From the NCBI GenBank assembly GCA_947595235.1, contig CANQEP010000001.1, forward strand, positions 7,451-71,450: 64,000 nt of DNA. The letters are read 5' to 3'. This DNA is from an uncultured Clostridia bacterium. Its GTDB lineage: Bacteria; Bacillota; Clostridia; Christensenellales; UBA1242. The notes beneath the pieces are model-generated. The model had not been told where the DNA came from, did no database searches, and worked only from the letters and a program-made list of their open reading frames with translations. The position numbers and the translations under genes were made by a program. Below are positions 1 through 64,000 of the stretch, piece by piece; position 1 is the first letter of the stretch; the number at the start of each line of letters is the position of its first letter.

Positions 1-222
1 GCTCTTGCCTTGCATACGCTTGAAGCGGGTCAAAACATCTTGATAAGTCATGTCAAGAGCGTGGCCGATGTGCGCTTGGCTGGTCACGTTTGGTGGTGGC
101 ATGATAATGCAAAATGGCTCTTTGCTTTTGTCCACTTCTGCATGAAAATATTTCTTCTCTTCCCAAGTTTTGTAGATGTCTCTTTCAAATTCTTCGGGTT
201 TAAACGTACCTTTTGTGTGCAT
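1..222 (-). CDS. valS: Valyl-tRNA synthetase, N-terminal fragment (gene runs off the left edge)
   Basis: Minus-strand translation from ATG 222-220: MHTKGTFKPEEFERDIYKTWEEKKYFHAEVDKSKEPFCIIMPPPNVTSQAHIGHALDMTYQDVLTRFKRMQGKS. The PPPNVT..HIGH context is typical of ValRS. AGGAG lies 6 nt upstream. Absent from the ORF track because there is no stop inside the window. Confidence 0.8.
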   Translation of the reverse strand, partial: MHTKGTFKPEEFERDIYKTWEEKKYFHAEVDKSKEPFCIIMPPPNVTSQAHIGHALDMTYQDVLTRFKRMQGKS

Positions 223-231
223 AAATAACTC

Positions 232-441
232 CTATTTAAGAAGGCTCTGAAAAATCGCGAATGCCAGTGAAAGCATCATGAAAATGTAGCCTATAAGTTT
301 GATTTTTAGTGCCTTGCGGTGGGCAACTTCTTCGGTGTATTTCTTTTTTGGAACAAACATCTTGTTCATAAACACCATAACAAGTCCAACAAGCAAGCAT
401 ATGAATATCATTGCAATAAAAATATATCTAACAACTCGCAT
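232..441 (-). CDS. Small membrane protein, unknown function
   Basis: 69-aa ORF with two hydrophobic helices (IFIAMIFICLLVGLVMVF; IGYIFMMLSLAFAIF), immediately upstream of valS. No family recognised. Confidence 0.4.
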   Translation of the reverse strand: MRVVRYIFIAMIFICLLVGLVMVFMNKMFVPKKKYTEEVAHRKALKIKLIGYIFMMLSLAFAIFQSLLK

Positions 442-452
442 AATATCCCCCT

Positions 453-1079
453 TTATTCAACATTTTGCTCGTCATCTTGGCTGGTGACGTGGCTGACAAT
501 ATCGTCGGCAACTTGACTGTTCTTTTCTTCTTTTTCATTAGCGCCTTGCTCCTTTGGATAAGGCACAAGCGCAAGAGTGAGTTTGCCAAGCAAAATGCAA
601 ATTGAAAGCACAAGCATAAAGATGGCAAATCCCGTTGAGTACTCTTCAAGGAAGAAGTACGGAAAAATCGAGAACATGAGCGCGCAATTAAAAACTCCAA
701 CAAGGATACTGCCAAGACGCCTTTTTTCAATTCGGTTTTTTGCAAAAAGGTCAACGAAGAAGCAAACGCCAAGAATTGAGCACGACGCGATTGAGTATGG
801 CAAGAAGATGTGATAGAAGATTAGCGAACTGACTGCCAAGACGTTGAACGCGTCTGAAAGGTATGTTGAGAACCTATAAAAATATATAAAATTTGAGGAG
901 TATTTTTTGTCAATGGCGGTGAATGCAAGCATTATAACAAAGTAGATAAAGTATATCGAGCCACCAATCTTCTGTCCACCGAAGAAAATGGTGAACGCGA
1001 AGATAACAAAGAGTATCGACGAGATTGAAAAAAGCAAAATTGAAACCACATTGTTTTTGTTGACCATAAAACCTCTCAA
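453..1079 (-). CDS. Multi-pass membrane protein, unknown function
   Basis: 208-aa ORF with about 5 hydrophobic segments and an acidic C-terminal tail. The true start may be MVNKNN at 1067. Confidence 0.55.
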   Translation of the reverse strand: MRGFMVNKNNVVSILLFSISSILFVIFAFTIFFGGQKIGGSIYFIYFVIMLAFTAIDKKYSSNFIYFYRFSTYLSDAFNVLAVSSLIFYHIFLPYSIASCSILGVCFFVDLFAKNRIEKRRLGSILVGVFNCALMFSIFPYFFLEEYSTGFAIFMLVLSICILLGKLTLALVPYPKEQGANEKEEKNSQVADDIVSHVTSQDDEQNVE

Positions 1080-1191
1080 ATTTGTAACTTTTTTATTATA
1101 ACACTAAATATTTAAAATTTTAAAGTGATTTATTAACAAAGTTGAATTTTCTTGAATAAAATGCAATGTGACACACAAGGAGGAAAAAAAA

Positions 1192-2181
1192 TTGAAAAGA
1201 ATAATAACAATAATGCTATGCATAATGATGTGCGGACTTTCGCTCGGATTTGTTGCCTGCAAGAAAAACAAAGACATCATAAGAATAAACGAAGTTACGC
1301 ACAGCGTTTTTTATGCCCCACTCTACGCCGCCATAAACCTTGGCTATATGGAAGATGAGGGCATAAAGATTGAACTTGAAAATGGTGGCGGAAGCGACAA
1401 GAGTATGGCAGCGCTCTTATCAAACAACGCCGATATCGCTCTTATGGGCGCCGAGACCGTTATCTATGTTGTTGCCCAAGGTAGCACCGACAATCCAATG
1501 ATTTTCGGTCAACTCACAAAGCGTGATGGCTCGTTCCTTGTTTCAAAAGTGGATGAAAAGGACACATTCGACTGGAAAACATCACTAGCGAACAAAAAAG
1601 TCATCTGTGGTCGCCGTGGCGGACTTCCAGCAATGACATTTGAGTGGGTTGTCAATCAAAACGGGCTCACTAACGGAACAAACATAACCCTTGACACCGA
1701 GACCTCGTTCACAATGCAAGTTCCAGTTTTTGAGGCAGACGGCGGAGACTACTGCACAATGTTTGAGCCAACTGCGACTGAGTTCGAAGAGGCTGGAAAA
1801 GGCTACATTGTTGGTTCTGTCGGTGAATATAGTGGCGAAATTCCATACACTTGCTTTATGGCAAAACCAAGTTATATCTCGCAAAACCCAGAAAAAATTG
1901 AGGGCTTTTTAAGGGCAATAAAGAAGGCGTATGTCTATCTTATGACCCACACCGACCTTGAGGGAGCGGAGGCACTAAAGCCATCATTTGACTCAAGTGT
2001 TGAGTCGCTTGCAAAGGCAGTTAAGAGTTACAAAGAGATTGACGCTTGGTGCGCAACCCCAGAGATGAACCAAGTTGCCTACCGAAACCTCTTGACCGTT
2101 TTGAACAATGCGGGCGAACTTGAGGGAACTGTTGCCTTTAACAAGGTTGTTGACAACACCTACGCACTTAAGATTGCATAA
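1192..2181 (+). CDS. ABC transporter substrate-binding lipoprotein (NMT1/THI5-like, NitT/TauT-type)
   Basis: TTG at 1192, 8 nt after AAGGAGG, gives the signal peptide KRIITIMLCIMMCGLSLGFVAC with a lipobox-like Cys. The track start at 1168 is a GTG without an SD. First gene of a 3-gene ABC operon. Confidence 0.7.
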   Translation: MKRIITIMLCIMMCGLSLGFVACKKNKDIIRINEVTHSVFYAPLYAAINLGYMEDEGIKIELENGGGSDKSMAALLSNNADIALMGAETVIYVVAQGSTDNPMIFGQLTKRDGSFLVSKVDEKDTFDWKTSLANKKVICGRRGGLPAMTFEWVVNQNGLTNGTNITLDTETSFTMQVPVFEADGGDYCTMFEPTATEFEEAGKGYIVGSVGEYSGEIPYTCFMAKPSYISQNPEKIEGFLRAIKKAYVYLMTHTDLEGAEALKPSFDSSVESLAKAVKSYKEIDAWCATPEMNQVAYRNLLTVLNNAGELEGTVAFNKVVDNTYALKIA

Positions 2182-2200
2182 AAAACCAAAGGAGAAAACT

Positions 2201-2962
2201 ATGGAGAACTTACTAGAACTAAAAAACATAAAACTTATTTATCATTCTCCAAAAAGTGAAACACTGGCTATTGATGATTTATCTTTCAGCATCAAGGCAG
2301 GAGATTTTGTGAGTATTGTTGGGCCGTCGGGGTGCGGGAAAACCACCATACTCTCGCTCGTGGCATCGCTTATGAAGCCTACCAGCGGAGAGATAATTTA
2401 TGGCGCGAAAGACAAGTCAATCGCCCCCGGCTATATGTTTCAACGTGACAACCTTTTTGAGTGGCTAAATATTTGGAAAAATGTGTCGCTCGGTCTGTCT
2501 TTTAAGCACCGAAAAACCAAAGAAAATGTAGCCTACGCAAAAAACCTTGTTGAAAAATATGGCTTGAAAGATTTTATGAAACACTATCCAAGTGAGTTGT
2601 CTGGAGGAATGAGGCAACGCGTTGCGCTCATAAGAACGCTGTCACTTCGCCCCGAACTCTTGCTTCTTGACGAACCTTTCTCTGCACTTGACTATCAAAC
2701 AAGGCTCGCCGTTCAAGACGACGTTTTTAACATCATAAAGAGCGAGAAAAAGACCGCAATACTCGTCACGCACGACATCAGCGAGGCAATCGCAATGTCA
2801 AACAAAGTGATTGTCCTCTCAAGCAGACCAGCAAAGGTAAAAAAGATTTTTGACATCGACTTTGACCCAAGCCTCACGCCCTTTGAGAGGCGCAAACAAG
2901 ACAACTTTCAACCACTATATGACTTGATTTGGGGGGAACTGCAATGCAAAGATATTCCCTAG
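2201..2962 (+). CDS. ABC transporter ATP-binding protein
   Basis: ATG 2201 follows AAAGGAG. Walker A GPSGCGKTT, signature LSGGMRQRV, Walker B LLLLDEPFSALD. The 3' end overlaps the permease gene. Confidence 0.9.
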   Translation: MENLLELKNIKLIYHSPKSETLAIDDLSFSIKAGDFVSIVGPSGCGKTTILSLVASLMKPTSGEIIYGAKDKSIAPGYMFQRDNLFEWLNIWKNVSLGLSFKHRKTKENVAYAKNLVEKYGLKDFMKHYPSELSGGMRQRVALIRTLSLRPELLLLDEPFSALDYQTRLAVQDDVFNIIKSEKKTAILVTHDISEAIAMSNKVIVLSSRPAKVKKIFDIDFDPSLTPFERRKQDNFQPLYDLIWGELQCKDIP

Positions 2963-3744
2963 ACCATAAAAGATATCTAACAAAGTTGAGGCTAAAAAAC
3001 TTTTCTTGCCACCTTGCTCGAATTTTGCTTTTGATTATCCTTGTTGCGGCGTGGGAACTTTGCGCAAGGTACAACGTTGTTGACCCGTTCATAACAAGTT
3101 CTCCGTCAAGAATAGTGAAGCAACTTGGGGTGATGATAAGCGACGGCTCACTCTTTAAGCACACATGGGTGACCTTCTATGAGACCATACTCGCCTTTGG
3201 CATAAGCACTCTTCTTGGAACGCTCGTTGCACTTCTTCTCTACTCCATTCCGTTTGTGAGGCAGGTGCTTGAGCCCTATCTTATAGTTCTTAACAGCCTT
3301 CCAAAAATTGCGCTTGGTCCACTTATTATCGTGTGGATTGGAACGGGCACAAAGGCAATCGTTGTTATGGGCATTCTTATTTGCATTGTCATAACAACAA
3401 TATCCATGCTCAATGGCTATATGAGTATTGAAAAAGAAAAGTTACTTCTTATGAAGACCATTGGCGCGAACAAACTTCAAACCCTTCTTAAACTTGTTAT
3501 CCCCGCAACCCTTCCCGACTTCATCTCAGTTCTTAAAATAAATGTTGGAATGAGCCTCGTTGGAGTCATCATGGGCGAATACTTAACAAGCAAGGCGGGG
3601 CTTGGCTACCTTATTGTCTATGGCGGACAAGTCTTCAAACTTGACCTTGTCATGGCATCAATATTTGTGCTTTGCCTCATGGCAATGATAATGTACTTTG
3701 TTGTTGCCCTTCTTGAACACTACTTCGCAAAAAAGCGTTCGTAG
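2944..3744 (+). CDS. ABC transporter permease
   Basis: ATG 2944 follows GGGGGGA. About 6 TM segments and an EAA-type loop region (MKTIGANKLQTLLKLVIPATLP). Operon context with the ATPase. Confidence 0.85.
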   Translation: MQRYSLDHKRYLTKLRLKNFSCHLARILLLIILVAAWELCARYNVVDPFITSSPSRIVKQLGVMISDGSLFKHTWVTFYETILAFGISTLLGTLVALLLYSIPFVRQVLEPYLIVLNSLPKIALGPLIIVWIGTGTKAIVVMGILICIVITTISMLNGYMSIEKEKLLLMKTIGANKLQTLLKLVIPATLPDFISVLKINVGMSLVGVIMGEYLTSKAGLGYLIVYGGQVFKLDLVMASIFVLCLMAMIMYFVVALLEHYFAKKRS

Positions 3745-3863
3745 TTGTAAAAAATCCCACAAATTAAGCAATATTTTACAACTAAAATTTCAAAAGCCAC
3801 CATAATAATATGGTGGCTTGTTTTAGACATTATTAAAATTTAGTTAAAAAGACATCGAGAACT

Positions 3864-4448
3864 CTATTTTTCTCTATTGCAATACCATTCCATGAACTTT
3901 TCTAATGCATCAATATGCCCGTCGGGTCTATTTGTTCGCTCATCATCTGTCATTTGCGCCATTGTTTTTGTGCAGTTATTTGGAATAAAAACATAATAGA
4001 GTTCAGACCACTTGTTGTCGCAGTCATCTCCTAAAATTTGCGTAGAAATTGTTCCGTGACAATTTCCCCAAAATTGACGCAACTCTTTGCCATCATAAAA
4101 TGACAGACACTCCTTAAAGTAACAAGTTCGGTCCGAGACTCCCTCCATTGCCTTCAATAACCCTTTCACTCCGATTTTGTTAATAATTTCTCTTTTGGGA
4201 AATGCGCCAGGAAAATTGGGCTTTCCGGGATAATTAGGAATATAAAATCCAGAATCAAGAGCAATACATGGCTTGTGGAGTTGGTTATATGCACTCAACA
4301 CTTTAACTTTTGATATGTATTCAATATCGTTTATATCAGGTTCTTCAATATCTAAATCGCAACCTATAAGGTCTATATGACCTTTAAAAAACCTTTGTGC
4401 AGATGCTAATTTCCCCTTATTCCCCGTCACAAAAACAATTTTGTTCAT
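3864..4448 (-). CDS. Ham1/ITPase-family non-canonical NTP pyrophosphatase-like protein
   Basis: The N-terminus MNKIVFVTGNKGKL matches the FVTGNxxK signature of the HAM1/ITPA family. ATG 4448 follows GGGGGA. The rest of the protein is divergent. Confidence 0.6.
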   Translation of the reverse strand: MNKIVFVTGNKGKLASAQRFFKGHIDLIGCDLDIEEPDINDIEYISKVKVLSAYNQLHKPCIALDSGFYIPNYPGKPNFPGAFPKREIINKIGVKGLLKAMEGVSDRTCYFKECLSFYDGKELRQFWGNCHGTISTQILGDDCDNKWSELYYVFIPNNCTKTMAQMTDDERTNRPDGHIDALEKFMEWYCNREK

Positions 4449-4497
4449 TTTTTCCCCCAACATCTAGACATAAATAACCCAACAATCGCGTCGCAAC

Positions 4498-7400
4498 TTA
4501 CAACACCTTGATATTGCTCTCGCCCACAAGGCCCGAAAGTTCGCTCATGAGGGCGGGAGTGACAGAGACCTTTCTGCCGAGCAAGTAGAGTTTTTTGTTG
4601 TATTGAACATAGGTCTCTATGTCTCCGCGGTAGCCGTCAAGGACCTCCAAGATTTCTCTTTTCAGCCTCTCGTCTTGAAGGTCAAACTGCATATAGAGGT
4701 TTTGCTTTTTCTTTTCTTGTTTATAGTCATTAAAAACAACTTTCTTATTCTCAGTTGCGGGAACTTCTTGCCCCGTGCCCTCGTCGATAAAGTTCATTTT
4801 GTCCATGATTATGATTGGTCTTTCGCCACTTCTAAGCGACAGTCTGCCCGACAGCGAAACAATGGCGTCAACCACCAACTTGTCTTTTATTTGCTCATAA
4901 AACTTGTTGAACACCATAACGTCAAACGTGCCATAAAGGTCCTCAATTTTCACAACCGCCATAGGCTTGTTGCCCGTTTTTGTGAACATCTTCTTAACTT
5001 CGGCAACAATTCCGCCAGTGTAGACTTGCATGTTGTCGGTGAGTTCGTTGCGCATTGCGATGAGGTCTTCGCTGTTACCTTCGTCCTCGTCGGTGGTCAT
5101 TTCCTCTTCTTCTGAGCCAAAGTCTTGCACCATGCTTGCATTGAAGTTAAAGTTCTTCATAAGCGAAGAATATTGCTCAAGAGGGTGACCGCTGATATAA
5201 ATTCCAACCGCCTCTTTTTCTTTCTTTAGTTTGTATTTGTGGTCGTATTCCTTGATGTCGGGGTAGTCGATTTTTATGCTGTCCTCTTTTGACAGAAGGT
5301 CGCCAAACATAGAGAATTGCCCCGCAAGACGACTCCTTTTATCCTTTATTGCGCAGTTCATGGCAGCCTCATAAACGGCAGCAAGTTGGCTACGCGTTTT
5401 CCCGAAGCAGTCGAACGCGCCCGAATAAATCATGCCCTCAAGAACGCGCTTGTTAATCATGAGGTCAACCGTTCTTATAAGAAAGTCGCCAAGGTCTTTG
5501 AAGTCGCCGTGCTCTTCGCGTTCCTTAACAATAGCGTCGCAAATGGCAATACCAATTCCCCTTATCGCCGAAAGTCCAAACCTCATTTTGCCGTCTTTGA
5601 CAGAAAAGTAGGTTGTGCTCTTGTTGATGTCTGCCGGAAGCACCTCGATGCCCTCACTTCTTGCATATGTGAGGTAGTTCGATACTTCGTCGGCATTGCT
5701 GATTCGGTTATTGATGATGCTGGTGAGGAACTCGGGCTCATAGTAGTATTTTAGCCATGCCGTTCTGTAGGTGACAACGCTATACGCCGCTGCGTGCGAC
5801 TTATTGAACGCGTACTCGGCAAAGTGCATCATCTGTGACCAAATGCTCTTGCCCACCTCTTCGGGAACGCCACGCTTGATGCAGCCGTCGATGGCGTTCT
5901 GGTCTTTCGCGCCGTTCTCACCTTTCATAAATGGTCTGCCATACAAGAAGACTGGCTCTTCCCTTGCCATGGCAGCCTTGTCTTTCTTTCCCATGTATCG
6001 CCTTATCATGTCGGCTTGCCCCAAGGTGAAGCCCGCAAGTTTTTGAACGACTTTCATGACTTGCTCTTGATAGACAATGCACCCATAAGTGACGTCAAGA
6101 ATATCCCTCAAAAGTTCGTGGTCATAGGTTGTGTCCTCGGGGTGGTGCTTGTTGTGGACAAACTTTGGAATATATTGCATAGGGCCGGGGCGATACATAC
6201 TTATTGCCGCGATGATGTCTTCAAAGCAAGTAGGTTTAAGTTCTTTCAAGAACTTTTGAAAGCCACCACTTTCAAGTTGGAATATGCCAACGGTGTTGCC
6301 CGTTGAAATATATTCATAGACCTTTGGGTCTTCGTTGCCAAGTTTGTTGAAGTCAACGTCAACGCCGTGGTTCTCTTTGATATACTTTAACGCGGTCTTG
6401 ATATCGTTAAGGTTCCTAAGCCCCAAGAAGTCCATTTTCAAAAGCCCCAAGGCTTCAACTTCTTTCATGTTGTATTGCGTTGTTATGTCGTCGCCATTTC
6501 GCGAAAGAGGAATGACGTTTTGCAGTGGCTCGCGACCAATGATGACGCCACACGCGTGGGTTGAGCACTGCCTTGGTGCGTCCTCAACCTTCCACGAAAT
6601 GTCAACCACGCGCTTGATGTCGGGGTTGGTGTTATAGATGTCTATGCACTCGGGAATGCCATACTCGGTTCCAAAGTCCTTGTCGCCCTCTTTTGGCTTG
6701 TACATTCCAAAACTCTTTCGAATGATGTCGGGGCGCTTATAAACGTTGCCCATGAGTTTTGTGACCTTGTCGGTCTCGTTGTATGGAACTCTGAGCGCTC
6801 TGCCAACGTCTTTTATGGCGTTTTTTGCTGCCATTGTTCCAAAAGTTACAATTTTAACAACGCAATCGTTTGAGTATCTTCGGCGGACGTAATCAATGAC
6901 TTCCTCTCGGCGATCATCGGCAAAGTCAACGTCAAAGTCGGGCGCGGTGACACGCTCGGTGTGAAGAAATCTCTCGAAAAGAAGGTCATATTTGAGCGGG
7001 TCAACGTCAGTTATGCCAATCGCATAGGCAATTATTGAACCAACGCCCGAGCCACGGCCGGGACCAACTGGAATGTCCATGCTCTTTGCGGCGTTGATAT
7101 AGTCCCAAACAATGAGGTAATATTCAATGTAGCCTTGCCCCGAAATGACGCCATACTCATGCTCTGTCCTCTCGCGAATTTCGGGAGTTACAGTACCGTA
7201 GCGTCTTACAAGTCCCTCCTCGATGAGTCTGCGGAAAAATACCTCGGGAGCCTCGCCCGTGTCGGGCTTGTAGCGAGGGTACATATATTGTCCGTCCTCG
7301 GTTGCGAACTTGAAGCGGAAGTTACATTTTTCAGCAATCTCAAGCGTTGTGTCAAGCGCCTCAAAGTCGTCGGGGAACGCCTTTTCCATCTCTTCACGGC

Positions 7401-8127
7401 TCTTAAAATACATCTGGTCGCCCGGAAGCCTCAGTCTGTCGGGGTCGTCGATGGTCTTTTTCATTTGGACGCACATCAAAACGTCTTGCGTTTCGGCGTC
7501 CTCTTTATAGATATAGTGAACGTCGTTTGTGGCAACAAGTTTGATGTTATATTTCTTGGCGTATTCATGGAGTTTTTTGTTGACAACGGCGTCCTCTTCA
7601 AGAAAGTGGTTTTGAATTTCAAGATAGAAGTCGTCGCCAAACTTTTCCTTGAACCAAACGACCATCTTTTCTGCCTCGTCATACATCCCCTTCAAAATGT
7701 ATTGAGGAATTGTTCCCGCAAGGCACGCCGAAAGGCAGATGACTCCCTCGGTGTGCTCGGCAAGGGTCTTGTAGTCAATTCTTGGCTTATAGTAGTAGCC
7801 ATCTTTGAAGGCAATGGTGTTGAGCATGGCGATATTTTTGTATCCCGCCTCGTCTTTTGCAAGCAAGATGAGGTGTTCAAGTTTGGTCTTGCCTTGTTTT
7901 GAGTAAAGGTCGTCGGCAACATAAAATTCGCAACCTATGATTGCCTTGATTTTATTTTTTCTGCAAGTTTGAAAAAAGTGAACCGCGCCATACATATTGC
8001 CGTGGTCGGTTATGGCAATAGCGGGCATTCCCATAGAGGCGGCGACTTTTATCATCTTATCCATTCTTGCAGCGCCGTCTAGCAAACTATATTCGGTGTG
8101 AACGTGCAAATGAACAAAATCACTCAT
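4498..8127 (-). CDS. dnaE: DNA polymerase III alpha subunit (DnaE-type)
   Basis: PHP-domain N-terminus FVHLHVHTEYSLLDG, pol III alpha core and a C-terminal OB region. ATG 8127 is preceded by GAGGAGG. The longer track start (8181) would overlap whiA. Confidence 0.9.
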   Translation of the reverse strand: MSDFVHLHVHTEYSLLDGAARMDKMIKVAASMGMPAIAITDHGNMYGAVHFFQTCRKNKIKAIIGCEFYVADDLYSKQGKTKLEHLILLAKDEAGYKNIAMLNTIAFKDGYYYKPRIDYKTLAEHTEGVICLSACLAGTIPQYILKGMYDEAEKMVVWFKEKFGDDFYLEIQNHFLEEDAVVNKKLHEYAKKYNIKLVATNDVHYIYKEDAETQDVLMCVQMKKTIDDPDRLRLPGDQMYFKSREEMEKAFPDDFEALDTTLEIAEKCNFRFKFATEDGQYMYPRYKPDTGEAPEVFFRRLIEEGLVRRYGTVTPEIRERTEHEYGVISGQGYIEYYLIVWDYINAAKSMDIPVGPGRGSGVGSIIAYAIGITDVDPLKYDLLFERFLHTERVTAPDFDVDFADDRREEVIDYVRRRYSNDCVVKIVTFGTMAAKNAIKDVGRALRVPYNETDKVTKLMGNVYKRPDIIRKSFGMYKPKEGDKDFGTEYGIPECIDIYNTNPDIKRVVDISWKVEDAPRQCSTHACGVIIGREPLQNVIPLSRNGDDITTQYNMKEVEALGLLKMDFLGLRNLNDIKTALKYIKENHGVDVDFNKLGNEDPKVYEYISTGNTVGIFQLESGGFQKFLKELKPTCFEDIIAAISMYRPGPMQYIPKFVHNKHHPEDTTYDHELLRDILDVTYGCIVYQEQVMKVVQKLAGFTLGQADMIRRYMGKKDKAAMAREEPVFLYGRPFMKGENGAKDQNAIDGCIKRGVPEEVGKSIWSQMMHFAEYAFNKSHAAAYSVVTYRTAWLKYYYEPEFLTSIINNRISNADEVSNYLTYARSEGIEVLPADINKSTTYFSVKDGKMRFGLSAIRGIGIAICDAIVKEREEHGDFKDLGDFLIRTVDLMINKRVLEGMIYSGAFDCFGKTRSQLAAVYEAAMNCAIKDKRSRLAGQFSMFGDLLSKEDSIKIDYPDIKEYDHKYKLKKEKEAVGIYISGHPLEQYSSLMKNFNFNASMVQDFGSEEEEMTTDEDEGNSEDLIAMRNELTDNMQVYTGGIVAEVKKMFTKTGNKPMAVVKIEDLYGTFDVMVFNKFYEQIKDKLVVDAIVSLSGRLSLRSGERPIIIMDKMNFIDEGTGQEVPATENKKVVFNDYKQEKKKQNLYMQFDLQDERLKREILEVLDGYRGDIETYVQYNKKLYLLGRKVSVTPALMSELSGLVGESNIKVL

Positions 8128-8128
8128 A

Positions 8129-9100
8129 TCAAACCTCCTCTGAAAGTGCAATAATCTTTTTGAATCTTTGGCTGAGCGCACCCTTGCTAATCTTTGTTGG
8201 CAACTCTTCTAGTATGTCCGCAAGCGAGCCCTCAGGGTTATTGAGCCTTGCAATGGCGACCTCTTTTAGTGGCTCGGGAAGTGCATCAATACCAATATTT
8301 TGACTTATTTTTTCAATGGCGTCAAGTTGAATTCTTGCCGCGATAATACTTTTGTCAATATTAGCCGAAATGCAGTTGGCTTGACGGTTAACAAGGTTCC
8401 TCATCTCACGCCCCGCCCTCTCGTTTTCAAGAAGTAGAACGCTGTTATATGCCTTGAAAACTCCAAGAAGACTGGATATGCTCTCGGCCTCTTTAATATA
8501 TACAACAAAGTTCTCTCCGCGCCTAACTTGACCAGAAATTATGTCAAGTTCAGCCAAGATGTCGCTAATGAGGTCGGCCTGTTCCTTGTCTTGCGAGTCA
8601 TATTCAAGGTGATAGCCGTTGCTCCTTTGACTTTTTGAGATGTTGCCAACGTCGATGTGCTCGGGGATTGAGACGCTTCCGCCTCCCAAGAACATTCCCT
8701 TCAAAAAATCAATCTTTCCGTTTAGTTCAATGACAAGGTGCTTCTGCCCCACGCGACTGATAACAAAACTTGAGTCTTTGCTAAAAGATATAATCCCAAG
8801 GTCGGTGAGAATCTGCCTCCCCACCGCGGGGTCGATGGTCATTTCAAGTTTCACCTTCTGCTTAAAGCCGATGTCCTCTTCTCTTAGTTCAATGACAACA
8901 GAAGGGTACTCCCTTTCGATAAGAGTTTTCACAAAGTCAATAAATTCTTGGCTCTCGCTTGAAATTTTAAAGGTCATTCCCCTTTTGCCAAGCACCAAAC
9001 TCCCCGACGAAAGCACAATTCCGCAAAGAAGTGCCGAGCTGGTATGCTCCTTTAAAAGGCTTGTCATCATCTCATGTTTAACGGTCTGCGAAAAACTCAT
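8129..9100 (-). CDS. whiA: DNA-binding sporulation/cell-division regulator WhiA
   Basis: 323 aa. N-terminus MSFSQTVKHEM, a degenerate LAGLIDADG-like middle, and a C-terminal HTH (ARLNNPEGSLADILEELPTKISKGALSQRFKKI), all typical of WhiA. Confidence 0.8.
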   Translation of the reverse strand: MSFSQTVKHEMMTSLLKEHTSSALLCGIVLSSGSLVLGKRGMTFKISSESQEFIDFVKTLIEREYPSVVIELREEDIGFKQKVKLEMTIDPAVGRQILTDLGIISFSKDSSFVISRVGQKHLVIELNGKIDFLKGMFLGGGSVSIPEHIDVGNISKSQRSNGYHLEYDSQDKEQADLISDILAELDIISGQVRRGENFVVYIKEAESISSLLGVFKAYNSVLLLENERAGREMRNLVNRQANCISANIDKSIIAARIQLDAIEKISQNIGIDALPEPLKEVAIARLNNPEGSLADILEELPTKISKGALSQRFKKIIALSEEV

Positions 9101-9181
9101 ATTACCCTCTCAAAACAAATATAGCAAATTGGCAAAAAAAACACAACAAAAAACAAAAGAAAAACCAAGTTTGAACTTGGT

Positions 9182-9895
9182 CTATTTGTATAGTTTGTCA
9201 AGATTGACAATCCTTTCGTGAGGAATGTTGTATTTTTCAACAAAGTCAAGCACTCTGTCAAGTTTTGCGATATTGCCTTTTCTGTGCGCGTCCGAACTCA
9301 AAATGAAGTTGCAACCACTTCTTACAAGGTCTTTCGCCTCGCTTTCATTAAAGCGGATGTGCTTGTTGTTAAGTTCAATGAGCGTCCCCTTCTCTCGCGC
9401 GGCGCACGCCACCCTATAGACATCCACTCTTATATACTCATTGATGTGGGTCAAGATGTCCACCTTGTACTTATTTAGGCAATTTATATAGGCAAGAGTG
9501 TTAATCTCTTTTTGTTTTTTTGGATTGAACAATGCACGAAATGGATTGAAAAAGTCTGTCACTGTCCCCTTGTGATAGCCAACAAGCAACAAGTCAAGTT
9601 TTTTTATCTCATCTTCCGAAAGGTCAATAGAGCCGTCGCCCTTAACAAGGTTCGCCTCAAGCCCAAAATAGAGATTTAGCGGAGCGTCCTTTTTTATGTT
9701 GTCCACCTCGGCGCGCGCAACATCGATGTTCTTTCGCTTTATGCCAAAGAAAATGTGCCCCGGACCATGGTCGGTGACTGCATAGCCCTCAAGTCCAAGG
9801 TCAGATGCCTTGTCCACCATCTCTTGAATGGTGTTCTTGCCGTGGTTGTTCTTTGAGTACTTTGTGTGGGTGTGGTAGTCTCCAGTTATTTGCAT
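9182..9895 (-). CDS. PHP-domain phosphoesterase
   Basis: N-terminal DYHTHTKYS metal-binding motif, later VTDHGPG and SSDAH. PHP (histidinol-phosphatase-like) fold. Confidence 0.7.
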   Translation of the reverse strand: MQITGDYHTHTKYSKNNHGKNTIQEMVDKASDLGLEGYAVTDHGPGHIFFGIKRKNIDVARAEVDNIKKDAPLNLYFGLEANLVKGDGSIDLSEDEIKKLDLLLVGYHKGTVTDFFNPFRALFNPKKQKEINTLAYINCLNKYKVDILTHINEYIRVDVYRVACAAREKGTLIELNNKHIRFNESEAKDLVRSGCNFILSSDAHRKGNIAKLDRVLDFVEKYNIPHERIVNLDKLYK

Positions 9896-9896
9896 C

Positions 9897-10799
9897 TCAT
9901 TCTCCTATATATTCAATCTCGCGCTCAAGCCTTACGCCAAACTTATTATACACCTCTTGTTCGGCTTTATCAATCAATTTTAGCACATCATTTGAGGTCG
10001 CTCCCCCGCGATTTATGATGAAGTTTGCATGCTTTTCGCTAATCTCCGCGCCCCCCTCTCTTGTGCCTTTCAAGTTTGCCGAGTCAATGAGTTTCCCTGC
10101 GGACACCTCACCGCACCGCTTAAAAACGCTCCCCGCACCTTTTCCTTTTGGCTGACTCTTTTCTCGCGCAGAAATGGTCTCTTTGATAATGGAATAGATA
10201 ACGCTTGACGCAAGCCTTTCAAGTTTCATTTCCACCGCCAAAACAACAAGCCCCGACCCCATGAGGTTTGAGTGATGATAAGAAAATCCAAGTTCGCTCG
10301 CCGAAAGAATTTTTACAACGCTCCCGTCAAGCACCATGACGCTCTCAACAACGTCAGACATCTGGTGCGAGAACGCGCCCGCATTGTTAACAGCCATGCC
10401 CCCAATGGTCGCGGGAATGCCAAACAAGTGCTCAAGTCCGCTCAGCCCGTGCTGGGCGCACCAAAGTATGAGTTCACCCGCCATAACTCCCGCCGAAGCG
10501 CGCACCGTGGTCTCATGAAGAGTGATTTTCCCTTTCATTTTGCGTGTTGAGATAACCACCATGTCAAGGTTGTTTGAAGAAAACAGCAAGTTACTACCCC
10601 CACCAATAACCTTGTATCTTAATGAAAGTTCCTCGCACGCCTTGACCGCCTTTATCAGTTCTTTCTTTGTTCTTGGCTCAACATATGCCCTCACCTTCCC
10701 GCCAATTCCAAACGTGGTCTTTTCTGACATACTCTCGCCATAAGAAATTATTGCCCGCGGTATAAATTTTTCTAGTTCATATTGAGTGTTTTTCTTCAT
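9897..10799 (-). CDS. murB: UDP-N-acetylenolpyruvoylglucosamine reductase
   Basis: 300 aa. FAD-binding region TTFGIGG..., IGGGSNLL, and a MurB C-terminal domain (AGSVFKR, GGAEISEKHANFIIN). Confidence 0.85.
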   Translation of the reverse strand: MKKNTQYELEKFIPRAIISYGESMSEKTTFGIGGKVRAYVEPRTKKELIKAVKACEELSLRYKVIGGGSNLLFSSNNLDMVVISTRKMKGKITLHETTVRASAGVMAGELILWCAQHGLSGLEHLFGIPATIGGMAVNNAGAFSHQMSDVVESVMVLDGSVVKILSASELGFSYHHSNLMGSGLVVLAVEMKLERLASSVIYSIIKETISAREKSQPKGKGAGSVFKRCGEVSAGKLIDSANLKGTREGGAEISEKHANFIINRGGATSNDVLKLIDKAEQEVYNKFGVRLEREIEYIGE

Positions 10800-10808
10800 A
10801 GTCCCAAC

Positions 10809-11939
10809 CTAAAACGCCCCTTCAACAACCATATTTTCGCTTGCACTCTCTTCAAAAGTGCACATATTCCCCTCGCTGTATATCTTGCCTCGTGGGCTTA
10901 AAAGCCCAATGTTTACTAACCTTTGTTGCATCTCTTCGCTCAAAAGGAACTCAACAAAGTCCTTGCAAACCGAGATGACATCTTTGTTGTCGCTGGTCAC
11001 TGAAATGTAGTTAACAAGGTCGGTGTATTCTTTTAGTGGCTCAATCAAGATGTCGCTCTCAACTCCCGCCGCCACCCGATTTTCCATTCGAAAAACATCG
11101 CGCTGAGTTCCAAGAAGCATGGAACTTTTGCCACTTGTAAAACTTAAATACGCCTCGTATGGCGTCTGCCCAATGACTTTTGGGTCAACAACCCCATTCT
11201 CAATGAGAGAACTTAGCCCAACATCAAATGACCTTGAAAAAATCTTCTGCGCGTCAACATAATCGGTCTTTCCAAATGTCAACGAATATGTGTGTTTTGT
11301 TGTCCTCTTGGTCGTCACATCAAACGCAAGGTGTAGCGCGAGGTCTTTGAGATTTTTTACCTCTTTCTTTGCCTTCTCAACTCTTGCGGTGGAGGTCAAA
11401 AGCGCGTACATTCCATAGGCATATGGGCACGCAAGCAGCTTTCCTCTACACAGCCCCGCCATGGCAAAGTTTGGCAAAAGAGCCTTTTCAACCTCGGTTG
11501 AGAGTTCTTTCATCTTGTCTTTTAAGTATCCCGCGACCCCCGTGCCGAAGCAGAAAATGTCGGGATAAACGTTGTTTTTGAGGTTCGCGGTCATCTCATC
11601 AATGGTCAAATTCTCAACCATTATGAATGCTCCCTTATTTTGCTTTTCAAACCTCATTGCAACATCGTTCAAAAATCCCGACCTTGACGCGCATCCCCCT
11701 TCGAATGTGTCCACACTCCAAAGCCGAATTAATCCTTGATACTTCGCGCTTTTACCAAAAAACCTCTCTCTAAGAGAAGAGTCTGGACTTATGAAAAGAT
11801 AAGAAAAGTACACCACCAGCACCAGCCCAATCAAAATGGTCACGAGCGTAAGCTTCTTGACAGCAACAAAAAACAGCCTTGACTTTTTCTTCATACGAAA
11901 GTCTATGCAAGGCTGAATCTTTTCATGCTCAATCGCCAC
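10809..11939 (-). CDS. Membrane-anchored extracellular solute-binding-like protein
   Basis: An N-terminal TM anchor (LTLVTILIGLVLVVYFSYLF) is followed by an SBP-like alpha/beta body. The start may be MKKKSRLFF at 11894. Family assignment is tentative. Confidence 0.45.
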   Translation of the reverse strand: MAIEHEKIQPCIDFRMKKKSRLFFVAVKKLTLVTILIGLVLVVYFSYLFISPDSSLRERFFGKSAKYQGLIRLWSVDTFEGGCASRSGFLNDVAMRFEKQNKGAFIMVENLTIDEMTANLKNNVYPDIFCFGTGVAGYLKDKMKELSTEVEKALLPNFAMAGLCRGKLLACPYAYGMYALLTSTARVEKAKKEVKNLKDLALHLAFDVTTKRTTKHTYSLTFGKTDYVDAQKIFSRSFDVGLSSLIENGVVDPKVIGQTPYEAYLSFTSGKSSMLLGTQRDVFRMENRVAAGVESDILIEPLKEYTDLVNYISVTSDNKDVISVCKDFVEFLLSEEMQQRLVNIGLLSPRGKIYSEGNMCTFEESASENMVVEGAF

Positions 11940-11959
11940 ACCGCTAACGGCAAGGCGTG

Positions 11960-13780
11960 TTAACTATTATGAATGCTGTTATAAATTTCAATGGCTCTTT
12001 GCTGGCTTATGCCCTCAATCTCGGAAAACTCTTCGGGCTTGGCGTTAAAGATGTTTTCTTTTGTCTTAAACTTCTTCCATATCTTGGTTGAAAGCACCTT
12101 TCCCACCCCGTTAATACTTTCAAGGAAGGAACTTACGCTTTGACCCCGCAAATTTCTGTGGTAATAGACCGCGAACCTATGCGACTCGTCGCGCACCCTT
12201 TGAAGTAGCCTCAACGCATAACTTGACCTTGGCAGAGTCAACGGAACAGAGGAAGACGAAACATAAATCTCTTCCTCCTTCTTCGCAAGGCTTATAACCG
12301 GGATGTCCAGCCCGTGCTCCAAAATAACATCCCTAGCACTGTGGAGTTGCCCAAGCCCGCCGTCGATGAGTATGAGGTCGGGCCTTTTTTCAAAGTTCTT
12401 TTGACCACTTACAAAACTTTCAATCCTTCGCCTAAGTGTTTCGTTCATGCACGCAAAGTCGTTCGCGCCCTCAACCGTCTTTATCTTGAACTTTCTATAC
12501 TCGCTCTTGTTCGGCTCGCCATCCTCAAAAACGACCATGCTGGCAACGTTGTTCGTCCCACTGATGTTGCTGATGTCGTAGCCCTCAATTCGGTTGAGAC
12601 TCTTGACATGAAGTATCTCGCAAAGTTCGGCGATTGCGTCTTTTGTAAGTTTTTTGTGACGCTCAAACTTGTCCCGCGAATTTTCGGCAAATTCTTTTGC
12701 ATTGCTAAGCGTACTCTCAAGAAGTTGCTTTTTTACACCTTTAACTGGGAATACCGCCTTGACCTTTTTTGCGAACTTCTCAAACAAGAAGTTTTCAAGT
12801 ATTGTTCCCTCCTCTTTCAACACTTCGGGAAGGACAATCTCTTTTGGAAGTTCACCGCTTTCGTCGTAGTATGAACTAATAAAACTCGACAGCAGTTCGC
12901 TCTCGCTCCCCACCGCATCTTCAAGAGGATAATTGAACTGCCCAATGTTTTTGCCCCCGCGAATTTTCATGACATTGATAACGCTGAACTCTTCGCCCAT
13001 ATAGATGTCAAAAACGTCGATTGCTGTGTCGGTCGTGAGGCTAGTTATGAGTTCGCTGTCCATCTTGTCAAGTGCATAGAGAAGGTTCTTTATCTCAAGT
13101 GCGTCCTCAAAGAGCATTCGGTCAGCCTTCTCTTTCATGCGAACTTTTAGCCTTTCCTTTATCTCTTTGTTGTCGCCATTAAGAAAGTTGATGACAGATT
13201 TTATGGCATCCATATACTCTTCTTCGCGCGAGGCGTACGCGCATGGCGCAATGCAGTCTCCAATCTCACCATGAAGGCAAGGGCGAGGCATCATCTTGCC
13301 GTTATCGAAGTTGTGGTTGCACCAGCGTATTGGCCACGCCCACTTTATAAGGTTCATGACCTCGGTTATTCTCACCCCAGTGACGTATGGCCCAAACAAG
13401 AGCGACCCGTCCTTTTTCGGACGCCTCACAACTTGAACGCGCGGGAACCTCTCTTTAAGGTTTATCTTTATGTATGGGAATGACTTGTCGTCTTTCAAAA
13501 GTATGTTGTATTTTGGCTTGTACTTCTTTATGAGGTTGCTCTCAAGCGAAAAGGCATCAAGTTCGCTGTTTGTTAAAATGTACTCAAAGTCGTCCACGTT
13601 TGAAACGAGGTTATAAGTTTTAATGGTCTTTTTGCTTGCATCAAAATATGTTTTAACGCGATTTTTGAGTTTTTTTGCCTTTCCAACATAGATGACCGTG
13701 CCCGACGAGTCTTTCATGATATATACGCCGGGTTTCATTGGAAGAAGGGCAACCTTTTCGTGAATTTTTTGACTAACCAT
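11960..13780 (-). CDS. uvrC: Excinuclease ABC subunit C
   Basis: 606 aa. GIY-YIG N-terminus (GVYIMKDSSGTVIYVGKAKKLKNRV), UVR domain, endonuclease V-like domain and a C-terminal (HhH)2. Confidence 0.9.
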   Translation of the reverse strand: MVSQKIHEKVALLPMKPGVYIMKDSSGTVIYVGKAKKLKNRVKTYFDASKKTIKTYNLVSNVDDFEYILTNSELDAFSLESNLIKKYKPKYNILLKDDKSFPYIKINLKERFPRVQVVRRPKKDGSLLFGPYVTGVRITEVMNLIKWAWPIRWCNHNFDNGKMMPRPCLHGEIGDCIAPCAYASREEEYMDAIKSVINFLNGDNKEIKERLKVRMKEKADRMLFEDALEIKNLLYALDKMDSELITSLTTDTAIDVFDIYMGEEFSVINVMKIRGGKNIGQFNYPLEDAVGSESELLSSFISSYYDESGELPKEIVLPEVLKEEGTILENFLFEKFAKKVKAVFPVKGVKKQLLESTLSNAKEFAENSRDKFERHKKLTKDAIAELCEILHVKSLNRIEGYDISNISGTNNVASMVVFEDGEPNKSEYRKFKIKTVEGANDFACMNETLRRRIESFVSGQKNFEKRPDLILIDGGLGQLHSARDVILEHGLDIPVISLAKKEEEIYVSSSSVPLTLPRSSYALRLLQRVRDESHRFAVYYHRNLRGQSVSSFLESINGVGKVLSTKIWKKFKTKENIFNAKPEEFSEIEGISQQRAIEIYNSIHNS

Positions 13781-13896
13781 AGTCTAATTATAACACACAA
13801 ACAAAAAAATAAAAGCAAAAGAAGGCAAAATATAAACAAACATGTATTGATTTTCTGCATTAAAAGTTGTATAATATCTTCATAAGGAGGGCGCAT

Positions 13897-14607
13897 ATGA
13901 ACATTGAAGAACTTGACACAGACGAACTCAGACGCATAAGGCAAAGAGTCCTTGGCATCTATTTGTCACTAAAAAAAGTGAAAGAAGCCAATTCTCTTGA
14001 AAAGTGCACCCTCAACGAACTTATAAACTTGAAATGGCTTAACAGCGAAAAGAACGAACCAGAAACTGCCAGTGATGTAGAAAACTACATTCAGCAAGAA
14101 AAACTCCTTATCTTGGCAATTGAGCAACTGACAAATGACGACGACGAGCAAAAAAGTATGCTTGATGGCGACCTTGACGTGCTCTCTAATGTGATGGGGA
14201 AACTTTCACTAATAATTGAACCCTACGACTACGATGCCTACGAGGCTGTTATAAGCGAGCGCACATCAGACCTTGAAAACAGCGAGGACTACGAGAAAGA
14301 AATCAACACAATCTTCCTTGACGGCATAGATTTGGACATTGAAATGTATGACGTTCACGCAATGAACTACCTCAACTCTCTAATGTTTCAAGGGAAAATG
14401 GCATACAAAGAATATGCAAATGTTAAAAAGACTCTCAGCGAAAAGATTGAGAGGCTAAAAGCCGACCGCGACCAACTCTTTAATGAGTCAATGGAGCACT
14501 TAAAAGACATAAAGCGCAAAGAAAAGCGCTCAAAACAAAAAAACATCTTCCTTCGCAAAAAGAATACTGGCGAAGTTGAGAGCGAAGATGACGAAAATGA
14601 AAAATAA
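13897..14607 (+). CDS. Acidic coiled-coil protein, unknown function
   Basis: ATG 13897 (MNIEELDTDEL) follows AAGGAGGG. Highly acidic with a lysine-rich tail. No family recognised. Confidence 0.5.
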   Translation: MNIEELDTDELRRIRQRVLGIYLSLKKVKEANSLEKCTLNELINLKWLNSEKNEPETASDVENYIQQEKLLILAIEQLTNDDDEQKSMLDGDLDVLSNVMGKLSLIIEPYDYDAYEAVISERTSDLENSEDYEKEINTIFLDGIDLDIEMYDVHAMNYLNSLMFQGKMAYKEYANVKKTLSEKIERLKADRDQLFNESMEHLKDIKRKEKRSKQKNIFLRKKNTGEVESEDDENEK

Positions 14608-14638
14608 CACCACCGATTTTTAAGTCGGTGGCGTTTTT

Positions 14639-15709
14639 TTACTCTTCACTTCCGCTCAAAAGTGCTTGTTGGTGAGCGATTTGCAGTGCCTCAATAAGGG
14701 GCTCAATGTTGCCATTCATAATGGAGTCAAGGCTGTAGAGCGTGAGGTTTATTCTGTGATCGGTCACGCGATTTTGTGGGTAGTTGTAGGTCCTTATCTT
14801 CTCGGACCTGTCGCCAGTTCCAACTTGAAGACGCCTTTTTTCTGAGTACTCTTTGTCCGCTTGGCTCTGATAAAAGTCATAGAGTTTTGCTTTTAGCCAA
14901 TTCATCGCCTTTTCGCGGTTCTTGATTTGAGACCTTTCGTCTTGACAAGCAACAACAATTCCCGTTGGAAGGTGGGTTATTCTTATGGCAGACTCAGTCT
15001 TGTTGACGTGCTGTCCCCCCGCCCCGCCACTTCGGTATGTGTCAATTTGAAGGTCTTTTTCGTTAATTTCAATCTCAACGTTTGTTGCCTCGGGCAAGAC
15101 CGCTACGGTCGCCGTTGAGGTGTGGACTCTGCCTTGGCTTTCAGTCTCGGGCACTCTTTGAACGCGGTGAACTCCGCTCTCAAACTTGAGTTTTGAGAAC
15201 GCCCCCTTGCCCTTAACCATAAATGTGCAATACTTGACTCCGCCATCGTCGGCATAGTTGCCGTCAAGTTCCTCAATTTGATAATTGCATTTCTCGGCAA
15301 AAAGATAATACATTCTCTTGAGGTCGGCGCCAAAGAGCGCTGCCTCGTCTCCACCCGCACCTCCGCGAATTTCAATGATGACATTCTTTTCGTCGTCTTC
15401 ATCCTTTGGCAAAAGAAGGACCTTGAGTTCATGCTCAATTCTTGCCAAATTGGCCTTTGATGATGAATACTCTTCATCAAGCAACGCAATCATCTCTTTG
15501 TCGGTCTCGCCCTTTCTCATCTCTTCTGCCTCTTTGAGGTTCTTCTCATTTTGCAAATACTCGTCATACTTTTCAATAATTGGTGCGAGTTCAGACTGCT
15601 CCTTCGCTATTTTTTGAAAACGCTTTTGGTCAAGATAGATGTCGGGGTCTTGAAGTTCACGCTCAAGTTCCTTTAACCTCTCTTTCATTTGCTTTAATTT
15701 TTCTAACAT
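14639..15709 (-). CDS. prfA: Peptide chain release factor 1
   Basis: 356 aa with the PxT-type tripeptide region (PEAT) and the GGQ motif (SGGAGGQHVNKTESAIRITHLPTG). Confidence 0.95.
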   Translation of the reverse strand: MLEKLKQMKERLKELERELQDPDIYLDQKRFQKIAKEQSELAPIIEKYDEYLQNEKNLKEAEEMRKGETDKEMIALLDEEYSSSKANLARIEHELKVLLLPKDEDDEKNVIIEIRGGAGGDEAALFGADLKRMYYLFAEKCNYQIEELDGNYADDGGVKYCTFMVKGKGAFSKLKFESGVHRVQRVPETESQGRVHTSTATVAVLPEATNVEIEINEKDLQIDTYRSGGAGGQHVNKTESAIRITHLPTGIVVACQDERSQIKNREKAMNWLKAKLYDFYQSQADKEYSEKRRLQVGTGDRSEKIRTYNYPQNRVTDHRINLTLYSLDSIMNGNIEPLIEALQIAHQQALLSGSEE

Positions 15710-15711
15710 AT

Positions 15712-16530
15712 TTATCTCCTTTTAGTGGCAAACACCATTCGGTCATTGCCCTCTAGGTCTTTTTTCACTTTTATATTCTCAAAATCTTTTTCTAACAACT
15801 TGCTAACGTCATCGGCTTGGTCAAAACCAATCTCAAAAAAGATTTTTCCACCCTCTTTCAAAAACTTTGGGGCATCCTTTATTATTCTTTTATAGAACTT
15901 CAAGCCGTCTTCTCCGCCAAAGAGTGCCAACTTTGGCTCATAATTTTTCACGGTTTTGTCCAATTTTTCATACTCTTTACGGCTAATATATGGTGGATTT
16001 GCGATTATCACATCAAATTTGTGCCCTTTCACCCCCGAAAAGAGGTCAGAAAACGCAAAATTGATATCTGCATGGTTATTTTCAGCATTAATTTTCGCAA
16101 TTTTCAGTGCTCGTCTGCTTTTGTCCACCGCAAAAACATTGGCATTCGTCTGTTTTTTTATGGCAATAGCGATTGCTCCGCTCCCCGTTCCAATGTCCAA
16201 AACATCATGAGTGGGCAAAATATAGTCCTTCGCCAGCAAAACGAGTTCTTCGGTCTCGGGTCTTGGAACAAGCACATTTTTGTTGACAAAAAGGTCGTAA
16301 CCATAGAAGTTTGCCGACGAAACAACATATTCAAGTGGCATTCCCTTCTTTCGCTTTTTGAGGTTACTTATAAGGCGCTTTTCAAGTTCTTTGTCGATTT
16401 CGTCAGTCTTATAGATGTCTGCGCGCCCTATGCCAAGCGAAAGAGCCACCAACCACTCGGCTTCAAGAGTGGGATTTTCGAACATGACAAGTTCTTTCTC
16501 ACAAAATTTGACGGCATCAACAACTCTCAA
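15712..16530 (-). CDS. prmC: Release-factor glutamine N5-methyltransferase
   Basis: SAM motif LDIGTGSGAIAIA and catalytic NPPY (IIANPPYI). Ends 2 nt before prfA starts. Confidence 0.85.
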   Translation of the reverse strand: MRVVDAVKFCEKELVMFENPTLEAEWLVALSLGIGRADIYKTDEIDKELEKRLISNLKKRKKGMPLEYVVSSANFYGYDLFVNKNVLVPRPETEELVLLAKDYILPTHDVLDIGTGSGAIAIAIKKQTNANVFAVDKSRRALKIAKINAENNHADINFAFSDLFSGVKGHKFDVIIANPPYISRKEYEKLDKTVKNYEPKLALFGGEDGLKFYKRIIKDAPKFLKEGGKIFFEIGFDQADDVSKLLEKDFENIKVKKDLEGNDRMVFATKRR

Positions 16531-16631
16531 AACTCTTCCCCCAATTCTTTGTAAAAAAAATGTGTAACCAAGAAGTCTTTTCTTTAATTACACAAAAAAT
16601 TCCATACAAGTGTATGGAAAAGATAAGTTTG

Positions 16632-16838
16632 CTACTTATTGTTGTAACGCTTGTTGAACTTTTCAACTCTTCCGCCCGCGTCAACAATCTTTTGCGCGCC
16701 AGTGAAAAATGGATGACATTTGTTGCAAACGTCAATCTTAATCTCGTCGCCCTTCTTTGTTGAACCGGTCTTGAAAGTTTCACCGCAAGCACATGTTACG
16801 GTAACTTCATGATAATCTGGATGAATATTTTGTTTCAT
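16632..16838 (-). CDS. rpmE: 50S ribosomal protein L31
   Basis: 68 aa. [27 protein letters not shown]...[12 protein letters not shown], the Zn-ribbon (CxxC) form of L31. Confidence 0.9.
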
Positions 16839-16907
16839 AACTTCGCCCTCACTTTAATTTGCAAAGGCATTATAAACCGAAATGTTCTTGATGTCAAGTG
16901 TTTTTAA

Positions 16908-17030
16908 TTATTTTACAACCTCTGGCGCAACAAAAACATAACTGTTCGTTTTTCCCTCTTCCAAAACCTCAACAATGCTCTCATCTGCCGGGAAATAATT
17001 TGCCACTTCAACAGTTTCTATACTTGCCAT
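16908..17030 (-). CDS. Unannotated 40-aa small ORF
   Basis: Below the track cutoff. ATG 17030 is preceded by AAAAATGGAGGcaaatt (GGAGG, 6-nt spacing). Product: MASIETVEVANYFPADESIVEVLEEGKTNSYVFVAPEVVK. Lies between the ileS terminator and rpmE. Confidence 0.4.
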   Translation of the reverse strand: MASIETVEVANYFPADESIVEVLEEGKTNSYVFVAPEVVK

Positions 17031-17075
17031 AATTTGCCTCCATTTTTAGTCTTTTCAAAAAGCAAATTATTATGC

Positions 17076-17107
17076 AAAAAAACAAGTCGCCAACTTCTTG
17101 ACGACTC
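17076..17107 (-). terminator. Putative intrinsic terminator after ileS
   Basis: Minus strand: GAGTCG-12 nt loop-CGACTT followed by GTTTTTTT. Short stem, so moderate confidence. Confidence 0.45.
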
Positions 17108-17167
17108 ATTTTGAATTTTTATTTGTAAAATTTATGCTTTTTTCATATTATTTTTTGCAAACTTATA

Positions 17168-20100
17168 TTATTTTTTGCAAATTTTAACTTTTACGCCTTC
17201 AACTTCAAAAGATGATTTTGCCTCTGACTTTGAAAGAGTTTTTTGCTCTGCCAAGGTCTCTTTCAAAATGGTTTCAACAAAGTTTGTTGGAACATCACCC
17301 TCAAGGTCAAGATATATTCGGTCGGTTATTTCAAGGCCAAGACTCTTTCTTGCGTCTTGCACATTTCTTATAATTTCTCGCGCAACGCCCTCTTCTTTTA
17401 GTTCGCTAGTTATTGTTAAATCAAGCGAGACAATGACCTCTTCATTGCTAAGAACTGGCATATTATTTTTAGCGATATACGAAACCAAGATGTCTTCTTT
17501 GTTAAGGCAAATCTCTTCTTCGCCCCTAACATAATATTTTCCGTCTTTATATACAAGGTTTCCGCTCTTAATTGCCCTTGTTATAACTGGTATCTTGCTA
17601 CCCATGGTCTTGCCAACTGTTGCAAAGTTCACTTTGTAGTCTATGCTTGCAATGTCGTTGACGTCGCTAATGAGTGCCACCTCTTTGACATTTAGTTCTT
17701 CCTTTATGATGTCAAGGTGCTTTCTTGCAATTTCGTAGTCCTCTTTCTTTGTGAAGGCAACTTCAAGGAGTGACAGTGGCTGTCTGTTCTTTATGTTATT
17801 TTTGTTCCTTATCCCCCTCGCAAGGTGAATAATCTCTTGCAACAAATCAACCTCTTTCAAGAGTGCATCATCTTTGAACTTCTTGTCAATGTTTGGCCAC
17901 TTTTCAAGGTGCACACTCTCTTCGTCGGTCAAACTTTTGAATATCTTTTCTGAGATAATCGGAGCAACTGGCGCAATGATTTTGCAGAAATTCGTTAGAA
18001 CATAGTACAGCGTTTCATAACCGCTCTTCTTGTCTTCGTCAAGCCCACTCGCCCAGAAACGCCTTCTTGAACGGCGGATGTACCAGTTTGAGAGCCCGTC
18101 AATAAAGTCAACAATAGGAGTTATATACTCATCAACGCGGTAGTTATCCATGCTGTCCTTTATCTGTTTTTCAACGTTATAGAGTTTAGCCAAAATCCAC
18201 TTGTCCAAACTATTTTTAGGCTTAACATCTGCGTTAATGTCTCCAACAAAGCCGTCAATCTTTGAATAACTTTGATAAAAGCAAGCGCAGTTGAAAAGCG
18301 GCAAGATTACTTGTTGAATTTTGTCTTTAAGCCCGCTCTCGTCGAACATCATGTCATTGACGAGCATGGCATTTGAACTGTACATATAAAGCCTGAACGC
18401 GTCTGTTCCATAAGTTTTCATAAGTTCCATTGGGTCGGTGTAGTTCTTGGATTTCTTTGAAAGTTTTTTGCCGTCTTTCGCAAGGACAGTCCCATGAACA
18501 ATGCAATTTTTGTATGCCGGCTTATTAAACAAAGCGACCGACAAAACATGCAAATAATAGAACCAGCACCTAATTTGACCAGTGTACTCAACAACGAAGT
18601 CTGACGGAGAGTGCGTATCGAACCATTTTTTGTTCTCAAATGGATAATGTAGCCTTGCAAATGGCACACTTCCCGACTCAAACCAGCAGTCAAGAACTTC
18701 GTTCACGCGCTTCATCTCGTGCCCGCACTCGCATTTTAGTGTTATTTTGTCAAGATATTGCTTGTGAAGGTTGGCGACCTTTTGCCCGCTCTCCTTCTCT
18801 ATTTCTTCAATGCTACCAAGCACTTTTCTCTTTTTGCAGACTGGGCACTCCCAAACTGGAATTGGCGTGCTCCAATATCTGTTTCGCGAAATGTTCCAGT
18901 CGCGCGCGTTGTTGAGCCAGTTGCCAAATCTCCCCGTCTTTATGAAGTCTGGCACCCAATTTACTTTTTCATTTTGCTTGATAAGTTCGTCCTTTATCTT
19001 GTCTATTGAAAAGTACCAAGCGTCCATGGCCTTGTAAATTAGCGGAGTTGAACAGCGCCAGCAATGAGGGTAGTTGTGGACAATGGAGCCGTCGGCAACA
19101 TATATATTGTTCTCTTTAAGGTAGCGGATGACGTCGCTGTTGGCGTCAAAGACCATTTTGCCTTCAAACAACTTGACGTCACTTGTGAAGCGACCTTTTT
19201 CATCAACAGGGCAAACAAGAGGAACGCCATTTTTCTTGCACGCCCAATAGTCGTCTTCACCAAAGGCGGGCGCGATGTGGACAATGGAAATTCCCTCGTT
19301 CTCGTCTACAAATTCAGCCGAAATAACCTTAAACGCCCCTTCATCTGCCTTATCAGAAAAGCAGTCGAAAAGCGGCTTGTATCTTCTGCCAACAAGTTCG
19401 CTCCCCTTAACAACTTTCAAAACATTTGGCTTTTCGCCGAACACATTTTTGTACTGGCCAAGGTTCTTGTTCGATGCAATCAAGATGTCGCCACTCTCAG
19501 TAAGAACATAGGCATATTCAATGTTGTCGTTAACGGCAAGCGCCATGTTTGAAGGAAGAGTCCAAGGCGTGGTTGTCCATGCAAGAAAGTATACTTTGTG
19601 TCCGTCAAGAACCTCGTCTGTCAAGAACTTTGCCATGACCCACCTGTCTTGGCGTGGCCTTGTTGAGTCGGCTTCCCTTGTCTCACTTATAGAGAGAGCG
19701 GTCTCGCAACGCGGACAATATGGAGTAACGCGGTAGTCTTTATAGATGAGCCCCTTATTATAAAGTTCCTTGAACGCCCAAATAACGCTCTCCATGAATG
19801 GAGTGTCCATGGTCTTGTACGCTTTGTCATACTCAGTCCAGCGCGCCATTTCGCGAACATACTCTTTCCACGAGTCGTTGTTTTGTGAGACTATTTCACG
19901 GCACTTGTCATTGAACTTATCAACGCCGATTTTGTTCTCAATCTCTGTTTTGTTGTCGATGTTTAAAAGCGCCTCGGCTTGAACTTCGATTGGAAGGCCG
20001 TGGCAATCCCAACCCCACTGGCGAGGCACCGAGTAACCTTGCATTGTGAAGTATCTTGAAATCATGTCCTTTATGAACGAGACAAGCACAGTCCCATGGT

Positions 20101-20260
20101 GAGGCTTGCCAGTTGGGAATGGAGGGCCGTCATAGAACACGACCTCGTTTTTTGCGTTTTGCTTGACCGACTTTTCAAAGGTGTTGTCTTCTTCCCAAAA
20201 GTCTAACACTTCTTTTTGAACTTCGGGCAGGTTAAGTGTGGATTCCAATTCTTTTTTCAT
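17168..20260 (-). CDS. ileS: Isoleucyl-tRNA synthetase, long type-2 (eukaryote-like) form
   Basis: 1030 aa. FYDGPPFPTGKPHHGT (HIGH region) and KLSKKSKNYTDP (KMSKS region) resemble type-2 IleRS. A T-box leader with an AUC specifier lies upstream. Confidence 0.95.
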   Translation of the reverse strand: MKKELESTLNLPEVQKEVLDFWEEDNTFEKSVKQNAKNEVVFYDGPPFPTGKPHHGTVLVSFIKDMISRYFTMQGYSVPRQWGWDCHGLPIEVQAEALLNIDNKTEIENKIGVDKFNDKCREIVSQNNDSWKEYVREMARWTEYDKAYKTMDTPFMESVIWAFKELYNKGLIYKDYRVTPYCPRCETALSISETREADSTRPRQDRWVMAKFLTDEVLDGHKVYFLAWTTTPWTLPSNMALAVNDNIEYAYVLTESGDILIASNKNLGQYKNVFGEKPNVLKVVKGSELVGRRYKPLFDCFSDKADEGAFKVISAEFVDENEGISIVHIAPAFGEDDYWACKKNGVPLVCPVDEKGRFTSDVKLFEGKMVFDANSDVIRYLKENNIYVADGSIVHNYPHCWRCSTPLIYKAMDAWYFSIDKIKDELIKQNEKVNWVPDFIKTGRFGNWLNNARDWNISRNRYWSTPIPVWECPVCKKRKVLGSIEEIEKESGQKVANLHKQYLDKITLKCECGHEMKRVNEVLDCWFESGSVPFARLHYPFENKKWFDTHSPSDFVVEYTGQIRCWFYYLHVLSVALFNKPAYKNCIVHGTVLAKDGKKLSKKSKNYTDPMELMKTYGTDAFRLYMYSSNAMLVNDMMFDESGLKDKIQQVILPLFNCACFYQSYSKIDGFVGDINADVKPKNSLDKWILAKLYNVEKQIKDSMDNYRVDEYITPIVDFIDGLSNWYIRRSRRRFWASGLDEDKKSGYETLYYVLTNFCKIIAPVAPIISEKIFKSLTDEESVHLEKWPNIDKKFKDDALLKEVDLLQEIIHLARGIRNKNNIKNRQPLSLLEVAFTKKEDYEIARKHLDIIKEELNVKEVALISDVNDIASIDYKVNFATVGKTMGSKIPVITRAIKSGNLVYKDGKYYVRGEEEICLNKEDILVSYIAKNNMPVLSNEEVIVSLDLTITSELKEEGVAREIIRNVQDARKSLGLEITDRIYLDLEGDVPTNFVETILKETLAEQKTLSKSEAKSSFEVEGVKVKICKK

Positions 20261-20517
20261 AATTTCTCCTTATAAAAATGCCTTGAAGCCACCCAAAAAA
20301 ATGGCTCAAGGCACAATCTTTTTTCGGATTTCTTCGCACCATCATGCAAATTCTTCTGTAACGGGAATACCCGGGGTGGCTTAGTTAAACAAAAATGTTT
20401 GTTCGGCTCCCAACTCATTGGGTGATACTTTCATGACTCGGCAAGCCGTTTTCACCAACCACGGCATCTCTATGTAGCCTACCCCATAAAAGCGTGTCCC
20501 AACTCAAGCGTCTTTAT
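20261..20517 (-). promoter_or_regulatory. T-box leader (Ile specifier) with terminator hairpin
   Basis: Minus strand: AGAGA (20471-20467), GGUGAAAA distal-loop-like (20456-20449), GAAAGU-AUC-A specifier (AUC 20426-20424), F-box CCGUUA (20364-20359), terminator UGCCUUGAGCCA/UGGCUUCAAGGCA + U5 (20313-20274), then AAGGAG and the ATG. Confidence 0.65.
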
Positions 20518-20523
20518 GGTTTT

Positions 20524-20552
20524 ATATTATCACCCGCGCGCCACTATGTCAA
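20524..20552 (-). promoter_or_regulatory. Sigma-A-type promoter of the ileS leader
   Basis: Minus strand: TTGACA (20552-20547), 17 nt, TAATAT (20529-20524). Confidence 0.6.
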
Positions 20553-20746
20553 GCAATTTGCCAAGACTTGCTCGCAAACGCACGCAAAAAACCCAGCCTT
20601 TTATTTTTGAACTTTGAGAACTTGTTTTCTGACATCTTGCAAAAAATAAAATTTCATTTGTAAATTTTGCATTATTTTGATATATTTTTTACAAATTAAT
20701 TTTTAGTTTTGCATTATATGGCGTTTATGGTCATAATTTTTAAGCC

Positions 20747-20771
20747 TAAAAAATGGGGGGCTGTCGCCCCC
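20747..20771 (-). terminator. Intrinsic terminator after murC
   Basis: GC hairpin GGGGGC-TGTC-GCCCCC (20755-20771) with A/T runs on both sides. On the minus strand it is followed by ATTTTTT. Confidence 0.65.
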
Positions 20772-20779
20772 AAAAAATA

Positions 20780-22153
20780 TTAGTTTTTAAAGTAGTTGCA
20801 AAAGTCAACAATGTCGCCCGCACCAAGGATAAGTAACATATCCCCTTGTTCAAGTTTGCCCGAAAGGTACTCCTTCATCTCGGCGTAGTCACCAAATGAG
20901 AACGCTTTTTGCCCACTTAGTGATATTTGACGCGCAAGTTCCTTTTCGTCAATTCCCATGTCAGGGGTCTCGCGCGCGGGATAAACTTTAAAGACGCAGA
21001 CCTCTTTTGCACCAATAAAACAAGTTTTGAATCCTTCAAGAAGAGTTTTTGTGCGCGAGTATGTGTGAGGCTGAAAAACAACATACAAGTTGTTTTGTGT
21101 TATACGCTTTGCAAGATTTATGACCGCTCTTATCTCGGTTGGGTGGTGCGCATAGTCATGAACTATCTTCACGCCCTTGCAAGTTCCGTACTCTTCAAAC
21201 CGCCTTTTGATGCCTTTGAATTTGTATAGCGCGGACTTGATGTAGCCGATATCAATCCCCTCTTCAAGAGCAACGGCGATTGAGGCGAGCGCGTTATAGA
21301 TATTGTGTCCACCATAAACGCCAAGCCGAATTTTCATGAGTTTTACGCCAAGCAAGTAGCAGTCAAATTTGAACTTTCCCTTTGCATACTCTTTTATGTT
21401 CCTCGCCTCGATTGCTCCCGTTCCCGAAACTGAAAAACTTATACTTCGCGTGAGGTAGCGCTTGTTGGCATGGGGGTCGTCACCAAGATAAACAACAAGT
21501 CCCCCCTTCTTGGTGTTTTTTGCGAACTTTGTGAACGAGCGGTTGATGTTCTCAAAGGTCTTGAAATAGTCAAGGTGGTCATTTTGTATGTTCAAAATCA
21601 CCGAAATGTCGCTTTTGAGTTCAAGAAAACTATCAACATATTCGCAAGCCTCGGTTATGAAATAGTCCTTCGTTCCAATATGCACATTGCCACCAATGGC
21701 GCTCATCTGTCCGCCTATGTGCACCGTGGGATTGAGCCCCGCCTCCATAAAAATCTGAGCAATCATGCCCGTTGTGGTGGTCTTGCCATGACTCCCCGCA
21801 ACAGAAATGACCTTTTTGTAGCCACTGGCAAGCCAGCCGAGCATCTTTGCGCGCGTGATAATCTTTTTTTCAAGGCTCTTTGCAAGCAAAAGTTCTCTGT
21901 CATCGTCATGAATTGCCGCCGAAACAACAACAAGGTCAGCATCTTTTATGCGCTCACTTTCCCCACTTATGCAAACATCAATACCCCCAAGGGCGAGGTT
22001 GTCGGTAATCTCGCTCCTTGTTCGGTCTGAGCCCGAAACCTCGTAGCCTTGTGACTTTAAAATGAGAGCAATGGCGCTCATAGAAATTCCGCCAATGCCC
22101 AAAAAATGAATTTTATTCCCAAACTTTTTCATACTGCCATTATATGCAGTCAT
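20780..22153 (-). CDS. murC: UDP-N-acetylmuramate--L-alanine ligase
   Basis: 457 aa. HFLGIGGISMSAIA N-terminus, ATP-binding AGSHGKTTTTGMI, Mur ligase middle and C-terminal domains. Confidence 0.9.
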   Translation of the reverse strand: MTAYNGSMKKFGNKIHFLGIGGISMSAIALILKSQGYEVSGSDRTRSEITDNLALGGIDVCISGESERIKDADLVVVSAAIHDDDRELLLAKSLEKKIITRAKMLGWLASGYKKVISVAGSHGKTTTTGMIAQIFMEAGLNPTVHIGGQMSAIGGNVHIGTKDYFITEACEYVDSFLELKSDISVILNIQNDHLDYFKTFENINRSFTKFAKNTKKGGLVVYLGDDPHANKRYLTRSISFSVSGTGAIEARNIKEYAKGKFKFDCYLLGVKLMKIRLGVYGGHNIYNALASIAVALEEGIDIGYIKSALYKFKGIKRRFEEYGTCKGVKIVHDYAHHPTEIRAVINLAKRITQNNLYVVFQPHTYSRTKTLLEGFKTCFIGAKEVCVFKVYPARETPDMGIDEKELARQISLSGQKAFSFGDYAEMKEYLSGKLEQGDMLLILGAGDIVDFCNYFKN

Positions 22154-22203
22154 TTTTAATGTTGATATCTCGCCTTTTCACCACCAGCCCTCAAACCTTC
22201 CCT

Positions 22204-23625
22204 CTAACTCGCCTTTAAATTTATATGCAACGCCGGGCGAACGCACCCATTGGGATTCTGGTTATCGTCGTCAATTATGGTTGTGGCCCCATTGCAACGA
22301 ATAAAACATGATTGATAGGAAGATGGACCAGCAGATCGTAGCCACCAAAAACAAGTCATATTCCTATAAACTGTTCTATATGTATATGAGGGGTAGGGAT
22401 AACATATGGCATTGTTCCCTATTGCAAAGTCTGTAGGGGAACAATATCTATTTACATCTTTATTCTTAAAAACTCCGTTTGGGTTCGCCATCTCCCAATA
22501 ACTCTTAAGATATATCTTGTCTTGCGTTGGTATTCCAGAGTTATCGCTCATTGCATTGTCATAATTACCTGTTACATTATTCCTTATAGTGGTCTGTTGT
22601 ATTATCCCTTTTTCATTATCGTCAAAGGCAGTTCTAATAAAAGCATCATTTAGCCATGACCGTATATCTGAGTTTGCCCATAAGTTATTATTCTTTGCGC
22701 TAAATGCAATATTTGATACTATCGCTTGAGTGCTAAGTATCTCGGCATATCCATCTTGTCCCATAGTTTCGTAATTGAGTATGTACCATTTTAATGGCTC
22801 AACCTTAAACCATGCCATTCTCCCAGTTGTTGGCGACGAATTGTCTTTATATTTACTATAGCTGTCACACTTTGTCTCTGTTCCTCTAGCGTACATTTCT
22901 CCGTTATATTCATATAATGTCCATGTCGTTGACCCGACTTTAAAACTTTCTTTTGTCTCTTGACCTTGACTATACCAACTCTCCAAAGTTGAGTTCATAC
23001 TCGAACCAACATACGTTTGTGGAAAACTACCAAATTCTAGAGTCCTTAGCCTAAATGATGAACTCGTTGAACCAACCGTCTCTTGAGCCCCAATCTCTGG
23101 CGGTACCCATGTTGTATATTGATAAATATCGTTTTTGCTAATATTTGCCGAGGGGTCAATATTGACTATTGCCCCGTCTTCAATATATATCGCGGGTCCT
23201 TGTTCTGCAGTACATCCCGTTATTGTTCCAGCCTTTATTGTTAGCGTTGCACCAGTGGAGACATATATTCCTCCACCATATTGTGCCGAACAATTTGTTA
23301 TTGTTCCTCCATTCATGGTGAAGGTTGCGCCAGTTGAAATGAAGACTGCACCGCCATAGGTTTTGTTTTTCCCCGAAATAGTGCCACCATTCATGGTGTA
23401 GTTTGTGTTGGGGTCAATATATATTGCTCCACCTTTTTGACTGGTTGGTGCTGAACTTGCTCCGCTGTCTGACGCACTTCCGCTTGCGCGCACCTCGGCA
23501 GAAAAGTTTTTGTTGCTCGTTTCTTTCACTTTTGACGACATAAGTGGTAAAATGATGCCAAGTGCCAAAGCCGAAATAACAAATATAATGGTCAATGAAA
23601 CTAATAGTTTTTGCTTGATTTTCAT
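22204..23625 (-). CDS. Signal-anchored surface protein: Pmp-like beta-helix repeats plus a C-terminal WWLRS...VRPAL domain (paralog 1)
   Basis: ATG 23625 follows AGAGGGA. TM anchor LLVSLTIIFVISALALGIILPL. Repeats GGAIYI../YGGAVFI..ATFTMNGGTI../YGGGIYV. C-terminal blocks FGSFPQTYVG, WFKVEPLKWYILNY, CSPTDFA, WWLRSAG, CVRPALHINL. Paralog of 60059..61471. Confidence 0.75.
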   Translation of the reverse strand: MKIKQKLLVSLTIIFVISALALGIILPLMSSKVKETSNKNFSAEVRASGSASDSGASSAPTSQKGGAIYIDPNTNYTMNGGTISGKNKTYGGAVFISTGATFTMNGGTITNCSAQYGGGIYVSTGATLTIKAGTITGCTAEQGPAIYIEDGAIVNIDPSANISKNDIYQYTTWVPPEIGAQETVGSTSSSFRLRTLEFGSFPQTYVGSSMNSTLESWYSQGQETKESFKVGSTTWTLYEYNGEMYARGTETKCDSYSKYKDNSSPTTGRMAWFKVEPLKWYILNYETMGQDGYAEILSTQAIVSNIAFSAKNNNLWANSDIRSWLNDAFIRTAFDDNEKGIIQQTTIRNNVTGNYDNAMSDNSGIPTQDKIYLKSYWEMANPNGVFKNKDVNRYCSPTDFAIGNNAICYPYPSYTYRTVYRNMTCFWWLRSAGPSSYQSCFIRCNGATTIIDDDNQNPNGCVRPALHINLKAS

Positions 23626-23650
23626 AATTTCCCTCTTTTTTAACACAATA

Positions 23651-23698
23651 ATACATCATTTTGTGATGTATAATCAAGCAAAATACATCAGTTTGTGG
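23651..23698. promoter_or_regulatory. Candidate XRE operator: palindrome plus a third half-site inside divergent promoters
   Basis: ATACATCA-TTTTG-TGATGTAT (23651-23671) and a repeated ATACATCAgTTTGTG (23683-23697). Overlaps the minus-strand promoter TTGATT(23677-72)-18-TATTAT(23653-48) and the plus-strand TATAAT (23669-74). Confidence 0.45.
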
Positions 23699-23710
23699 CA
23701 TATTTATATT

Positions 23711-23923
23711 ATGAATTTAGCAAAGAAAGTTGGAGAAAACATAAAGTCAGCGCGAAAGGCCAAGGGTTTAACGCAGAAAGAGGTTGCCAAGATTTTATTC
23801 ATGACTCAACAGCAATACAGCCGATTTGAGAACGGCATCTTTGAACTCAACTACCAGCAACTTCTTGACATCTGCAAAATCCTCGACATCACCCCCAACG
23901 AGATCTTTGACTTCGGCATATAA
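23711..23923 (+). CDS. XRE-family helix-turn-helix transcriptional regulator (70 aa)
   Basis: MNLAKKVGENIKSARKAKGLTQKEVAKILFMTQQQYSRFENG... is the classic Cro/C1-type HTH. Divergent from paralog 1. No obvious SD. Confidence 0.8.
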   Translation: MNLAKKVGENIKSARKAKGLTQKEVAKILFMTQQQYSRFENGIFELNYQQLLDICKILDITPNEIFDFGI

Positions 23924-23930
23924 TCTTTTA

Positions 23931-24180
23931 GTTGCGCGCGACCAATCGCGCGCCCCAACCTCCACGCACCTAAGCCATATTTTTCACAAATGGCTTCGAA
24001 AGAGAAACGCGGGCAACCTATTTTGTTGCGAGCCATTTTTATGGCTCGCTCCTCACTCACCGCATATAAACGAACTTTAAGCGAAGAGCATCGAAAAGAA
24101 AAGGTCGCGACCATAAAGGTCAGCGGCCTTTTGTTTTCTTCCCTCTTCATCTTAAATTTCGCTTATCTGCTTCTTTATAC
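23931..24180 (+). repeat. Copy A (full length) of an unrecognised modular structured repeat, candidate ncRNA
   Basis: GTTGCG + hairpin GCGCGCGA-CCAA-TCGCGCGC, junction, module X (53 nt, 23966-24018, identical to 59266-59318), hairpin GCGAGCCAT-TTTT-ATGGCTCGC, second junction, module Y (24066-24161, matches RC of 59671-59768), tail CTTATCTGCT. Confidence 0.5.
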
Positions 24181-24211
24181 TATATCACCAACAAAATCAG
24201 GGATAATTTAA
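24131..24211 (+). CDS. Speculative 26-aa hydrophobic peptide inside repeat copy A
   Basis: TTG start directly after the hairpin arm GCGGCCTT. Product (M)FSSLFILNFAYLLLYTISPTKSGII. The FSSLFILNFAYLLL block also occurs in copy B', and the only 2 nt differences are synonymous. No ATG, weak SD. Confidence 0.2.
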   Translation: MFSSLFILNFAYLLLYTISPTKSGII

Positions 24212-24238
24212 ATTTTTAATTTACTCATTCAAGTAACG

Positions 24239-24367
24239 TTTTTCGGGGCAAGATTTGCGCCTATAACAAGGCATAAAAAAATTTCCAGGCAGGAGTTTAT
24301 ATGAAATAAATGACTGTCTGGAAATTTTTTTATAACGCAGTTAGAGGCGCAAAGATTGCCCCGAAAA
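24239..24367 (-). terminator. Nested hairpin terminator region after rpsI
   Basis: Outer ~22-bp stem TTTTCGGGGCAAGATTTGCGCCT / AGGCGCAAAGATTGCCCCGAAAA encloses an inner hairpin TTTCCAGGCAG...CTGTCTGGAAA flanked by A7 and T7 (bidirectional). Confidence 0.6.
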
Positions 24368-24781
24368 CTAGCGCTTGCTGAATTGAGGAGCCTTGCGGGC
24401 TTTTTTCAGACCATACTTCTTCCTCTCTTTCATGCGTGGGTCACGGGTCAAGAAGCCTGCGGCTTTGATGTCTGCCTTGTAGCTCTCATTGTTAATAACA
24501 AGAGCGCGTGCAATACCATGACGGCAAGCGCCTGCTTGACCAGCAAGGCCACCACCATAAACATTGACATTGACGTCATACTTCTTTTCGGCACCAACCA
24601 AAACAAGAGGTTGCTTAACGATACCAATCAAAGTATCTTGCTTAAAATACTCTTCAACTGGAACCTTGTTAATTAAGATCTTGCCCTCGCCAGCGGTCAA
24701 TCTAACCCTTGCGATAGCCTTTTTTCTTCTTCCGGTTCCCCAAGTTTGCTCTTTTGCTTTGTTTACAATTTTCTTTGCCAT
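24368..24781 (-). CDS. rpsI: 30S ribosomal protein S9
   Basis: 137 aa ending ...[29 protein letters not shown], the canonical S9 C-terminus. Confidence 0.95.
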
Positions 24782-24787
24782 AGTTTT

Positions 24788-25228
24788 TTACCTTTTCCCC
24801 TCAAGAGTTATAAGTTCAGGCTTTTGAGCCTCGTGGCCGTGGTTAGCGTCCTTATATACTCTTAGTTTTTTGATCATTTGACGGCCGATTCTGTTTTTAG
24901 GGAGCATGCCTTTAACAGCAAGATAAACAGCCTTGTCGCTCTTTTCACTCATAAGTTCTTTGTATTGAACTTCTTTAAGGCCACCGATGTAGCCAGTGTG
25001 ATAGCGATAGTACTTTTTCTCCATCTTTCTTCCAGTCAAAACCACTTTGTCGGTATTGATAACAACAACATGGTCGCCGGCATCAACATTTGGAGTGAAT
25101 TCTGGTTTGTTTTTTCCACGAAGGATTGTTGCAACTTGGCTTGCAAGTCTGCCAAGAGGCATATCTGTTGCATCAACCAAATACCACTTGGTTGACTTGT
25201 CTGCTGGATTGTGATAATAAGTTTTCAT
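24788..25228 (-). CDS. rplM: 50S ribosomal protein L13
   Basis: ATG 25228 follows AAGGAAA. MKTYYHNPADKSTKWYLVDATDMPLGRLASQVATILRGKNKPEFTP is a typical L13 N-terminus. The track ORF start (25285) is an upstream extension. Confidence 0.9.
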   Translation of the reverse strand: MKTYYHNPADKSTKWYLVDATDMPLGRLASQVATILRGKNKPEFTPNVDAGDHVVVINTDKVVLTGRKMEKKYYRYHTGYIGGLKEVQYKELMSEKSDKAVYLAVKGMLPKNRIGRQMIKKLRVYKDANHGHEAQKPELITLEGKR

Positions 25229-25389
25229 TTTCGTTTTCCTTGAAATTATACTATTTGTTTCATCTTGTTTGCTAACGGGACACAATCAAGACTCAACTTG
25301 CTTTGATATTCTAATATATTTTGCAAAATAAGTCAATGATATTTTTTAATTTTCCATTATATTTTAATTTTTTTGCGCCAAAAATCCCC

Positions 25390-26127
25390 CTAATACGTGA
25401 CGTCAAGCAAGTAAAGTCCATACGGCGGAGCGGTCTTGCCCGCCCTTTTCCTGTCCTTTGCGTCAACAATATCTTTCACCTCGGCGGGCGAAATTCTGCC
25501 TTGCCCAACAAAAAGGAGCGTTCCCATGATTATTCGCACCATGTTATACAAAAAGCCGTTACCCGAAATGGTCAGCATATACTCATTATCTCCAAGACTC
25601 ACAACCTTTGCCGAGTAGATTGTTCGAACAAAATTGGTCTTGCCACTTTTTCTTGCAACAAACGAGGTGAAATCGTGCTCGCCAAGAAGATACTTTGCCC
25701 CCTCGTTCATCTTTTCTATATCAATATTATCATTGACCCTAAGCGCCCTATTTCTTAAAAGTGGCCTTTCGCACCTTGAAAGATAGAACTTGTAGCCATA
25801 GGTCTTTTTCTTTGGGCTGAACCTTGCGTCAAAACTGGCATCAACCTCCTCAAACGACACAACCCTAATATCGCTAGGAAGATAAAAGTTCAAACTGTCG
25901 TCAAGGTGCTTGTTCTTTATCTCTTTTGGCATATCAAAGTGCACAACTTGACCCATTGCGTGCACTCCCGCATCTGTTCTTCCCGACGCAAAGGTCTTTA
26001 CATCCTCATTAAACACCGACCTTAGCGCCTTTTCAAGTTCGCCCTCAACCGTTCTTTTCTCGGGCTGGACTTGGTACCCCGCAAAATTTGTTCCGTCATA
26101 TTCAAGTTTGAGTTTTATTCTTTTCAT
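25390..26127 (-). CDS. truA: tRNA pseudouridine(38-40) synthase
   Basis: 245 aa. MKRIKLKLEYDGTNFAGYQ.. and the catalytic GRTDAGVHA motif. Confidence 0.9.
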   Translation of the reverse strand: MKRIKLKLEYDGTNFAGYQVQPEKRTVEGELEKALRSVFNEDVKTFASGRTDAGVHAMGQVVHFDMPKEIKNKHLDDSLNFYLPSDIRVVSFEEVDASFDARFSPKKKTYGYKFYLSRCERPLLRNRALRVNDNIDIEKMNEGAKYLLGEHDFTSFVARKSGKTNFVRTIYSAKVVSLGDNEYMLTISGNGFLYNMVRIIMGTLLFVGQGRISPAEVKDIVDAKDRKRAGKTAPPYGLYLLDVTY

Positions 26128-26238
26128 AGTTTTAGTTTAACATATTTAAAAAAAGAAATAAATAGTTTTAAAAGGCATTTTTTATATTTGACTAAAAAAC
26201 AATCAAAATTATATAATGAAGAAAAAAGAGAGGTTTTT

Positions 26239-29200
26239 ATGGCAAAATATATAACAACCGACGGCAACTCCGCCGCCACCAGTCAGGCATATATGCTCAG
26301 CGAAATGGCGCTAATATACCCAATAACCCCGTCATCGCCAATGGCAGAGAATGTTGATGCTTGGTCAAATAAAGGGAAAAAGAATATTTTTAATGAACCC
26401 GTAACTCTTGTTGAGATGCAGTCAGAGGGAGGCGCGGCGGGTGCTCTTCATGGCGCGTTGACCGAGGGAAGCCTTGCAACAACTTTCACGTCGTCGCAGG
26501 GCCTACTTTTGATGATCCCAAACATGTACAAAATCGCGGGCGAAATGCTCCCAACGGTCATCCACGTTGCCGCAAGAACAGTCGCAACCCACGCGCTGTC
26601 CATCTTTGGTGACCACAGCGATGTTATGGCAACAAGGCAAACGGGATTTTGCTTTCTTGCAAGTTCCTCCGTTCAAGAGGCTCAAGACATGGCGCTTATC
26701 AGCCACGTTGCCAGCCTAAAAAGTTCCCTCCCTTTCGTGCACTTCTTCGATGGCTTTAGAACCAGCCACGAAATCAACACCATTGAGCCAATCAGCGAAG
26801 AGGTTGTGAGGGCCATGGCTCCGCTTGACGACATTGCACGCTTTAAGTCTAGGGCACTGACGCCTTCTCACCCAACTCAACGTGGCACCGCACAAAATGA
26901 GGACATATACTTCCAAGTTCGCGAGGCAAGTAACCCATTTTATCAAAGGGTGCCAAGCATCGTCGAAGAGACCTATAAAGAGTTCTATAAATTGACGGGC
27001 AGAAAGTACTCTAACTTTGAGTACTATGGCGCAAAGGACGCCGAAATGGTGGTCGTTGCAATGGGCTCGGGTGCCGACACCATCATAAGCCTTGCCACTC
27101 ACCTTGCACAAGAGGGTCAAAAAGTGGGTGCAATAAAGGTCAGACTCTATAGGCCGTTTGACGCAAAGGCTTTTGTGCAAAAACTTCCAAAAACAACAAA
27201 GATTATATCTGTTCTTGACCGCACAAAAGAGTGCGGAGCAACATTTGAGCCACTCGCCCTTGACGTTATTTCTGCCCTTAACGAAAACGGGGTTTCTCTC
27301 AAAGTTCTTGGTGGAAGATATGGGCTTTCAAGCAAGGAGTTCACGTTGACCGACGCGCTTGCCGTCTTTGAGAACATGGCGTCAAAAAATCCAAAAAATC
27401 ACTTCACCGTTGGCATCGACGACGACGTCTCTCACACGTCGCTCAAGGCCTCAAAACACGTTGACCTTAAAGCGAAAGACGAAATTGCGTGCAAGTTCTT
27501 TGGTCTTGGCTCAGACGGAACTGTCAGCGCCAACAAAAACACAGTCAAAATTATTGGCGAAGAGGCGGGGCTCTTTGGTCAAGCCTACTTCGTTTACGAC
27601 AGCAAAAAGTCTGGGAGCGTGACCACCTCGCATATGCGCTTGTCAAAACATAAAATTAACGCGCCATACCTTGTCACCGACTGCGACTTTATCGCTTGCC
27701 ACAACGACACTTTCCTTCGCAAGTTCGACGTTTTGAAAGGAATAAAAGAAAACGGCACTTTCCTTCTGAACTCGCGAACCGACCTTGATTCGCTAAACAA
27801 GATTTTGCCAAACAACGTCAAGCGCGAAATTGTTAAAAAGCACCTCAACTTCTATGTTGTTGATGCTGAGAGTTTGGCGAGCCGTGTTGGGCTCAATCGT
27901 CGCATCAACCTTATTATGCAAACCGCGTTCTTCGCGCTTGCGGGCATTCTTCCAGTTGGAAGAGCCATAGACCTCATCAAAGATGCGGCACGCAAGACAT
28001 ATGCCTCGAAGGGAGAAAAGGTCATCGAAATGAACATGACCGCCATAGACAACGCTCTCAGCGAACTCAAGCAAGTCACTTTGCCAAAAGAGTACGCTCT
28101 CTTGAAAGACGAACCCGAAGAAGAAAACATCACTTCGGCGTACTATAAAAACTACATAAAGCCAATCATGACCCTTTCGGGCGACAGCCTCAAAGTTTCG
28201 GCGTTCAACCCTACTGGCGAGGTTCCAACTGGAACAAGTCAGTTCGAGAAGCGAAACATTGCGACCGCCCTTCCTTGTTGGAATAGTGAAAAATGTATTG
28301 AATGCAATATGTGTTCGCTTGTCTGCCCTCACGCGTGCATAAGGCCATACCTTGTCAAGTCTGGTTCAAAGGCAAGCAAACTTCTTGGAGCAAAGCCCGC
28401 TCTTGGAATTGAGGGATATGACTTTGCAATAGTGCACAGCCCTATGGACTGCACGGGCTGTGAAAACTGCGCGAATATTTGCCCATCAAAAGCAATAAGC
28501 ATGGTTAAGCCAGATGAAATTATCGAGAGCGAAAAGAAAAGATACGAACTTGTCAAAGACCATGAAAATCCACAAACAATCTTCAAAAAGGATACTATAA
28601 AGGGTAGCCAGTTTGAAAAACCTCTGTTCGAGTTCTCGGGCGCGTGCGCGGGATGTGGCGAAACCCCATACATAAAACTCTTGACCCAACTCTATGGAAA
28701 GAACCTCATTATCGCCAATGCAACGGGGTGCTCAAGCATCTATGGTGGCTCTTCCCCAACCTGCCCATACACAAAGACCAAAGAGGGCTTTGGCCCCGCT
28801 TGGGCAAACAGTCTGTTTGAGGACAATGCCGAGTTTGGACTTGGCATAAAGAAGTCCGCCGACAAGAACCGCGACTCACTCAACAGACTAATTGACGAAA
28901 TTTTGACCCTTCCAAAAACAAGAAGTGCGAAAGGTGGCGGGCTTGACCTCTCGGGGCTTTGCGACACCTCGCTTGACGAACAAAACATACCAACAACTCT
29001 TGTGAACGCCCTAAAAAAATGGAAAGAACAAGAGGAAAAGTCCAATGAACTTGCAAGTGGCATCCGCACGCAAATTGACGCTCTTGTGAAAGAAAAGCCA
29101 ACAACATACCTCAAAAATCTATACGGATTGACATCTGCGCTGTTTGACAGCACGGTTTGGATAATTGGTGGCGATGGCTGGGCATATGACATTGGCTTTG

Positions 29201-29772
29201 GCGGTCTTGACCACGTGCTCCACTCAAACGAAAAAGTAAGAGTGCTTGTGCTTGACACAGAAGTTTATTCGAACACAGGCGGTCAAGCCAGCAAGGCAAC
29301 CCCTATGGGGGCGGTTGCCAAGTTCGCGTCTGGGGGAAAGCAGACCAACAAAAAGGACCTTGGCGCAATTGCCATGAACTACCCTAATGTCTATGTTGCC
29401 AGCGTTGCCCTAGGTGCAAATATGCAGCAAACCATAACCGCCCTTAAAGAGGCAGAAGAGCATAACGGTCCATCGATTGTCATCGCCTATTGCCCTTGCA
29501 TTAACCACGGCTCGGATATGTCAAAATCCAATGAGCAACAAAAACAAGCCGTGCTTTCGGGATATTGGAATCTTTATAGATATGACCCAGACAAAGGCTT
29601 AACGCTTGACCCACCATTTGCAAATATGCTCTATGCAGACTTCATAAAGACTCAATCAAGATACTTCACATTGGCAAAATCTAAGCCAGAAATTGCAGAC
29701 AGATTGTTTAAAAATGCAGAAAATTATGCAAAAAATCGCTTTTTGAGGTATAAAAAACTCTCAGAAAAGTGA
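26239..29772 (+). CDS. nifJ: Pyruvate:ferredoxin (flavodoxin) oxidoreductase
   Basis: ATG 26239 (MAKYITTDGNSAA). ~1177 aa single-chain PFOR with two 4Fe-4S ferredoxin motifs (CIECNMCSLVCPH, CTGCENCANICPS) and a TPP domain (GGDGWAYDIGFGGLDH). The track start 26071 overlaps truA. Confidence 0.9.
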   Translation: MAKYITTDGNSAATSQAYMLSEMALIYPITPSSPMAENVDAWSNKGKKNIFNEPVTLVEMQSEGGAAGALHGALTEGSLATTFTSSQGLLLMIPNMYKIAGEMLPTVIHVAARTVATHALSIFGDHSDVMATRQTGFCFLASSSVQEAQDMALISHVASLKSSLPFVHFFDGFRTSHEINTIEPISEEVVRAMAPLDDIARFKSRALTPSHPTQRGTAQNEDIYFQVREASNPFYQRVPSIVEETYKEFYKLTGRKYSNFEYYGAKDAEMVVVAMGSGADTIISLATHLAQEGQKVGAIKVRLYRPFDAKAFVQKLPKTTKIISVLDRTKECGATFEPLALDVISALNENGVSLKVLGGRYGLSSKEFTLTDALAVFENMASKNPKNHFTVGIDDDVSHTSLKASKHVDLKAKDEIACKFFGLGSDGTVSANKNTVKIIGEEAGLFGQAYFVYDSKKSGSVTTSHMRLSKHKINAPYLVTDCDFIACHNDTFLRKFDVLKGIKENGTFLLNSRTDLDSLNKILPNNVKREIVKKHLNFYVVDAESLASRVGLNRRINLIMQTAFFALAGILPVGRAIDLIKDAARKTYASKGEKVIEMNMTAIDNALSELKQVTLPKEYALLKDEPEEENITSAYYKNYIKPIMTLSGDSLKVSAFNPTGEVPTGTSQFEKRNIATALPCWNSEKCIECNMCSLVCPHACIRPYLVKSGSKASKLLGAKPALGIEGYDFAIVHSPMDCTGCENCANICPSKAISMVKPDEIIESEKKRYELVKDHENPQTIFKKDTIKGSQFEKPLFEFSGACAGCGETPYIKLLTQLYGKNLIIANATGCSSIYGGSSPTCPYTKTKEGFGPAWANSLFEDNAEFGLGIKKSADKNRDSLNRLIDEILTLPKTRSAKGGGLDLSGLCDTSLDEQNIPTTLVNALKKWKEQEEKSNELASGIRTQIDALVKEKPTTYLKNLYGLTSALFDSTVWIIGGDGWAYDIGFGGLDHVLHSNEKVRVLVLDTEVYSNTGGQASKATPMGAVAKFASGGKQTNKKDLGAIAMNYPNVYVASVALGANMQQTITALKEAEEHNGPSIVIAYCPCINHGSDMSKSNEQQKQAVLSGYWNLYRYDPDKGLTLDPPFANMLYADFIKTQSRYFTLAKSKPEIADRLFKNAENYAKNRFLRYKKLSEK

Positions 29773-29834
29773 AAAAACGCAAAATGCCATAAAAAATACG
29801 CAAAAAATATAAAAAAATAGTCAAAAAATAAATT

Positions 29835-29872
29835 CAGCCATGGAAATTTATACTTTCATGGCTGATTTTTTT
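29835..29872 (+). terminator. Intrinsic terminator after nifJ
   Basis: CAGCCATGGAAA-loop-TTTCATGGCTG followed by ATTTTTTT. Confidence 0.7.
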
Positions 29873-29910
29873 GTGGTATGCAAAGATGTTATTTTGCCCA
29901 TAATACCTCT

Positions 29911-30141
29911 ATGAGAAAAGATGTTACAGTGAAGGCGCTCATGAAAGCCACTGGCGAGGTTGTTCCCCTCTCCATTTTGTGGGAAGACGGCAGAGAAATA
30001 GAGATTGACCGCATTCTTGACGCAAGGCCAAGAGCAAGTTTGAAAGGTGGTGGCATGGGCGTTAGGTACACAATAAGAGTAAAAAATCAAGAGCGGTTTT
30101 TGTTTCTTGATGGCTTTATTTGGTTTGTTGAAGTTGACTAA
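29911..30141 (+). CDS. Small conserved-looking hypothetical protein (76 aa)
   Basis: MRKDVTVKALMKATGEVVPLSILWEDGREIEIDRILDARPRASLKGGGMGVRYTIRV... Convergent with dinB. Family not named with confidence. Confidence 0.5.
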   Translation: MRKDVTVKALMKATGEVVPLSILWEDGREIEIDRILDARPRASLKGGGMGVRYTIRVKNQERFLFLDGFIWFVEVD

Positions 30142-30200
30142 ATTTCAAATTTTAATTTTTTATTTGTAAAATTTTATGTAATTTTATTGATTTTTTACAT

Positions 30201-31490
30201 TTATAAATTACTTTTTTCAATTCTTGTCAAGTCCAGTGCTGAATAGAGAGGAGCAGCGTTGACCTTCTCTTTTGAAAGCGCACCAATGTCTCCCCTTATG
30301 TCGAGTTCCTTCATGTGGTCATCGGTGAAGACAATCCCCTTGTTTATTATATTTCTTCCAAACTTGTCGCGAATGTCCTCAATTGTGCTCTCAAGTTTTG
30401 TGAGTTTTTCTCTTTCTTGCTCCTTGCCCGAAAAGTCCATTTGGGCATGGTCAGTGAAATCGCTAACGCTAATTCCAAGTCCTCTTATGAGGCCCTCACT
30501 CCAAGAAAAATTTTCTTTGAATAACTTAAACGCCCCGTCTGCAATATCACGACTGAGGCTGGTTGGCTCAATCTTTGCCATACGAATTTTGCTTCTTAGG
30601 TCATTTGTTGTTATGCTCAAACTCACCGTCCTTGCGAGTTTGAACCCGTCATGTTTCATTCTGTATGAAACGCTTTCTGCAAGAAGGGTCAAAAGCGCAT
30701 AGACATCGTCGTCTGTTCGAACATCTCTGTAGTATGTAAGGCTGTTTCCAACCGACTTTATCTCGTCGTGCTCCTCATACTTTCTCACGGGGTCCATGTC
30801 TTCACCGCGCGCGTATGCCCGAAGGACCTCTCCCCACTTGCCGAGTTTGGACTTTAAAATCTTTGCATCATAGAGCGCGAGGTCGCCAATGGTGACAATG
30901 TTAAGTTTGTTTAACTTCTCTTTTGTTGCACGCCCCACATACAAAAGGTCACTTGCCGGAAGTTTCCAAACAACATCTTTGAAGTTCTGTTTTGAGATGA
31001 CGCTGACCGCGTCAGGCTTCTTTAGGTCTGAGCCAAGTTTTGCAAAGACCTTGTTGAAACTGACGCCAATTGAAACGGTCAAACCAATCTCTTCTTTAAC
31101 TCGTCTTCTAATTTCCTCGGCAATAAGGTAGGCATCGCCCCCGCATTTTGGACTTGTTGTAACGTCAAGCCACGCCTCGTCAATCCCAAAAGGCTCTACT
31201 TGGTCGGTATATTCAAGGTATATCTTTCTGACCGCGCGCGAATATTTCAAATACATATCGTGGCGCGCCTCAACACATTTTAGGTCGGGGCAAAGTTTCT
31301 TTGCCTCAAAAAGTACCATGCCCGTCTTTATCCCCGCCCTTTTAGCAATCATGTTTTTTGCAAGCACAATCCCGTGCCTGTCCTCAGTCTTTCCGCAAAC
31401 CACCACGGGAAAACCCTCAAGTGACGGGTCAAGAAGGCACTCGACAGACGCATAGAAGTTATTAAGGTCAGAGTGAAGTATTTTTCTCAT
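30201..31490 (-). CDS. dinB: DNA polymerase IV (Y-family)
   Basis: MRKILHSDLNNFYASVE..., VVVCG, IDEAWLDVT. Y-family palm/fingers with little-finger domain. ATG 31490. Confidence 0.9.
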   Translation of the reverse strand: MRKILHSDLNNFYASVECLLDPSLEGFPVVVCGKTEDRHGIVLAKNMIAKRAGIKTGMVLFEAKKLCPDLKCVEARHDMYLKYSRAVRKIYLEYTDQVEPFGIDEAWLDVTTSPKCGGDAYLIAEEIRRRVKEEIGLTVSIGVSFNKVFAKLGSDLKKPDAVSVISKQNFKDVVWKLPASDLLYVGRATKEKLNKLNIVTIGDLALYDAKILKSKLGKWGEVLRAYARGEDMDPVRKYEEHDEIKSVGNSLTYYRDVRTDDDVYALLTLLAESVSYRMKHDGFKLARTVSLSITTNDLRSKIRMAKIEPTSLSRDIADGAFKLFKENFSWSEGLIRGLGISVSDFTDHAQMDFSGKEQEREKLTKLESTIEDIRDKFGRNIINKGIVFTDDHMKELDIRGDIGALSKEKVNAAPLYSALDLTRIEKSNL

Positions 31491-31496
31491 ATCTAT

Positions 31497-31525
31497 ATTA
31501 TATTCGAACAAATGTTTGAAATCAA
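31497..31525 (-). promoter_or_regulatory. dinB promoter with a LexA (Cheo-box-like) site in the spacer; apparently leaderless
   Basis: Minus strand: TTGATT (31525-20), 17 nt, TATAAT (31502-31497), then 6 nt to the ATG. The spacer contains CGAACAAATGTTTG (31505-31518, plus strand), 12/14 to CGAACATATGTTCG. No SD. Confidence 0.6.
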
Positions 31526-31640
31526 GCGTTTTCCTCAAATATTTTTGCCGTTTTTGCACAAAAAAAATTAGTGAAATAATGCAAAAGATTTTTCTTTTGT
31601 GAATTAGTGTGTTATAATTATTGAAATTGGAGGAGTTTTT

Positions 31641-32384
31641 ATGGAAAACTATGTTGCAAATTCATTTGACACCAACTATGCTGCTGCATGGAGCTCAGAC
31701 CAAGGAGGGTTCTCGTCAACGCTCGGTCAAAACCTTCTTTCATATATAGAAACCAATCACCTTCCCTACAAAACTTGTCTTGACATTGCTTGCGGAACGG
31801 GTGAATTTTTGAACCGCTTTTCAAAGGCTGGGTTCACTTGTTATGGAACAGAAATTGCAAAGAGCATGGTTGAGTACAGCAAGGCGAAGTACCCAAACAT
31901 CACCTTTGCCCTTTCAAAGTCTCTGTATGACATTCCATACAAAACCAAATTTGACCTTGTTACTTGCAACCACGACATGGTCAACACTCTTGAGCGCTTT
32001 GGTGAGTGGCAAGAGCTTTTCAAAAATGTTTCAAATTGCCTTAACAAAGGTGGAATGTTCATGTTCGACTACTACACCGAGTACAAACTCTCTAACTGGA
32101 ACGAGGTTGATTATGAAGAGGGCGAAGACATCGACCACATCACCCAAGTCAAGAAGGGCATCGACAACAAGTGCATCATGAACAACATCTATTATATCAA
32201 AAACACTGATGACGCCTACAAAAAGACTTTTGACATTCAAGTTGAGGCATATTTCCCAAACGATGACATTGTTGAGGCTCTGAAAAAGGCTGGGTTCAAA
32301 ACCGTTACCCTTTGCCGCTTCTCACTCGACCCACTTGAAGACCCATCAACAAGAAACCGCATCCACGTTTTGGCAGTAAAATAA
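31641..32384 (+). CDS. Class I SAM-dependent methyltransferase
   Basis: Motif I CLDIACGTGEF and post-I/II spacing typical of small-molecule/rRNA MTases. GGAGG lies upstream. Confidence 0.75.
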   Translation: MENYVANSFDTNYAAAWSSDQGGFSSTLGQNLLSYIETNHLPYKTCLDIACGTGEFLNRFSKAGFTCYGTEIAKSMVEYSKAKYPNITFALSKSLYDIPYKTKFDLVTCNHDMVNTLERFGEWQELFKNVSNCLNKGGMFMFDYYTEYKLSNWNEVDYEEGEDIDHITQVKKGIDNKCIMNNIYYIKNTDDAYKKTFDIQVEAYFPNDDIVEALKKAGFKTVTLCRFSLDPLEDPSTRNRIHVLAVK

Positions 32385-32443
32385 AAAACCTATTGAAAAC
32401 AATCTCCCCTTGTGTTATAATAATTTCACAAGGGGATTTTTTT

Positions 32444-32746
32444 ATGGACAAGATTGAACAAGAAAAGTTAGAAGAATTATATGTTCGCCTTATGAGTGAG
32501 TCTCAGACCATTTCGGTGACTCTCAGCGGTAAAGACGCCACCAGCGACTCGCAACTGAAAAAAATTGCCTCTGACCAAGTAAAGACCAACAAGGCATTTG
32601 CCTCACTTGTAAAGGTTTTGCAAAATAGTCCCGAAAATGCGAACTTTTCTGCCGACCTTTATGATATGATTTGCAAAACTGGAAGAATAAACAAGGTTAT
32701 TGAAAATTATTTTGGCAATGACACCCCCGAAAAAGGTGAAAACTAG
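32444..32746 (+). CDS. Hypothetical protein (100 aa)
   Basis: ATG 32444 (MDKIEQEKLEELY). Helical, no family recognised. Confidence 0.4.
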   Translation: MDKIEQEKLEELYVRLMSESQTISVTLSGKDATSDSQLKKIASDQVKTNKAFASLVKVLQNSPENANFSADLYDMICKTGRINKVIENYFGNDTPEKGEN

Positions 32747-33150
32747 ACACTTAGCAACGAAATTGTGTCGCTCAACTTTTGCATATTTTTTTCAAGACTC
32801 AAATGAAAGCACCTTCCCTCGTACTTTCCATTATTCTTTCGCACAAGGTTGAACGCTTGATAATCTTTATTAACATAAATTAGCAATGCCTCGAACGGCA
32901 TTTCGTTATGCTCCATAGCGCCATCAAAAACAAGTTCAACCCAAACTCCATGCTTTTTGTCTTCTCGCGTCATGTCGTCAAGGCTCACGCCAAAGGCGGG
33001 CATCTCGTGAGAATTTTTTGTTATTTCAAGTAGCGCACCCATAACTTCTTCATACTTGTCATCACCCTTTATAAGAGCAGTCTCTTGCCCATCAACGCTG
33101 ACAATAACTTGGCTTGCGTCATAAAAACAATCTCTCAACTCGCTTTTCAT
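32743..33150 (-). CDS. Hypothetical protein
   Basis: The likely start MKSELRD (33150) follows GGTGGAGGAAG. No family recognised. Confidence 0.45.
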   Translation of the reverse strand: MKSELRDCFYDASQVIVSVDGQETALIKGDDKYEEVMGALLEITKNSHEMPAFGVSLDDMTREDKKHGVWVELVFDGAMEHNEMPFEALLIYVNKDYQAFNLVRKNNGKYEGRCFHLSLEKNMQKLSDTISLLSV

Positions 33151-33252
33151 ACTTCCTCCACCAAACAAAAATATTATACACATCAAAACCCTTAATGCAA
33201 ACATAAACTTTACTCCGCAAGTTTAGTATTACCAAAGGCTCAAAAAATTATT

Positions 33253-33274
33253 AAAAACAGCCCGCGAAAGGCTG
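33253..33274 (-). terminator. Intrinsic terminator after degV
   Basis: Minus strand: CAGCC-TTTCGCG-GGCTG followed by TTTTT. Confidence 0.55.
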
Positions 33275-33279
33275 AATTT

Positions 33280-34137
33280 TTATCTTTTTTCAGATGTGAA
33301 GCACATACAAAGGTTGCCCGGTCCACCGTGCGCCCCAACAATCGTTCCAAGATAGTCAACAACGATGTTGCACTTTGCAAACCTTTCGTCTTTCAGTATC
33401 TCATTTTTTATGAAGTTTGCGTCCTCTTCTTTGTCGCCGTGCAAGATGTAGACATATTCGCTCAAAAAGTTGTAATTCTCTTTGAAGAGTTCCACCATTC
33501 TCAAAAGCGCTTTCTTTCTTGAAATGACCTTTTGCCTTATGGCGAATTTTCCCTCGTTTGTGCAATAAATTATGGGCTTTATGTTAAGAATTGTTCCAAT
33601 GAGTGCAAGCACCTTGTTAAGTCTGCCACTCTTTGCAAGGGTCTTCATGTCCTCAGGAGTAAAGTTCAAGGTGATGTGCATCTTAAGGTCATTCGCAAAG
33701 TCCACAACCTCTTGCGCGCTGGCGCCCGCCTCAAGTTTTTTCATGACCTCTCTCAAAATTATGGCTTGCGCGCCCGACCCCGTCAGGGTATCAACAACAT
33801 AGACCTTGTTACCGCCAAGCGCGTTGACCTTTTCGGCAGCGTCCATGGCACACTTATTCGTTCCGCTAAGTCCTCCAGTGAACCCAAGGTGAACAACATC
33901 ACCTTCTTTAACGAGGTTCTTAAAGAACTCCGTGAACTCAAACTCGTTTATGAGGCTGGTCTTAAAGGTCGCGCCGTGGCGAATTTCGTTATAGAACTCT
34001 TTTAATGTTATTTTTGGATTTTCCTCGCCCGTCGTCTCGTTCCTAAGACATAATGGCAAGTGCCTCACTCCCAATTTATCGAGTTCGGCGGGGTCTATAT
34101 CACACGTTTCTTCAACTGAAAGAATAATTTTGCTCAT
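33280..34137 (-). CDS. DegV-family fatty-acid-binding protein
   Basis: 285 aa. DegV hallmarks: MSKIILSVEETCDI N-terminus, TSLIN, and GPGNL near the C-terminus. Confidence 0.85.
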   Translation of the reverse strand: MSKIILSVEETCDIDPAELDKLGVRHLPLCLRNETTGEENPKITLKEFYNEIRHGATFKTSLINEFEFTEFFKNLVKEGDVVHLGFTGGLSGTNKCAMDAAEKVNALGGNKVYVVDTLTGSGAQAIILREVMKKLEAGASAQEVVDFANDLKMHITLNFTPEDMKTLAKSGRLNKVLALIGTILNIKPIIYCTNEGKFAIRQKVISRKKALLRMVELFKENYNFLSEYVYILHGDKEEDANFIKNEILKDERFAKCNIVVDYLGTIVGAHGGPGNLCMCFTSEKR

Positions 34138-34283
34138 TTTTTTCTCCTAAATTTACAAAAAACTACATCATCTAGTTTTCAAAACTATTTTATACGATAT
34201 AAATTGTCATGTCAACTGCTTTAATGCGTTTACAAAATAATTTATATGTGATAAAATGGAATTAAATAAGGAAAAATAGAAAT

Positions 34284-34751
34284 ATGACAGCATTTGACAA
34301 ATATCATCTTCCTCGCATCAACGAGATACCTGACCTTGAACTTTACATGGACCAAGTCATCATATACGTGAAAAAGTACTTTTCAATCTTTCCCTATGGC
34401 GAAGAAGAGAACTTCATCACCCCAAGCATGATAAATAACTACGTTAAAAGTGGCATCATCCCCGCCCCAAGCGGAAAGAAGTATTCAAGGCGTCACATCG
34501 CCTACATCTTTGTTGTGTTCTTCCTCAAGCAAATATTCTCGCTCGAAGAAGTAAAGGCCTTCATCTCACAACAAGTCTCCATCTGCGGCGAAGAAGAGGC
34601 GTATGAAAATTTTTGCACTCTTCTTGAAAGTGCCTTAAAGAGCAAGGGCATGCAAAAGCCACAAACCACCCCAAACGCGCTCTATCACGCAACAATTTCA
34701 ATCGTCAACAAACTATACGCGCAAGTGCTCATAAAAAGCCTTAACAGTTAA
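34284..34751 (+). CDS. DUF1836-like protein (frequent DegV neighbour)
   Basis: LELYMDQVIIYV...TPSMINNYVKSGIIPAPSGKKYSRRHIAYIFVVFFLKQ matches my recollection of DUF1836. Promoter TTTACA-17-TAAAAT upstream. Confidence 0.7.
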   Translation: MTAFDKYHLPRINEIPDLELYMDQVIIYVKKYFSIFPYGEEENFITPSMINNYVKSGIIPAPSGKKYSRRHIAYIFVVFFLKQIFSLEEVKAFISQQVSICGEEEAYENFCTLLESALKSKGMQKPQTTPNALYHATISIVNKLYAQVLIKSLNS

Positions 34752-34768
34752 AATAGGCATAAGTTAAA

Positions 34769-34799
34769 AGTCGAAAGTGGTCCACTCTCGACTTTTTTA
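34769..34799 (+). terminator. Intrinsic terminator after the DUF1836 gene
   Basis: AGTCGAAAGTGG / CCACTCTCGACT stem followed by TTTTTTATTTT. Confidence 0.7.
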
Positions 34800-34934
34800 T
34801 TTTGCTTTTATTGATGTTAGTCGAAACCTTTTTCAAATATTTGAGTTGTTTACAAATTGTAAACAACTGCGGTCGCAACTTTTATAACTCTTAAACCGGC
34901 GTCAAGTCAGTTGTCTAGGCAAAGCACAATTTCA

Positions 34935-36530
34935 TTATTTTATGCTCTTAATAAGTGCCTTGAATAGCGGATGTGGGCGGTTTGGACGGCTTTTGAGTTC
35001 GGGGTGAAATTGAACTCCAACAAAGAATGGGTGGTCTTTAAGTTCAACGATTTCAACAAGATTTCTTTGAGGGTTGACTCCCGAAATGACCAGCCCCGCC
35101 TTTTCAAGAGTGCTCTTATAGGCGTTATTGAACTCGTAGCGGTGGCGGTGACGCTCAGAAATAATCTCACTTCCATAAGCCTCAAATGCCCTTGTCCCCT
35201 CCTTCAACTTGCAATCGTATGCCCCAAGGCGCATGGTTCCCCCTTTCTTTGTTATGGCCTTTTGGTCCTCCATAAATGCAATGACGGGCACGGGACAATG
35301 CTCGTTTATCTCGGTCGTGTTTGCCGCATTAAGACCCGCAACATTCCTTGCAAATTCAATGACGGCGACTTGCATTCCAAGGCACAATCCAAGGAATGGA
35401 ACTTTGTTCTCACGCGCGAATCTTACCGCCTCAATCTTGCCTTCAACTCCGCGGTTGCCGAATCCCCCGGGAACAACAATGGCGTCCACCCCTTCAAGAA
35501 GCGCAGCCGCACCCCTTTTCTCCATGTCTTCGCTGTCAACAAGTTTTATCTTTGTCTTTATTTTGTTGGCTATTCCGGCGTGCTTGATTGCCTCGGTCAC
35601 CGAGATATAGGCGTCGGGCACCATGGTGTATTTGCCAACAATGGCGACCGTCTTTTGTGGGTAGTCCTTTTTGAAGGCAGCAACCATTCTTTTCCACTCG
35701 CCGTTAACTGGCTGTTTTGCCCTAATTTTCAAAATTTCAAGCACAACATCGTCAAGCTTTTGCTCTTTTAAAAGTAGAGGAACATCATAAAGCGACTCAG
35801 CGTCCTTGTTGTGGATGACGTACCTTTCGCTTTTAAGAGTGCAAAACAGCGCAATTTTCCTTTTCATTTCGTCGCTCATTTCAACATTTTTGTTTGAGCG
35901 ACATACCACAATGTCTGGCACAAGCCCAAGCCCCGTAAGTTCCTTGACCGAGTGTTGAGTGGGTTTTGTTTTGACCTCACCCGCCGCCTCAAGATAAGGC
36001 AAAAGCGTAACATGAATGTGGACGGTGTTGTGTTCGCCCTTTTCCATGCGAAACTGCCTTATTGCCTCTAAAAATGGCAAGCCTTCAATGTCTCCAACAG
36101 TGCCTCCCACCTCAACAATGACAATGTCTATGTTGTCACTTTCAACGCTCTTCATGGCAGAAATAATCTCGTTCGTGACGTGAGGGACAACTTGCACCGT
36201 TCCCCCAAGATACGCGCCCTCGCGCTCTTTTTTTATGATGCTTGAGTAGATTTTTCCGCTGGTATAGTTGCAGTTTTTGTTGAAACTGTCGTCCAAAAAC
36301 CTCTCATAGTGACCAATGTCAAGGTCGGTTTCTGTGCCATCGTCAGTCACAAAGACCTCGCCGTGCTGATAAGGGCTCATAGTTCCCGGGTCAACGTTAA
36401 GATATGGGTCAAGTTTTTGGACTGTCACTCTAAGCCCCCTATTTTTAAGAAGTCTTCCAAGACTTGCCGCCGTTATTCCCTTTCCAAGCGATGACACAAC
36501 TCCACCAGTCACAAAAATGTACTTACTCAT
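34935..36530 (-). CDS. pyrG: CTP synthase
   Basis: 531 aa. [20 protein letters not shown]-terminus and a glutamine amidotransferase domain with GLCLGMQ. Promoter TTGACA-18-TATAAT upstream. Confidence 0.95.
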
Positions 36531-36711
36531 AACACTCTCCTTATATTCGCATTATAAAATTCAAGAAAAAGGGGTGTCAAACAAACGCCCCGGTTTTAAT
36601 TTCTTTATGTAGTTTCAACAAACTTGCTTGAATTTTGTTTTACTTTTCAAAAAAAGTGTTGTAAACTAAGTTTATATTTGTATTGTGGAAAAAGCCCCCA
36701 AAAGTGGAGGG

Positions 36712-36740
36712 CAAAAAAATGGAGGGTTTTATCCCTCCAT
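36712..36740 (-). terminator. Intrinsic terminator after gmk
   Basis: Minus strand: ATGGAGGG-ATAAAA-CCCTCCAT followed by TTTTTTT, starting 3 nt after the stop codon. Confidence 0.75.
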
Positions 36741-36742
36741 TT

Positions 36743-37354
36743 TTAAAACATTGGTTTCTTGACTTTGTCAACGTCGTTTTTCTTGACGTCAATTCCCCGT
36801 TTTTTGAACTCGGCGTCGATGATTTTTTCCACCTCGTCGCACGCCTTTTCAAACTTGTCGGTGTAGACAACATAGTCATAGAAGCCACTTTGCGAGTTCT
36901 CGTAGTCAACGCGGTCAAACAGCCTCAAGTTAATGGTCTTTTCAGTTTCACCTCTCTCGCGGAGTCTGTCAAACAAAATGTTTCGGTTTTTAACAGTGAC
37001 ATATATTCCAACAATGTCTATATTGCTGTTTGCCTTTATGTTCTTATACGAGTCAACATCAATGTCTTTTATGGCAACACAGCCCTCTTTTATGACTTTT
37101 TGATACGAATTGAGCCCTGTTCCGTAGTACTCTTGGTCCTTGTGCACCTTGTTGTATTCAAGAAAGAAGTTCTCTTTGATTTTTTCTTCAAATTGGTTGC
37201 GCGTCATGTAAATATAGGTGCCACCAATTTCTCTTCTTCTCACCCTTCTTGTTGTGTATGATTGAACCTTCTTTATGTTTGGATAAACCTCGACAATTCT
37301 GTATAGAAGTGGGGTTTTCCCCGCGCCAGATGGCCCCGAAATGACAATGAACAT
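36743..37354 (-). CDS. gmk: Guanylate kinase-like protein
   Basis: ATG 37354 follows GAGGAG. P-loop ISGPSGAGKT, TTRRVRRREIGGTYIYMTRNQFE, LEYNKV...YYGT. The longer track ORF overlaps pepF. Confidence 0.75.
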   Translation of the reverse strand: MFIVISGPSGAGKTPLLYRIVEVYPNIKKVQSYTTRRVRRREIGGTYIYMTRNQFEEKIKENFFLEYNKVHKDQEYYGTGLNSYQKVIKEGCVAIKDIDVDSYKNIKANSNIDIVGIYVTVKNRNILFDRLRERGETEKTINLRLFDRVDYENSQSGFYDYVVYTDKFEKACDEVEKIIDAEFKKRGIDVKKNDVDKVKKPMF

Positions 37355-37364
37355 AAATTTCTCC

Positions 37365-39119
37365 TCAGTTAATAAGTTCTTCAAATTCGTCAAGTAGTGA
37401 CTTATAGAGCGTGAACGCGCCCTCAAAAGTTGACTTGCTCGTGAGGTCAACGTCAACACTCTTTAAAAGTTCAATTGGGTCAACGCTTGAACCCGCCTTC
37501 AAAAAGTTTTTGTACTTTTCAAGGTACTTTTTGTCTCCGCTCATGATTTTTTCTGCGATTGTGCACGCCGAGATAAAGCCAGTAGAGTATTTATAGACAT
37601 AGTATGGTCTGTAAAAATGCGGTATTCTGCTCCACTCGTACTTGCTGTACTTGGTCTTTTTTGCCTCGTCGCCAAAATACTTCTTTTGCAGTCTTTCATA
37701 CTCTTTGTTAAGATCCTCAACAATGAGAGGCTTACCCTTTTCTAGCGACGAGTAGACAAAGTACTCAAACTCTGAGAACATGGTCTGGCGGTACAGCGTT
37801 GTGTAGAAGTGGTGAAGCAAGTTGTGGACATAGTAGAGTTTTTCTTCTTTGCTTTTTGTTTTTGCAATCATGTACTTATTAAGAATAATCTCATTGACAA
37901 TGGACGCAACTTCGCACGCAAAGATGCTTGGGTCTGCCTTTGTTATTGGCTGAGTCTTTGAGGTGTAGTAGCCATGCATGGCGTGACCAAGTTCGTGCGC
38001 AATGGTGGACATCCCGCTATAGACATTTTCGTGGTTCAAAAGAACATATGGGTGGCAGCCATAAATGTCAAGGCAGAATCCTCCGCTGGTCTTTGACGGC
38101 TTTTCGAACGCGTCTATCCAACCCGACTCCATGGCAGTTTTCAAAACACCGACATACTCTTCGCCCATAACATTAAGTGCGTCAAGCACAATCTTGCAAG
38201 ACTTTTCAAAGTCAAACTTTTCACTAATGCTTCCAATTGGAAGGTAGTTGTCAAAATAATAGTAGTCTTTTATGCCGTGCGCTTTTTTGTTTAGCCTTTC
38301 AAAGCGATAAAACAAATCAAGGTTTGAAGAGACAACGTCAATTAGCGTTGAAAGAACCTTTGGGTCGGTCTTGTCCCCGTCGCAAGAGGCTTCAAGCAAG
38401 GTCTTAAACTTGTGGAGTTTTGAAAGATACAAACTCTCTTTCGCGTCCAAAAGGTAGAGCGAGCCAAGGGTATAGTTGAAGTCGGCAAACGCCTTGTGCA
38501 TCATGTTGTAGGCACGCTTTCTTGTGTTTTGGTCGCTGTTTTGAAGAATGCTGGCGTACTTTGCGTGAGTTAACTCAACGCTTTTTCCGTCAACTTTAAT
38601 TTTCCCGAATTTGAGGTCAACGTCGTTGAAATTGTCAAAGACCTCGTCAAAGTTGCCAAGAGAAGGGTTCATGTCAAGTGCCGCCTGCACCTTTTCGGGC
38701 AAGATGTGTTTCTTCCCGCGGGCGATGTCTTTTAACATTTGGTCATAGTGAGAGAACTCCTTCCTTTTTGCAAGGTCAAGCAAAAACTCTTCACTATTTT
38801 TGCTCATCTCAACCAAGACAAAGGCAAGTTTTGGCGCGAGGTTAGTTGCAAAGATTTCGTACTCGCCAAGAAGTTTCCTCGAAAACTCGTCTTTTCCGTT
38901 AAGTGACTTTCTAAGATACAAATAGCAAAAGAAGGTTGTTGAAAGTTTGCTCGCCTCTTCGTCAATCTTGTAGTATTTCAAGATATTTTCGGGGGTGTTA
39001 AGTTTCCCCTTGAAGGTGGTAAGGCTTTCGCAAAGTGACTTATACTTTTCGTAGTCCTTTATGGTTTCTTCTTCATTTTCATAAATCTCGCAGAGATTCC
39101 AATCAGTCTTTATTTTCAT
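37365..39119 (-). CDS. pepF: Oligoendopeptidase F (M3B family)
   Basis: 584 aa with the zinc motif HELGHAMH. Promoter TTGATA-17-TATAAT upstream. Confidence 0.85.
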   Translation of the reverse strand: MKIKTDWNLCEIYENEEETIKDYEKYKSLCESLTTFKGKLNTPENILKYYKIDEEASKLSTTFFCYLYLRKSLNGKDEFSRKLLGEYEIFATNLAPKLAFVLVEMSKNSEEFLLDLAKRKEFSHYDQMLKDIARGKKHILPEKVQAALDMNPSLGNFDEVFDNFNDVDLKFGKIKVDGKSVELTHAKYASILQNSDQNTRKRAYNMMHKAFADFNYTLGSLYLLDAKESLYLSKLHKFKTLLEASCDGDKTDPKVLSTLIDVVSSNLDLFYRFERLNKKAHGIKDYYYFDNYLPIGSISEKFDFEKSCKIVLDALNVMGEEYVGVLKTAMESGWIDAFEKPSKTSGGFCLDIYGCHPYVLLNHENVYSGMSTIAHELGHAMHGYYTSKTQPITKADPSIFACEVASIVNEIILNKYMIAKTKSKEEKLYYVHNLLHHFYTTLYRQTMFSEFEYFVYSSLEKGKPLIVEDLNKEYERLQKKYFGDEAKKTKYSKYEWSRIPHFYRPYYVYKYSTGFISACTIAEKIMSGDKKYLEKYKNFLKAGSSVDPIELLKSVDVDLTSKSTFEGAFTLYKSLLDEFEELIN

Positions 39120-39164
39120 AGTTACCTCAAAAAAAATTATAACCTATTTTACATTCTTTATCAA

Positions 39165-39198
39165 ACAAAAAAGAGGTTTTGTTTTAACCTCTTTTTGT
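39165..39198 (-). terminator. Bidirectional intrinsic terminator after the DUF378 gene
   Basis: AGAGGTT-loop-AACCTCT flanked by A-run and T-run. Confidence 0.7.
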
Positions 39199-39205
39199 TT
39201 TTTGC

Positions 39206-39436
39206 CTATTCTTTCTTCATTGTTGTCGGGTCTTTTGAGAAAAGGCGTGTTCTTCTTATGCAGAGCATGATGAGCATCCAAATTCCCGCGAGCCCAACAA
39301 TTGCATAGATAATTCTTGCGATAACGCCCGCGCCACAAATCCATGTCACAAGGTTCCAAGAAAAAACTCCAACCAATAGCCAATTAAAACAGCCGACAAT
39401 CATTATCGAAAGTGCAACAATGTTTGCAATAATCAT
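39206..39436 (-). CDS. DUF378-like small membrane protein
   Basis: ATG 39436 follows GGAGGGGG. MIIANIVALSIMIVGCFNWLLVGVF...IIYAIVGLAGIW resembles the DUF378 two-TM family. Confidence 0.65.
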   Translation of the reverse strand: MIIANIVALSIMIVGCFNWLLVGVFSWNLVTWICGAGVIARIIYAIVGLAGIWMLIMLCIRRTRLFSKDPTTMKKE

Positions 39437-39530
39437 ATATTCCCCCTCCATTAACTATTTCTAGTATGGATATAGGAACAAAAATATATGCAATCTTGCA
39501 AAAAAAATCTAGGCAAAGCCTAGACAAATT

Positions 39531-39854
39531 TTAGTATCCTCTGTAGATTGAGTTGATGATAAGGAATGCAATGCAAAGAACAAAAATGCTGATTGTTAGT
39601 GCAATTGTTGTCTTTTTGATTTTCCCTTGAAGTGACTCACCCTTGTTGCGGTTATAGAAGGTGTCGGCAGTTCCGGTGATGGCGTTTGTTCCGCCTTGGT
39701 CCTCAGTTTTTTGACATAGCACCAAAATCGTTACAGTGAGTGCGCAAAGGCAAATAAGAACAGCCAAAACTATCTTTATAACTGGGAATGAACTAACTAC
39801 CCATGCGGGCATAGCATCACTTGACAACACGTTGATAAGGTTAAGATTTTTCAT
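39531..39854 (-). CDS. secG: SecG-like preprotein translocase subunit
   Basis: ATG 39854 follows GGAGGAG. TM1, LVLCQKTEDQGGTNAITG (the LLQ..G..G loop pattern of SecG), then TM2. Longer than typical SecG. Confidence 0.5.
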   Translation of the reverse strand: MKNLNLINVLSSDAMPAWVVSSFPVIKIVLAVLICLCALTVTILVLCQKTEDQGGTNAITGTADTFYNRNKGESLQGKIKKTTIALTISIFVLCIAFLIINSIYRGY

Positions 39855-39920
39855 TTCTCCTCCAATAGACTTTTGAATTATATCACGAGTTTTCTTTTTT
39901 ATCAAGCAGTTTTTGAAAAG

Positions 39921-40148
39921 TTATAGAACAAAATAGAGAATAATAAAAACAATTATGATAATAACGAAGACAACTCCTATAATTTTTGTTAGAAGTTTGT
40001 TGTCGCCCACCCACCTTTTTCCGGCTTGGGTGTCGATAACAAGCATCATGAGTCCAAAACAGAACAGACCAACATAAAGAAGGGTCAACTTCTTTTCTTG
40101 TGCGGTCTGCGCAAGTAACATATTTAGGTTGAATAATAGATTTTGCAT
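39921..40148 (-). CDS. Small two-TM membrane protein
   Basis: 75-aa ORF with two hydrophobic helices. No family recognised. Confidence 0.4.
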   Translation of the reverse strand: MQNLLFNLNMLLAQTAQEKKLTLLYVGLFCFGLMMLVIDTQAGKRWVGDNKLLTKIIGVVFVIIIIVFIILYFVL

Positions 40149-40199
40149 ATCGTCTACCCGAAGAAATTATAACACACGCCACACCTAATGTCAATATTG

Positions 40200-40922
40200 C
40201 TACAACTCGCAGATTTTTGCAAAAACGCTGGCGTCCTTGCTTGCCTTCCCAATCAAGAGGCCGTCGATATTCTTCTCTTTAAGAAACTCGGATGCCGTTT
40301 CAAGGTTGACGCTACCGCCATAGATTGCAAACGTGCTCTTGCCAAAAACGTCTTTTGTTGTCGTTTTAATTTGTGCAAGGGCACTATTAACAAGTTTTGG
40401 CTCCATGCTAACCCCCGTTCCAATTGCGAAAACGGGCTCATAGGCAAATATTATTTTCTTTGCAAAAGAAGGGTCAATGCCCTTTGTCAGTTCGCGGACC
40501 TCGGCATCAATCTCATTAACATAGTCGTCTTTGCTCTCCCCCGAAAGGCAAACAATGGCGGTGAGCCCAAGGTTCAAGGCAATTTCAAGTTTCTTTAAAA
40601 CAATGCTGTTATTCTCAAAAAATAAGCGTCGTCTTTCGCTGTGGCCAATAATAACAACGCTTGCGCCCTCTTCACTTAATGCCGACGCACTTATTTCTCC
40701 CGTAAAGGCGCCGTCAACATAGGTTGAGCAATCTTGTCCACCGACCTTCACGTTCGTGTTTTTTGTAAGTTTGTATGCCTCGTCAATGAAGAGCGCCGAA
40801 GGGCAAACAACAATGTTGTTCTTGTTTTGGTCAACGATTTTCAAAAGTTCTTTAAGCCAGTTTAAAGTCTCTTTTTTGCCTTTATAGAGTTTAAGGTTTG
40901 CAACAATCCACTTCTTTGCCAT
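40200..40922 (-). CDS. tpiA: Triose-phosphate isomerase
   Basis: 240 aa. VANLKLYK, GHSERR, YEPVFAIGTG. The start overlaps the pgk stop (TAATG). Confidence 0.9.
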   Translation of the reverse strand: MAKKWIVANLKLYKGKKETLNWLKELLKIVDQNKNNIVVCPSALFIDEAYKLTKNTNVKVGGQDCSTYVDGAFTGEISASALSEEGASVVIIGHSERRRLFFENNSIVLKKLEIALNLGLTAIVCLSGESKDDYVNEIDAEVRELTKGIDPSFAKKIIFAYEPVFAIGTGVSMEPKLVNSALAQIKTTTKDVFGKSTFAIYGGSVNLETASEFLKEKNIDGLLIGKASKDASVFAKICEL

Positions 40923-42106
40923 TATTTGTCCTCTAGCATTTCAACGCCCGGAAGAACGCTGCCTTCAAGGAATTTCAGAGTTGCGCCACCGCCCGTTGAA
41001 AGGTGGGTCACCTTTGAAGCATAGCCAAGTTCGGTTATTGCTGCAACGCTGTCTCCTCCACCAACAACGCTCATGGCATCGGTCTTTGCAACTGCCTTTG
41101 CTATTTTCTTTGTTCCCTTTTGAAACTTCTTGAACTCATAGACGCCAAGAGGTCCGTTCCAAACTATTGTCTTTGCCTTCTTTATCTCTTTTTTAAATAG
41201 TTTCCTTGTCTTTGGACCAATGTCCATGCCTTGATACCCGTCGGGGATATTATAGGCGTCAACCACCTTTGACGATGCGGTTGGCGAAAACTCGTTTGCA
41301 ACAACCACGTCGACTGGCAAAAGAAGTTTGACATTGAGTTTCTCAGCCTCTTCCATAATCTGCTTTGCAACGTCAATCTTGTCTTTTTCGTATCTGCTCA
41401 TGGAGAGTTTGCCCCCCTTTGCAGCGATAAAGGTGTTCGCCATTGCGCCACCAATCAAGATGACATTTGCCTTCGCCAAAAGTTTTGCAATAACTCCAAT
41501 TTTGTCAGAAATTTTCGCGCCCCCAAGGATGACAACAAAAGGAGGCTCAGCATCTTCAACCGCCTTTGAGAGCGAAACAATTTCTTTGCACATCAAAAAT
41601 CCCGCAACGGCTGGAATGTGCCTTGCGATGCCCGCGGTTGAGGCGTGCGCTCTGTGGGCAGTTCCAAACGCGTCGTTAACATAAACGTCGGCAAGGCTGG
41701 CAAGTTCCTTTGCAAAGTTGTCGTCGTTCGCCTCTTCCTCTTTATAAAAGCGGACATTCTCAAGCATGACGATGTCGCCGTCTTGCATCTCACTTGTGAG
41801 TTTCTTCGCGCTCTCACCTATTGTGTCGGTTGCCATTTTGACTGGCCTGTTTAAAAGTTCTTGAAGCCTCTTTGCAACTGGAGCAAGAGAGTATTTTGGA
41901 TTGACCATGCCATCGGGTCTGCCAAGGTGCGAACACAAAATGACCTTTGCTCCTTGGTGCACAAGGTAATTAATGGTTGGGATTGCCGCTTTTATGCGCG
42001 TGTCGTCGGCAATCTTGTTGTTTTCATCTATTGGAACATTAAAGTCCACGCGGACAAAAACTCGCTTGCCCGCAACATCTATATCTTTAAAAGTTTTCTT
42101 GTTCAT
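40922..42106 (-). CDS. pgk: Phosphoglycerate kinase
   Basis: 394 aa. RVDFNVP, SHLGRP, AFGTAHRAHAST, STGGGA. Confidence 0.95.
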   Translation of the reverse strand: MNKKTFKDIDVAGKRVFVRVDFNVPIDENNKIADDTRIKAAIPTINYLVHQGAKVILCSHLGRPDGMVNPKYSLAPVAKRLQELLNRPVKMATDTIGESAKKLTSEMQDGDIVMLENVRFYKEEEANDDNFAKELASLADVYVNDAFGTAHRAHASTAGIARHIPAVAGFLMCKEIVSLSKAVEDAEPPFVVILGGAKISDKIGVIAKLLAKANVILIGGAMANTFIAAKGGKLSMSRYEKDKIDVAKQIMEEAEKLNVKLLLPVDVVVANEFSPTASSKVVDAYNIPDGYQGMDIGPKTRKLFKKEIKKAKTIVWNGPLGVYEFKKFQKGTKKIAKAVAKTDAMSVVGGGDSVAAITELGYASKVTHLSTGGGATLKFLEGSVLPGVEMLEDK

Positions 42107-42176
42107 AATAACTCCATTAAAATAAAGTAATTATATTCTAGCAAATATATTTTTTGTTTGTCAAATGTATGAGCCA

Positions 42177-43112
42177 TTATAATAAGCCTCTCAGCATCTT
42201 AACAACATTTTGCAAGTTTTCTTCTTTCATAAGGGCAAGCCTCTCGCTCACGCTCACTTTTGCGCGCTTTAAGTAAAAGGCGATGTGCGACCTCATTGTA
42301 AGAACGATGTAGCGGTCGTCAAAGTGTTTTTGAAGTTCTTTTATGTGCTCCATGATGTCACTTAGTTTGTCCACCCTCACATCTTCGTCCAAGATTTCGG
42401 CAAACACCTCGGGCCTTCCAAGCGCGCCACGAGCAATCATAACGCCGTCTGCCCCCGTCTTTTCAAGAATACTAATGTAACTTTTTTTGTCAACGCAGTC
42501 ACCACTTACAACAACGGGGATATTCACCGCATCTTTTACCGCCTTTGCAACCAATAGGTCTGCGCGCCCCGAATAGCCTTGTTGCCTTGTTCTTGCATGG
42601 ATGGTGAGCATACTCGCTCCCGCGCTTTCAAGTTCCTTTGCAAACTCCACGGCAACAATGTGGTCGCTGTCTATGCCACTCCTAAACTTAACAGTTATTG
42701 GCTTTGAGGTCGCTCTAACACACGCCCTAACAATGTCCCCCGCCTTCTTTATGTCGCCAAGGAGCGCACTCCCGTCTCCGTTTTGAAAAATCTTTGGCGC
42801 GGGACAGCCCATGTTGATATCGATGATGTCGAACTTGTCTAATATTCCAAGTTTTAAAACTTTTTCAAAGTCCTTTGGATTTGAACCAAAAAGTTGAACG
42901 GCGCAAGGCTTTTCTCCTTCGAACGTCGCAAGCAAGTCAAAAGTCTTTTTGTTGCCGAACAATAGCGCCTTAACGCTAATCATCTCGGTGCACGTAAGCG
43001 CTGCCCCATACTTTTTGCAAACTTTTCTGAACCCCACATCGCTATACCCCGCTATTGGCGCAAGCAAGAGGTTGTTTTTTAGGGTCACATTACCTATTTT
43101 CAATTCGCTCAT
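42177..43112 (-). CDS. dus: tRNA-dihydrouridine synthase
   Basis: LAPIAGYSDVGFR, DINMGCP, TVKFR, HARTRQQ motifs of the Dus family. Confidence 0.85.
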   Translation of the reverse strand: MSELKIGNVTLKNNLLLAPIAGYSDVGFRKVCKKYGAALTCTEMISVKALLFGNKKTFDLLATFEGEKPCAVQLFGSNPKDFEKVLKLGILDKFDIIDINMGCPAPKIFQNGDGSALLGDIKKAGDIVRACVRATSKPITVKFRSGIDSDHIVAVEFAKELESAGASMLTIHARTRQQGYSGRADLLVAKAVKDAVNIPVVVSGDCVDKKSYISILEKTGADGVMIARGALGRPEVFAEILDEDVRVDKLSDIMEHIKELQKHFDDRYIVLTMRSHIAFYLKRAKVSVSERLALMKEENLQNVVKMLRGLL

Positions 43113-43152
43113 GGCATAATTATATCAAAGCATTGCAAGAATTGAAAACAAT

Positions 43153-44709
43153 TCAAACTTTTTTTCTGTGAAATAGTTGTTTTTTGTAGAGGATGAAAAT
43201 AAAGAAGAAGTATATTCCAACAACCATGACAAGGGTTATCAGCAAAGAAACATAAAAGTTTACGGCGAGCCCCCTCAAAAAAACAAAAACATATTTTGAA
43301 AAGTACACCATTCCCGACAGAATTATCACCCCAAGGAGTCTAAAATCCATTTTTATGACCCCTTTTCTTTTCAGCACGGCAAGGTTAATTATAAGTGCCA
43401 AGGAGTAGCAAATGGCGTTTGAGACCTCTGCGCCCAAAATGTTCACTTGCGGTATCCTTATTAAAATAAGGTTCAAAACAACTTTTGCAATTCCCCCGAC
43501 AATTAGCGAAATAAGTGGCACATAAAAGCAGTTGAGCCCTTGCAAAAGCCCCGACGTGACTTGCAAGAGCGCAAGGTAAAATATGCTTATGCTGGCGACC
43601 TCCAAGATTTTTGCAGAAATTTCTATTTCCACGGCGTTCAAACTGCGGGCATAGAGGAGTCTTATGATTGGTTCTGCCAGACTGAAACATCCCACGCTTG
43701 AGGGCAGTGCAAAGATAATTGCAATCAAAAGTGCCCTTGACGCCGACTCCTTTGCCCCCTCAAAGTCCTTTGACGCCACTTGATGAGAGACGCACGGCAA
43801 AATCGCCGTTGCCACGCTGAGCGACAGAACTACGGGCATATTGACAATTGACCCAACACTGCCCGTTTGCAGTCCAAAGAGAGTGGTCGCACTTTTAACG
43901 CCATAGCCAATGGACTTCAAGATGTTTATGGTGACCGAACTGTCAATGAGCATACTTATTGGCATGATAAGTCCCCCGAGCGTCACAAAGAGCGAGAGCG
44001 AAAGTATCTTCCCCGCCGTCTTCTTGTATGAGAGTTCAAAGTCGTCGCTGGCATTACTAACGGCGTGGCGCCTTTTATATATGATATAGGTCAAAAAAAG
44101 ATATAAAAAGGCAAACGCCTCGCTAATGCTCACCCCCAAAAGCGCACCAAGAACGCCGTAGTTTATGCCTTTTTTCACCAAAACTGACGACAGCCACAGC
44201 CCGAAACCAAGTTTGAAAATTTGCTCAAAAAAGCCCGACACTGCCGAAGGAAACATCTTCATTAGACCTTGAAAATATCCTCTGTAGCCCGAAATGAGCC
44301 CAACAAAGATTATTGCGGGGCAAAGCCCAAGATAGCAAATATAAACGTCTTTGTTCCCTTGAACCGACGCAAAGAACTTCGCGCCAAAGAACACTATAAG
44401 ACTGCACAAAACAGAAAAAGATATAAGCAATATAAAAGACACCTTCATGGTCCTCTCTGCTTGCCTATATCTGTTTTTTGCAAGGTTTTCGCTTATGATT
44501 TTTGAAATGCTTGATGGCAGTCCCGAACTTGAAATGGTCAAAAGAAGGGTATATAGCGGGAACACCATTTGATACATTCCCATACCCTCGGCGGTGATGA
44601 TGCTTGTTAGCGGAATGCGATACACCGCGCCCACCACCTTGGACAAAAGTCCAAAGAGCATAAGAACAACCGCGCCTTTCAAAAACTTGCCATTTTTTTC
44701 ACTCTTCAT
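43153..44709 (-). CDS. MOP-superfamily flippase (MurJ/SpoVB-like polysaccharide biosynthesis protein)
   Basis: ~518 aa with ~14 TM segments. N-terminal FLKGAVVLMLFGLLSKVVGAVYRIPL is typical of SpoVB/MurJ-type proteins. Confidence 0.7.
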   Translation of the reverse strand: MKSEKNGKFLKGAVVLMLFGLLSKVVGAVYRIPLTSIITAEGMGMYQMVFPLYTLLLTISSSGLPSSISKIISENLAKNRYRQAERTMKVSFILLISFSVLCSLIVFFGAKFFASVQGNKDVYICYLGLCPAIIFVGLISGYRGYFQGLMKMFPSAVSGFFEQIFKLGFGLWLSSVLVKKGINYGVLGALLGVSISEAFAFLYLFLTYIIYKRRHAVSNASDDFELSYKKTAGKILSLSLFVTLGGLIMPISMLIDSSVTINILKSIGYGVKSATTLFGLQTGSVGSIVNMPVVLSLSVATAILPCVSHQVASKDFEGAKESASRALLIAIIFALPSSVGCFSLAEPIIRLLYARSLNAVEIEISAKILEVASISIFYLALLQVTSGLLQGLNCFYVPLISLIVGGIAKVVLNLILIRIPQVNILGAEVSNAICYSLALIINLAVLKRKGVIKMDFRLLGVIILSGMVYFSKYVFVFLRGLAVNFYVSLLITLVMVVGIYFFFIFILYKKQLFHRKKV

Positions 44710-44741
44710 ACACATAGTATGAAGTAAATTGTAAATTTTTA

Positions 44742-45332
44742 TTAGCCCATAACAAGATGAATTTCAAAAGAGATTGTGGACGCCTTCAAGACCTCGCCCG
44801 CCTTTGCCGACAGCCAGACAAAAAACGTCAACTCTTGCCTTTCGTCGCTGGCTGAAACACTGCCAAGCGTGACCTCATCTTCACTTAAAGACTTTGTGCT
44901 CTCTTTTATTTCTTTTACAGAGACCTTGATATTCTCCCGCTCCTTTTTTATGTCCTCTTCCTTTTCTTTGCTGTCTATTTTAATGTTCTTTATAACTATT
45001 GTCGCGCCACTTGGAGCATAGACCTTGAACTTTGCATATTGCCCTTCGCTCCCCTTTTTCTCAGCGACAGTGGAAGGGATGCCCGTTTCAACGTCTTCTT
45101 CTCCCGTTGCGGGTTTAAGGCCAAGTTTCATGGATGAGAGTTTGAGGGTGCTAATTGCCTTGTCGCCATTTGCGTCAAAGACTGCCATTCCCTCGGCGAC
45201 AACAATCTTTGGGTCAAGAACCTTTATAATCTGCCTTTGATATAAAAATGTGGCAAAGCATGAGCCAATAACAATGAACAAAAGTGCACACAGCATGGTG
45301 GTGACCGTTGCTGCCAAATTCTTTCTGCGCAT
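44742..45332 (-). CDS. Secreted protein with a SipW-cognate-like signal (TasA/camelysin-like?)
   Basis: N-terminus ...MLCALLFIVIGSCFATFLYQ resembles the G-x-x-F-A-x-F SipW-dependent signal class. Sits immediately downstream of the SipW-type peptidase. Body is beta-rich. Assignment tentative. Confidence 0.4.
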   Translation of the reverse strand: MRRKNLAATVTTMLCALLFIVIGSCFATFLYQRQIIKVLDPKIVVAEGMAVFDANGDKAISTLKLSSMKLGLKPATGEEDVETGIPSTVAEKKGSEGQYAKFKVYAPSGATIVIKNIKIDSKEKEEDIKKERENIKVSVKEIKESTKSLSEDEVTLGSVSASDERQELTFFVWLSAKAGEVLKASTISFEIHLVMG

Positions 45333-45378
45333 AAAAAATCCTCCATGCTAAATATTGCCAAGCACAGAGGATTTTATA

Positions 45379-46065
45379 CTATTTCCCAACCGCCCTAATA
45401 TCGTCGGATATCCTAAAACTCAAATAGAACAGCCCAAGCATGAGCACAAATCCCAAAATGAAGGTCATAAGCCCATACCAAGTTCTAAAGAACATTATAG
45501 TTTGCCCCAGCCAGCCAATTGTTGCAATTCGCACTCCAATAATGCTGTCGAACGAGGTCATGCCCGCGTCCACACTGGCGTTATTTGTGCCCTTTGTTAT
45601 GAAGTACTTTTGACCGTCCTTTTCTTCAATTGCGAACACTTTGTGGGTGACGGTCTCGCCGTCGCTGTCACGAATAAAGGTTATGTCGTCGCCAATACTT
45701 ATGTCGTCTTGAGAGGTTATGCGTCTCAGAACAATACAGTCGTTAACATCGATATTTGGCTTCATGCTCTCGGTCCTCACAATATAGAACGTTAGGCCAA
45801 AGAAGTTGTGCACCTTTGTTGGGCTAACAATGACAACCGCCGTGAAGACAAAAACGGGCACAAACACCAAAACAAGCATCCAAATGAGCATTCGATACCA
45901 CGCTATTTTTATGCGCCTTTTTCTGAGTCGTTTGTAACTTTCAAGTTCGTCATAGGTGTCAAGACGGCTCTTCTTTAGTGAAGAGACATTGCTTGCCTCG
46001 TCAGAAAATGTCACAGCCTGAAGTTGCGACCTATACTCTTCACCAACGATTTTGCCTTTTCTCAT
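45379..46065 (-). CDS. sipW: Signal peptidase I, SipW (archaeal/ER) type
   Basis: TM anchor, then catalytic-Ser box RTESMKPNIDVNDCIV, THKV box, KGTNN box, and a C-terminal TM. This is the SipW/S26B layout. Confidence 0.75.
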   Translation of the reverse strand: MRKGKIVGEEYRSQLQAVTFSDEASNVSSLKKSRLDTYDELESYKRLRKRRIKIAWYRMLIWMLVLVFVPVFVFTAVVIVSPTKVHNFFGLTFYIVRTESMKPNIDVNDCIVLRRITSQDDISIGDDITFIRDSDGETVTHKVFAIEEKDGQKYFITKGTNNASVDAGMTSFDSIIGVRIATIGWLGQTIMFFRTWYGLMTFILGFVLMLGLFYLSFRISDDIRAVGK

Positions 46066-46164
46066 AAGTTAATTATATAAATATTGCGCGTGCTTGTCAA
46101 ACATAAAAAGTGCATAAAAAAATGTGCCACAAAGGGCACATAAGTTGCTCAAACTTTTGCAAGA

Positions 46165-46383
46165 TTACTTGTTGTTATTGTTGTTTTCTTGCTCGGCTTT
46201 CTTGTTTTCTTTTGCAACAAGGAAACAGAAGACACAAACATAAACAGCAAGCGCAACGATAACAGCCGAAAGTACTATTGAAACCCAGTCAAAATGCATA
46301 ACGATAAGGCAAACAACAGCAACAGCCAAACAAACAAAAACAGTAACAATGCTTAGAGCCAAAGACTTCTTTGAAATATCCAT
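46165..46383 (-). CDS. Small two-TM membrane protein with poly-Asn tail
   Basis: 72-aa ORF, two hydrophobic helices, C-terminal KKAEQENNNNNK. Confidence 0.4.
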   Translation of the reverse strand: MDISKKSLALSIVTVFVCLAVAVVCLIVMHFDWVSIVLSAVIVALAVYVCVFCFLVAKENKKAEQENNNNNK

Positions 46384-46460
46384 ATCAAAATCTCCTCTTC
46401 ATTTATTGACTATATTATAACACATTTTTTCAATAATGCTAGACCTTTTTGCAAATTTTT

Positions 46461-47624
46461 TTAGGTTTTTATGAATTTTAATGCATTTTTGCTGTATTCA
46501 AGCGCAATTTCTTTGTTTTCTTCTGCCATTTCGCTTGTTTTTTCGTTAAATTTGCCAAGAATAGCCACAAAATCGTCGTTTCTTAGTTTTGTATTTTTCA
46601 TGAGCATCAAGTAGATGACTGTTATGAAATTGAGTTTGTCATCGTCGGTCAACTCGCCGTCTAACATTTCGCGTGCAGAGAGCATGAACTTCTCGCTTTC
46701 AAAGTCAACAAGTTGTGTCTTTAAAAGAAGGTCGCAGAGCATATATTGAATGTCAGAGTCAACTTCCTTCGCCTCACACATGAGTTCAACAAGGCTGGTC
46801 ACGTTCTCTTCTTCCACCTTCGACAAACTTTCGGGCACCGCATACGCTTCATGAATGTCAGAGAGAATATACTTATACTTGTCCTTTGCGCTTCCCTTTA
46901 TCTCGCTGTTGAGCGCGCAGAACTTTTGCTTGTTTTCTTCAAAGTTCCCTTCCAAAATAGAGCCCACAACAAGCTGTACGTCGCCAAGTTCTTTCATCTT
47001 TGCGAAGGCAACTTTTCTCTTTTTTATTTCTTCTTTTTCTTGGCGATACCTTTTTAGAAGGTTCTTCCCCTCGTCGGTGTTCTCGTAGTTTATTCTTGAA
47101 AATGTCAAGTATAAGCAATACGCCAAAGTGGCCGCCGTCAAAATTCCCGCGCCATAGTAACTGAAATATATGGCAAACAAGATGCCCAAAAACGCGATAG
47201 TGTTTGTCTGCTTTCCAACAACAAACCTTGAACCAATTCTTATTGTGTCCCCTTGGCGGGTCTCCAAAACAAAAACATTCCCGTCGATGTTAAGAAGTTT
47301 TCCGCTCCCGCGGTATGCACTTGTATAAAAACATACAATGTCATCAGTCTGCGCGTCAAAGACATTTTTGTATGGCTCAATAACAACAAGGTCGGTCGCC
47401 GACGCGCCAAAATAGTGCCTTGCGTCAAATGTTCCGTCAAGTTTATATTTTAAAAACCCCGGATACAGTGAACGATAAAAGCAAAAGATATAACTTATGG
47501 TCAAGAGCGCAAGCAAAAGCGCAAGCACCAAAAATTTGACAACCACTTTCCCTCTGCTGTCTTTGACTTGCGTTTCTTTTGCTATGTTCAAATCATAAAC
47601 ATCATTTTTCACTATTCGTTCCAC
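46461..47624 (-). CDS. Membrane protein with a peptidase-S26-like but Ser-less ectodomain and a helical cytoplasmic domain
   Basis: 387 aa. The TM1 - beta-rich segment (DLVVIEPYKN...DDIVCFYT...GDTIRIGSRFVVGKQ) - TM2/3 layout parallels SipW but lacks the SMxP box. The C-terminal ~200 aa are helical. Confidence 0.45.
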   Translation of the reverse strand: MERIVKNDVYDLNIAKETQVKDSRGKVVVKFLVLALLLALLTISYIFCFYRSLYPGFLKYKLDGTFDARHYFGASATDLVVIEPYKNVFDAQTDDIVCFYTSAYRGSGKLLNIDGNVFVLETRQGDTIRIGSRFVVGKQTNTIAFLGILFAIYFSYYGAGILTAATLAYCLYLTFSRINYENTDEGKNLLKRYRQEKEEIKKRKVAFAKMKELGDVQLVVGSILEGNFEENKQKFCALNSEIKGSAKDKYKYILSDIHEAYAVPESLSKVEEENVTSLVELMCEAKEVDSDIQYMLCDLLLKTQLVDFESEKFMLSAREMLDGELTDDDKLNFITVIYLMLMKNTKLRNDDFVAILGKFNEKTSEMAEENKEIALEYSKNALKFIKT

Positions 47625-47884
47625 CTAACGAGCAACAAGGTACGGCTCGCGTCAATGTTAATCTTCTTGTAGATATTTTTGTGAGAAAACTCGCTTCTTA
47701 TAAATTCTTTAAGAACTTTGCCCTTGTGGTAGCCGTGCGTGACCAAGATGCCTTTTATGTTGGTGTCAAGAGAGGACAGAAGATAAACAAGTTCTGCCCT
47801 TGCCTCTTCTTTTGTTAAGCCGTGAAGGTCTTTTTCAAAAATTTTGCCGTACTTGACTTCAAGAAAGGCGGATTGCTCGCTCAC
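47612..47884 (-). CDS. Smr-domain protein
   Basis: DLHGLTKEEARAELVYLL...ILVTHGYHKGKVLKEFI matches the Smr DLHG/HG pattern. Best start is GTG 47884, 6 nt after GAGGGG and 1 nt after the upstream stop. The track start 48004 overlaps the upstream gene. Confidence 0.6.
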   Translation of the reverse strand: MSEQSAFLEVKYGKIFEKDLHGLTKEEARAELVYLLSSLDTNIKGILVTHGYHKGKVLKEFIRSEFSHKNIYKKINIDASRTLLLVRWNE

Positions 47885-47885
47885 C

Positions 47886-49367
47886 TTAGTCCCCTCGCCT
47901 TTTGACGCTTGGCAAGAGCGCACTTGTGCTGAAAGGCTCACCGCAAGTTGGTGGTTCTTTTGTGAAACCAATAATTCTTCCGTTCTCTGGAGAAACAATT
48001 GCATCTTCTCTCATGAAACGAACATCCCAATAAATATAGGTGTAATAAATCTCGCCCGTCGCCGCATCGCGTTCTTTTTTATATAGTTTTCTGTCGGCAA
48101 AATCTTTGAATCCGGCAGAGTTCTCGTCAACATAGAAGTCAATAATGAATGAGTCTGTCAGTCGCTCATCGCCAATCTCTGCACTAACACTAATTGTTGC
48201 GGTTGCATCATGCAAATTCTCTCTGTCCGATGTGTCCCATGCAACAATGTAATACTCGTTGCCAATTATCTCAATTTGCTTCATGTCCTCAGAACTTGCG
48301 CTGTTTATGGCTGCAGTAACATAGAAAACATCGCCATTTGTATAGACAACTCTAACCTTGAAGTTGACGATATTGACGTCACTTGTCAAGATTATCGCGT
48401 CAATCTTTTCTTCGCCCTCTTTGATGTCCCCTTTGCCATAAATGTTCTTTATGGTTTTGAAGTCTGAGGTGGTGTCAACGCAAAGTTGAATGTTAATTGC
48501 ATAGTTACCACGAACGTCAACCGAAACAATGAACGACTCAACAACCTCGCCCTCTTCTCCACCATGGCGCGATTGCAAAGTTATGTACTCTCTTGTGTCA
48601 AGTTTGCTTTGCTTTGCCTTTATAACAAGACTGCTGTTCGCATCGTCGATATAGATGTCTTCAAAGACCTCGGTGTTATAGTCTTTAATAACATAGATGC
48701 CCGAAAGGTTGATGTCGCTTGCTTGCCCACCAAGAGTGGAATCGAACTTGAATGAGTAGTCCTTGTCGTCAGCATAGATGAACACCTCGTCTTCGCTGAT
48801 GACATTTTTGTTGACCTCGGGGTCAGTGACAATTTCGAATGAAACGGGCGCGTTCTCTCTCACAGTCAAAACAAAACTGTCATAAACGCTTGGATTTTCT
48901 GTCGCATAAACACTTATTGTCGTTTTCCCCGCCTTGAAATATTTGACAGTGTAAACATCATCGCCCTTTGGCTCAATAGTGGCAATATCGCTGTTTGACG
49001 ATGCCGTAACAAAATCAACTTGCGCCGACGCTGAATAGGTTATTGAAACTTCAAACTCGTTTTCGTTTTTGCTTGTCAAAAAGACATCTTTTTCAAAAAC
49101 TTCAACAAGTTCATATTCTTCTTTTGGCTCTTCTGGGGTCTCGGTCGGCTGGTCACCTATGGTTCCTTCTTGGTCACTTGGCGCGTCCTCATCGGGAGTT
49201 TCTTCTGGGGTCTCGGACGCCTCAACCTTCACCAACTCAACAAATCTGAGGTTATAGACCGTCGCCGTTGAAAGCCCCGAAAGAAAAGTGATGCCAACAA
49301 GCACAAGAATTGCCGCAACCAGAAATGCAACACCTGCTATTATCCATTTTTTCAACTTTGAACTCAT
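47886..49367 (-). CDS. Signal-anchored surface protein with an acidic Pro/Glu/Thr linker and Ig-like beta-rich repeats
   Basis: 493 aa. TM anchor WIIAGVAFLVAAILVLVGITFL, linker ETPEETPDEDAPSDQEGTIGDQPTETPEEPKEE, beta-rich body. Promoter TTGACA-16-TAAAAT upstream. Confidence 0.55.
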   Translation of the reverse strand: MSSKLKKWIIAGVAFLVAAILVLVGITFLSGLSTATVYNLRFVELVKVEASETPEETPDEDAPSDQEGTIGDQPTETPEEPKEEYELVEVFEKDVFLTSKNENEFEVSITYSASAQVDFVTASSNSDIATIEPKGDDVYTVKYFKAGKTTISVYATENPSVYDSFVLTVRENAPVSFEIVTDPEVNKNVISEDEVFIYADDKDYSFKFDSTLGGQASDINLSGIYVIKDYNTEVFEDIYIDDANSSLVIKAKQSKLDTREYITLQSRHGGEEGEVVESFIVSVDVRGNYAINIQLCVDTTSDFKTIKNIYGKGDIKEGEEKIDAIILTSDVNIVNFKVRVVYTNGDVFYVTAAINSASSEDMKQIEIIGNEYYIVAWDTSDRENLHDATATISVSAEIGDERLTDSFIIDFYVDENSAGFKDFADRKLYKKERDAATGEIYYTYIYWDVRFMREDAIVSPENGRIIGFTKEPPTCGEPFSTSALLPSVKRRGD

Positions 49368-49476
49368 ACTTTTATTTTGTACCCTTTCTTATATTTATAT
49401 TTTACTAAATATAAAAATATTGTCAACAAAAATCGCCCCTATAAGAATTAGATAAAAATTTTAAGAAAATTGACAT

Positions 49477-49506
49477 GAAAAAACGGCGATTGCTCGCCGT
49501 TTTTTA
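49477..49506 (-). terminator. Bidirectional intrinsic terminator after the 951-aa gene
   Basis: ACGGCGA-TTGC-TCGCCGT flanked by A6 and T6. Confidence 0.75.
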
Positions 49507-49513
49507 TGTTTTG

Positions 49514-52369
49514 TTATGCAACAAAGTTGTTGTATGCAACAAGTTCTGCATTCTCTTTGTCGTAGCCGTTAACATCAACAACATCAGATGCGCTAGTGTT
49601 GAATGAATAGCTAATACCGAATGTGTATTGATATCCGCAACCAATAGTAACAATGTGTCTTGGTCTTCCACCATCTTCACCAAAAGCATAAGTGAATGTT
49701 ACTTGATGAGCCTCGATTGTAACCTTGCTAACTTCGTTTGTTGAAATGTTGAAGTTAGAAGTTTGAGAGTTAATAAGACCAATTGTTGCGCCAAGTGCTC
49801 TTGCTCTATATGCCCCGGCAGCAAGAACTTTGTCGGCATCCTTCAATGCTTTTGCCTCTTCAGCAAAGTCTGCAGTTATCTTGAGAGATGAAACTTTGTT
49901 AGACTCAATTCGTGTTGCAGTAACATTAGCAAAGTCAAGTGCGTCAACATTCTTGTCTGTGCCAGCATATTTGCTTATTGCACCAACAAGTCCACCAGCA
50001 ACGAATATGCCGACATCTTCTTTTTGTCCGTCGTCTGCCTCGGTCTTGTTAACGCCAATAGCATAGAAACTGTTATAGTTGAAGTACATTTCGCCAGCAA
50101 GAACGCTGTTGTTTTTAAGAGTCATTCCAACGCCGCCCTCATCACCGATGTATCTTGAAATAAGTCCACCAACATAGGCTGCGCCCAATTTCAAAGTCTT
50201 GTCTGCGTCGCTGTTAACAAGAAGACTTGCAACGCTGTTGTTCTCGATGTCTGCACCCTCTCCAGCAATGTTAACAAGGCCAGCAATCATGTAGGTTGAA
50301 GAGAACATTTGACCATTAGAGAATTTGCCATATGCAGAAGTGAATTTTGCACTCTTAACGTCAACGCCAGTAACCTTTGCGTTCTTAACTTGATAAGCAA
50401 CGCCTGCATAGTTAACTGAACCAACAACATCATTTGCAACGAATGATGCTCTTCCCTCAACCTCAACCTCAAGGTTAGAGATTTCTGGAACGACGTCAAA
50501 CTTCTCATCACGGTCATATCCTGGGTCGTTATAAACTGCAACACCGGCAGATATAGAAGTTGTTCTCAAAATATAGAGTGCCTCGGCAGTTGTTCCGTCG
50601 GTTGGGTCTGCGCCCATGCCTTCAAAAGCAACTTTGATGGCAGTTTTTGTTTCAACAAGTGTTTCGCCTTCTGCTGGCTCATTTTGAGCAACAAAACCAG
50701 CAATCTTTCCATAGTTAGCAATGGCAACGCCACCATTTCTGTGACCCTTAAGAGTTACGTCAATAACTGGAGCGTCAAATGCCTTTGTGTATTCAACTGA
50801 AGTGTGAGGGTTAATTTGATATGCAACGCCCGAAGCGTCATCGGCTTGAATAACACCTTTAACAGTGACATCTTTAACAGATGAAGTGTCTGCCTCGTTT
50901 GAAGTGCTACCAAGAACACCAACAACACCAGCAACTTGTCCACCAAGCATATATGCGTCAATATTTTCTACAGTGACGTTAGAGATTGATGAAACAAAGT
51001 CTGCAGTGCGAGTGCCAGTTGAGTCAATGCTAGTAAGAAGTCTGCCAGCAACACCACCAGCGAGAGTAGCCTTTTCTAGGGTGTAGTCAACATTCTTCTT
51101 TTGAGTTGTGTCTGAGATGTTAAATCTTGTAACGTTTGTGTTAACGATGTCGGCGCAATAACCACGACCAACAACGCCACCAACGGTTGATTCAAGTGAG
51201 TATAGAAGTGATGCAGTGAAAGAAACATCAACATTTTCAATCTTGTTCTTAAGTTCTTTTGTCACTTCGATGTTGTCAAGGTTGTAGGTGTTGGTAAGGT
51301 CACCAACAACGCCACCAATTCTTGTTCCCTTTGCATAGGTTGGTTGGTTGTTAACAACAACGCTTGTAACACTAAGGCCACTAATTCTAACAAGAGCGCC
51401 CGAACCAACAACGCCACCAATACCATTAGAAACTGTTGTTGTTTGTCCATAACTGTAACCAGTGATGGTTGACGCAATGGCGGTCTTTTCTTCGCCCTCT
51501 GCAGTAACACCAACAATGTCTACATTCTTTGCATAGCCAGCAACAACGCCGATGTTAAGTTTTGCAAATGCAGTGTAGGTTGTTTCATAAGTTCCGGTAA
51601 GAGCCTCAAGAGCGTCGGCACTAACATTGATTTGTGCTGCGCCAGTTCCGTCGGTTCTGCCAAATCCAAGGTTAGAAATTGTGTTGTTCTCTATGGCACC
51701 GAACAAGCCAAGGTCAACATATGCCTTGCCTTCACTTTCATGAGTGAAGCGGCTATCTTCTGCCAAGAGGTCAGCCTTTGTAACGCTGATTTTGAGGTTA
51801 AGAATTTTGAACCCATTACCATCAATGTTTCCATTGTATGGGTGTCCTTCCCAACCGATAGGCTCCCAGTTCTCGTTGCCAAGGTCGATATCGCCGGCAA
51901 GTTTAACATATTCTGGGGCAGTTGCAGTCAAAGACTCATTGAACGAATCTCTGAGTTTTGCAAAGTGGTTGGCATTAGGAACAATCCATGGGTCGTCACT
52001 TGTTCCAGTACCTTGGTTGTAGACAAAGATGTTGTAGGTTATAGTGTTGTACTTGTCTGTGTGACCAACTCTGTCAAGAGTGACAACAGCGGATACCTCG
52101 CCCGCCTTTTTAGCCTTATAGATTCCGGCGGTTTCTGTCTCTTCAATAGGCATAGCGCCACCATCTGGGATTTTGAAAGCAATATTATCTTTGTTATAAT
52201 CTTTGAAAACAGTAACTTCGTCGTCTACCAAATACGCGAGTCTAACAACATCGTTTCGTGGGGTGAGTGGGTTTGAGCCACCGAACACACTGACGATAGT
52301 GTAGATGCCAAGCGCAAGTGTCACAACGAGGCTTATGATCAAAGTTGAGATTAAACTCTTTTTAGACAT
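49514..52369 (-). CDS. Large signal-anchored surface protein with GLUG-like repeats
   Basis: 951 aa. TM anchor, then many G-rich beta-helix-type units (IGGVVGSG, IGGVVGDL, VGGVVGRG, AGGVAGRL, VAGVVGVLG, YVGGLISR, VAGGLVGAI) reminiscent of the GLUG motif. Confidence 0.6.
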   Translation of the reverse strand: MSKKSLISTLIISLVVTLALGIYTIVSVFGGSNPLTPRNDVVRLAYLVDDEVTVFKDYNKDNIAFKIPDGGAMPIEETETAGIYKAKKAGEVSAVVTLDRVGHTDKYNTITYNIFVYNQGTGTSDDPWIVPNANHFAKLRDSFNESLTATAPEYVKLAGDIDLGNENWEPIGWEGHPYNGNIDGNGFKILNLKISVTKADLLAEDSRFTHESEGKAYVDLGLFGAIENNTISNLGFGRTDGTGAAQINVSADALEALTGTYETTYTAFAKLNIGVVAGYAKNVDIVGVTAEGEEKTAIASTITGYSYGQTTTVSNGIGGVVGSGALVRISGLSVTSVVVNNQPTYAKGTRIGGVVGDLTNTYNLDNIEVTKELKNKIENVDVSFTASLLYSLESTVGGVVGRGYCADIVNTNVTRFNISDTTQKKNVDYTLEKATLAGGVAGRLLTSIDSTGTRTADFVSSISNVTVENIDAYMLGGQVAGVVGVLGSTSNEADTSSVKDVTVKGVIQADDASGVAYQINPHTSVEYTKAFDAPVIDVTLKGHRNGGVAIANYGKIAGFVAQNEPAEGETLVETKTAIKVAFEGMGADPTDGTTAEALYILRTTSISAGVAVYNDPGYDRDEKFDVVPEISNLEVEVEGRASFVANDVVGSVNYAGVAYQVKNAKVTGVDVKSAKFTSAYGKFSNGQMFSSTYMIAGLVNIAGEGADIENNSVASLLVNSDADKTLKLGAAYVGGLISRYIGDEGGVGMTLKNNSVLAGEMYFNYNSFYAIGVNKTEADDGQKEDVGIFVAGGLVGAISKYAGTDKNVDALDFANVTATRIESNKVSSLKITADFAEEAKALKDADKVLAAGAYRARALGATIGLINSQTSNFNISTNEVSKVTIEAHQVTFTYAFGEDGGRPRHIVTIGCGYQYTFGISYSFNTSASDVVDVNGYDKENAELVAYNNFVA

Positions 52370-52410
52370 ATTTTTCCTCCTTATGCATATTATGCACTTA
52401 ATTTACCCAT

Positions 52411-52439
52411 AGTATAGCAAAGACCCGCCCCAAAGTCAA
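52411..52439 (-). promoter_or_regulatory. Promoter of the 951-aa surface protein gene
   Basis: Minus strand: TTGACT (52439-34), 17 nt, TATACT (52416-11). Same TTGACTTT -35 flavour as at 61594. Confidence 0.55.
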
Positions 52440-52459
52440 TACCAAAACAAAAATAAAAT

Positions 52460-52503
52460 AAAAAAAAGAGCCAAATTTTTATTAAAAAATGGTTCTTTTT
52501 TAG
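52460..52503 (-). terminator. Bidirectional intrinsic terminator after the lipoprotein gene
   Basis: AGAGCCA...TGGTTCT stem flanked by A8 and T7. Confidence 0.55.
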
Positions 52504-52549
52504 TGTTTTTGCGTTTTTTAACCGATTTACGCCCATTTTGTGGCTGATT

Positions 52550-53560
52550 TTATGTCAAAAACTGCACTTGTACTGTAATTTTGATTTTTACGGGATTTCC
52601 ATCCGTTCCAATGTCAAGAGTTTGTATGGTTATGTCAACCGTTCCACCCGCAGAATTTACCTCGTCTTTTGCCTTTGCAGTAAGGGTGTAGCCCCCTTGG
52701 TTTTTTTCTAAAGTGAAGAACTTGTCATTTGACAAAAATACTTCATAGTCTGCAAGGTCAATCTCAATATTTGACGAGTCAAAATACCTTGCTCTAATTT
52801 TGAACTCCTCACCACCGCTAAGCGACAAGTTAAGTTTGTTTTTGTCACGGATAACGCTATTACCAAATGTTGCAAAGACGTCGTTAACACTGCTAACAAC
52901 GTTAAGCCTTATGGTTGCCGAAAGGCCAGTTTGCGTTGTGCCCTCGCTGTTGCAGACCTCCACCTTCACCTCAGAAGAGCCACGCCTCCCCGTTGACTGA
53001 ACGGTCAGCCCTTGCTCGTCTTTAACCTCGATAATGCTTGGATCAGAACTTGTTATTTTATAGGTGAATTCGTTGTTGTTAACATTCCTTCTCCCCGACA
53101 AGAACTCTCCCGAAAGACCAAGAACATAGGTCGCCCCGCCATAAACAATGTCGCTCGCTTTGGTTGTTCCGTCCTTGTTGAAAAAGCCCACCGAGGTTGG
53201 GTACTCTCTTAAACGCACCTCGCAAGTATCAGAAAAGTCGTTGAGGCTGATTGTTATTCTTATTGGAGAGTATGCTTGACTATTTATGTTGTCGCGAATT
53301 GTGAAGTAGCCATTGCTAAAAACGTAGGTGTCGGCGTCGTCAATTCCGTCGCTGACGTTGTAGGTGACGTTGTAACTTTGGGCGGTTGATGGATAAATTT
53401 TGTAGTCAAGAAAAGTCCTTACGCCCTTGTCGACATAAAAGACCTTGTTAACAAATTTTATTCCCGAAACGGCATTGCTACCCTCAACTCCGCAAGAGGC
53501 GAAGACAAAGAGTGAGCAAAGGCACAGACCAATAACAGAAAAGAACTTTTTCATATCCAT
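52550..53560 (-). CDS. Lipoprotein with Big_2-like Ig domains
   Basis: Signal MKKFFSVIGLCLCSLFVFASCG (lipobox ASC). Segments such as YKITSSDPSIIEVKDEQGLTVQSTGRRGSSEVKVEV resemble bacterial Ig-like group 2 domains. Promoter TTGACA-18-TATAAT upstream. Confidence 0.6.
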   Translation of the reverse strand: MDMKKFFSVIGLCLCSLFVFASCGVEGSNAVSGIKFVNKVFYVDKGVRTFLDYKIYPSTAQSYNVTYNVSDGIDDADTYVFSNGYFTIRDNINSQAYSPIRITISLNDFSDTCEVRLREYPTSVGFFNKDGTTKASDIVYGGATYVLGLSGEFLSGRRNVNNNEFTYKITSSDPSIIEVKDEQGLTVQSTGRRGSSEVKVEVCNSEGTTQTGLSATIRLNVVSSVNDVFATFGNSVIRDKNKLNLSLSGGEEFKIRARYFDSSNIEIDLADYEVFLSNDKFFTLEKNQGGYTLTAKAKDEVNSAGGTVDITIQTLDIGTDGNPVKIKITVQVQFLT

Positions 53561-53641
53561 CCCTTTTATTATGGTTTAATTATACGCAATTTATTTTGCG
53601 TGTGTCAAATGATTTGTGTGCAATAAATTGTTTGATAAAAA

Positions 53642-53670
53642 TTGAAACTTGCCTTTTTTATTTGTAAAAT
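53642..53670 (+). promoter_or_regulatory. pyk promoter
   Basis: TTGAAA (53642-47), 17 nt, TAAAAT (53665-70). Confidence 0.55.
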
Positions 53671-53733
53671 AAATAAAGAATGTTTATACTTTAACTATAT
53701 ATAAAGAAAAATCATAAAATGTGAAGGGTTATT

Positions 53734-55137
53734 ATGAGAAAAACAAAGATAGTTTGCACCATTGGTCCAGCGTGCGAAGACAAAGAAACACTAAAAAAGA
53801 TGATACTTGCGGGCATGAACGTTGCAAGGTTCAACCTAAGCCACGGCACCCACGCCTCTCACCACGCCATGATAGAAAATCTCAAAAAGGCGCGAAGTGA
53901 ACTTGGCGTTCCCGTTGCCATAATGATAGACACCAAAGGCCCCGAAATAAGGATAAAGCAATTCGAAAAAGGCTCGGTCAATCTTGTTAAGGGTCAAAAC
54001 TTTTCTCTCACAACAAGAAACGTTCTTGGCAACGAGAATGGAGTTAGCGTGACCCTCCCCTCTCTCACAAAAATTGTTTCGGCGGGCGACTTTATACTTC
54101 TAAATGACGGCCTCATAAAGATAAAGGTTCAAGAAGTTAAGGGTCAAGACGTGCTGTGCAAGGTTGAGGTTGGTGGAACACTCTCAAACAACAAGAGTAT
54201 CAACATTCCGGGCGTGAGCCTTGACGTCCCCTACCTTTCAGATGTCGACAAAGCCGACTTGCTCTTTGGCATTGACGAGGGCGCCGACATCTTTGCCATT
54301 TCCTTTGTAAGTAGTGCAAAAGATGTTATGGACGTTAGAAAGTTCCTCGCAAAGAACGGATGCACTTCTGCCATGATTTGCTCAAAAATCGAGAGCCGAA
54401 AAGGTGTTAACAACATGGAAGAGATTGTTGACGCGTCCGACAGCGTCATGGTTGCTCGTGGCGACCTTGGGGTTGAGATTGAGTTCGAAAGAATCCCATA
54501 TGTTCAAAAGAAGTTAATAGCCCTTGCACTCCATGAAGGCAAGAACGTTATAACCGCGACAGAGATGCTTGAAAGCATGATACATAACATTCGTCCAACG
54601 CGCGCCGAAATAAGCGACGTTGCCAACGCGGTCTTCGACTCTTCAAGCGCGATAATGCTCTCGGGCGAGACCTCTGCGGGGCAATATCCCGTTTTGAGCG
54701 TTCAAACAATGGCAAAGATTGCCGAGAGCACCGAAGCGACAATTGAGTATAACAAGCCACTCGACTTCGACTACTCAAAGGACATAAGTTCCTCAATTGG
54801 CTACGCATCGTGCGAACTTGCCCGAAGCCTTGGAGCAAGCGCAATAATAACTGCAACAACAACGGGTTATTCGGCAAAGAGCGTCAGCCGATTTAGGCCA
54901 ATCATGCCAATTCTTGCTTGCACTCCAAACAAAAATGTCTATAACCAACTTGCAGTCTTGTGGGGGGTCGTTCCAATTTTGGATAACCCCTACCCCGACA
55001 CCGACAGCCTTCTTAACGGAACAAGAGAGCGCGCCCTTGCCCTCAAACTTATTCGCCATGGCGACACCGTTGTTCAAACGGGCTCAGTCGTCACTGGTGG
55101 GACGGGCAGCGACCTTCTTTATGTAAAAAAAGTCTAA
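53734..55137 (+). CDS. pyk: Pyruvate kinase
   Basis: 467 aa. MRKTKIVCTIGPA, NVARFNLSHG, MVARGDLGVEI. Confidence 0.95.
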   Translation: MRKTKIVCTIGPACEDKETLKKMILAGMNVARFNLSHGTHASHHAMIENLKKARSELGVPVAIMIDTKGPEIRIKQFEKGSVNLVKGQNFSLTTRNVLGNENGVSVTLPSLTKIVSAGDFILLNDGLIKIKVQEVKGQDVLCKVEVGGTLSNNKSINIPGVSLDVPYLSDVDKADLLFGIDEGADIFAISFVSSAKDVMDVRKFLAKNGCTSAMICSKIESRKGVNNMEEIVDASDSVMVARGDLGVEIEFERIPYVQKKLIALALHEGKNVITATEMLESMIHNIRPTRAEISDVANAVFDSSSAIMLSGETSAGQYPVLSVQTMAKIAESTEATIEYNKPLDFDYSKDISSSIGYASCELARSLGASAIITATTTGYSAKSVSRFRPIMPILACTPNKNVYNQLAVLWGVVPILDNPYPDTDSLLNGTRERALALKLIRHGDTVVQTGSVVTGGTGSDLLYVKKV

Positions 55138-55175
55138 TGAAAGAGAAAAAGTCAAGCAGTTGCTTGACTTTTTTG

Positions 55176-55802
55176 TTACTTCGCCGATTCAAAGTAGGCA
55201 GTTGGGTCAACGAGTTTGTCCGCCTCATAGAGTTCGTAGTGAAGGTGAATACCGTCGCCCTTTTCGGTTATGTTCGACGACACCGAACCAATCTCTTGCC
55301 CCTTAACAACCGTGTCGCCCGCCTTGACAAACACCTCGTCTGCCAAACTTCTATAGACGCTGACAAGGTCATTTGAGTGCCTTATTGTAACGACCATGCC
55401 GTCCATCATTGAAGGTTCAACCTTTTCCACCACTCCGTCAAAGACGGCAACAACTTTTGCGCCCGCAGCCGCTTGAAAGTCCACGCCTTGGTGGGTGATG
55501 TAGTCGCCACTGGTCTTGTCTTCAAGCAAAAAGTCCTCGGCGTAGCCCTTGCTTATAACTCCATTTATAACGGGGAACGCAAACTCAATGACCTTATCGG
55601 TGTCAGTTGGAATGGTTGGAACATTTTGCTCTTCGCTTGATGGTATGTCGGGCAAAACTGGGGTTTCCTCTTCCCCATGGTTAACAAAGGTCAGCGCCGT
55701 CAAAGTGACCATTGTTATAACAAGAACAACGCACACGCAGACCGCTATTGCGTAGGTGTTGCGCTTTAAAAACAACCAAACTTTTCTAAAAAACTTTTTC
55801 AT
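55176..55802 (-). CDS. M23-family metallopeptidase, membrane-anchored
   Basis: ATG 55802 follows GGAGG. TM anchor, then HQGVDF and IHLHYEL (the HxxxD / HxH motifs of LytM/M23). Confidence 0.8.
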   Translation of the reverse strand: MKKFFRKVWLFLKRNTYAIAVCVCVVLVITMVTLTALTFVNHGEEETPVLPDIPSSEEQNVPTIPTDTDKVIEFAFPVINGVISKGYAEDFLLEDKTSGDYITHQGVDFQAAAGAKVVAVFDGVVEKVEPSMMDGMVVTIRHSNDLVSVYRSLADEVFVKAGDTVVKGQEIGSVSSNITEKGDGIHLHYELYEADKLVDPTAYFESAK

Positions 55803-55858
55803 AAACAACCTCCAAACAACCAAATACTTCACACAAAATTAGATTTTTATACAAAAAT

Positions 55859-56281
55859 TTAGTAACTTCCATAAATTATTGGGCTTGCAACAACAATGTC
55901 GCTCTCTCGAATTGCAATCTGCACATTGTTTTTCGACGATGAATTGACATATTTCAGCCGTGGTGAAACCCCTTCAATCATCAAGGTTTCGCCAACAATG
56001 TACCTTTCACTGATGTTAAGCCCCAATTTTTCAACAATTCTGTTGAGCGCTTCAAGGTCCTTTTCAATGAAAATGCACTCGCCAACCACCTTTTCGCCGA
56101 GTTTGTACTCAACAAAGTTGTTCACTCTTTGGTCCTCAACAACAAACCCGAGGTCTGTGGAAAAGTATGCATTGCCCTCGTCTTTTTTTACATTAAGAAT
56201 ATCGAAAAGCCCCTCGCCCGAGAGTGCACAGACCACCGCCAAAACAAGTATTGGAATGAACAAAAGCAAAAATCTTTTCAT
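55859..56281 (-). CDS. Secreted/anchored hypothetical protein
   Basis: Likely start MKRFLLLFIPILVLAVVCALSG (56281). No family recognised. Confidence 0.45.
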   Translation of the reverse strand: MKRFLLLFIPILVLAVVCALSGEGLFDILNVKKDEGNAYFSTDLGFVVEDQRVNNFVEYKLGEKVVGECIFIEKDLEALNRIVEKLGLNISERYIVGETLMIEGVSPRLKYVNSSSKNNVQIAIRESDIVVASPIIYGSY

Positions 56282-56326
56282 AAAAAAAGCACCCTTAAAG
56301 ATGCTTGACAAAAACAGAAAAATTAT

Positions 56327-57488
56327 TCACAAAAGTTTGTCCATATATCCAAGCGATGAAAGAAGGTGCATTGTTGAGGGCGTGTGATAGAAGTCGGGCG
56401 CAAGCGCAAAGCAAATTTCAACTTGACGCGCCTTTAAACCATATTTTTTCAGCGGGTTTATCTTGTTGTCTATGCAAGAGACAAGTGAAAAAATCTTTGA
56501 AAGCGCCTTGTCAAAGACCGACGCAAGATAGGGATATTTGCCCTTCAAGTTGTTTATGGCGTCTCCGCCGAAAAAGAGGTTCGACCCCGCCAGTTTCTTT
56601 ATAACCAAACTTGGACTGAGTTTGAAGGTCCTTGACAAAAGGTCAATGTGCCGACTTGGGTTCATGCTCCCCTCAACTGCCGAAGAGGAATAAAAGCAAG
56701 AGTACGCATTGATGACAAGTTTCAGCGATGCCACTTCCATTTCCAAGTAGTCTGCGTCGCGTTTTAACATGCACAGCCTTTCAACAATAGCCCTGTCTCC
56801 CCCAAAAAAGAACTTGGTTTGCCCAAAGTAACTCATCGCTTGCCCCAGCCTTATGAGAGTCCAGATGTTGAGCGAGTTCTTCTCGCTTGGACTTGACGCG
56901 CGCGACTTTATGTAGGTTTGGAGAGTGCGCTTTAAAAAGTTTTTCATCTTCTCGCAGTGCTTTACTTGATAAACTTGCTCTGCAACAATGTCATCAAACA
57001 AAGCAATGTACTTCGAACTCAAAAAATACGACTGCAACTCGCTATATGGGTTTTCTGAGAGCGAAACAAAGATATATTCGGGCTCGGCGGTGTCAAAAAA
57101 ACCATACTCCACCCCATCGAAAAGGCGCGCGAACCTTGAAAAAGTGAAGTCAAGAAAGTTCCCGACGGGATATATCGCAAGTGGCGTTTCGCACGAGTAG
57201 GCGTGATACTTGGCAAGGGATATCGCAATTTCACTGCCATAGCCAACAACAAGTTCTTCGCCACAATTTTCCATGTGCTCAGCCTCAAATACCTTCTTTG
57301 AATGTGACATTTTTTGAAATTAGATTTTTGAGTTTTTGCGGAGGATGGTCTTTGTCAAAGATTATCAAGACGCTTTTGTGCGGACTGGAGTTTATGAACT
57401 TTGCAAGCAAGTTTAGGGCATCATAACAGACCTCAACCTTCTTTGTTGAGAGAGAGTGCACTTCTTGGCACGCGCAAATTTCTTCCAT
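56327..57488 (-). pseudogene. Split gene: 67-aa and 327-aa ORFs separated by a +1 frameshift in an A6 run
   Basis: ORFs 57285..57488 and 56327..57310 overlap by 26 nt. Deleting one A of the A6 run (57310-57315) fuses them in frame (...KNLISK-MSHSKKVFEAEH...). VLIIFDK and VVGYGSEIAISLAKY loosely recall the DHQS/Fe-ADH-like GGGSxxDxAK fold. Confidence 0.4.
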
Positions 57489-57576
57489 AAAATAAATATA
57501 GCACGCAAAATAGTTGTTTTATGCGTGCCAAAAATTTGGTTTTTGTTAAAAATTGAAAAAAACTGCAAAAATATGT

Positions 57577-58965
57577 CTAATTTTCATTTGCGACTTGACC
57601 TTCTTGCTCATTTGCAGTTGTCAAGGCCTCTTGCCCGCCCGAAAGTTTCATCTCTTTTTTTGCCTTAACCATACGAATAATGCTGTCCACCGTTGAAACA
57701 ATAAAGCCTTGCACAATAGTTAAGTAGTATGTGAGAAGTCTCCACGCCAGCAGTCCAAGAACAACATTTGCTTGGTCAACGCCAAGTAGCATCTCGCCAC
57801 TGAAAAGGAACATGAACGAAAGTTCCATCATTCCCGTTCCACCAGGTAGCGGGATGACCACCGATGCCATTTGGCAAACAATGAACTTGGTCATGCAAAT
57901 AAGTAACAAACTTAGGGTATTGACCGCCCCCGTCACGGTTGACGGAGTGAGCGCCATAACAACGGCAAAAGGAATTGCAAAATATGAAAGAACATCGATA
58001 AGCCCAAAGAATATGCAGGCAAAGAGCGTGCCCTTGTTCTTTCGAAGGTACTTCATGGAGTTTTGGTATTCAAGCACTTGGCTCATAAACTTGTTATAGG
58101 TCTTTCTGTAGTCCTTCACAATTCGCAATTTGTAGCCAAGCCTAACGATGCGCCTAACAAGAGTACGTCCAACAATCTTGCCACTGCCAATAAGAATGAA
58201 CAAAACGCTTGTGAGCGCAGTGAATATCAGCCCCACATAAGCAACAATCTTAAAGAGCGTGAACATGAGGTTCAAAAGTGGCGAAGAAATTGGAATGAAA
58301 GGCACGCCAAAAATGAGGAACGCCAAGATAACAAAGGTGTAGATGAGGTTGTAGATAATGAGTTTTATAATTGGAATGCTGGTTGCAATCCCGGGCGAGA
58401 CTCCCGACCTTGTGAGGTTGAGGATTTGCGACGGCTGACCGCCGACCGAGAACGGGGTTATTGCATCAAAATACTTGCCCACCGAACTGACTTTGTAACT
58501 CACAAAAATTCTCTTTTTGCCCGTGGACTTTTTGATAAGGCAAAAGAACATCATGGTGTCGGCAAAGAACATGAGCAAAAATAGTCCCAACCCAAGAAGT
58601 AGCCACCAAAGTTTGCTCCCCTGCCTTGAAATTATCTCAGAAATAGAAACGCCATCCGTGTCTTTCAAGAAAGAGTTGATAATGACCGCCATAACAACAA
58701 TGTTTAGCGCAAAGAAAATGAGGTTCATTATAATGCTTCGTTTTTTCTTCTTTGGCTTTTCGGTCTCTATTGCCTCTTGCAATCTTTCACGGGCAATGCT
58801 TTCGTCAACAAGCGCGTCGTCAAGTTTGTCATCAAAAACAGATATCTGCCCTTCAATGACATTGTTTTCGCTCTTGTTCTCTTCTTTTTCATGAAAAACG
58901 GGTGCCTCTTTTGGCTTAGGCACTCCGTCAATAGTCAGTTGTTCATTTTCTTTCTTTTTTGCCAC
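57577..58965 (-). CDS. Flippase-like (UPF0104 / MprF-TM-like) integral membrane protein
   Basis: ~8 TM segments, acidic N-terminal region, GGQPSQILNL loop. The track start 59004 (TTG) lies inside a strong promoter, so GTG 58965 or a later start is more likely. Confidence 0.6.
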   Translation of the reverse strand: MAKKKENEQLTIDGVPKPKEAPVFHEKEENKSENNVIEGQISVFDDKLDDALVDESIARERLQEAIETEKPKKKKRSIIMNLIFFALNIVVMAVIINSFLKDTDGVSISEIISRQGSKLWWLLLGLGLFLLMFFADTMMFFCLIKKSTGKKRIFVSYKVSSVGKYFDAITPFSVGGQPSQILNLTRSGVSPGIATSIPIIKLIIYNLIYTFVILAFLIFGVPFIPISSPLLNLMFTLFKIVAYVGLIFTALTSVLFILIGSGKIVGRTLVRRIVRLGYKLRIVKDYRKTYNKFMSQVLEYQNSMKYLRKNKGTLFACIFFGLIDVLSYFAIPFAVVMALTPSTVTGAVNTLSLLLICMTKFIVCQMASVVIPLPGGTGMMELSFMFLFSGEMLLGVDQANVVLGLLAWRLLTYYLTIVQGFIVSTVDSIIRMVKAKKEMKLSGGQEALTTANEQEGQVANEN

Positions 58966-58988
58966 TTGCTTTCTTCTTATACTAAAAT

Positions 58989-59017
58989 ATAATACCAAAG
59001 GCAAAAAAATGTGTCAA
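58989..59017 (-). promoter_or_regulatory. Strong sigma-A-type promoter for the flippase-like gene
   Basis: Minus strand: TTGACA (59017-12), 17 nt, TATTAT (58994-89). Confidence 0.6.
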
Positions 59018-59160
59018 TTATTTTAGCCATTGTTTACTTTAATGCATAACCTTTACTCTTATTCCTCTCTCCTTGCCTCCCACAAGAAGTTGATGCAAAA
59101 TTATTGCAAAAGTTATATTATATTGCCCAATTGTGGCACAAAATAAGTTTCCCACTCAAA

Positions 59161-59230
59161 GTAAAGGGTCCCAACAAGGTGAGAGTGCCGAAGTTCGTGG
59201 GGACCCCTTTACTTCGGGGGCACTCTTTTT
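59161..59230 (+). other. Degenerate reverse copy of motif M with interleaved stems and a T-run (terminator-like)
   Basis: GTAAAGGGTCCC (59161-72) pairs with GGGGACCCCTTTAC (59199-212). AGAGTGCCGAAG (59182-93) pairs with CTTCGGGGGCACTCT (59211-25). Followed by TTTTT. A possible promoter TTGATG-17-TTATAT lies at 59090-59118. Confidence 0.35.
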
Positions 59231-59418
59231 GTTGCGACTCGCTTACGAGTCGCTCCAACCTCACCGCACCTAAGCCATATTTTTCACAAATGGCTTCGAA
59301 AGAGAAACGCGGGCAACCAAAAAGGTTTGCCCGCATTTCTTTTTCTTTGCCCTTTATAAAAACTATGTCTTATCTGCTCCTTCGCGTTTTCAAATATAGC
59401 GGTTCAAAGGGAAAGAAG
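59231..59418 (+). repeat. Copy B+ of the modular structured repeat (H1-J-X-tail)
   Basis: GTTGCG + hairpin GCGACTCG-CTTA-CGAGTCGC, junction CCTCACCGCA, module X (59266-59318 identical to 23966-24018), hairpin GCGGGCAA-N10-TTGCCCGC, tail CTTATCTGCT...CGGTTCAAAGGGAAAGAAG. Confidence 0.5.
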
Positions 59419-59480
59419 TTGATATTATTTATATATATTTTCCCTAAACTTATATCTCAAATCTCTTGCGTCCTAACCAA

Positions 59481-59528
59481 GTGCCCCCTCCCACGGGGGA
59501 AAGGTGGTGCCTTCGGCACCAAAAGGGG
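59481..59528 (+). repeat. Motif M copy 1 (two-hairpin 48-nt element)
   Basis: GTGCCCCC-TCCCAC-GGGGGAAAGGTGGTGCCTTCGGCACCAAAAGGGG. Hairpin 1 is C-run/G-run, hairpin 2 is GGTGC/GCACC. Confidence 0.45.
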
Positions 59529-59539
59529 TAATTATTTCA

Positions 59540-59710
59540 TCAACTTTTTAATGTTGACTTTGATATTAAAACCACTATTGAGTAGAACCGCCAAAGTGCG
59601 ACACTTGAAATAAGTATCCTCTTCTTTCCCTTTGAACCGATTTGTTCGAAGACACAAAGGAGCAGATAAGCGAAATTTAAGATGAAGAGCGAAGAAAAGA
59701 GAACCACCAT
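59540..59710 (-). CDS. Speculative 56-aa hydrophobic peptide inside repeat copy B'
   Basis: The ATG 59710 lies inside the hairpin arm ATGGTGGTTC. Product MVVLFSSLFILNFAYLLLCVFEQIGSKGKKRILISS.... Shares FSSLFILNFAYLLL with the copy A peptide. No SD. Confidence 0.2.
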   Translation of the reverse strand: MVVLFSSLFILNFAYLLLCVFEQIGSKGKKRILISSVALWRFYSIVVLISKSTLKS

Positions 59711-59808
59711 AACACTATTGCTGTATGGTGGTTCTCTTTTCAAAGCCCTTCGCTTAAAGTTCGTTTATGTGCGGCGAAGTTTGGAGCGACTCGCAAGCGA
59801 GCCGCAAC
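59621..59808 (-). repeat. Copy B' of the modular structured repeat (H1-J-Y-tail), inverted relative to B+
   Basis: Minus strand: GTTGCG + hairpin GCGGCTCG-CTTG-CGAGTCGC (one G-T pair), junction, module Y (matches 24066-24161), hairpin GAACCACCAT...ATGGTGGTTC, tail ending CGGTTCAAAGGGAAAGAAG (perfect 19-bp inverted repeat with 59400-59418). Confidence 0.5.
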
Positions 59809-59815
59809 AAAAAAA

Positions 59816-59864
59816 GTTCCCCACTGTCGATGGGGAAAGGTGGTGCCTTTAGCACCAAAAGGGG
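59816..59864 (+). repeat. Motif M copy 2
   Basis: GTTCCCCA-CTGTCGA-TGGGGAAAGGTGGTGCCTTTAGCACCAAAAGGGG. On the minus strand its complement ends as hairpin CCCCA..TGGGG + AACTTTTTTT directly before copy B'. Confidence 0.45.
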
Positions 59865-59944
59865 AGGTTAAATATCAACTTTTTATGTTTTTTTATTTTT
59901 TAGGAAGAACTTTGACTTGAAAAAATCTATACCTTTAATCCTTC

Positions 59945-59976
59945 AAAATAAAAAGAGGATACTTTATCTCAGTATC
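59945..59976 (-). terminator. Intrinsic terminator of paralog 2
   Basis: Minus strand: GATACT-GAGATAA-AGTATC followed by CTCTTTTTATTTT, immediately after motif M copy 3. Confidence 0.6.
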
Positions 59977-59977
59977 T

Positions 59978-60025
59978 CCCCTTTTGGTACTTACGTACCA
60001 CCTTTCCCCATCATCAGTGGGGCAC
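59978..60025 (-). repeat. Motif M copy 3, in the 3' UTR of paralog 2
   Basis: Minus strand: GTGCCCCA-CTGATGA-TGGGGAAAGGTGGTAC-GTAA-GTACCAAAAGGGG. Hairpin 2 covaries (GGTAC/GTACC versus GGTGC/GCACC in copies 1 and 2). Confidence 0.5.
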
Positions 60026-60058
60026 TTAAAGTAGGTGCGCGCGACAAGTGGCTCGCAA

Positions 60059-61471
60059 CTAAATCGATAGGTGCAAAGCCGGACGCACCCCTCCGTTCCC
60101 GTAATCGACAGAAATGCGGCTGAGGCCCCCAAGGTTGTCTACGTCACAGGCATTATAAGCCGTCCAGCCCGCCGAACGGAGCCACCAGTTGCACGTCCCT
60201 GTCCTATAGTTCGTCGTGTAACTAGTATACATATAACAATAATTACTTAATGCAAAGTCTGTCGGAGAACATATCCTTGATGCGTAACCATTCCCTACGT
60301 TAAAGTCCTCAGCAAACATGTCGTGACCCATTTCGTAATATGTCTTGCAGTATACATAGTCCTCTGTCGATTCTCCAGTCCACGAACTTGGTGCACTATT
60401 ATATTCTTTTGTTATTCCATTCTTGTTTTTCGTTAGTGCTATTATTTCTCTCTCATTCTCATCAAATGCTGTTTCGTAAAATTCGTCTCTTAGCCATGTT
60501 TGCAGTTCAGAACCTTTCCAGTTATTCCCTGCACTTGTTGTTGGATTGAATCTTATGTAACTTGTCAATGCCAACTCACTCAACAACTCTATATTCTCGG
60601 TCCCACTCTGCCATGCGTCGTAGTTCAATATATACCACTTTATAGGCTCAACCTTGAACCAAACCGCTGTTCCAGTTGCTTTGACTGTTGTCCCATTCTT
60701 GTATGTGTATGACGAACCCGAACTATATCTATAACTACTTCCCCTTGCATATAGTTGTCCGTCAGTATACTCATACGCATCCCATACTTGCGAATCACGA
60801 ATGGTATATGTTTTTACCACTTTCTTTCCAGAATACCAATTCTCAAGTTGGTCATTTAAGTCATCCCCAACATATGTTTGTGGATACGAGCCAAAGTACA
60901 TGGTTCTTAGTTTAACCGTAGACAAAACCCCATCATATGTTCCCCCCATGGTCTCCTCTTCACCCATGACATATAGTGGGACATAATAATCAACTATATT
61001 TCCATCCACAACACTTGTTCCGTCAATGGTGAGGTTGCCACCCTCTTCAACATAGATGGCGGGACCACCTTTCTCGGCAGTGTTGTTGAGTATGTTCCCG
61101 CCATTTATAATGACCTTTCCACCATTTTCTATATATATTGCTCCGCCATACATGGCACGACAGTTCTTTATTGTTCCCCCATTCATGGTAAATGTTGCTT
61201 TGTTAGAAACATAGACCGCCCCACCATAAATATTTTTATGGTTCTCTATGGTTCCACCAGTCATTATATATGTTGCACCCTCTTCAAGGTATATTGCTCC
61301 ACCTTTTTGGCTTTTGTTGGCTGAACTCGCTCCGCTCTCATCCGCAAGAAAGTTCCTTGTGTCCAGTTTTCTTTCCTCATTTATTGCCAACGGCAAAACA
61401 ACCCCAAAGCAAATGGCAATTATAATTGCAAATGGAATAACAAAACCAAATATCCTCTTTAATTTATTCAC
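60059..61471 (-). CDS. Signal-anchored surface protein: Pmp-like beta-helix repeats plus a C-terminal WWLRS...VRPAL domain (paralog 2)
   Basis: Best start is GTG 61471 (GGGGG 7 nt upstream), giving NKLKRIFGFVIPFAIIIAICFGVVLPL, collinear with the paralog 1 N-terminus. Blocks SQKGGAIYL, YGGAVYV, ATFTMNGGTI, FGSYPQTYVG, WFKVEPIKWYILNY, CSPTDFA, WWLRSAG, GVRPALHLSI. Confidence 0.75.
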   Translation of the reverse strand: MNKLKRIFGFVIPFAIIIAICFGVVLPLAINEERKLDTRNFLADESGASSANKSQKGGAIYLEEGATYIMTGGTIENHKNIYGGAVYVSNKATFTMNGGTIKNCRAMYGGAIYIENGGKVIINGGNILNNTAEKGGPAIYVEEGGNLTIDGTSVVDGNIVDYYVPLYVMGEEETMGGTYDGVLSTVKLRTMYFGSYPQTYVGDDLNDQLENWYSGKKVVKTYTIRDSQVWDAYEYTDGQLYARGSSYRYSSGSSYTYKNGTTVKATGTAVWFKVEPIKWYILNYDAWQSGTENIELLSELALTSYIRFNPTTSAGNNWKGSELQTWLRDEFYETAFDENEREIIALTKNKNGITKEYNSAPSSWTGESTEDYVYCKTYYEMGHDMFAEDFNVGNGYASRICSPTDFALSNYCYMYTSYTTNYRTGTCNWWLRSAGWTAYNACDVDNLGGLSRISVDYGNGGVRPALHLSI

Positions 61472-61566
61472 TCCACAACCCCCTATTGGCAAGGTATTTG
61501 CAAGAGCGCATAATAAAAACACTCAGCGCTTGCACCCCGCCAAAATTTTCACTTTTTTCGCACAAT

Positions 61567-61594
61567 ATGATACCCCCCCCCATATTAAAGTCAA
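61567..61594 (-). promoter_or_regulatory. Promoter of paralog 2 with a G9 homopolymer in the spacer
   Basis: Minus strand: TTGACT (61594-89) - TTAATAT GGGGGGGGG (G9 = 61581-61573) - TATCAT (61572-67). Spacer is 16 nt, of which 9 are the homopolymer. Confidence 0.55.
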
Positions 61595-61677
61595 GCGTTT
61601 TAACGGGGTTTTGTTAAAAAACTAAAAAAGTTTTTCAACAAGAAAACACATACCAAATTATGCATCCTTTTCTTTCA

Positions 61678-61708
61678 AACAAAAACCCATTGGCTAAAAC
61701 CAATGGGT
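61678..61708 (-). terminator. Intrinsic terminator after the InlB-B-repeat protein gene
   Basis: Minus strand: ACCCATTGG-TTTTAG-CCAATGGGT followed by TTTTTG. Confidence 0.75.
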
Positions 61709-61755
61709 ATCATTTTGTATACAATTACTTTCTGTTTTTATTTAGACGGACGATG

Positions 61756-64000
61756 CTATTGCCAATACGGTCTTCCGTCTTCATTAACTTTGCCCCAAAT
61801 ACGATTTGCTCTATCATCATAAATTTCAGATAAATAAGTTGAAAACTCAATAACCTCCCAAATACTGATACTATACTTAGAGGCTATTTCTTCTACATTT
61901 ACAAGAATACAATTATACAACCCTTCAATAGTAGCCATTTCATGTAAATATGGTCCTACACCAAAGGTTTCAGCGAATACATCTTCTAATAGGTCACATA
62001 AACTTTCAAAACTTATAAACTCAAATATTTCTTCAGGAAGAACTATTACGTCATAACCATCGTATATTAGTTGCGAAATGGCATTGAATAAGTCACCAAC
62101 GTTTTCTTCATCTTCATAGAGTCCAACTCTTTGGCAATTATAATGATGTTCCGTAAAAAGATTGAAATAGAAGTTAATTCTCTGTTGATAATCATTTGTA
62201 GTTACTTCACCGCCGTCATGCGTGAGATAATATATGAACCCGGCTCCAGACATTTGGGCCATGATTTCTTCAGTTGAATAATACTGAGGAAATCTACTAA
62301 GAATGACACAATCCCAAATGTGGTTTCCTTTGATGACCCACCCATCTCCAATACTATAATCTCCAATATCCTGAAGTCTATTATCACATAAAGTTGACAT
62401 CAAACCGAACTGCTCATAAAGTGATGTAACAAAATCACCATCATTATAATAACAATTGTTTGAGAAATACAAATCAGCCGCAACCACATTGTTGAAGTCA
62501 CTAACATTTGTAAAAGTGGTTCTTACAAAATCGACATTGTTATCTGGTCCCCAATTATATGCTAGGTATTCAAATGGGTCAATATTGTTTGTTGTATAAT
62601 ATTCTAATATACCACATGCCGATTCATAAACTTCAACAAATTTATAATTGTTGCCATCATATTCATCTGGATTCACTCCATCTATAAAAACATCGTTGAA
62701 TGCCATAATAATTGCTAAATCATATGGAGTCAAGATTTTATATTCCTCAACTGCGACTACAAGAGATTCCGGTTTTTTATCAAAGTACGCTGTTATTGTC
62801 ATTGAACTTGTCACCGTTCCAGAAGACAAACAACTCCAATGGTTAAACTCATAACCGCTATTTGCATTTGCGTGGATGGTTGTTCCGTTAATAGTCAAGA
62901 TGCTTCCACTTGTGCTGTAACTTGCACCATAAGAGACCTCTATCGACGACCTACTTACAGAGCCATAATTTGAGTTGTTTGGCTCAAAATATACAGTTAT
63001 TTTGTTTGGTGTTGCGGTATATTGCGCATAAAAGGTCGTATCCCCCGTTACCTTGTAACTAGAGATTGTTGAGCCACTTGAACTTGTTGACCAGCCACTA
63101 AAAGTGTAGATATAGTCATCCGTCGTCTTTCCGGCGACTTGTATCCACCACCCGCCAGACACCGTGACCTTTGAACTTGTAAGACTGATTGTTGTTCCAT
63201 AATATTCGTAGTCGTAGTTCGTGCTGTCTGCTCCACCATTCTTATCGCCCTTTGTTCCCGCATTGAACGTTACCTTATATTTTCTTGTGGATGTGGACCT
63301 TGTAAAGGTCGCCGTTATTGTTGTTGATGAGGTTATCGTTCCGCTGGTCTTTGACCAACTAGAAAAACTATACGAATACTCAGTCGAAGTTGAGGACCAA
63401 CTTGAGGCTGGCGTTGCGGTTACGCTTTGACCACCAATTGTTATTGTGCTTCCACTGGCGCTGATACTTGAGCCATATGGAACACTTATTGACGATGGAC
63501 TAACCGAGCCATAACTTGAGTCGTTAACTGAGAATGACACCGTGTAATACCTTGTTGATGTTGACTCACTGAAGTTGGCGGTTATGGTCATGTCGCTAGT
63601 GACCTTCGTTCCGCTATATGACCACCCCGTAAACGAATATGAATAGTTTGTTGTTGTACTTGACCAACTTGAGGCTGGCGTTGCAGTTACGCTTGTTCCA
63701 TTTATTGTTAATGTTTTTGAACTTGTTGAGATTGACGAGCCATAAGGAACATTTGTTATTTTCGACGCACTTACCGTGCCATAGTTCGAATTATTTGAAA
63801 CTATTGTAACAGTAAAGGTCTTTCCTTTTATAACAACATACCCGTTCTCAATGGCAAGTTCGTTTTCAACCGGCAAGTTGCTAACGCTGAGCCTGGACAA
63901 TGTAACGCTAGATATTCCGTCAAGTCTGGCCACGCGCGTTCCCACCGAAGTGCTTGCCACACGGATGTTAAAAGTTGCGCTTGGCTGGGCCTTAAGAGTT
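61756..64000 (-). CDS. Surface protein with four divergent InlB-B-type repeats and an unrelated acidic C-terminal module (5' end beyond the window)
   Basis: The frame is open to the window edge (the track GTG at 63960 is internal). ~90-aa repeats such as YTVSFSVNDSSYGSVSPSSISVPYGSSISASGSTITIGGQSVTATPASSWSS..YSFSSWS..TITATF. The last ~345 aa (61756-62790) are Cys/aromatic/acid-rich with no repeat. Confidence 0.65.
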   Translation of the reverse strand, partial: TLKAQPSATFNIRVASTSVGTRVARLDGISSVTLSRLSVSNLPVENELAIENGYVVIKGKTFTVTIVSNNSNYGTVSASKITNVPYGSSISTSSKTLTINGTSVTATPASSWSSTTTNYSYSFTGWSYSGTKVTSDMTITANFSESTSTRYYTVSFSVNDSSYGSVSPSSISVPYGSSISASGSTITIGGQSVTATPASSWSSTSTEYSYSFSSWSKTSGTITSSTTITATFTRSTSTRKYKVTFNAGTKGDKNGGADSTNYDYEYYGTTISLTSSKVTVSGGWWIQVAGKTTDDYIYTFSGWSTSSSGSTISSYKVTGDTTFYAQYTATPNKITVYFEPNNSNYGSVSRSSIEVSYGASYSTSGSILTINGTTIHANANSGYEFNHWSCLSSGTVTSSMTITAYFDKKPESLVVAVEEYKILTPYDLAIIMAFNDVFIDGVNPDEYDGNNYKFVEVYESACGILEYYTTNNIDPFEYLAYNWGPDNNVDFVRTTFTNVSDFNNVVAADLYFSNNCYYNDGDFVTSLYEQFGLMSTLCDNRLQDIGDYSIGDGWVIKGNHIWDCVILSRFPQYYSTEEIMAQMSGAGFIYYLTHDGGEVTTNDYQQRINFYFNLFTEHHYNCQRVGLYEDEENVGDLFNAISQLIYDGYDVIVLPEEIFEFISFESLCDLLEDVFAETFGVGPYLHEMATIEGLYNCILVNVEEIASKYSISIWEVIEFSTYLSEIYDDRANRIWGKVNEDGRPYWQ

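Follow-up and report, generated by a model that had tools for sequence, protein, structure and literature searches.

Pneumococci carry three co-clustered repeat families, the modular BOX, RUP and SPRITE, all of which fold strongly when transcribed (Croucher et al., PMC3049150). SPRITE elements resemble Rho-independent terminators and are enriched between convergent genes; the pneumococcal repeats cluster and insert into one another (PMC3049150). REPs are short stem-loops with a terminal tag, and most of their families fall into sub-families whose stem residues are alternative but still complementary (Di Nocera et al., PMC3733652). G-T pairs are frequent in REPs, most of which occur downstream of genes, either alone or in dimers or groups (PMC3733652).

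Much is on record about small palindromic interspersed repeats in Proteobacteria and streptococci, but very little about those in uncultured Clostridia of the gut or the environment. We analysed 64 kb of the genome of an uncultured Clostridia bacterium; this whole stretch is called the window. It is an ordinary piece of chromosome, with dnaE, ileS, murC, murB, uvrC, prfA, pgk, tpi, pyk, PFOR, truA and rplM-rpsI. Two loci in it hold three related copies of a composite sequence, A, B+ and B'. We consider it fairly probable that these copies belong to a family of small mosaic DNA repeats that is specific to the lineage, non-coding, interspersed and palindromic, with terminator-like centres. With its GTTGCG-tagged hairpins joined to terminator-like palindromes, the family would be a new case of such repeats.

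Anatomy of the J, X and Y modules

The unit plan is a hairpin, J, followed by an imperfect palindrome of about 110 nt, X or Y, and sometimes by a 47-nt 3' extension. The features of the two loci are as follows.

23714-23923, plus strand, and 24368-24781, minus strand: convergent neighbours of copy A, a 69-aa XRE/HTH gene (HTH_3, E=1.6e-13) and rpsI
23925-23965, plus strand: J1; T-run, GTTGCG at 23931, stem 23934-23941 / 23946-23953 (GCGCGCGA/TCGCGCGC), loop CCAA, linker CCCAACCTCCAC; 65.7 bits
23966-24018, plus strand: X, left arm only, from terminus GCACCTAAG to apex ...GCGGGCAACC, cut exactly at the hairpin apex
24019-24061, plus strand: J2; TATTTT, GTTGCG at 24025, 9-bp stem GCGAGCCAT/ATGGCTCGC, loop TTTT, linker TCCTCACTCACC; 65.3 bits
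24062-24170, plus strand: Y, complete, about 109 nt, termini GCATATAAACG... / ...CGCTTATCTGC
24094-24141, plus strand: centre of Y in copy A; A-rich, stem AAGGTCGC..GCGGCCTT, then TTTTGTTTTCTT; terminator-like both ways
57577-59004, minus strand, and 60059-61522, minus strand: an LPG_synthase_TM/flippase-like gene and a DUF6273 surface-protein gene, with B+ and B' in the 1,055-nt gap between them
59223-59265, plus strand: J3; T-run, GTTGCG at 59231, stem GCGACTCG/CGAGTCGC, loop CTTA, linker TCCAACCTCACC; 76.5 bits
59266-59377, plus strand: X, complete; termini GCACCTAAG.../...CTTATCTGC, apex GCGGGCAACC-AAAAA-GGTTTGCCCGC, flanks GAAAGAGAAA / TTTCTTTTTC
59378-59424, plus strand: 3' extension of B+, common to B+ and B' and absent in copy A
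59615-59661, minus strand: 3' extension of B'
59662-59772, minus strand: second copy of Y, a full palindrome, with 87-95% identity to copy A over the outermost 30 nt of each arm
59773-59816, minus strand: J4; T-run, GTTGCG at 59808, stem GCGGCTCG/CGAGTCGC (one G-T), loop CTTG, linker TCCAAACTTCGCC; 69.4 bits
60024-60067, minus strand: J5, degenerate and chimeric; 19.5 bits, E=0.07

J consists of a T-run, GTTGCG, a perfect but variable stem of 8-9 bp with a 4-nt loop, CGC, and a linker of 12-13 nt that is almost all pyrimidine. GTTGCG followed by such a perfect stem and loop occurs at 23931, 24025 and 59231 on the plus strand and at 59808 on the minus strand, apart from one unrelated chance match in a coding region. 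J1 starts 8 nt past the stop of the XRE/HTH gene, whereas J3 and J4 are each preceded by a hairpin plus T-run (59204-59230 and 59837-59817, respectively). In J1, J3 and J4 the flanks GTT...AAC are set off from the stem by a bulge of 3-4 nt. The apex of J2, AGCCAT/ATGGCT, is the small internal hairpin of X.

Four window copies and one from a related genome were aligned. The tag GTTGCG follows a T-run in all five; 40 of 40 stem cells are paired, and five of the eight pairs have changed on both sides. No shuffle out of 500 reaches the observed pairing and covariation, and sliding the partner by 1-3 columns lowers the pairing to 20-50%. Two points of an earlier note on this DNA are borne out here, namely that the modular family is real and that its differing stems stay paired.

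Run unfiltered over the window and 14 related loci, the covariance model of J matches only the known copies, J5 and the copies of the closest relative described below. J5 combines GTTGCG, a left arm like that of J2 (AGCCA), the loop CTTG and a right arm like that of J1 (TCGCGCGC). The TAG stop codon that ends the DUF6273 gene (60059-61522) overlaps this GTTGCG, and the unit that follows J5 is Z, of a second repeat family that clusters with the J, X and Y copies, not X or Y.

By folding and by inverted-repeat search, X and Y are each one long imperfect palindrome, not chains of independent hairpins. The arms of X, 51 nt long and 76% complementary, span 112 nt. In Y (24062-24170 on the plus strand; 59772-59662 on the minus strand), 109-111 nt long, the head GCAYATAAACGAACTTTAAGCGAAG pairs with the tail CTTCATCTTAAATTTCGCTTATCTGC; the separate conserved tail of the earlier note is thus the right arm of this palindrome. 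The extreme termini GCAnnTAAG / CTTATCTGC are common to X and Y. At their centre, a purine- or A-rich tract, a GC-rich stem-loop and a T-rich tract follow one another, in the shape of a bidirectional intrinsic terminator. In the Y of B', the apex is swapped for a perfect 18-bp stem (GAAAAGAGAACCACCATA/TATGGTGGTTCTCTTTTC).

The core of X is exact over 53 of 53 nt (23966-24018 and 59266-59318), and the wider block 23951-24018 is 96% identical to 59251-59318 (blastn E=6e-27). The exact block covers precisely the left arm of X, beginning at the terminus (one extra base matches leftward) and ending at the apex, and contains the local hairpin AAGCCAT-N11-ATGGCTT. For Y, the head at 24060-24099 is 90% identical to the reverse complement of 59735-59774 (E=7e-8), and the tail at 24134-24176 is 95% identical to that of 59656-59698 (E=2e-14). 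Within the window, the strings CTTATCTGCT, ATAAACGAACTTTAAGCGAAG, TCTTCATCTTAAATTTCGCTTATCTGCT and AAGCCAT-N11-ATGGCTT are confined to these loci.

The strings quoted in the earlier note all lie where it had placed them, and the 53-nt block, the Y head and tail blocks and the four GTTGCG hairpins are likewise confirmed. It had described A as J-X-J-Y, B+ as J-X and B' as J-Y, joined at a junction. The modules are correct, and identity indeed begins at the GCA terminus of X; the X of copy A is a left arm only, however, and B+ and B' also carry the extension. Among the features that it had missed are the X and Y palindromes, the 47-nt extension, J5 and the inverted arrangement of B+ and B'. The combinations found are J-X(left arm)-J-Y, J-X-extension, J-Y-extension and J-Z, with J(half)-J-other in a relative.

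B+ and B' together form one inverted pair of 606 nt (59217-59822). Its inverted-repeat arms 59341-59424 and 59615-59698, of 84 nt and 77% complementary, contain the 47-nt extension. Z2 and Z3 form another inverted doublet.

All copies lie at the 3' ends of genes. The window contains two X, two Y and five J, the latter all extragenic and including one inverted pair (J3/J4); blastn and the J covariance model find no further copy in it. So low a count is evidence against a repeat family, within a survey that covered 64 kb of the host genome and a few short related contigs. Across the window and the relatives, J shares the direction of the upstream gene in six of seven copies; its linker, unpaired in minimum-energy folds, carries CUCC, CCUC and CCUCC motifs. 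This co-orientation and the single-stranded C/U-rich linker are also predicted by an RNA role, and we count them against the repeat reading.

Comparison with described repeat families

J is closest in kind to REPs and BIMEs. The likeness lies in a short tag beside a stem of 6-9 bp, in alternative stem sub-families with occasional G-T pairs, and in a position 3' of genes, where the repeats stand singly, in inverted dimers or in mosaics with further motifs (PMC3733652). J differs from REPs and REPINs in its tag, a T-run plus GTTGCG instead of GTAG or CGTC, and in its host, of a Clostridia lineage, whereas the phyla in the survey of GTAG repeats are Proteobacteria, Cyanobacteria, Chloroflexi and PVC. 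Furthermore, every J is joined to a pyrimidine linker and a long palindrome, and no RAYT was seen in the window or in the relatives' loci.

BOX (boxA-boxB(n)-boxC in Streptococcus, with boxD/E/F in S. suis) is likewise a composite modular Firmicute repeat whose modules are variously combined, strongly folded if transcribed and clustered with other repeat families (PMC3049150). In contrast to BOX, the J, X and Y modules are individually palindromic with swapped apexes, and they show neither a tandem boxB-like array nor a target-site duplication. X and Y share with SPRITE an over-long terminator-like hairpin with a T-rich tract at the 3' ends of convergent genes, such as the XRE gene and rpsI on either side of copy A. 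They differ from it in being symmetric (A-tract, stem and T-tract, hence bidirectional), in lying within a palindrome of about 110 nt with defined termini, and in taxon. BOX and SPRITE are likened to J, X and Y by description, not by sequence homology.

With MITEs (Correia, RUP, Nezha, bcr1), X and Y have in common a length below 300 bp, inverted repeats at the termini whose pairing makes one long hairpin, and a non-coding, intergenic nature. Unlike MITEs, they are not AT-rich relative to the genome (43-47% versus 42.6% GC). Their flanks read CACC before GCA and TGC before TCCTT or TTCTT, and no direct repeat occurs at the three complete palindromes; the missing target-site duplication at the GCA...TGC boundaries is evidence against the repeat reading. 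No cognate IS with matching ends was found in the window. Compared with an integron attC site, R''(RYYYAAC)...R'(GTTRRRY), the order in J is reversed (GTTGCG at the 5' side, ..AAC at the 3' side), GTTGCG violates GTTRRRY, and the window has no integrase.

The centres of X and Y combine a GC-rich stem-loop with a T-run, as expected of putative intrinsic terminators. A terminator scan made one call, 24115-24131 plus TGTTTTCTTC, in the Y of copy A. By inspection and folding, the apexes of X and of the Y of B' (stem plus TTTCTTTTTC and TTCTCTTTTC, respectively) also appear terminator-like; they were not called because their stems and loops exceed the limits of the scan. Distinct modules are differently combined at different loci, as in BOX or BIME mosaics. 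By analogy, then, X and Y seem to behave like SPRITE- or MITE-type palindromes and the module combinations like BOX or BIME mosaics, with no membership in a named family established.

Several other candidates were rejected. For a group IIC intron remnant, a CRISPR repeat, a retron msr/msd, the PATE ends of IS200/IS605 and a tRNA-like minihelix (a stem plus NCCA in three of five J copies), the defining features or the partner genes are missing.

Relatives and sequence collections

Orthologous loci were taken from relatives through their S9 and LPG-synthase homologs. The closest relative, whose S9 is 96% identical, is represented by two samples, L002 and L003. Directly past the rpsI terminator, both read TTTTTGGTTGCGACTCGCTT / CTTTTGTTGCGTGCCGCTTGCGGCACGC. 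This sequence consists of half a J hairpin, GGTTGCGACTCGCTT, which is the left part of a J3-type hairpin cut in the loop, and then a full J with another stem. The stem of the half J, GCGACTCG, is that found at 59231 in the window. These J copies are on the rpsI strand, at a non-orthologous position and in the orientation opposite to that of copy A.

Past the hairpin the two samples diverge: L002 runs into a linker and the start of a new palindrome (GTCTTCCTCACCGCATAAGAGCC), and L003 goes on with CGCAAC..., so that a solo perfect palindrome, GTTGCG...CGCAAC, results. Both contigs stop within about 35 nt, inside the repeat, as short-read assemblies are expected to do at a multi-copy repeat. The ancestral palindrome at the rpsI terminator has its distal arm in the window and in L096, a more distant relative; in the two samples this arm is missing at that position, where J begins.

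In relatives with 85-91% S9 identity and 75-78% LPG-synthase identity, J, X and Y are absent from the matching gaps. None of the other genomes and metagenomes searched contained X or Y, and because of this a mobility of their own would be read from two loci only, which counts against the repeat reading. By comparison of these loci, presence/absence and position polymorphism among relatives is evident.

The sequence collections gave no counterpart. Rfam, searched with the whole window, has no match at the gathering threshold, and at E<=10 only chance matches of miRNA-type long hairpins, far below threshold; this agrees with the earlier note, which had recognised no known RNA class. The exact Y-tail 20-mer has one chance coding match among 185,579 species genomes (Lachnospiraceae TWA4). 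The exact X-core 20-mer matches no metagenome or viral contig, nor do the Y-tail 20-mer and the Z core match any viral contig. A gapped J pattern hits 76 loci in metagenome contigs, none with an 8-bp hairpin; these appear to be chance matches, mostly in GC-rich sequence. With blastn in distant mode, nothing similar was found in plasmids and phages.

Translated searches were equally negative, and revealed no protein or IS homology. The six-frame translation of the three copies, submitted as one synthetic protein against 5.8 billion proteins so that spurious ORFs called over sister copies would also be matched, has no match at E<=10. The long open reading frames across the copies (23851-24150, minus strand; 59104-59613, plus strand) have no relative among 5.8 billion predicted proteins. 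As no counterpart exists in the collections searched, the repeat family is likely undescribed, and of a well-known kind, that of small interspersed palindromic or mosaic repeats.

Origin of the paired stems and mosaic joins

The three copies fold 6-9 SD more stably than shuffled sequences (z = -6.4 to -8.8). The earlier note had taken G-T pairs as a sign of an RNA read in the given orientation. On the given and the complementary strand, the folding energies are -91.4 and -102.3 kcal/mol for copy A, -66.1 and -79.9 kcal/mol for B+, and -82.1 and -85.5 kcal/mol for B'. Counted by G-U pairs, the complement equals or exceeds the given strand in A and B+ and has one fewer in B'; the only part that favours the given strand is the J4 stem taken by itself, via its single G-T. 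Since the complementary strand is as stable or more in all three copies, the strand argument for an RNA fails.

The covariation points away from RNA as well. Flanks that are 96-100% identical adjoin stems that have no interior base in common, which requires an exchange of modules or a copying of DNA from arm to arm. Judged from these alignments, gradual compensatory evolution of an RNA cannot yield identical flanks beside wholly different stems, and the earlier view of the covariation as RNA selection has to be given up. Tagged REP families are described with a pattern of this kind (PMC3733652). Perfect "covariation" next to identical flanks can thus arise from the dynamics of DNA palindromes.

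Three rearrangements are broken at a hairpin loop: the X of copy A cut at its apex, the half J of the relative, and the chimeric J5. We reject a simple insertion of J2-Y into a complete X as the origin of copy A, as the displaced right arm is missing downstream: no significant similarity to it was detected there (378 of 500 shuffles score at least equal). Truncation or recombination at the apex is therefore preferred. By sequence comparison, propagation at the DNA level with reshuffling of units is apparent, as are mosaic joins at defined boundaries with breakpoints at loops.

In the repeat reading, J would be a REP-like "tagged palindrome" standing ahead of X or Y, and relatives carry other types of palindrome. 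The agent may be an enzyme acting in trans and encoded elsewhere, or recombination or template switching at extruded hairpin apexes; either would produce varied module combinations broken exactly at loops. Quasipalindromes are known to mutate by template switching. Behind the apparent covariation would stand DNA palindromes that fall into sub-families or whose arms are corrected against each other, rather than selection on a single RNA strand, and such a correction would account for the perfect stems. When transcribed as the 3' UTR of the upstream gene, the units may form very stable hairpins that terminate transcription or protect the 3' end, a function also suggested for REP/BIME and SPRITE. 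By analogy with the families above, a role as 3'-UTR hairpins or terminators is what they probably have when transcribed.

Structured sRNAs, or sRNAs derived from 3' UTRs, in the given orientation are an unlikely alternative. Such an RNA would comprise a stabilising J hairpin at its 5' end, an unpaired C/U-rich seed for Shine-Dalgarno regions, a second hairpin and an intrinsic terminator, and its tail would be kept for other reasons. The perfectly kept J stems, the unpaired linker with its CUCC and CCUCC motifs, the hairpin plus T-run closing each unit and the shared orientation of six of seven J copies with the upstream gene all fit this architecture. No sigma-70-like promoter lies upstream of any J, however; the sole promoter-like site, 59090-59119, is cut off from J3 by the terminator-like hairpin and T-run between them. 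The conserved tail beyond the T-run is a mere complement of the head, the opposite strand folds equally well or better, and identical flanks beside wholly different stems are unlike divergence under RNA selection. Rfam has no match either, and X and Y are missing even in close relatives.

That J is the folded recombination or cleavage site of a single-stranded-DNA enzyme (HUH/RAYT-like or integrase-like), with X, Y and Z as cargo or partner palindromes, is quite unlikely in our estimate; it would amount to a genuine new REP-RAYT-like or attC-like system in Clostridia. A fixed tag (T-run plus GTTGCG) with variable perfect stems recalls the GTAG/CGTC REPs (PMC3733652). The GTT...AAC flanks with their bulge in J1, J3 and J4, the perfect GTTGCG...CGCAAC palindrome of L003 and the breaks at loops also suit such an enzyme. 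Against this, no sizeable open reading frame of the 64-kb window encodes a transposase, integrase, reverse transcriptase, HUH, RAYT or recombinase, and no RAYT-like, HUH or recombinase gene is found in the relatives' loci; the lack of a transposase, RAYT or recombinase in the window is evidence against the repeat reading too. The tag is neither GTAG nor CGTC, and GTTGCG misfits the attC core GTTRRRY.

We give a similarly small chance to J being the recognition site of an undescribed single-stranded-DNA transposition or recombination system in Clostridia, or to the series J, linker, hairpin and terminator having been co-opted as a multi-copy anti-Shine-Dalgarno sRNA. A system of the former type would be aimed at hairpin loops and terminators and would nest palindromes within one another; perfect apexes swapped wholesale within identical flanks would be the result. 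Should there be a dedicated enzyme, hairpin-targeted recombination would be readily studied here, thanks to the loop-precise breakpoints.

An invertible DNA switch with B+ and B' as its inverted-repeat arms is very improbable, as is a segmental duplication that travelled with DUF6273 paralogs and left B+ and B' behind. B+ and B' do form the 606-nt inverted pair, and DUF6273 paralogs lie near both loci; but the arms are only 77-89% identical, their middles differ (X versus Y), and no invertase is nearby. The flanks are not equivalent: copy A is upstream of paralog 1, with the XRE gene in between, and B' is downstream of paralog 2. We hold least probable of all a locus of type I toxin-antitoxin kind, an idea raised in the earlier note, in which hairpins would regulate translation of a short hydrophobic peptide (..FSSLFILNFAYLLL..). 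An open frame with a hydrophobic stretch runs for 26 aa from a TTG in A and for 56 aa from an ATG in B'. The 14 residues shared by the two nevertheless correspond to the T-rich right arm of Y, and their conservation is mirrored in the left arm. Moreover, the start codons and upstream sequences differ without a common SD, the C-termini are unrelated, B+ has no such peptide, and 5.8 billion proteins include no homolog.

A family of mosaic palindromic repeats, the reading that we prefer, would also help explain breaks in MAG assemblies, given that the contigs of two relatives end inside it.

Contig ends and the rpsI terminator

10521-10599 of L002, J repeat at the contig end
1623-1705 of L003, J repeat at the contig end

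In the closest relative, both independent short-read assemblies of the rpsI locus (L002 and L003) stop within the J repeat, the module carrying GTTGCG and a perfect stem. The two sequences part directly after the J hairpin: one continues into a solo GTTGCG...CGCAAC palindrome, the other into the linker and a new palindrome. They may represent a filled-versus-empty pair, which would delimit a mobile unit.

24240-24367 of the window, rpsI terminator region
10420-10525 of L002, the same
10440-10640 of L086, a relative, the same
10275-10640 of L096, a more distant relative, the same

The rpsI terminator is itself an imperfect palindrome of 128 nt. Its loop, CAGTCATTTATT.CATATAAACTCCTG, is kept in relatives, which have two tandem terminator units; its + strand sequence, AGGAG-N7-ATG AAA TAA, resembles a start-stop mini-ORF.

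Elements around the second repeat locus

59090-59230 (+), sigma-70-like promoter and hairpin stretch
59480-59528 (+), Z repeat
59816-59864 (+), Z repeat
60027-59978 (-), Z repeat

The first stretch starts with a sigma-70-like promoter, TTGATG-18-TATATT. Nested hairpins that could form pseudoknots (AAGTAAAGGGTCCC / GGGGACCCCTTTACTT; GAGAGTGCC / GGCACTC) take up the next ~100 nt and are closed by a T-run immediately 5' of J3, the J copy at 59223-59265 (+). The stretch may encode a small RNA or serve as an attenuator; its fold has a z of only -2.5.

Z is a second repeat family, with the invariant core GGGGAAAGGTGGT-[hairpin]-ACCAAAAGGGG and a CCCC-loop-GGGG hairpin 5' of it. Its inner stem shows compensatory differences among copies, GCC/GGC versus AC/GT. 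Neither Rfam nor a search of viral contigs gave a match to Z. Z2 and Z3 make up a 214-nt inverted doublet (59814-60027).

DUF6273 paralogs and shared upstream blocks

22204-23646 (-), DUF6273 surface-type protein
60059-61522 (-), its paralog
17093-17131, 30134-30172 and 53632-53670, AT-rich promoter-like blocks, first set
17130-17185, 20684-20719 and 46424-46479, the same, second set

Each repeat locus has one DUF6273 paralog nearby, in non-equivalent placement relative to the repeats; both paralogs contain internal repeats of 78-nt period (23222-23405; 61170-61275).

Several genes, including that of pyruvate kinase, have shared AT-rich promoter-like blocks upstream. These are of two kinds, one with TTTTTTATTTGTAAAAT at its end and the other centred on ATTTTTTGCAAA, and may constitute a common promoter or regulator-binding motif.

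Follow-up and report, generated by a model that had tools for sequence, protein, structure and literature searches.

A probable mosaic of palindromic repeat modules in a non-coding gap of an uncultured Clostridia bacterium

The gap and its inverted repeats

The stretch of DNA analysed here (64 kb, hereafter the window) is housekeeping chromosome, in which Pfam identified DNA polymerase III alpha, a class I tRNA synthetase, RF-1, UvrC, MurB, MurC, PGK, TIM, CTP synthase and pyruvate kinase. No tRNA or tmRNA genes were detected in the window. Between a flippase-like gene and a DUF6273 surface-protein paralog (paralog 2) lies a non-coding gap of 1,053 bp that is occupied by a cluster of inverted repeats. 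The features of the gap and its borders are as follows.

57577-58965, minus strand: flippase-like gene, LPG_synthase_TM (PF03706), 462 aa, GTG start at 58965
58989-59017, minus strand: the flippase-like gene's own promoter, TTGACA-17 nt-TG-TATTAT with an extended -10, from the promoter scan
59156-59231, plus strand: left boundary module, a nested hairpin (-22 kcal/mol) followed by TTTTT; predicted intrinsic terminator
59226-59418, plus strand: repeat unit B+, consisting of TTTTGTTGCG, short hairpin 1 (59233-59252), CGCTCC..CCGCA, long hairpin X and the 19-mer tail CGGTTCAAAGGGAAAGAAG
59266-59377: long hairpin X in B+, stem of about 50 bp, -43.6 kcal/mol on the plus strand and -54.2 kcal/mol on the minus strand, z = -7 to -8
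59419-59620, no strand assigned: asymmetric core between the two 19-mers, 202 bp, laid out as 62 nt, then M1, then 90 nt
59474-59532, plus strand: motif M copy 1 (M1), covariance model R1, 59.2 bits, E = 2e-15
59554-59582, plus strand: promoter-like box, TTGACT with a poor -10 (TATTGA/ATTGAG)
59621-59813, minus strand: repeat unit B', inverted, with the architecture of B+ and long hairpin Y
59662-59772: long hairpin Y in B', -54.9 kcal/mol, z = -11
59806-59868, plus strand: motif M copy 2 (M2), right end of the palindrome, covariance model R1, 50.6 bits
59926-59982, minus strand: candidate terminator for paralog 2, a weak hairpin plus UUUUUAUUUU, downstream of M3
59974-60031, minus strand: motif M copy 3 (M3), 47.1 bits, directly after the paralog 2 stop codon (60059)
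60059-61522, minus strand: DUF6273 surface-protein paralog (paralog 2), from Pfam, stop codon at 60059

An earlier note on this DNA had found no convincing protein gene in this interval of about 1 kb, and we agree: of the ORFs in the gap, the longest (169 aa, 59104-59613, with a TTG start) belongs to no Pfam family and runs across the repeats. A decayed gene was also considered and rejected, given this ORF and a tblastn search that gave no trace of the XRE/HTH gene preceding another repeat copy (A1, below).

The homology that had been claimed for the arms is borne out. The outer arm 59231-59270 is identical to the reverse complement of 59769-59808 at 30 of 40 positions, the inner arm 59369-59418 to that of 59621-59670 at 43 of 50, and blastn joins them into a single 218-column alignment with 73% identity (59217-59430 versus 59822-59608, E = 2e-15), a similarity far beyond chance. 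The symmetry runs wider than first described, from 59204 to 59835, by way of a CCCC-loop-GGGG hairpin on each side. The perfect inverted 19-mer (59400-59418 / 59621-59639) and the 202-bp core were both recovered where they had been reported, and the core does contain motif M copy 1 (59481-59530) and TTGACTTTGATAT (59554-59566). The 98-nt middles X and Y, in contrast, had been called non-homologous and are not: they are 49% identical without gaps and are variants of one long hairpin, with a common stem base (GCACMTAAR/YTTATCTGC) and differences mainly in the apical stem.

A perfect 19-bp inverted repeat bounding an asymmetric segment of about 200 bp could be read as an inverton, in which a recombinase encoded elsewhere flips the 202-bp core and re-orients a promoter or terminator. 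These are the dimensions of known Firmicute switches, such as those of Clostridioides difficile cwpV and flgB. The -35-like box in the core resembles the paralog 2 promoter, and the neighbouring genes are of the surface or envelope kind; one has a G9 tract in its promoter. However, Pfam scans of the ORFs across all 64 kb, one of them covering the best 25 of 56 families, gave housekeeping families only and no recombinase or transposase domains, in line with the earlier note's statement that the window encodes no recombinase. The 19-mer itself is unexceptional: simulated alignments of 218 positions and 73% identity contain a perfect run of at least 19 with P of about 0.14, and those of 50 positions and 84% identity with P of 0.21. 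Since such a run is expected in about 14% of equally similar alignments, the 19-mer is no evidence of homogenization by recombination.

The promoter evidence also argues against an invertible switch. The core box had been described as nearly duplicating the -35 region of the paralog 2 promoter; the common 13-mer is there, with two matches in the window, but its significance is marginal, given that 3 of 100 shuffles reach two. The -10 after the box is as weak as had been noted, and the promoter scan called no promoter at this position. A flipped promoter would have to get past hairpin X and the hairpin of the left boundary (at least three strong hairpins lie between the flippase-like gene and the core), and its target gene already has a promoter with 11 of 12 consensus matches, about 25 nt 5' of the GTG start.

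Repeat units and hairpins

Two further copies of the B unit lie elsewhere in the window.

23924-24018, plus strand: repeat copy A1, 88% identical to 59224-59318, truncated at the apical loop of hairpin X
24019-24176, plus strand: repeat copy A2, Y type, in tandem with A1, 78% identical to the reverse complement of 59656-59789

Four B units are thereby found in two intergenic regions, and those at 23924-24176, where A1 begins at the stop codon of a 70-aa XRE/HTH gene, form a tandem, non-inverted pair. The unit tail reads CTTATCTGCTYCTT...CGGTTCAAAGGGAAAGAAG, the long hairpin of about 110 nt is of either the X or the Y type, and hairpin 1 has four sequences in its four copies with pairing retained. 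B is a repeat family and not a locus-specific site. This tells against the inverton as well, in that the inverted repeat is the best-conserved part of a repeat unit that is also found non-inverted.

Both B loci adjoin DUF6273 paralogs, which have 44% protein identity, whereas the B copies have 78–88% DNA identity. Hence, the B repeats are younger than the DUF6273 duplication and spread independently of it. A segmental duplication of the repeats jointly with the paralogs was rejected on the same figures, and the repeats are differently placed relative to the genes. The B pattern TTTTGTTGCGN{12,18}CGCTCCN{6,9}CCGCA gave 15 single chance matches in unrelated taxa among 185,579 species genomes, a set that does not include the source genome, and the two matches that were examined (a Lachnospiraceae MAG and a Ruminococcaceae isolate) had no B-like flanks.

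The hairpins continue beyond the B units. The last hairpin of the left boundary module, CCCC-loop-GGGG-CACT (59204-59224), matches the first hairpin of reverse-complement M. On the plus strand the terminator scan flagged 59204-59220 with its T-run (terminator region 59181-59231), and on the minus strand the first hairpin of M2 (59837-59817) with a T7 run (to 59808), which faces paralog 2. According to these predictions, both boundaries look like terminator hairpins that face incoming transcription. Of the short hairpins, two (z = -0.2 and -1.2) gain nothing over shuffled sequence, and the candidate paralog 2 terminator at 59926-59982 is weak in this way (-10.1 kcal/mol, z = -0.18).

A long-hairpin or otherwise structured non-coding RNA gene would account for the folding differently: the foldback of about 600 nt would be transcribed and serve, for example, as an RNase III substrate, an antisense RNA or a scaffold. 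The region folds at -316 kcal/mol on the plus strand (z = -19) and -359 kcal/mol on the minus strand (z = -31), and the better folding of the minus (gene) strand, repeated in the X hairpin (-54 versus -44 kcal/mol), hints at G-U pairs. However, any DNA palindrome folds in this way on both strands, and the arm mismatches are mostly transversions (50), with 9 G-U pairs on the plus strand versus 18 on the minus strand and no clear bias. Because of this excess of transversions and the lack of a clear G-U strand bias, the arms and hairpins fit DNA palindromes better than RNA under selection. The terminator-like hairpins at both entrances mean that transcription from outside should not enter, and the promoter scan gave no convincing internal promoter. 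Rfam 15 returned nothing at gathering score in the whole window, by which a known RNA family was rejected, and under permissive settings the interval 58900-60150 matched nothing but generic miRNA hairpins, far below threshold. We consider an RNA gene very unlikely.

Motif M in the window and in Dialister

All three copies of M that the covariance model finds in the 64-kb window sit in this one gap, between 59474 and 60031. M1 is laid out as AGTGCCCCC-loop-GGGGGAAAGGTGGTGCC-loop-GGCACCAAAAGGGG, and M2 and M3 form a second inverted pair. Such clustering fits local duplication and dispersal equally well. B units and M modules together amount to seven units in two intergenic gaps, the B units being themselves hairpins in X and Y variants.

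Outside the window, the exact gapped M pattern (24 specified bases) matched at least 120 human-gut metagenome contigs and no viral contig. Wherever a neighbour protein on the M contigs could be assigned a name, it belonged to Dialister (D. succinatiphilus, D. hominis and uncultured Dialister species among them). There, M forms the right-hand module of a palindromic element of about 160 nt, or about 230 nt with a 68-nt insert module whose presence varies between strains, in the order GGAAATGCA-CCCC, a module resembling reverse-complement M, an asymmetric centre, M and TGCATTTCC. Both flanks carry GC-rich hairpins followed by GGTTGTATGGTTTTCC, and 10-nt-periodic GGTTCARAGG arrays. Eight M loci on seven contigs of similar coverage (16–20x) in one sample indicate that there are many M copies per Dialister genome.

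The neighbours of M-elements are ordinary genes (homoserine O-succinyltransferase, PGI, Mfd, UDP-glucose dehydrogenase, S4). Clustering of 980 ORFs near M gave only repeat-derived pseudo-ORFs and housekeeping genes, with no transposase or recombinase and no consistent protein partner of the RAYT, TnpA, TnpB or integrase kind. RAYT (Y1 transposase) was found neither in the window nor among the ORFs within 2.5 kb of M at 120 loci. The gene on the 3' side of M is oriented toward M in 48 of 66 cases and M lies between divergent genes in 6 of 66, counts that come from a crude gene call on loci that are not fully independent.

Inner pairs of the second M hairpin covary (GC in 19 sequences versus AU in 9). 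The RNAalifold covariation term across 28 M-elements is only -0.81 kcal/mol; with arms that hardly vary, covariation as a whole is negligible. Selection at the RNA level was rejected on this value and the unconvincing G-U strand-bias test. Rfam had no match at the M positions of 12 Dialister loci, and a literature search by sequence string and keyword gave nothing relevant on M or the Dialister repeats. Judging from these arrangements, M is the end module of an apparently uncatalogued palindromic repeat family.

The Dialister loci bear on the inverton in two ways. The 19-mer has the 11-mer GGTTCAAAGGG at its core; across 972 kb of Dialister loci this 11-mer has 159 occurrences where about 0.5 would be expected (approximately 300-fold), and it is there a generic array motif. 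Furthermore, four loci were each compared across 8–10 assemblies in addition to the reference, and at the level of assembly consensus the centre that separates reverse-complement M from M was never flipped. Together with the repeat family and the promoter evidence, this makes an inverton at 59419-59620 highly improbable. The earlier note had offered an inverton, a foldback element or a long-hairpin RNA; what stands is a foldback of two converging repeat copies, and the invertible promoter switch gained no positive support.

The window contains GGTTCAAAGGG exactly twice against 0.02 expected. It also has the polarity of an M-element, with a reverse-complement M hairpin (59204-59224) on the left and the complete M2 on the right, between which lie B+, the core with M1, and B'. 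None of the three window copies of M is accompanied by the closing stem GGAAATGCA-CCCC / GGGG-TGCATTTCC or by a centre containing CTCATAAG or TAACTTAAG loops. M and GGTTCAAAGGG are all that the window and Dialister have in common and, since the Dialister closing stem and centre motifs are missing, the window structure counts as a diverged relative with some modules in common, not as a strict family member. A module of about 50 nt and an 11-mer are nonetheless common, nearly letter for letter, to Dialister mosaic repeats and an unrelated Clostridia-like MAG. Such sharing may reflect a non-autonomous element that spread horizontally or, alternatively, a binding site that has been conserved. A bolder and unlikely proposal is that M and GGTTCAAAGGG are recognition sites of a trans-acting machinery (a mobilizing enzyme or a nucleic-acid-binding protein) that spreads non-autonomous palindromic elements between Negativicutes (Dialister) and Clostridia, and that head-to-head copies, being recombinogenic or invertible, drove local rearrangement. 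If true, head-to-head copies would have caused both the loss of the ssrA neighbourhood and the inversion of the pyruvate kinase gene that are described below.

A synteny breakpoint and the origin of the cluster

The closest relatives by the flippase-like protein are MAGs labelled 'Clostridia bacterium', the best homologue being 78% identical; exact matching of window proteins brought up no other assembly of this organism. In seven relatives (flippase protein 65–78% identical) a gene of about 265–300 aa precedes the flippase-like gene at a distance of 140–215 bp. On contigs that reach further, the order is RNase R, SmpB, tmRNA, the ~265–300-aa gene and the flippase-like gene, with the tmRNA confirmed by Rfam in three. 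The window has the repeat cluster, the DUF6273 gene and a 734-aa gene in place of this neighbourhood; its pyruvate kinase gene is inverted relative to the relatives and a tilS-like gene is missing. Neither B nor M was found in the nine relative loci searched. Given the gene order of the relatives and their 140–215-bp spacing without B or M, the cluster is lineage-specific and marks a rearrangement breakpoint. The cluster adjoins the position that the tmRNA region has in the relatives.

One way to explain a foldback at this position is a single MITE, by which 59204-59866 would be one non-autonomous transposon with terminal inverted repeats of about 200 bp that moved as a whole. Its ends are 89% complementary across 45 nt, it has no coding capacity and it is located at the breakpoint. 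However, no direct repeat at 59204 and 59866 marks a target-site duplication, and the other copies in the window, A1 and A2, are single or tandem arms and never the whole unit. No transposase was found in the window by Pfam, and searches of plasmid, phage and viral collections gave no similarity, on which an origin from such mobile elements was also rejected. The gene order of the relatives differs at the insertion position, so there is no true empty site in them. We regard a single transposon moving whole as distinctly unlikely.

We instead favour the reading that 59204-59866 is probably a lineage-specific mosaic of non-coding palindromic repeat modules, REP/BIME-like or MITE-like in kind. 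Its two B units of about 190 bp, each with a short hairpin, a hairpin with a stem of about 50 bp and a GGTTCAAAGGG tail, face each other head-to-head across an asymmetric core. A reverse-complement M hairpin closes the structure on the left and a complete M module closes it on the right, and the cluster fills a gap made at the synteny breakpoint. The modules presumably came by repeat spread or recombination and not as a dedicated regulatory device, and the inverted geometry may be a by-product of two copies landing in opposite orientations. Mobility of the repeats is something that we only infer, since neither a target-site duplication nor an empty site nor an autonomous partner came to light.

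If the cluster has a role at all, it would be to insulate the DUF6273 gene and the flippase-like gene from each other in transcription. The predicted boundary terminators, the gene orientation in Dialister and the flippase-like gene's own promoter suggest this role, which is read from hairpin-plus-T-run patterns and a crude orientation count. The most plausible effect would be that transcription from either side is blocked, shielding the flippase-like gene from the upstream DUF6273 gene. For annotation, the locus is a caution that an inverted repeat with a promoter-like box, as sought in PhaseFinder-style searches, can arise from head-to-head dispersed palindromic repeats; such inverton calls need read evidence.

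Several known systems resemble parts of this structure. REP/BIME sequences are short, imperfect and strictly extragenic palindromes in clusters of alternating orientation, with several module types; they lie by preference at gene 3' ends and less in divergent promoter regions, and have documented terminator and mRNA-stabilizing effects. The window and Dialister have a similar layout to those of enterobacteria, with extragenic palindromes, alternating orientation and interchangeable modules. However, REP/BIME stems are 10–15 bp compared with 50 bp here, there is no sequence similarity, and neither a conserved GTAG-type 5' tetranucleotide nor a RAYT was recognized. At under approximately 700 bp, with terminal inverted repeats and no coding capacity, the window structure has the form of a MITE. 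Like the Correia/NEMIS, RUP, BOX and ERIC MITEs, it is non-coding and gene-adjacent with terminal inverted repeats and long hairpins. Those elements, of 100–300 bp, can supply terminators or promoters and have polymorphic modules comparable to the 68-nt module of Dialister, but the window structure is a composite of at least five modules and no cognate IS with matching ends was found. Invertons such as C. difficile cwpV and flgB, with RecV, likewise have a segment of about 200 bp, inverted repeats of about 20 bp and a cell-envelope gene context, whereas the repeats here are embedded in 190-bp copies that are elsewhere in tandem, and the window has no recombinase. Finally, uptake-signal sequences (DUS/USS), which in inverted pairs form terminators, are, like GGTTCAAAGGG and M, short, conserved and over-represented motifs, often at gene ends, but they are isolated 9–12-mers, whereas the Dialister motifs form 10-nt-periodic tandem arrays and also lie inside long palindromes.

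Mosaic repeats in Dialister

Intergenic regions of Dialister are crowded with uncatalogued mosaic repeats, as seen across the metagenome contigs that carry the ~50-nt module M (loci L025-L144; for example L028:2655-2965, L049 and L043). The following repeat types occur at these loci:

Palindromic M-elements, ~160 nt, with M as their end module
GC hairpins followed by GGTTGTATGGTTTTCC
10-nt-periodic arrays of GGTTCARAGG

Within the 972 kb that these loci comprise, there are 221 copies of GGTTCAGAGG and 172 of GGTTCAAAGG.

One Dialister locus was represented in two samples (L025:8061-8218 and L033), and the two versions differ by a 68-nt hairpin module whose insertion point lies inside one hairpin of the M-element, so that the length upstream of M is 117 nt in one and 185 nt in the other. 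Given that samples differ by this module at a single locus, the sequence comparison indicates that modules are still being gained or lost in Dialister M-elements.

Rearrangement around the flippase-like gene

Compared with all relatives (loci L002, L005, L008 and L146), positions 53734-59004 of the window are locally rearranged. The window has its pyruvate kinase gene inverted and lacks the ATP_bind_3 (tilS-like) gene, and a neighbouring protein of 402 aa in the relatives has 327 aa here. Upstream of the window's flippase-like gene there is no ssrA/smpB/RNase R block, again relative to these four loci.

At the left boundary of the repeats we observed:

59090-59231, plus strand: promoter-like site TTGATG-18-TATATT, with a strong nested hairpin and U5 ~65 nt downstream

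This could be a small RNA of ~105 nt, divergent from the flippase-like gene, or it could be a boundary terminator only.

Surroundings of the DUF6273 paralogs

Near paralog 1, the tandem copies A1 and A2 of the hairpin-rich repeat B are flanked by:

23711-23923, plus strand: 70-aa XRE/HTH_3 regulator gene, divergent from paralog 1; A1 starts directly at its stop codon
24240-24367: near-perfect 128-bp palindrome between A2 and the rpsI-rplM genes (outer arms TTTTCGGGGCAAGATTTGCGCC..., inner arms AAATTTCCAGGCAG...), probably a bidirectional terminator

Paralog 2 is preceded by:

61567-61594, minus strand: promoter-like site TTGACT-TTAATAT-GGGGGGGGG-TATCAT

The nine-G run (GGGGGGGGG) lies within the 16-nt spacer of this site, a textbook arrangement for surface-protein phase variation by slipped-strand mispairing.

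Follow-up and report, generated by a model that had tools for sequence, protein, structure and literature searches.

A 64-kb window (the whole stretch of DNA analysed) from an uncultured Clostridia bacterium contains an uninterrupted run of nine G between the -35 and -10 hexamers of a promoter that faces a gene for a putative surface protein. The question raised by this locus is whether the run is inert filler, or whether its length changes and thereby sets the expression of the gene. It is argued below that G9 is probably a simple-sequence contingency element in the core promoter, conferring phase or "volume" variation by slipped-strand mispairing, as at porA and opc. That the promoter is used, that its transcription depends on the length of the tract, and that switching is frequent and reversible are inferred here from the sequence.

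The minus strand reads CGC-TTGACT-TTAATAT-GGGGGGGGG-TATCAT over 61567-61597, ATTGTG coming next, and direct reading places the run where the preliminary description had located it (Table 1). A consensus scan recovered the same hexamers as TTGACT-16-TATCAT at 61594..61567 (-), with 10 of 12 matches, in line with the 16-nt spacer first described; nine of these 16 nt are G. This is the sole promoter-like site found by the scan on the minus strand between the upstream terminator and the gene. The end of TATCAT lies 95 nt from the GTG at 61471, and the terminator stem 90 nt from the start of TTGACT, which agrees with the position initially proposed, about 95 nt before the start codon and just past the terminator. 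The latter has a 10-pair stem with five GC pairs and the tail TTTTGTTTGA, and is predicted to insulate the poly-G promoter from read-through. From the promoter geometry, transcription would start near 61558-61561.

Table 1. Coordinates of the promoter features and of other elements cited in the text.
Feature	Position	Strand	Basis or remark
Controlled gene, 470-aa protein, GTG start	60059..61471	-	most plausible start at 61471
Likely ribosome-binding site AGGGGG	61479-61484	-	seven nt before GTG
Inferred 5' UTR, ~90 nt	61472..61560	-	promoter geometry
-10 hexamer TATCAT	61567..61572	-	sequence read and promoter scan
G9 homopolymer (C9 on the plus strand)	61573..61581	-	variable part of spacer, proposed slippage site
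7-nt TTAATAT, fixed part of spacer	61582..61588	-	sequence read
-35 hexamer TTGACT	61589..61594	-	sequence read and promoter scan
Intrinsic terminator hairpin of upstream gene (ORF 61756-63960)	61685..61708	-	followed by T-run
Examples of canonical intergenic promoters	16897, 34215, 40194, 46100, 53608		
Multi-copy element of related loci	L003 1552-1690; L008 1675-1786; L010 8866-9692; L011 8356-9526		

The preliminary description had noticed no longer G/C homopolymer in the window; G9/C9 is in fact the single G/C run exceeding six in the 64 kb. The G+C content is 42.6%, and the number of runs of at least nine expected in the window with independent bases is about 0.10 for C and 0.02 for G. 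Two other explanations of the region were discarded. A riboswitch or leader was dropped, as no Rfam family matches the promoter region (chance-level matches only), the window or the four related loci that were searched. A frameshift switch on the plus strand was rejected: the ORF at 61248-61625, which spans C9 and runs antisense to the gene at its 5' end, has a low-complexity translation and was judged spurious. The hairpin predicted in the 5' UTR is no better than that of shuffled sequence (z = -1.35).

Most other intergenic promoters of the window are of the form TTGACA/TATAAT with spacers of 17-18 nt. These canonical promoters indicate that the organism uses ordinary sigma-70-type promoters, and the spacing found elsewhere in the genome implies that spacer length should matter; a single G gained by the tract would bring its spacer to 17 nt. 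It had been stated that other promoters share the same TTGACTTT -35 with 17-nt spacers. This holds for one example only, 52439..52411, which reads TTGACT-17-TATACT and starts with TTGACTTT; elsewhere the -35 is mostly TTGACA and the spacers measure 17-18 nt. The promoter at 52439..52411, with its G-rich spacer TTGGGGCGGG, precedes a 951-aa ORF, one of four consecutive large ORFs (387, 493, 951 and 336 aa) at 46461-53560 (-), none of which has a Pfam match at an E-value of 1e-3 to 1e-4 or better. In the whole window the gathering score of an Rfam family is nowhere attained, hence no tRNA, riboswitch or ribosomal-protein leader was recognized, and the rplM-rpsI genes at ~24400-25285 are without a match to a ribosomal-protein leader.

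The only Pfam match of the controlled protein is to DUF6273 (PF19789), in the C-terminal third (residues 327-486), with 65.2 bits for a cut-off of 23.5. In NCBIfam, the region of GGAIY repeats gives a marginal match to POMP_repeat (16.5 bits, cut-off 15). The AlphaFold model, computed with 40 homologues, has a pLDDT of 88 and consists of an N-terminal membrane or signal-anchor helix (residues 2-30), beta-helix rungs (residues ~60-180) and a globular C-terminal DUF6273 domain. The designation as a secreted beta-helix protein is thus roughly right: the rungs and the N-terminal helix are present in the model, and the C-terminus is the globular DUF6273 domain. A fold search of the PDB returned a single convincing match, the IgA peptidase of Thomasclavelia ramosa, in which the N-terminal domain is annotated DUF6273 and is dispensable for IgA cleavage (PMC12402451). 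In a library of viral structures, the best matches were phage DUF6273, tail-fibre and receptor-binding proteins. DUF6273 is C-type-lectin-like and is a target of diversity-generating retroelements (DGR) in phages (PMC10743442). Because of these domains, the model, the fold matches and the DUF6273 literature, the product is modelled as a protein, secreted or anchored in the membrane, whose beta-helical stalk bears a binding-type head. Surface-type proteins with a ligand-binding-type domain are the usual gene class under phase variation, and the helix 2-30, beta-helix, DUF6273 domain and fold matches would place the controlled gene among surface-exposed, contingency-type genes.

The gene had been labelled paralog 2, and a paralog 1 is indeed found at 22204-23625 (-), with 44% identity and a DUF6273 match of 73.9 bits. 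No G-run is present in its upstream region (23640-23860). A small divergent ORF with an XRE-like helix-turn-helix is found there instead, and the promoter is overlain by repeated palindromic motifs TGATGTAT/ATACATCA. From these sequences, the two paralogs in one genome appear to follow different control logics, by a repressor and by poly-G. The same contig apparently contains, beyond the window, yet another paralog, the third (P0023, 47% identical). The gene that precedes the poly-G promoter (ORF 61756-63960, -, still open where the window ends) codes for a large protein rich in serine and threonine. Its repeated ~95-residue modules weakly match the InlB B-repeat-like family Flg_new_2, and its C-terminal domain has no family match. 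It is probably another surface protein, and the region may therefore be a small surface-protein cluster.

The family of the controlled protein comprises 162 members at an E-value of 1e-10 or better; where a source is named, in a few cases, it is a Clostridia MAG. The closest homologues are P0001 (67% identity) and P0002 (57%), and the bulk is about 47% identical. The protein collection contains the pyruvate kinase and paralog 1 of the window at 100% identity, but not the controlled protein, for which 67% is the highest identity; the second-best pyruvate kinase is 69% identical. The contigs of six family members were compared (P0026, P0014, P0006, P0022, P0049 and P0091). The first four belong to one cluster of 60 and are 47-49% identical to the protein of the window. 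Homologues with poly-G occupy three chromosomal sites, next to Mur ligase/IleRS, GlyRS/UvrB and Ppx/MreB-MinD. The Mur-ligase protein of the related organism is 76% identical to that of the window and adjoins a DUF6273 gene in both.

Nine of the ten related contigs reach the promoter, and share the layout of a -35, 7 nt, and a poly-G tract that abuts TATNAT (Table 2). The tract lies between recognisable -35 and -10 hexamers in eight of these nine cassettes, the exception being L005 with a degraded -35, and the -35 directly follows a terminator hairpin in eight of nine. The preliminary description had proposed a comparison of tract lengths; made at the homologous loci of the related organism, it gave 9-13 G, as expected for a contingency tract. 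Lengths differ between contigs that encode an identical protein (G11, G10, G9, G7TG5 and G13 with P0026; G11 and G13 with P0022). L003 and L007 match without mismatch over 1,740 bp, the sole difference being G11 or G13. All ten G/C runs of at least seven in the 190,875 bases of the window and related loci are spacer tracts in promoters of DUF6273 genes.

Table 2. Poly-G promoter cassettes of the related loci and of the window.
Locus	Protein	-35	7-mer	Tract	-10	Spacer
L003	P0026	TTGACA	AAGTTCT	G11	TATGAT	18 nt
L004	P0026	TTGACA	AAATTCT	G10	TATTAT	17 nt
L005	P0026	degraded		G9	TATGAT	
L006	P0026	TTAACA	AAATTTT	G7TG5	TATGAT	20 nt
L007	P0026	TTGACA	AAGTTCT	G13	TATGAT	20 nt
L008	P0014	TTGACA	AAATTCT	G13	TATTAT	20 nt
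L010	P0006	TTGACA	AAAATCT	G11	TATTAT	18 nt
L011	P0022	TTGACA	AAACTCT	G11	TATGAT	18 nt
L012	P0022	TTGACA	AAACTCT	G13	TATTAT	20 nt
Window	paralog 2	TTGACT	TTAATAT	G9	TATCAT	16 nt

When the cassettes are aligned, substitutions fall in the 7-mer and at position 4 of the -10, the -35 and positions 1, 2, 3, 5 and 6 of the -10 being kept, as expected for a working sigma-70-type promoter. The bases right after the -10 (ATATT.T.G) are common to the window and its relatives. The 7-mer of the window was scored as different from those of the relatives at all seven positions; with unrelated 7-mers the layout could be convergent rather than inherited, and the common descent of the cassette is uncertain. Searches of the genome and metagenome contig collections with variable-spacer promoter patterns returned no DNA match, and protein-based locus searches of the same collections returned only two weak, irrelevant loci (L001 and L002). 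Neither the poly-G cassette nor relatives of it were found in viral contigs.

The tract is missing from two more distant clusters. L013 (P0049) has no tract and an ordinary A/T-rich upstream region. L014 and L015 (P0091) have no tract either, but a divergent gene with an XRE-type HTH, and a TTGACA-17-TATAAT promoter with the palindrome GGTATCAT...ATGATACC (L014 9900-9990). L014 shares synteny (Ppx ... DUF6273 ... MreB, MinD, M23, M50) with two of the poly-G loci, L010 and L011, so that a poly-G promoter in one lineage corresponds to repressor-type control at this chromosomal position in another.

The tract lengths of the relatives come from short-read metagenome assemblies with a coverage of 3-13x, and have to be read accordingly. 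Six of the ten related contigs (L004, L005, L006, L007, L009 and L012) end within ~320 nt upstream of the gene, at or beside the promoter cassette or a repeat element, and in L005 and L006 what lies upstream of the tract is unrelated sequence. It would seem that the assemblies are interrupted or mis-joined at the cassette by repeats or by heterogeneity of the population. Since the cassette is a multi-copy repeat in the relatives, single lengths may be imprecise, mis-joined or borrowed from a paralogous copy. Nevertheless, the range of 9-13 and the difference between L003 and L007 are hard to explain by error alone. In practice, poly-G tracts of this kind appear to interrupt short-read assemblies immediately upstream of the controlled genes. 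A separate multi-copy element of ~110-290 nt was observed beside the poly-G cassettes of related loci, with one to three copies per locus and 27-nt inverted ends (CTTTTGCTCTCC... / ...GGGGAGCAAAAG). In L008, it is located between promoter and gene and lengthens the 5' UTR to ~450 nt. It matches no Rfam family and could be a MITE-like element or a structured RNA.

In the proposed mechanism, slipped-strand mispairing during replication would add G to the homopolymer or remove it. With nine of the 16 spacer nucleotides in the run, each slip would alter both the distance and the angle between TTGACT and TATCAT. The optimal 17-nt spacer would be reached with G10, for which activity is predicted to be maximal. 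G9 (16 nt, the assembled state) and G11 (18 nt) would have reduced, intermediate activity, and a promoter with G8 or fewer, or with G12 or more, would be almost off. The spacers of the relatives, 17-20 nt, would span predicted on to off states. A clonal population would always be mixed, with cells expressing the beta-helix/DUF6273 protein at a high or intermediate level or not at all, and could thereby hedge against whatever targets or requires this protein, be it antibody, phage or a binding niche. The G9 of the window would vary within its own population. It equals the poly-G cut-off of 9 set in PhasomeIt for Neisseria (PMC7371114), and stands only just at the length from which tracts are generally regarded as hypermutable. 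At the sequence level, the locus has the tract length, the position between hexamers and the surface-type target of a contingency element, length polymorphism being seen at homologous loci only.

The commonest assembled lengths of the relatives, 11 and 13, give spacers of 18-20 nt, which are suboptimal if the optimum is 17 nt. Such spacers would fit mostly-off states, and would fit equally a promoter without simple spacing dependence. It must also be considered that the poly-G is mutable and its variation functionless, the tract being a tolerated or drifting filler or the relic of a spreading cassette, with expression set by other regulators. The scatter of the relatives' lengths over 9-13, without a peak at the optimal 10, would be accounted for in this way, as would copies with an appearance of decay, such as the interrupted tract of L006 (G7TG5) and the degraded -35 of L005. 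A neutral homopolymer this long normally shortens or acquires interruptions, however, whereas at least four loci of two organisms have retained uninterrupted tracts of nine or more G, always at exactly one position of the promoter, in genomes otherwise without G/C runs of seven or more in ~190 kb. The filler is disfavoured by this persistence, and the conservation of the -35 and -10 around the tracts also speaks against it. Functionless variation is thus considered unlikely.

It is also conceivable that the hexamers are not a working promoter, or that the poly-G acts by other means, as the site of a regulator or as a rigid G:C block that affects melting. The motif GGGTATCAT occurs twice in inverted orientation, at 61567-61575 (-) and 61705-61713 (+), and nowhere else in the window, and the palindrome in the promoter of the distant homologue L014 is found beside an XRE repressor gene; together they mean that part of the region could be an operator. 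Such a role is rather improbable, given that no other minus-strand promoter-like site is available between the terminator and the gene, and that in the relatives a perfect TTGACA is positioned exactly 7 nt before the tract, directly after a terminator. No regulator gene adjoins the poly-G loci and no Rfam element matches the window or the four related loci searched.

The same inverted motif belongs to a 14-nt inverted repeat, 61562-61575 / 61705-61718 (ACAATATGATACCC / GGGTATCATTTTGT), with one mismatch and 129 nt between the arms, which brackets the -35 and most of the tract. Its half-sites GGTATCAT/ATGATACC are those that make up the palindrome in the L014 promoter. Inversion of the 129-nt segment would uncouple the -35 and the tract from the -10. 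The known phase variation of Clostridia, in C. difficile, proceeds by promoter inversion (PMC11868660), and the repeat is rarer than chance, its 9-mer core occurring at two sites of the window only, a result equalled by 3 of 100 shuffles. An invertible promoter is nonetheless very improbable here. Most of the right arm is terminator stem of the upstream gene, both arms are shorter than would be expected of a switch in Clostridia, and the poly-G relatives L003, L008, L010 and L011 have no equivalent repeat. The window ORFs that were scanned against Pfam include no recombinase, although one could lie elsewhere in the genome.

Finally, although homopolymer lengths are error-prone, it is scarcely credible that the tract or its length is an artefact of two-colour Illumina poly-G or of long-read homopolymer error, and this explanation was rejected: nine independent contigs from two studies have the feature at the same place in the promoter, where spurious poly-G would not land repeatedly between a -35 and a -10, and in the window it is embedded within a long contig with unique flanks on both sides.

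To our knowledge, what has been charted of phase variation in gut commensals concerns almost entirely methylation and the inversion of promoters (Bacteroides, C. difficile). Switches based on repeat slippage are, as far as we know, regarded as peculiar to Neisseria, Haemophilus, Campylobacter, Helicobacter and mycoplasmas. No report of a repeat-slippage promoter switch in Clostridia was found in the literature searched, and in a 2025 review the Clostridia appear through the invertible promoters of C. difficile only (PMC11868660). The mechanism is textbook. What is new, and can be tested directly on existing reads, is its host group, the family of DUF6273 targets and the presence of the cassette at several loci of the relatives.

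A wider reading is put forward more tentatively, as plausible but still somewhat doubtful when taken as a whole: a family of uncultured gut Clostridia would run a multi-locus 'phasome', in which one poly-G promoter design stands before paralogous beta-helix/DUF6273 lectin-like proteins. The compact design (TTGACA/T, 7 nt, poly-G, -10) would behave in the related organism as a portable cassette inserted after a terminator, and would replace XRE-repressor control of the orthologous gene at some positions, as in L010 and L011 compared with the syntenic L014. Which of the binding proteins are displayed together would then be a matter of chance in each cell lineage. If true, this would be the first simple-sequence-repeat transcriptional phase variation described in Clostridia. 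Should the main reading hold, that of a conserved poly-G switch before lectin-like surface proteins, uncultured Clostridia would use the same bet-hedging device as the species in which it is known. It would also mark DUF6273 proteins, known otherwise from the receptor-binding domains of phages and as DGR targets, as being under fluctuating selection at the cell surface. The signature TTGAC[AT]-N7-G(9 or more)-TATNAT would serve for metagenome mining. A read-level assay of population dynamics within hosts would be at hand.

The closest parallels are in Neisseria, where poly-C tracts in the promoter spacers of opc and fetA cause phase variation. In the porA promoter of N. meningitidis, expression is high with 11 G between the -35 and -10, about 2-fold lower with 10 G and 13-fold lower with 9 G, and antibody selects the states of lower expression (PMC3639595). 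As in porA, opc and fetA, a G/C homopolymer of 9-13 is placed here between the -35 and -10 of a surface-protein gene. The host, in contrast to this Gram-negative pathogen, is an uncultured Clostridia lineage, known here from sequence alone; the tract abuts the -10 after a fixed 7-mer, and the target is a beta-helix/DUF6273 protein rather than a porin or Opc.

In Treponema pallidum, poly-G tracts upstream of the promoters of subfamily II tpr genes modulate by their length the transcription of paralogous candidate surface proteins. With respect to the hexamers, the tract is placed differently from the one described here, and the phylum is another one. The Pmp proteins of Chlamydia are likewise beta-helix surface proteins with GGAI-type repeats that are linked to poly-G variation. 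Their tracts are inside the coding regions and act by frameshift, and the proteins are autotransporters of a Gram-negative envelope, unlike the one considered here. Within Clostridia, phase-variable surface and signalling genes are known from Clostridioides difficile, with cwpV, flgB, cmrRST and pdcB (PMC11868660). They are switched by RecV through site-specific inversion, whereas slippage of a repeat is proposed here.

In Mycoplasma hyorhinis, the promoter spacers of the vlp genes contain poly-A. The review mentioned above cites the Vlp system (PMC11868660). It differs in that the tracts are poly-A and control lipoprotein genes of Mollicutes, the present ones being poly-G in front of non-lipoproteins, and in that, of the two paralogs that the window shows, a tract is present with one only. 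The likeness is in the arrangement: the vlp paralogs have each their own homopolymer promoter, from which combinatorial expression results, and in the related organism paralogous surface-protein genes are preceded by such promoters at three loci at least.
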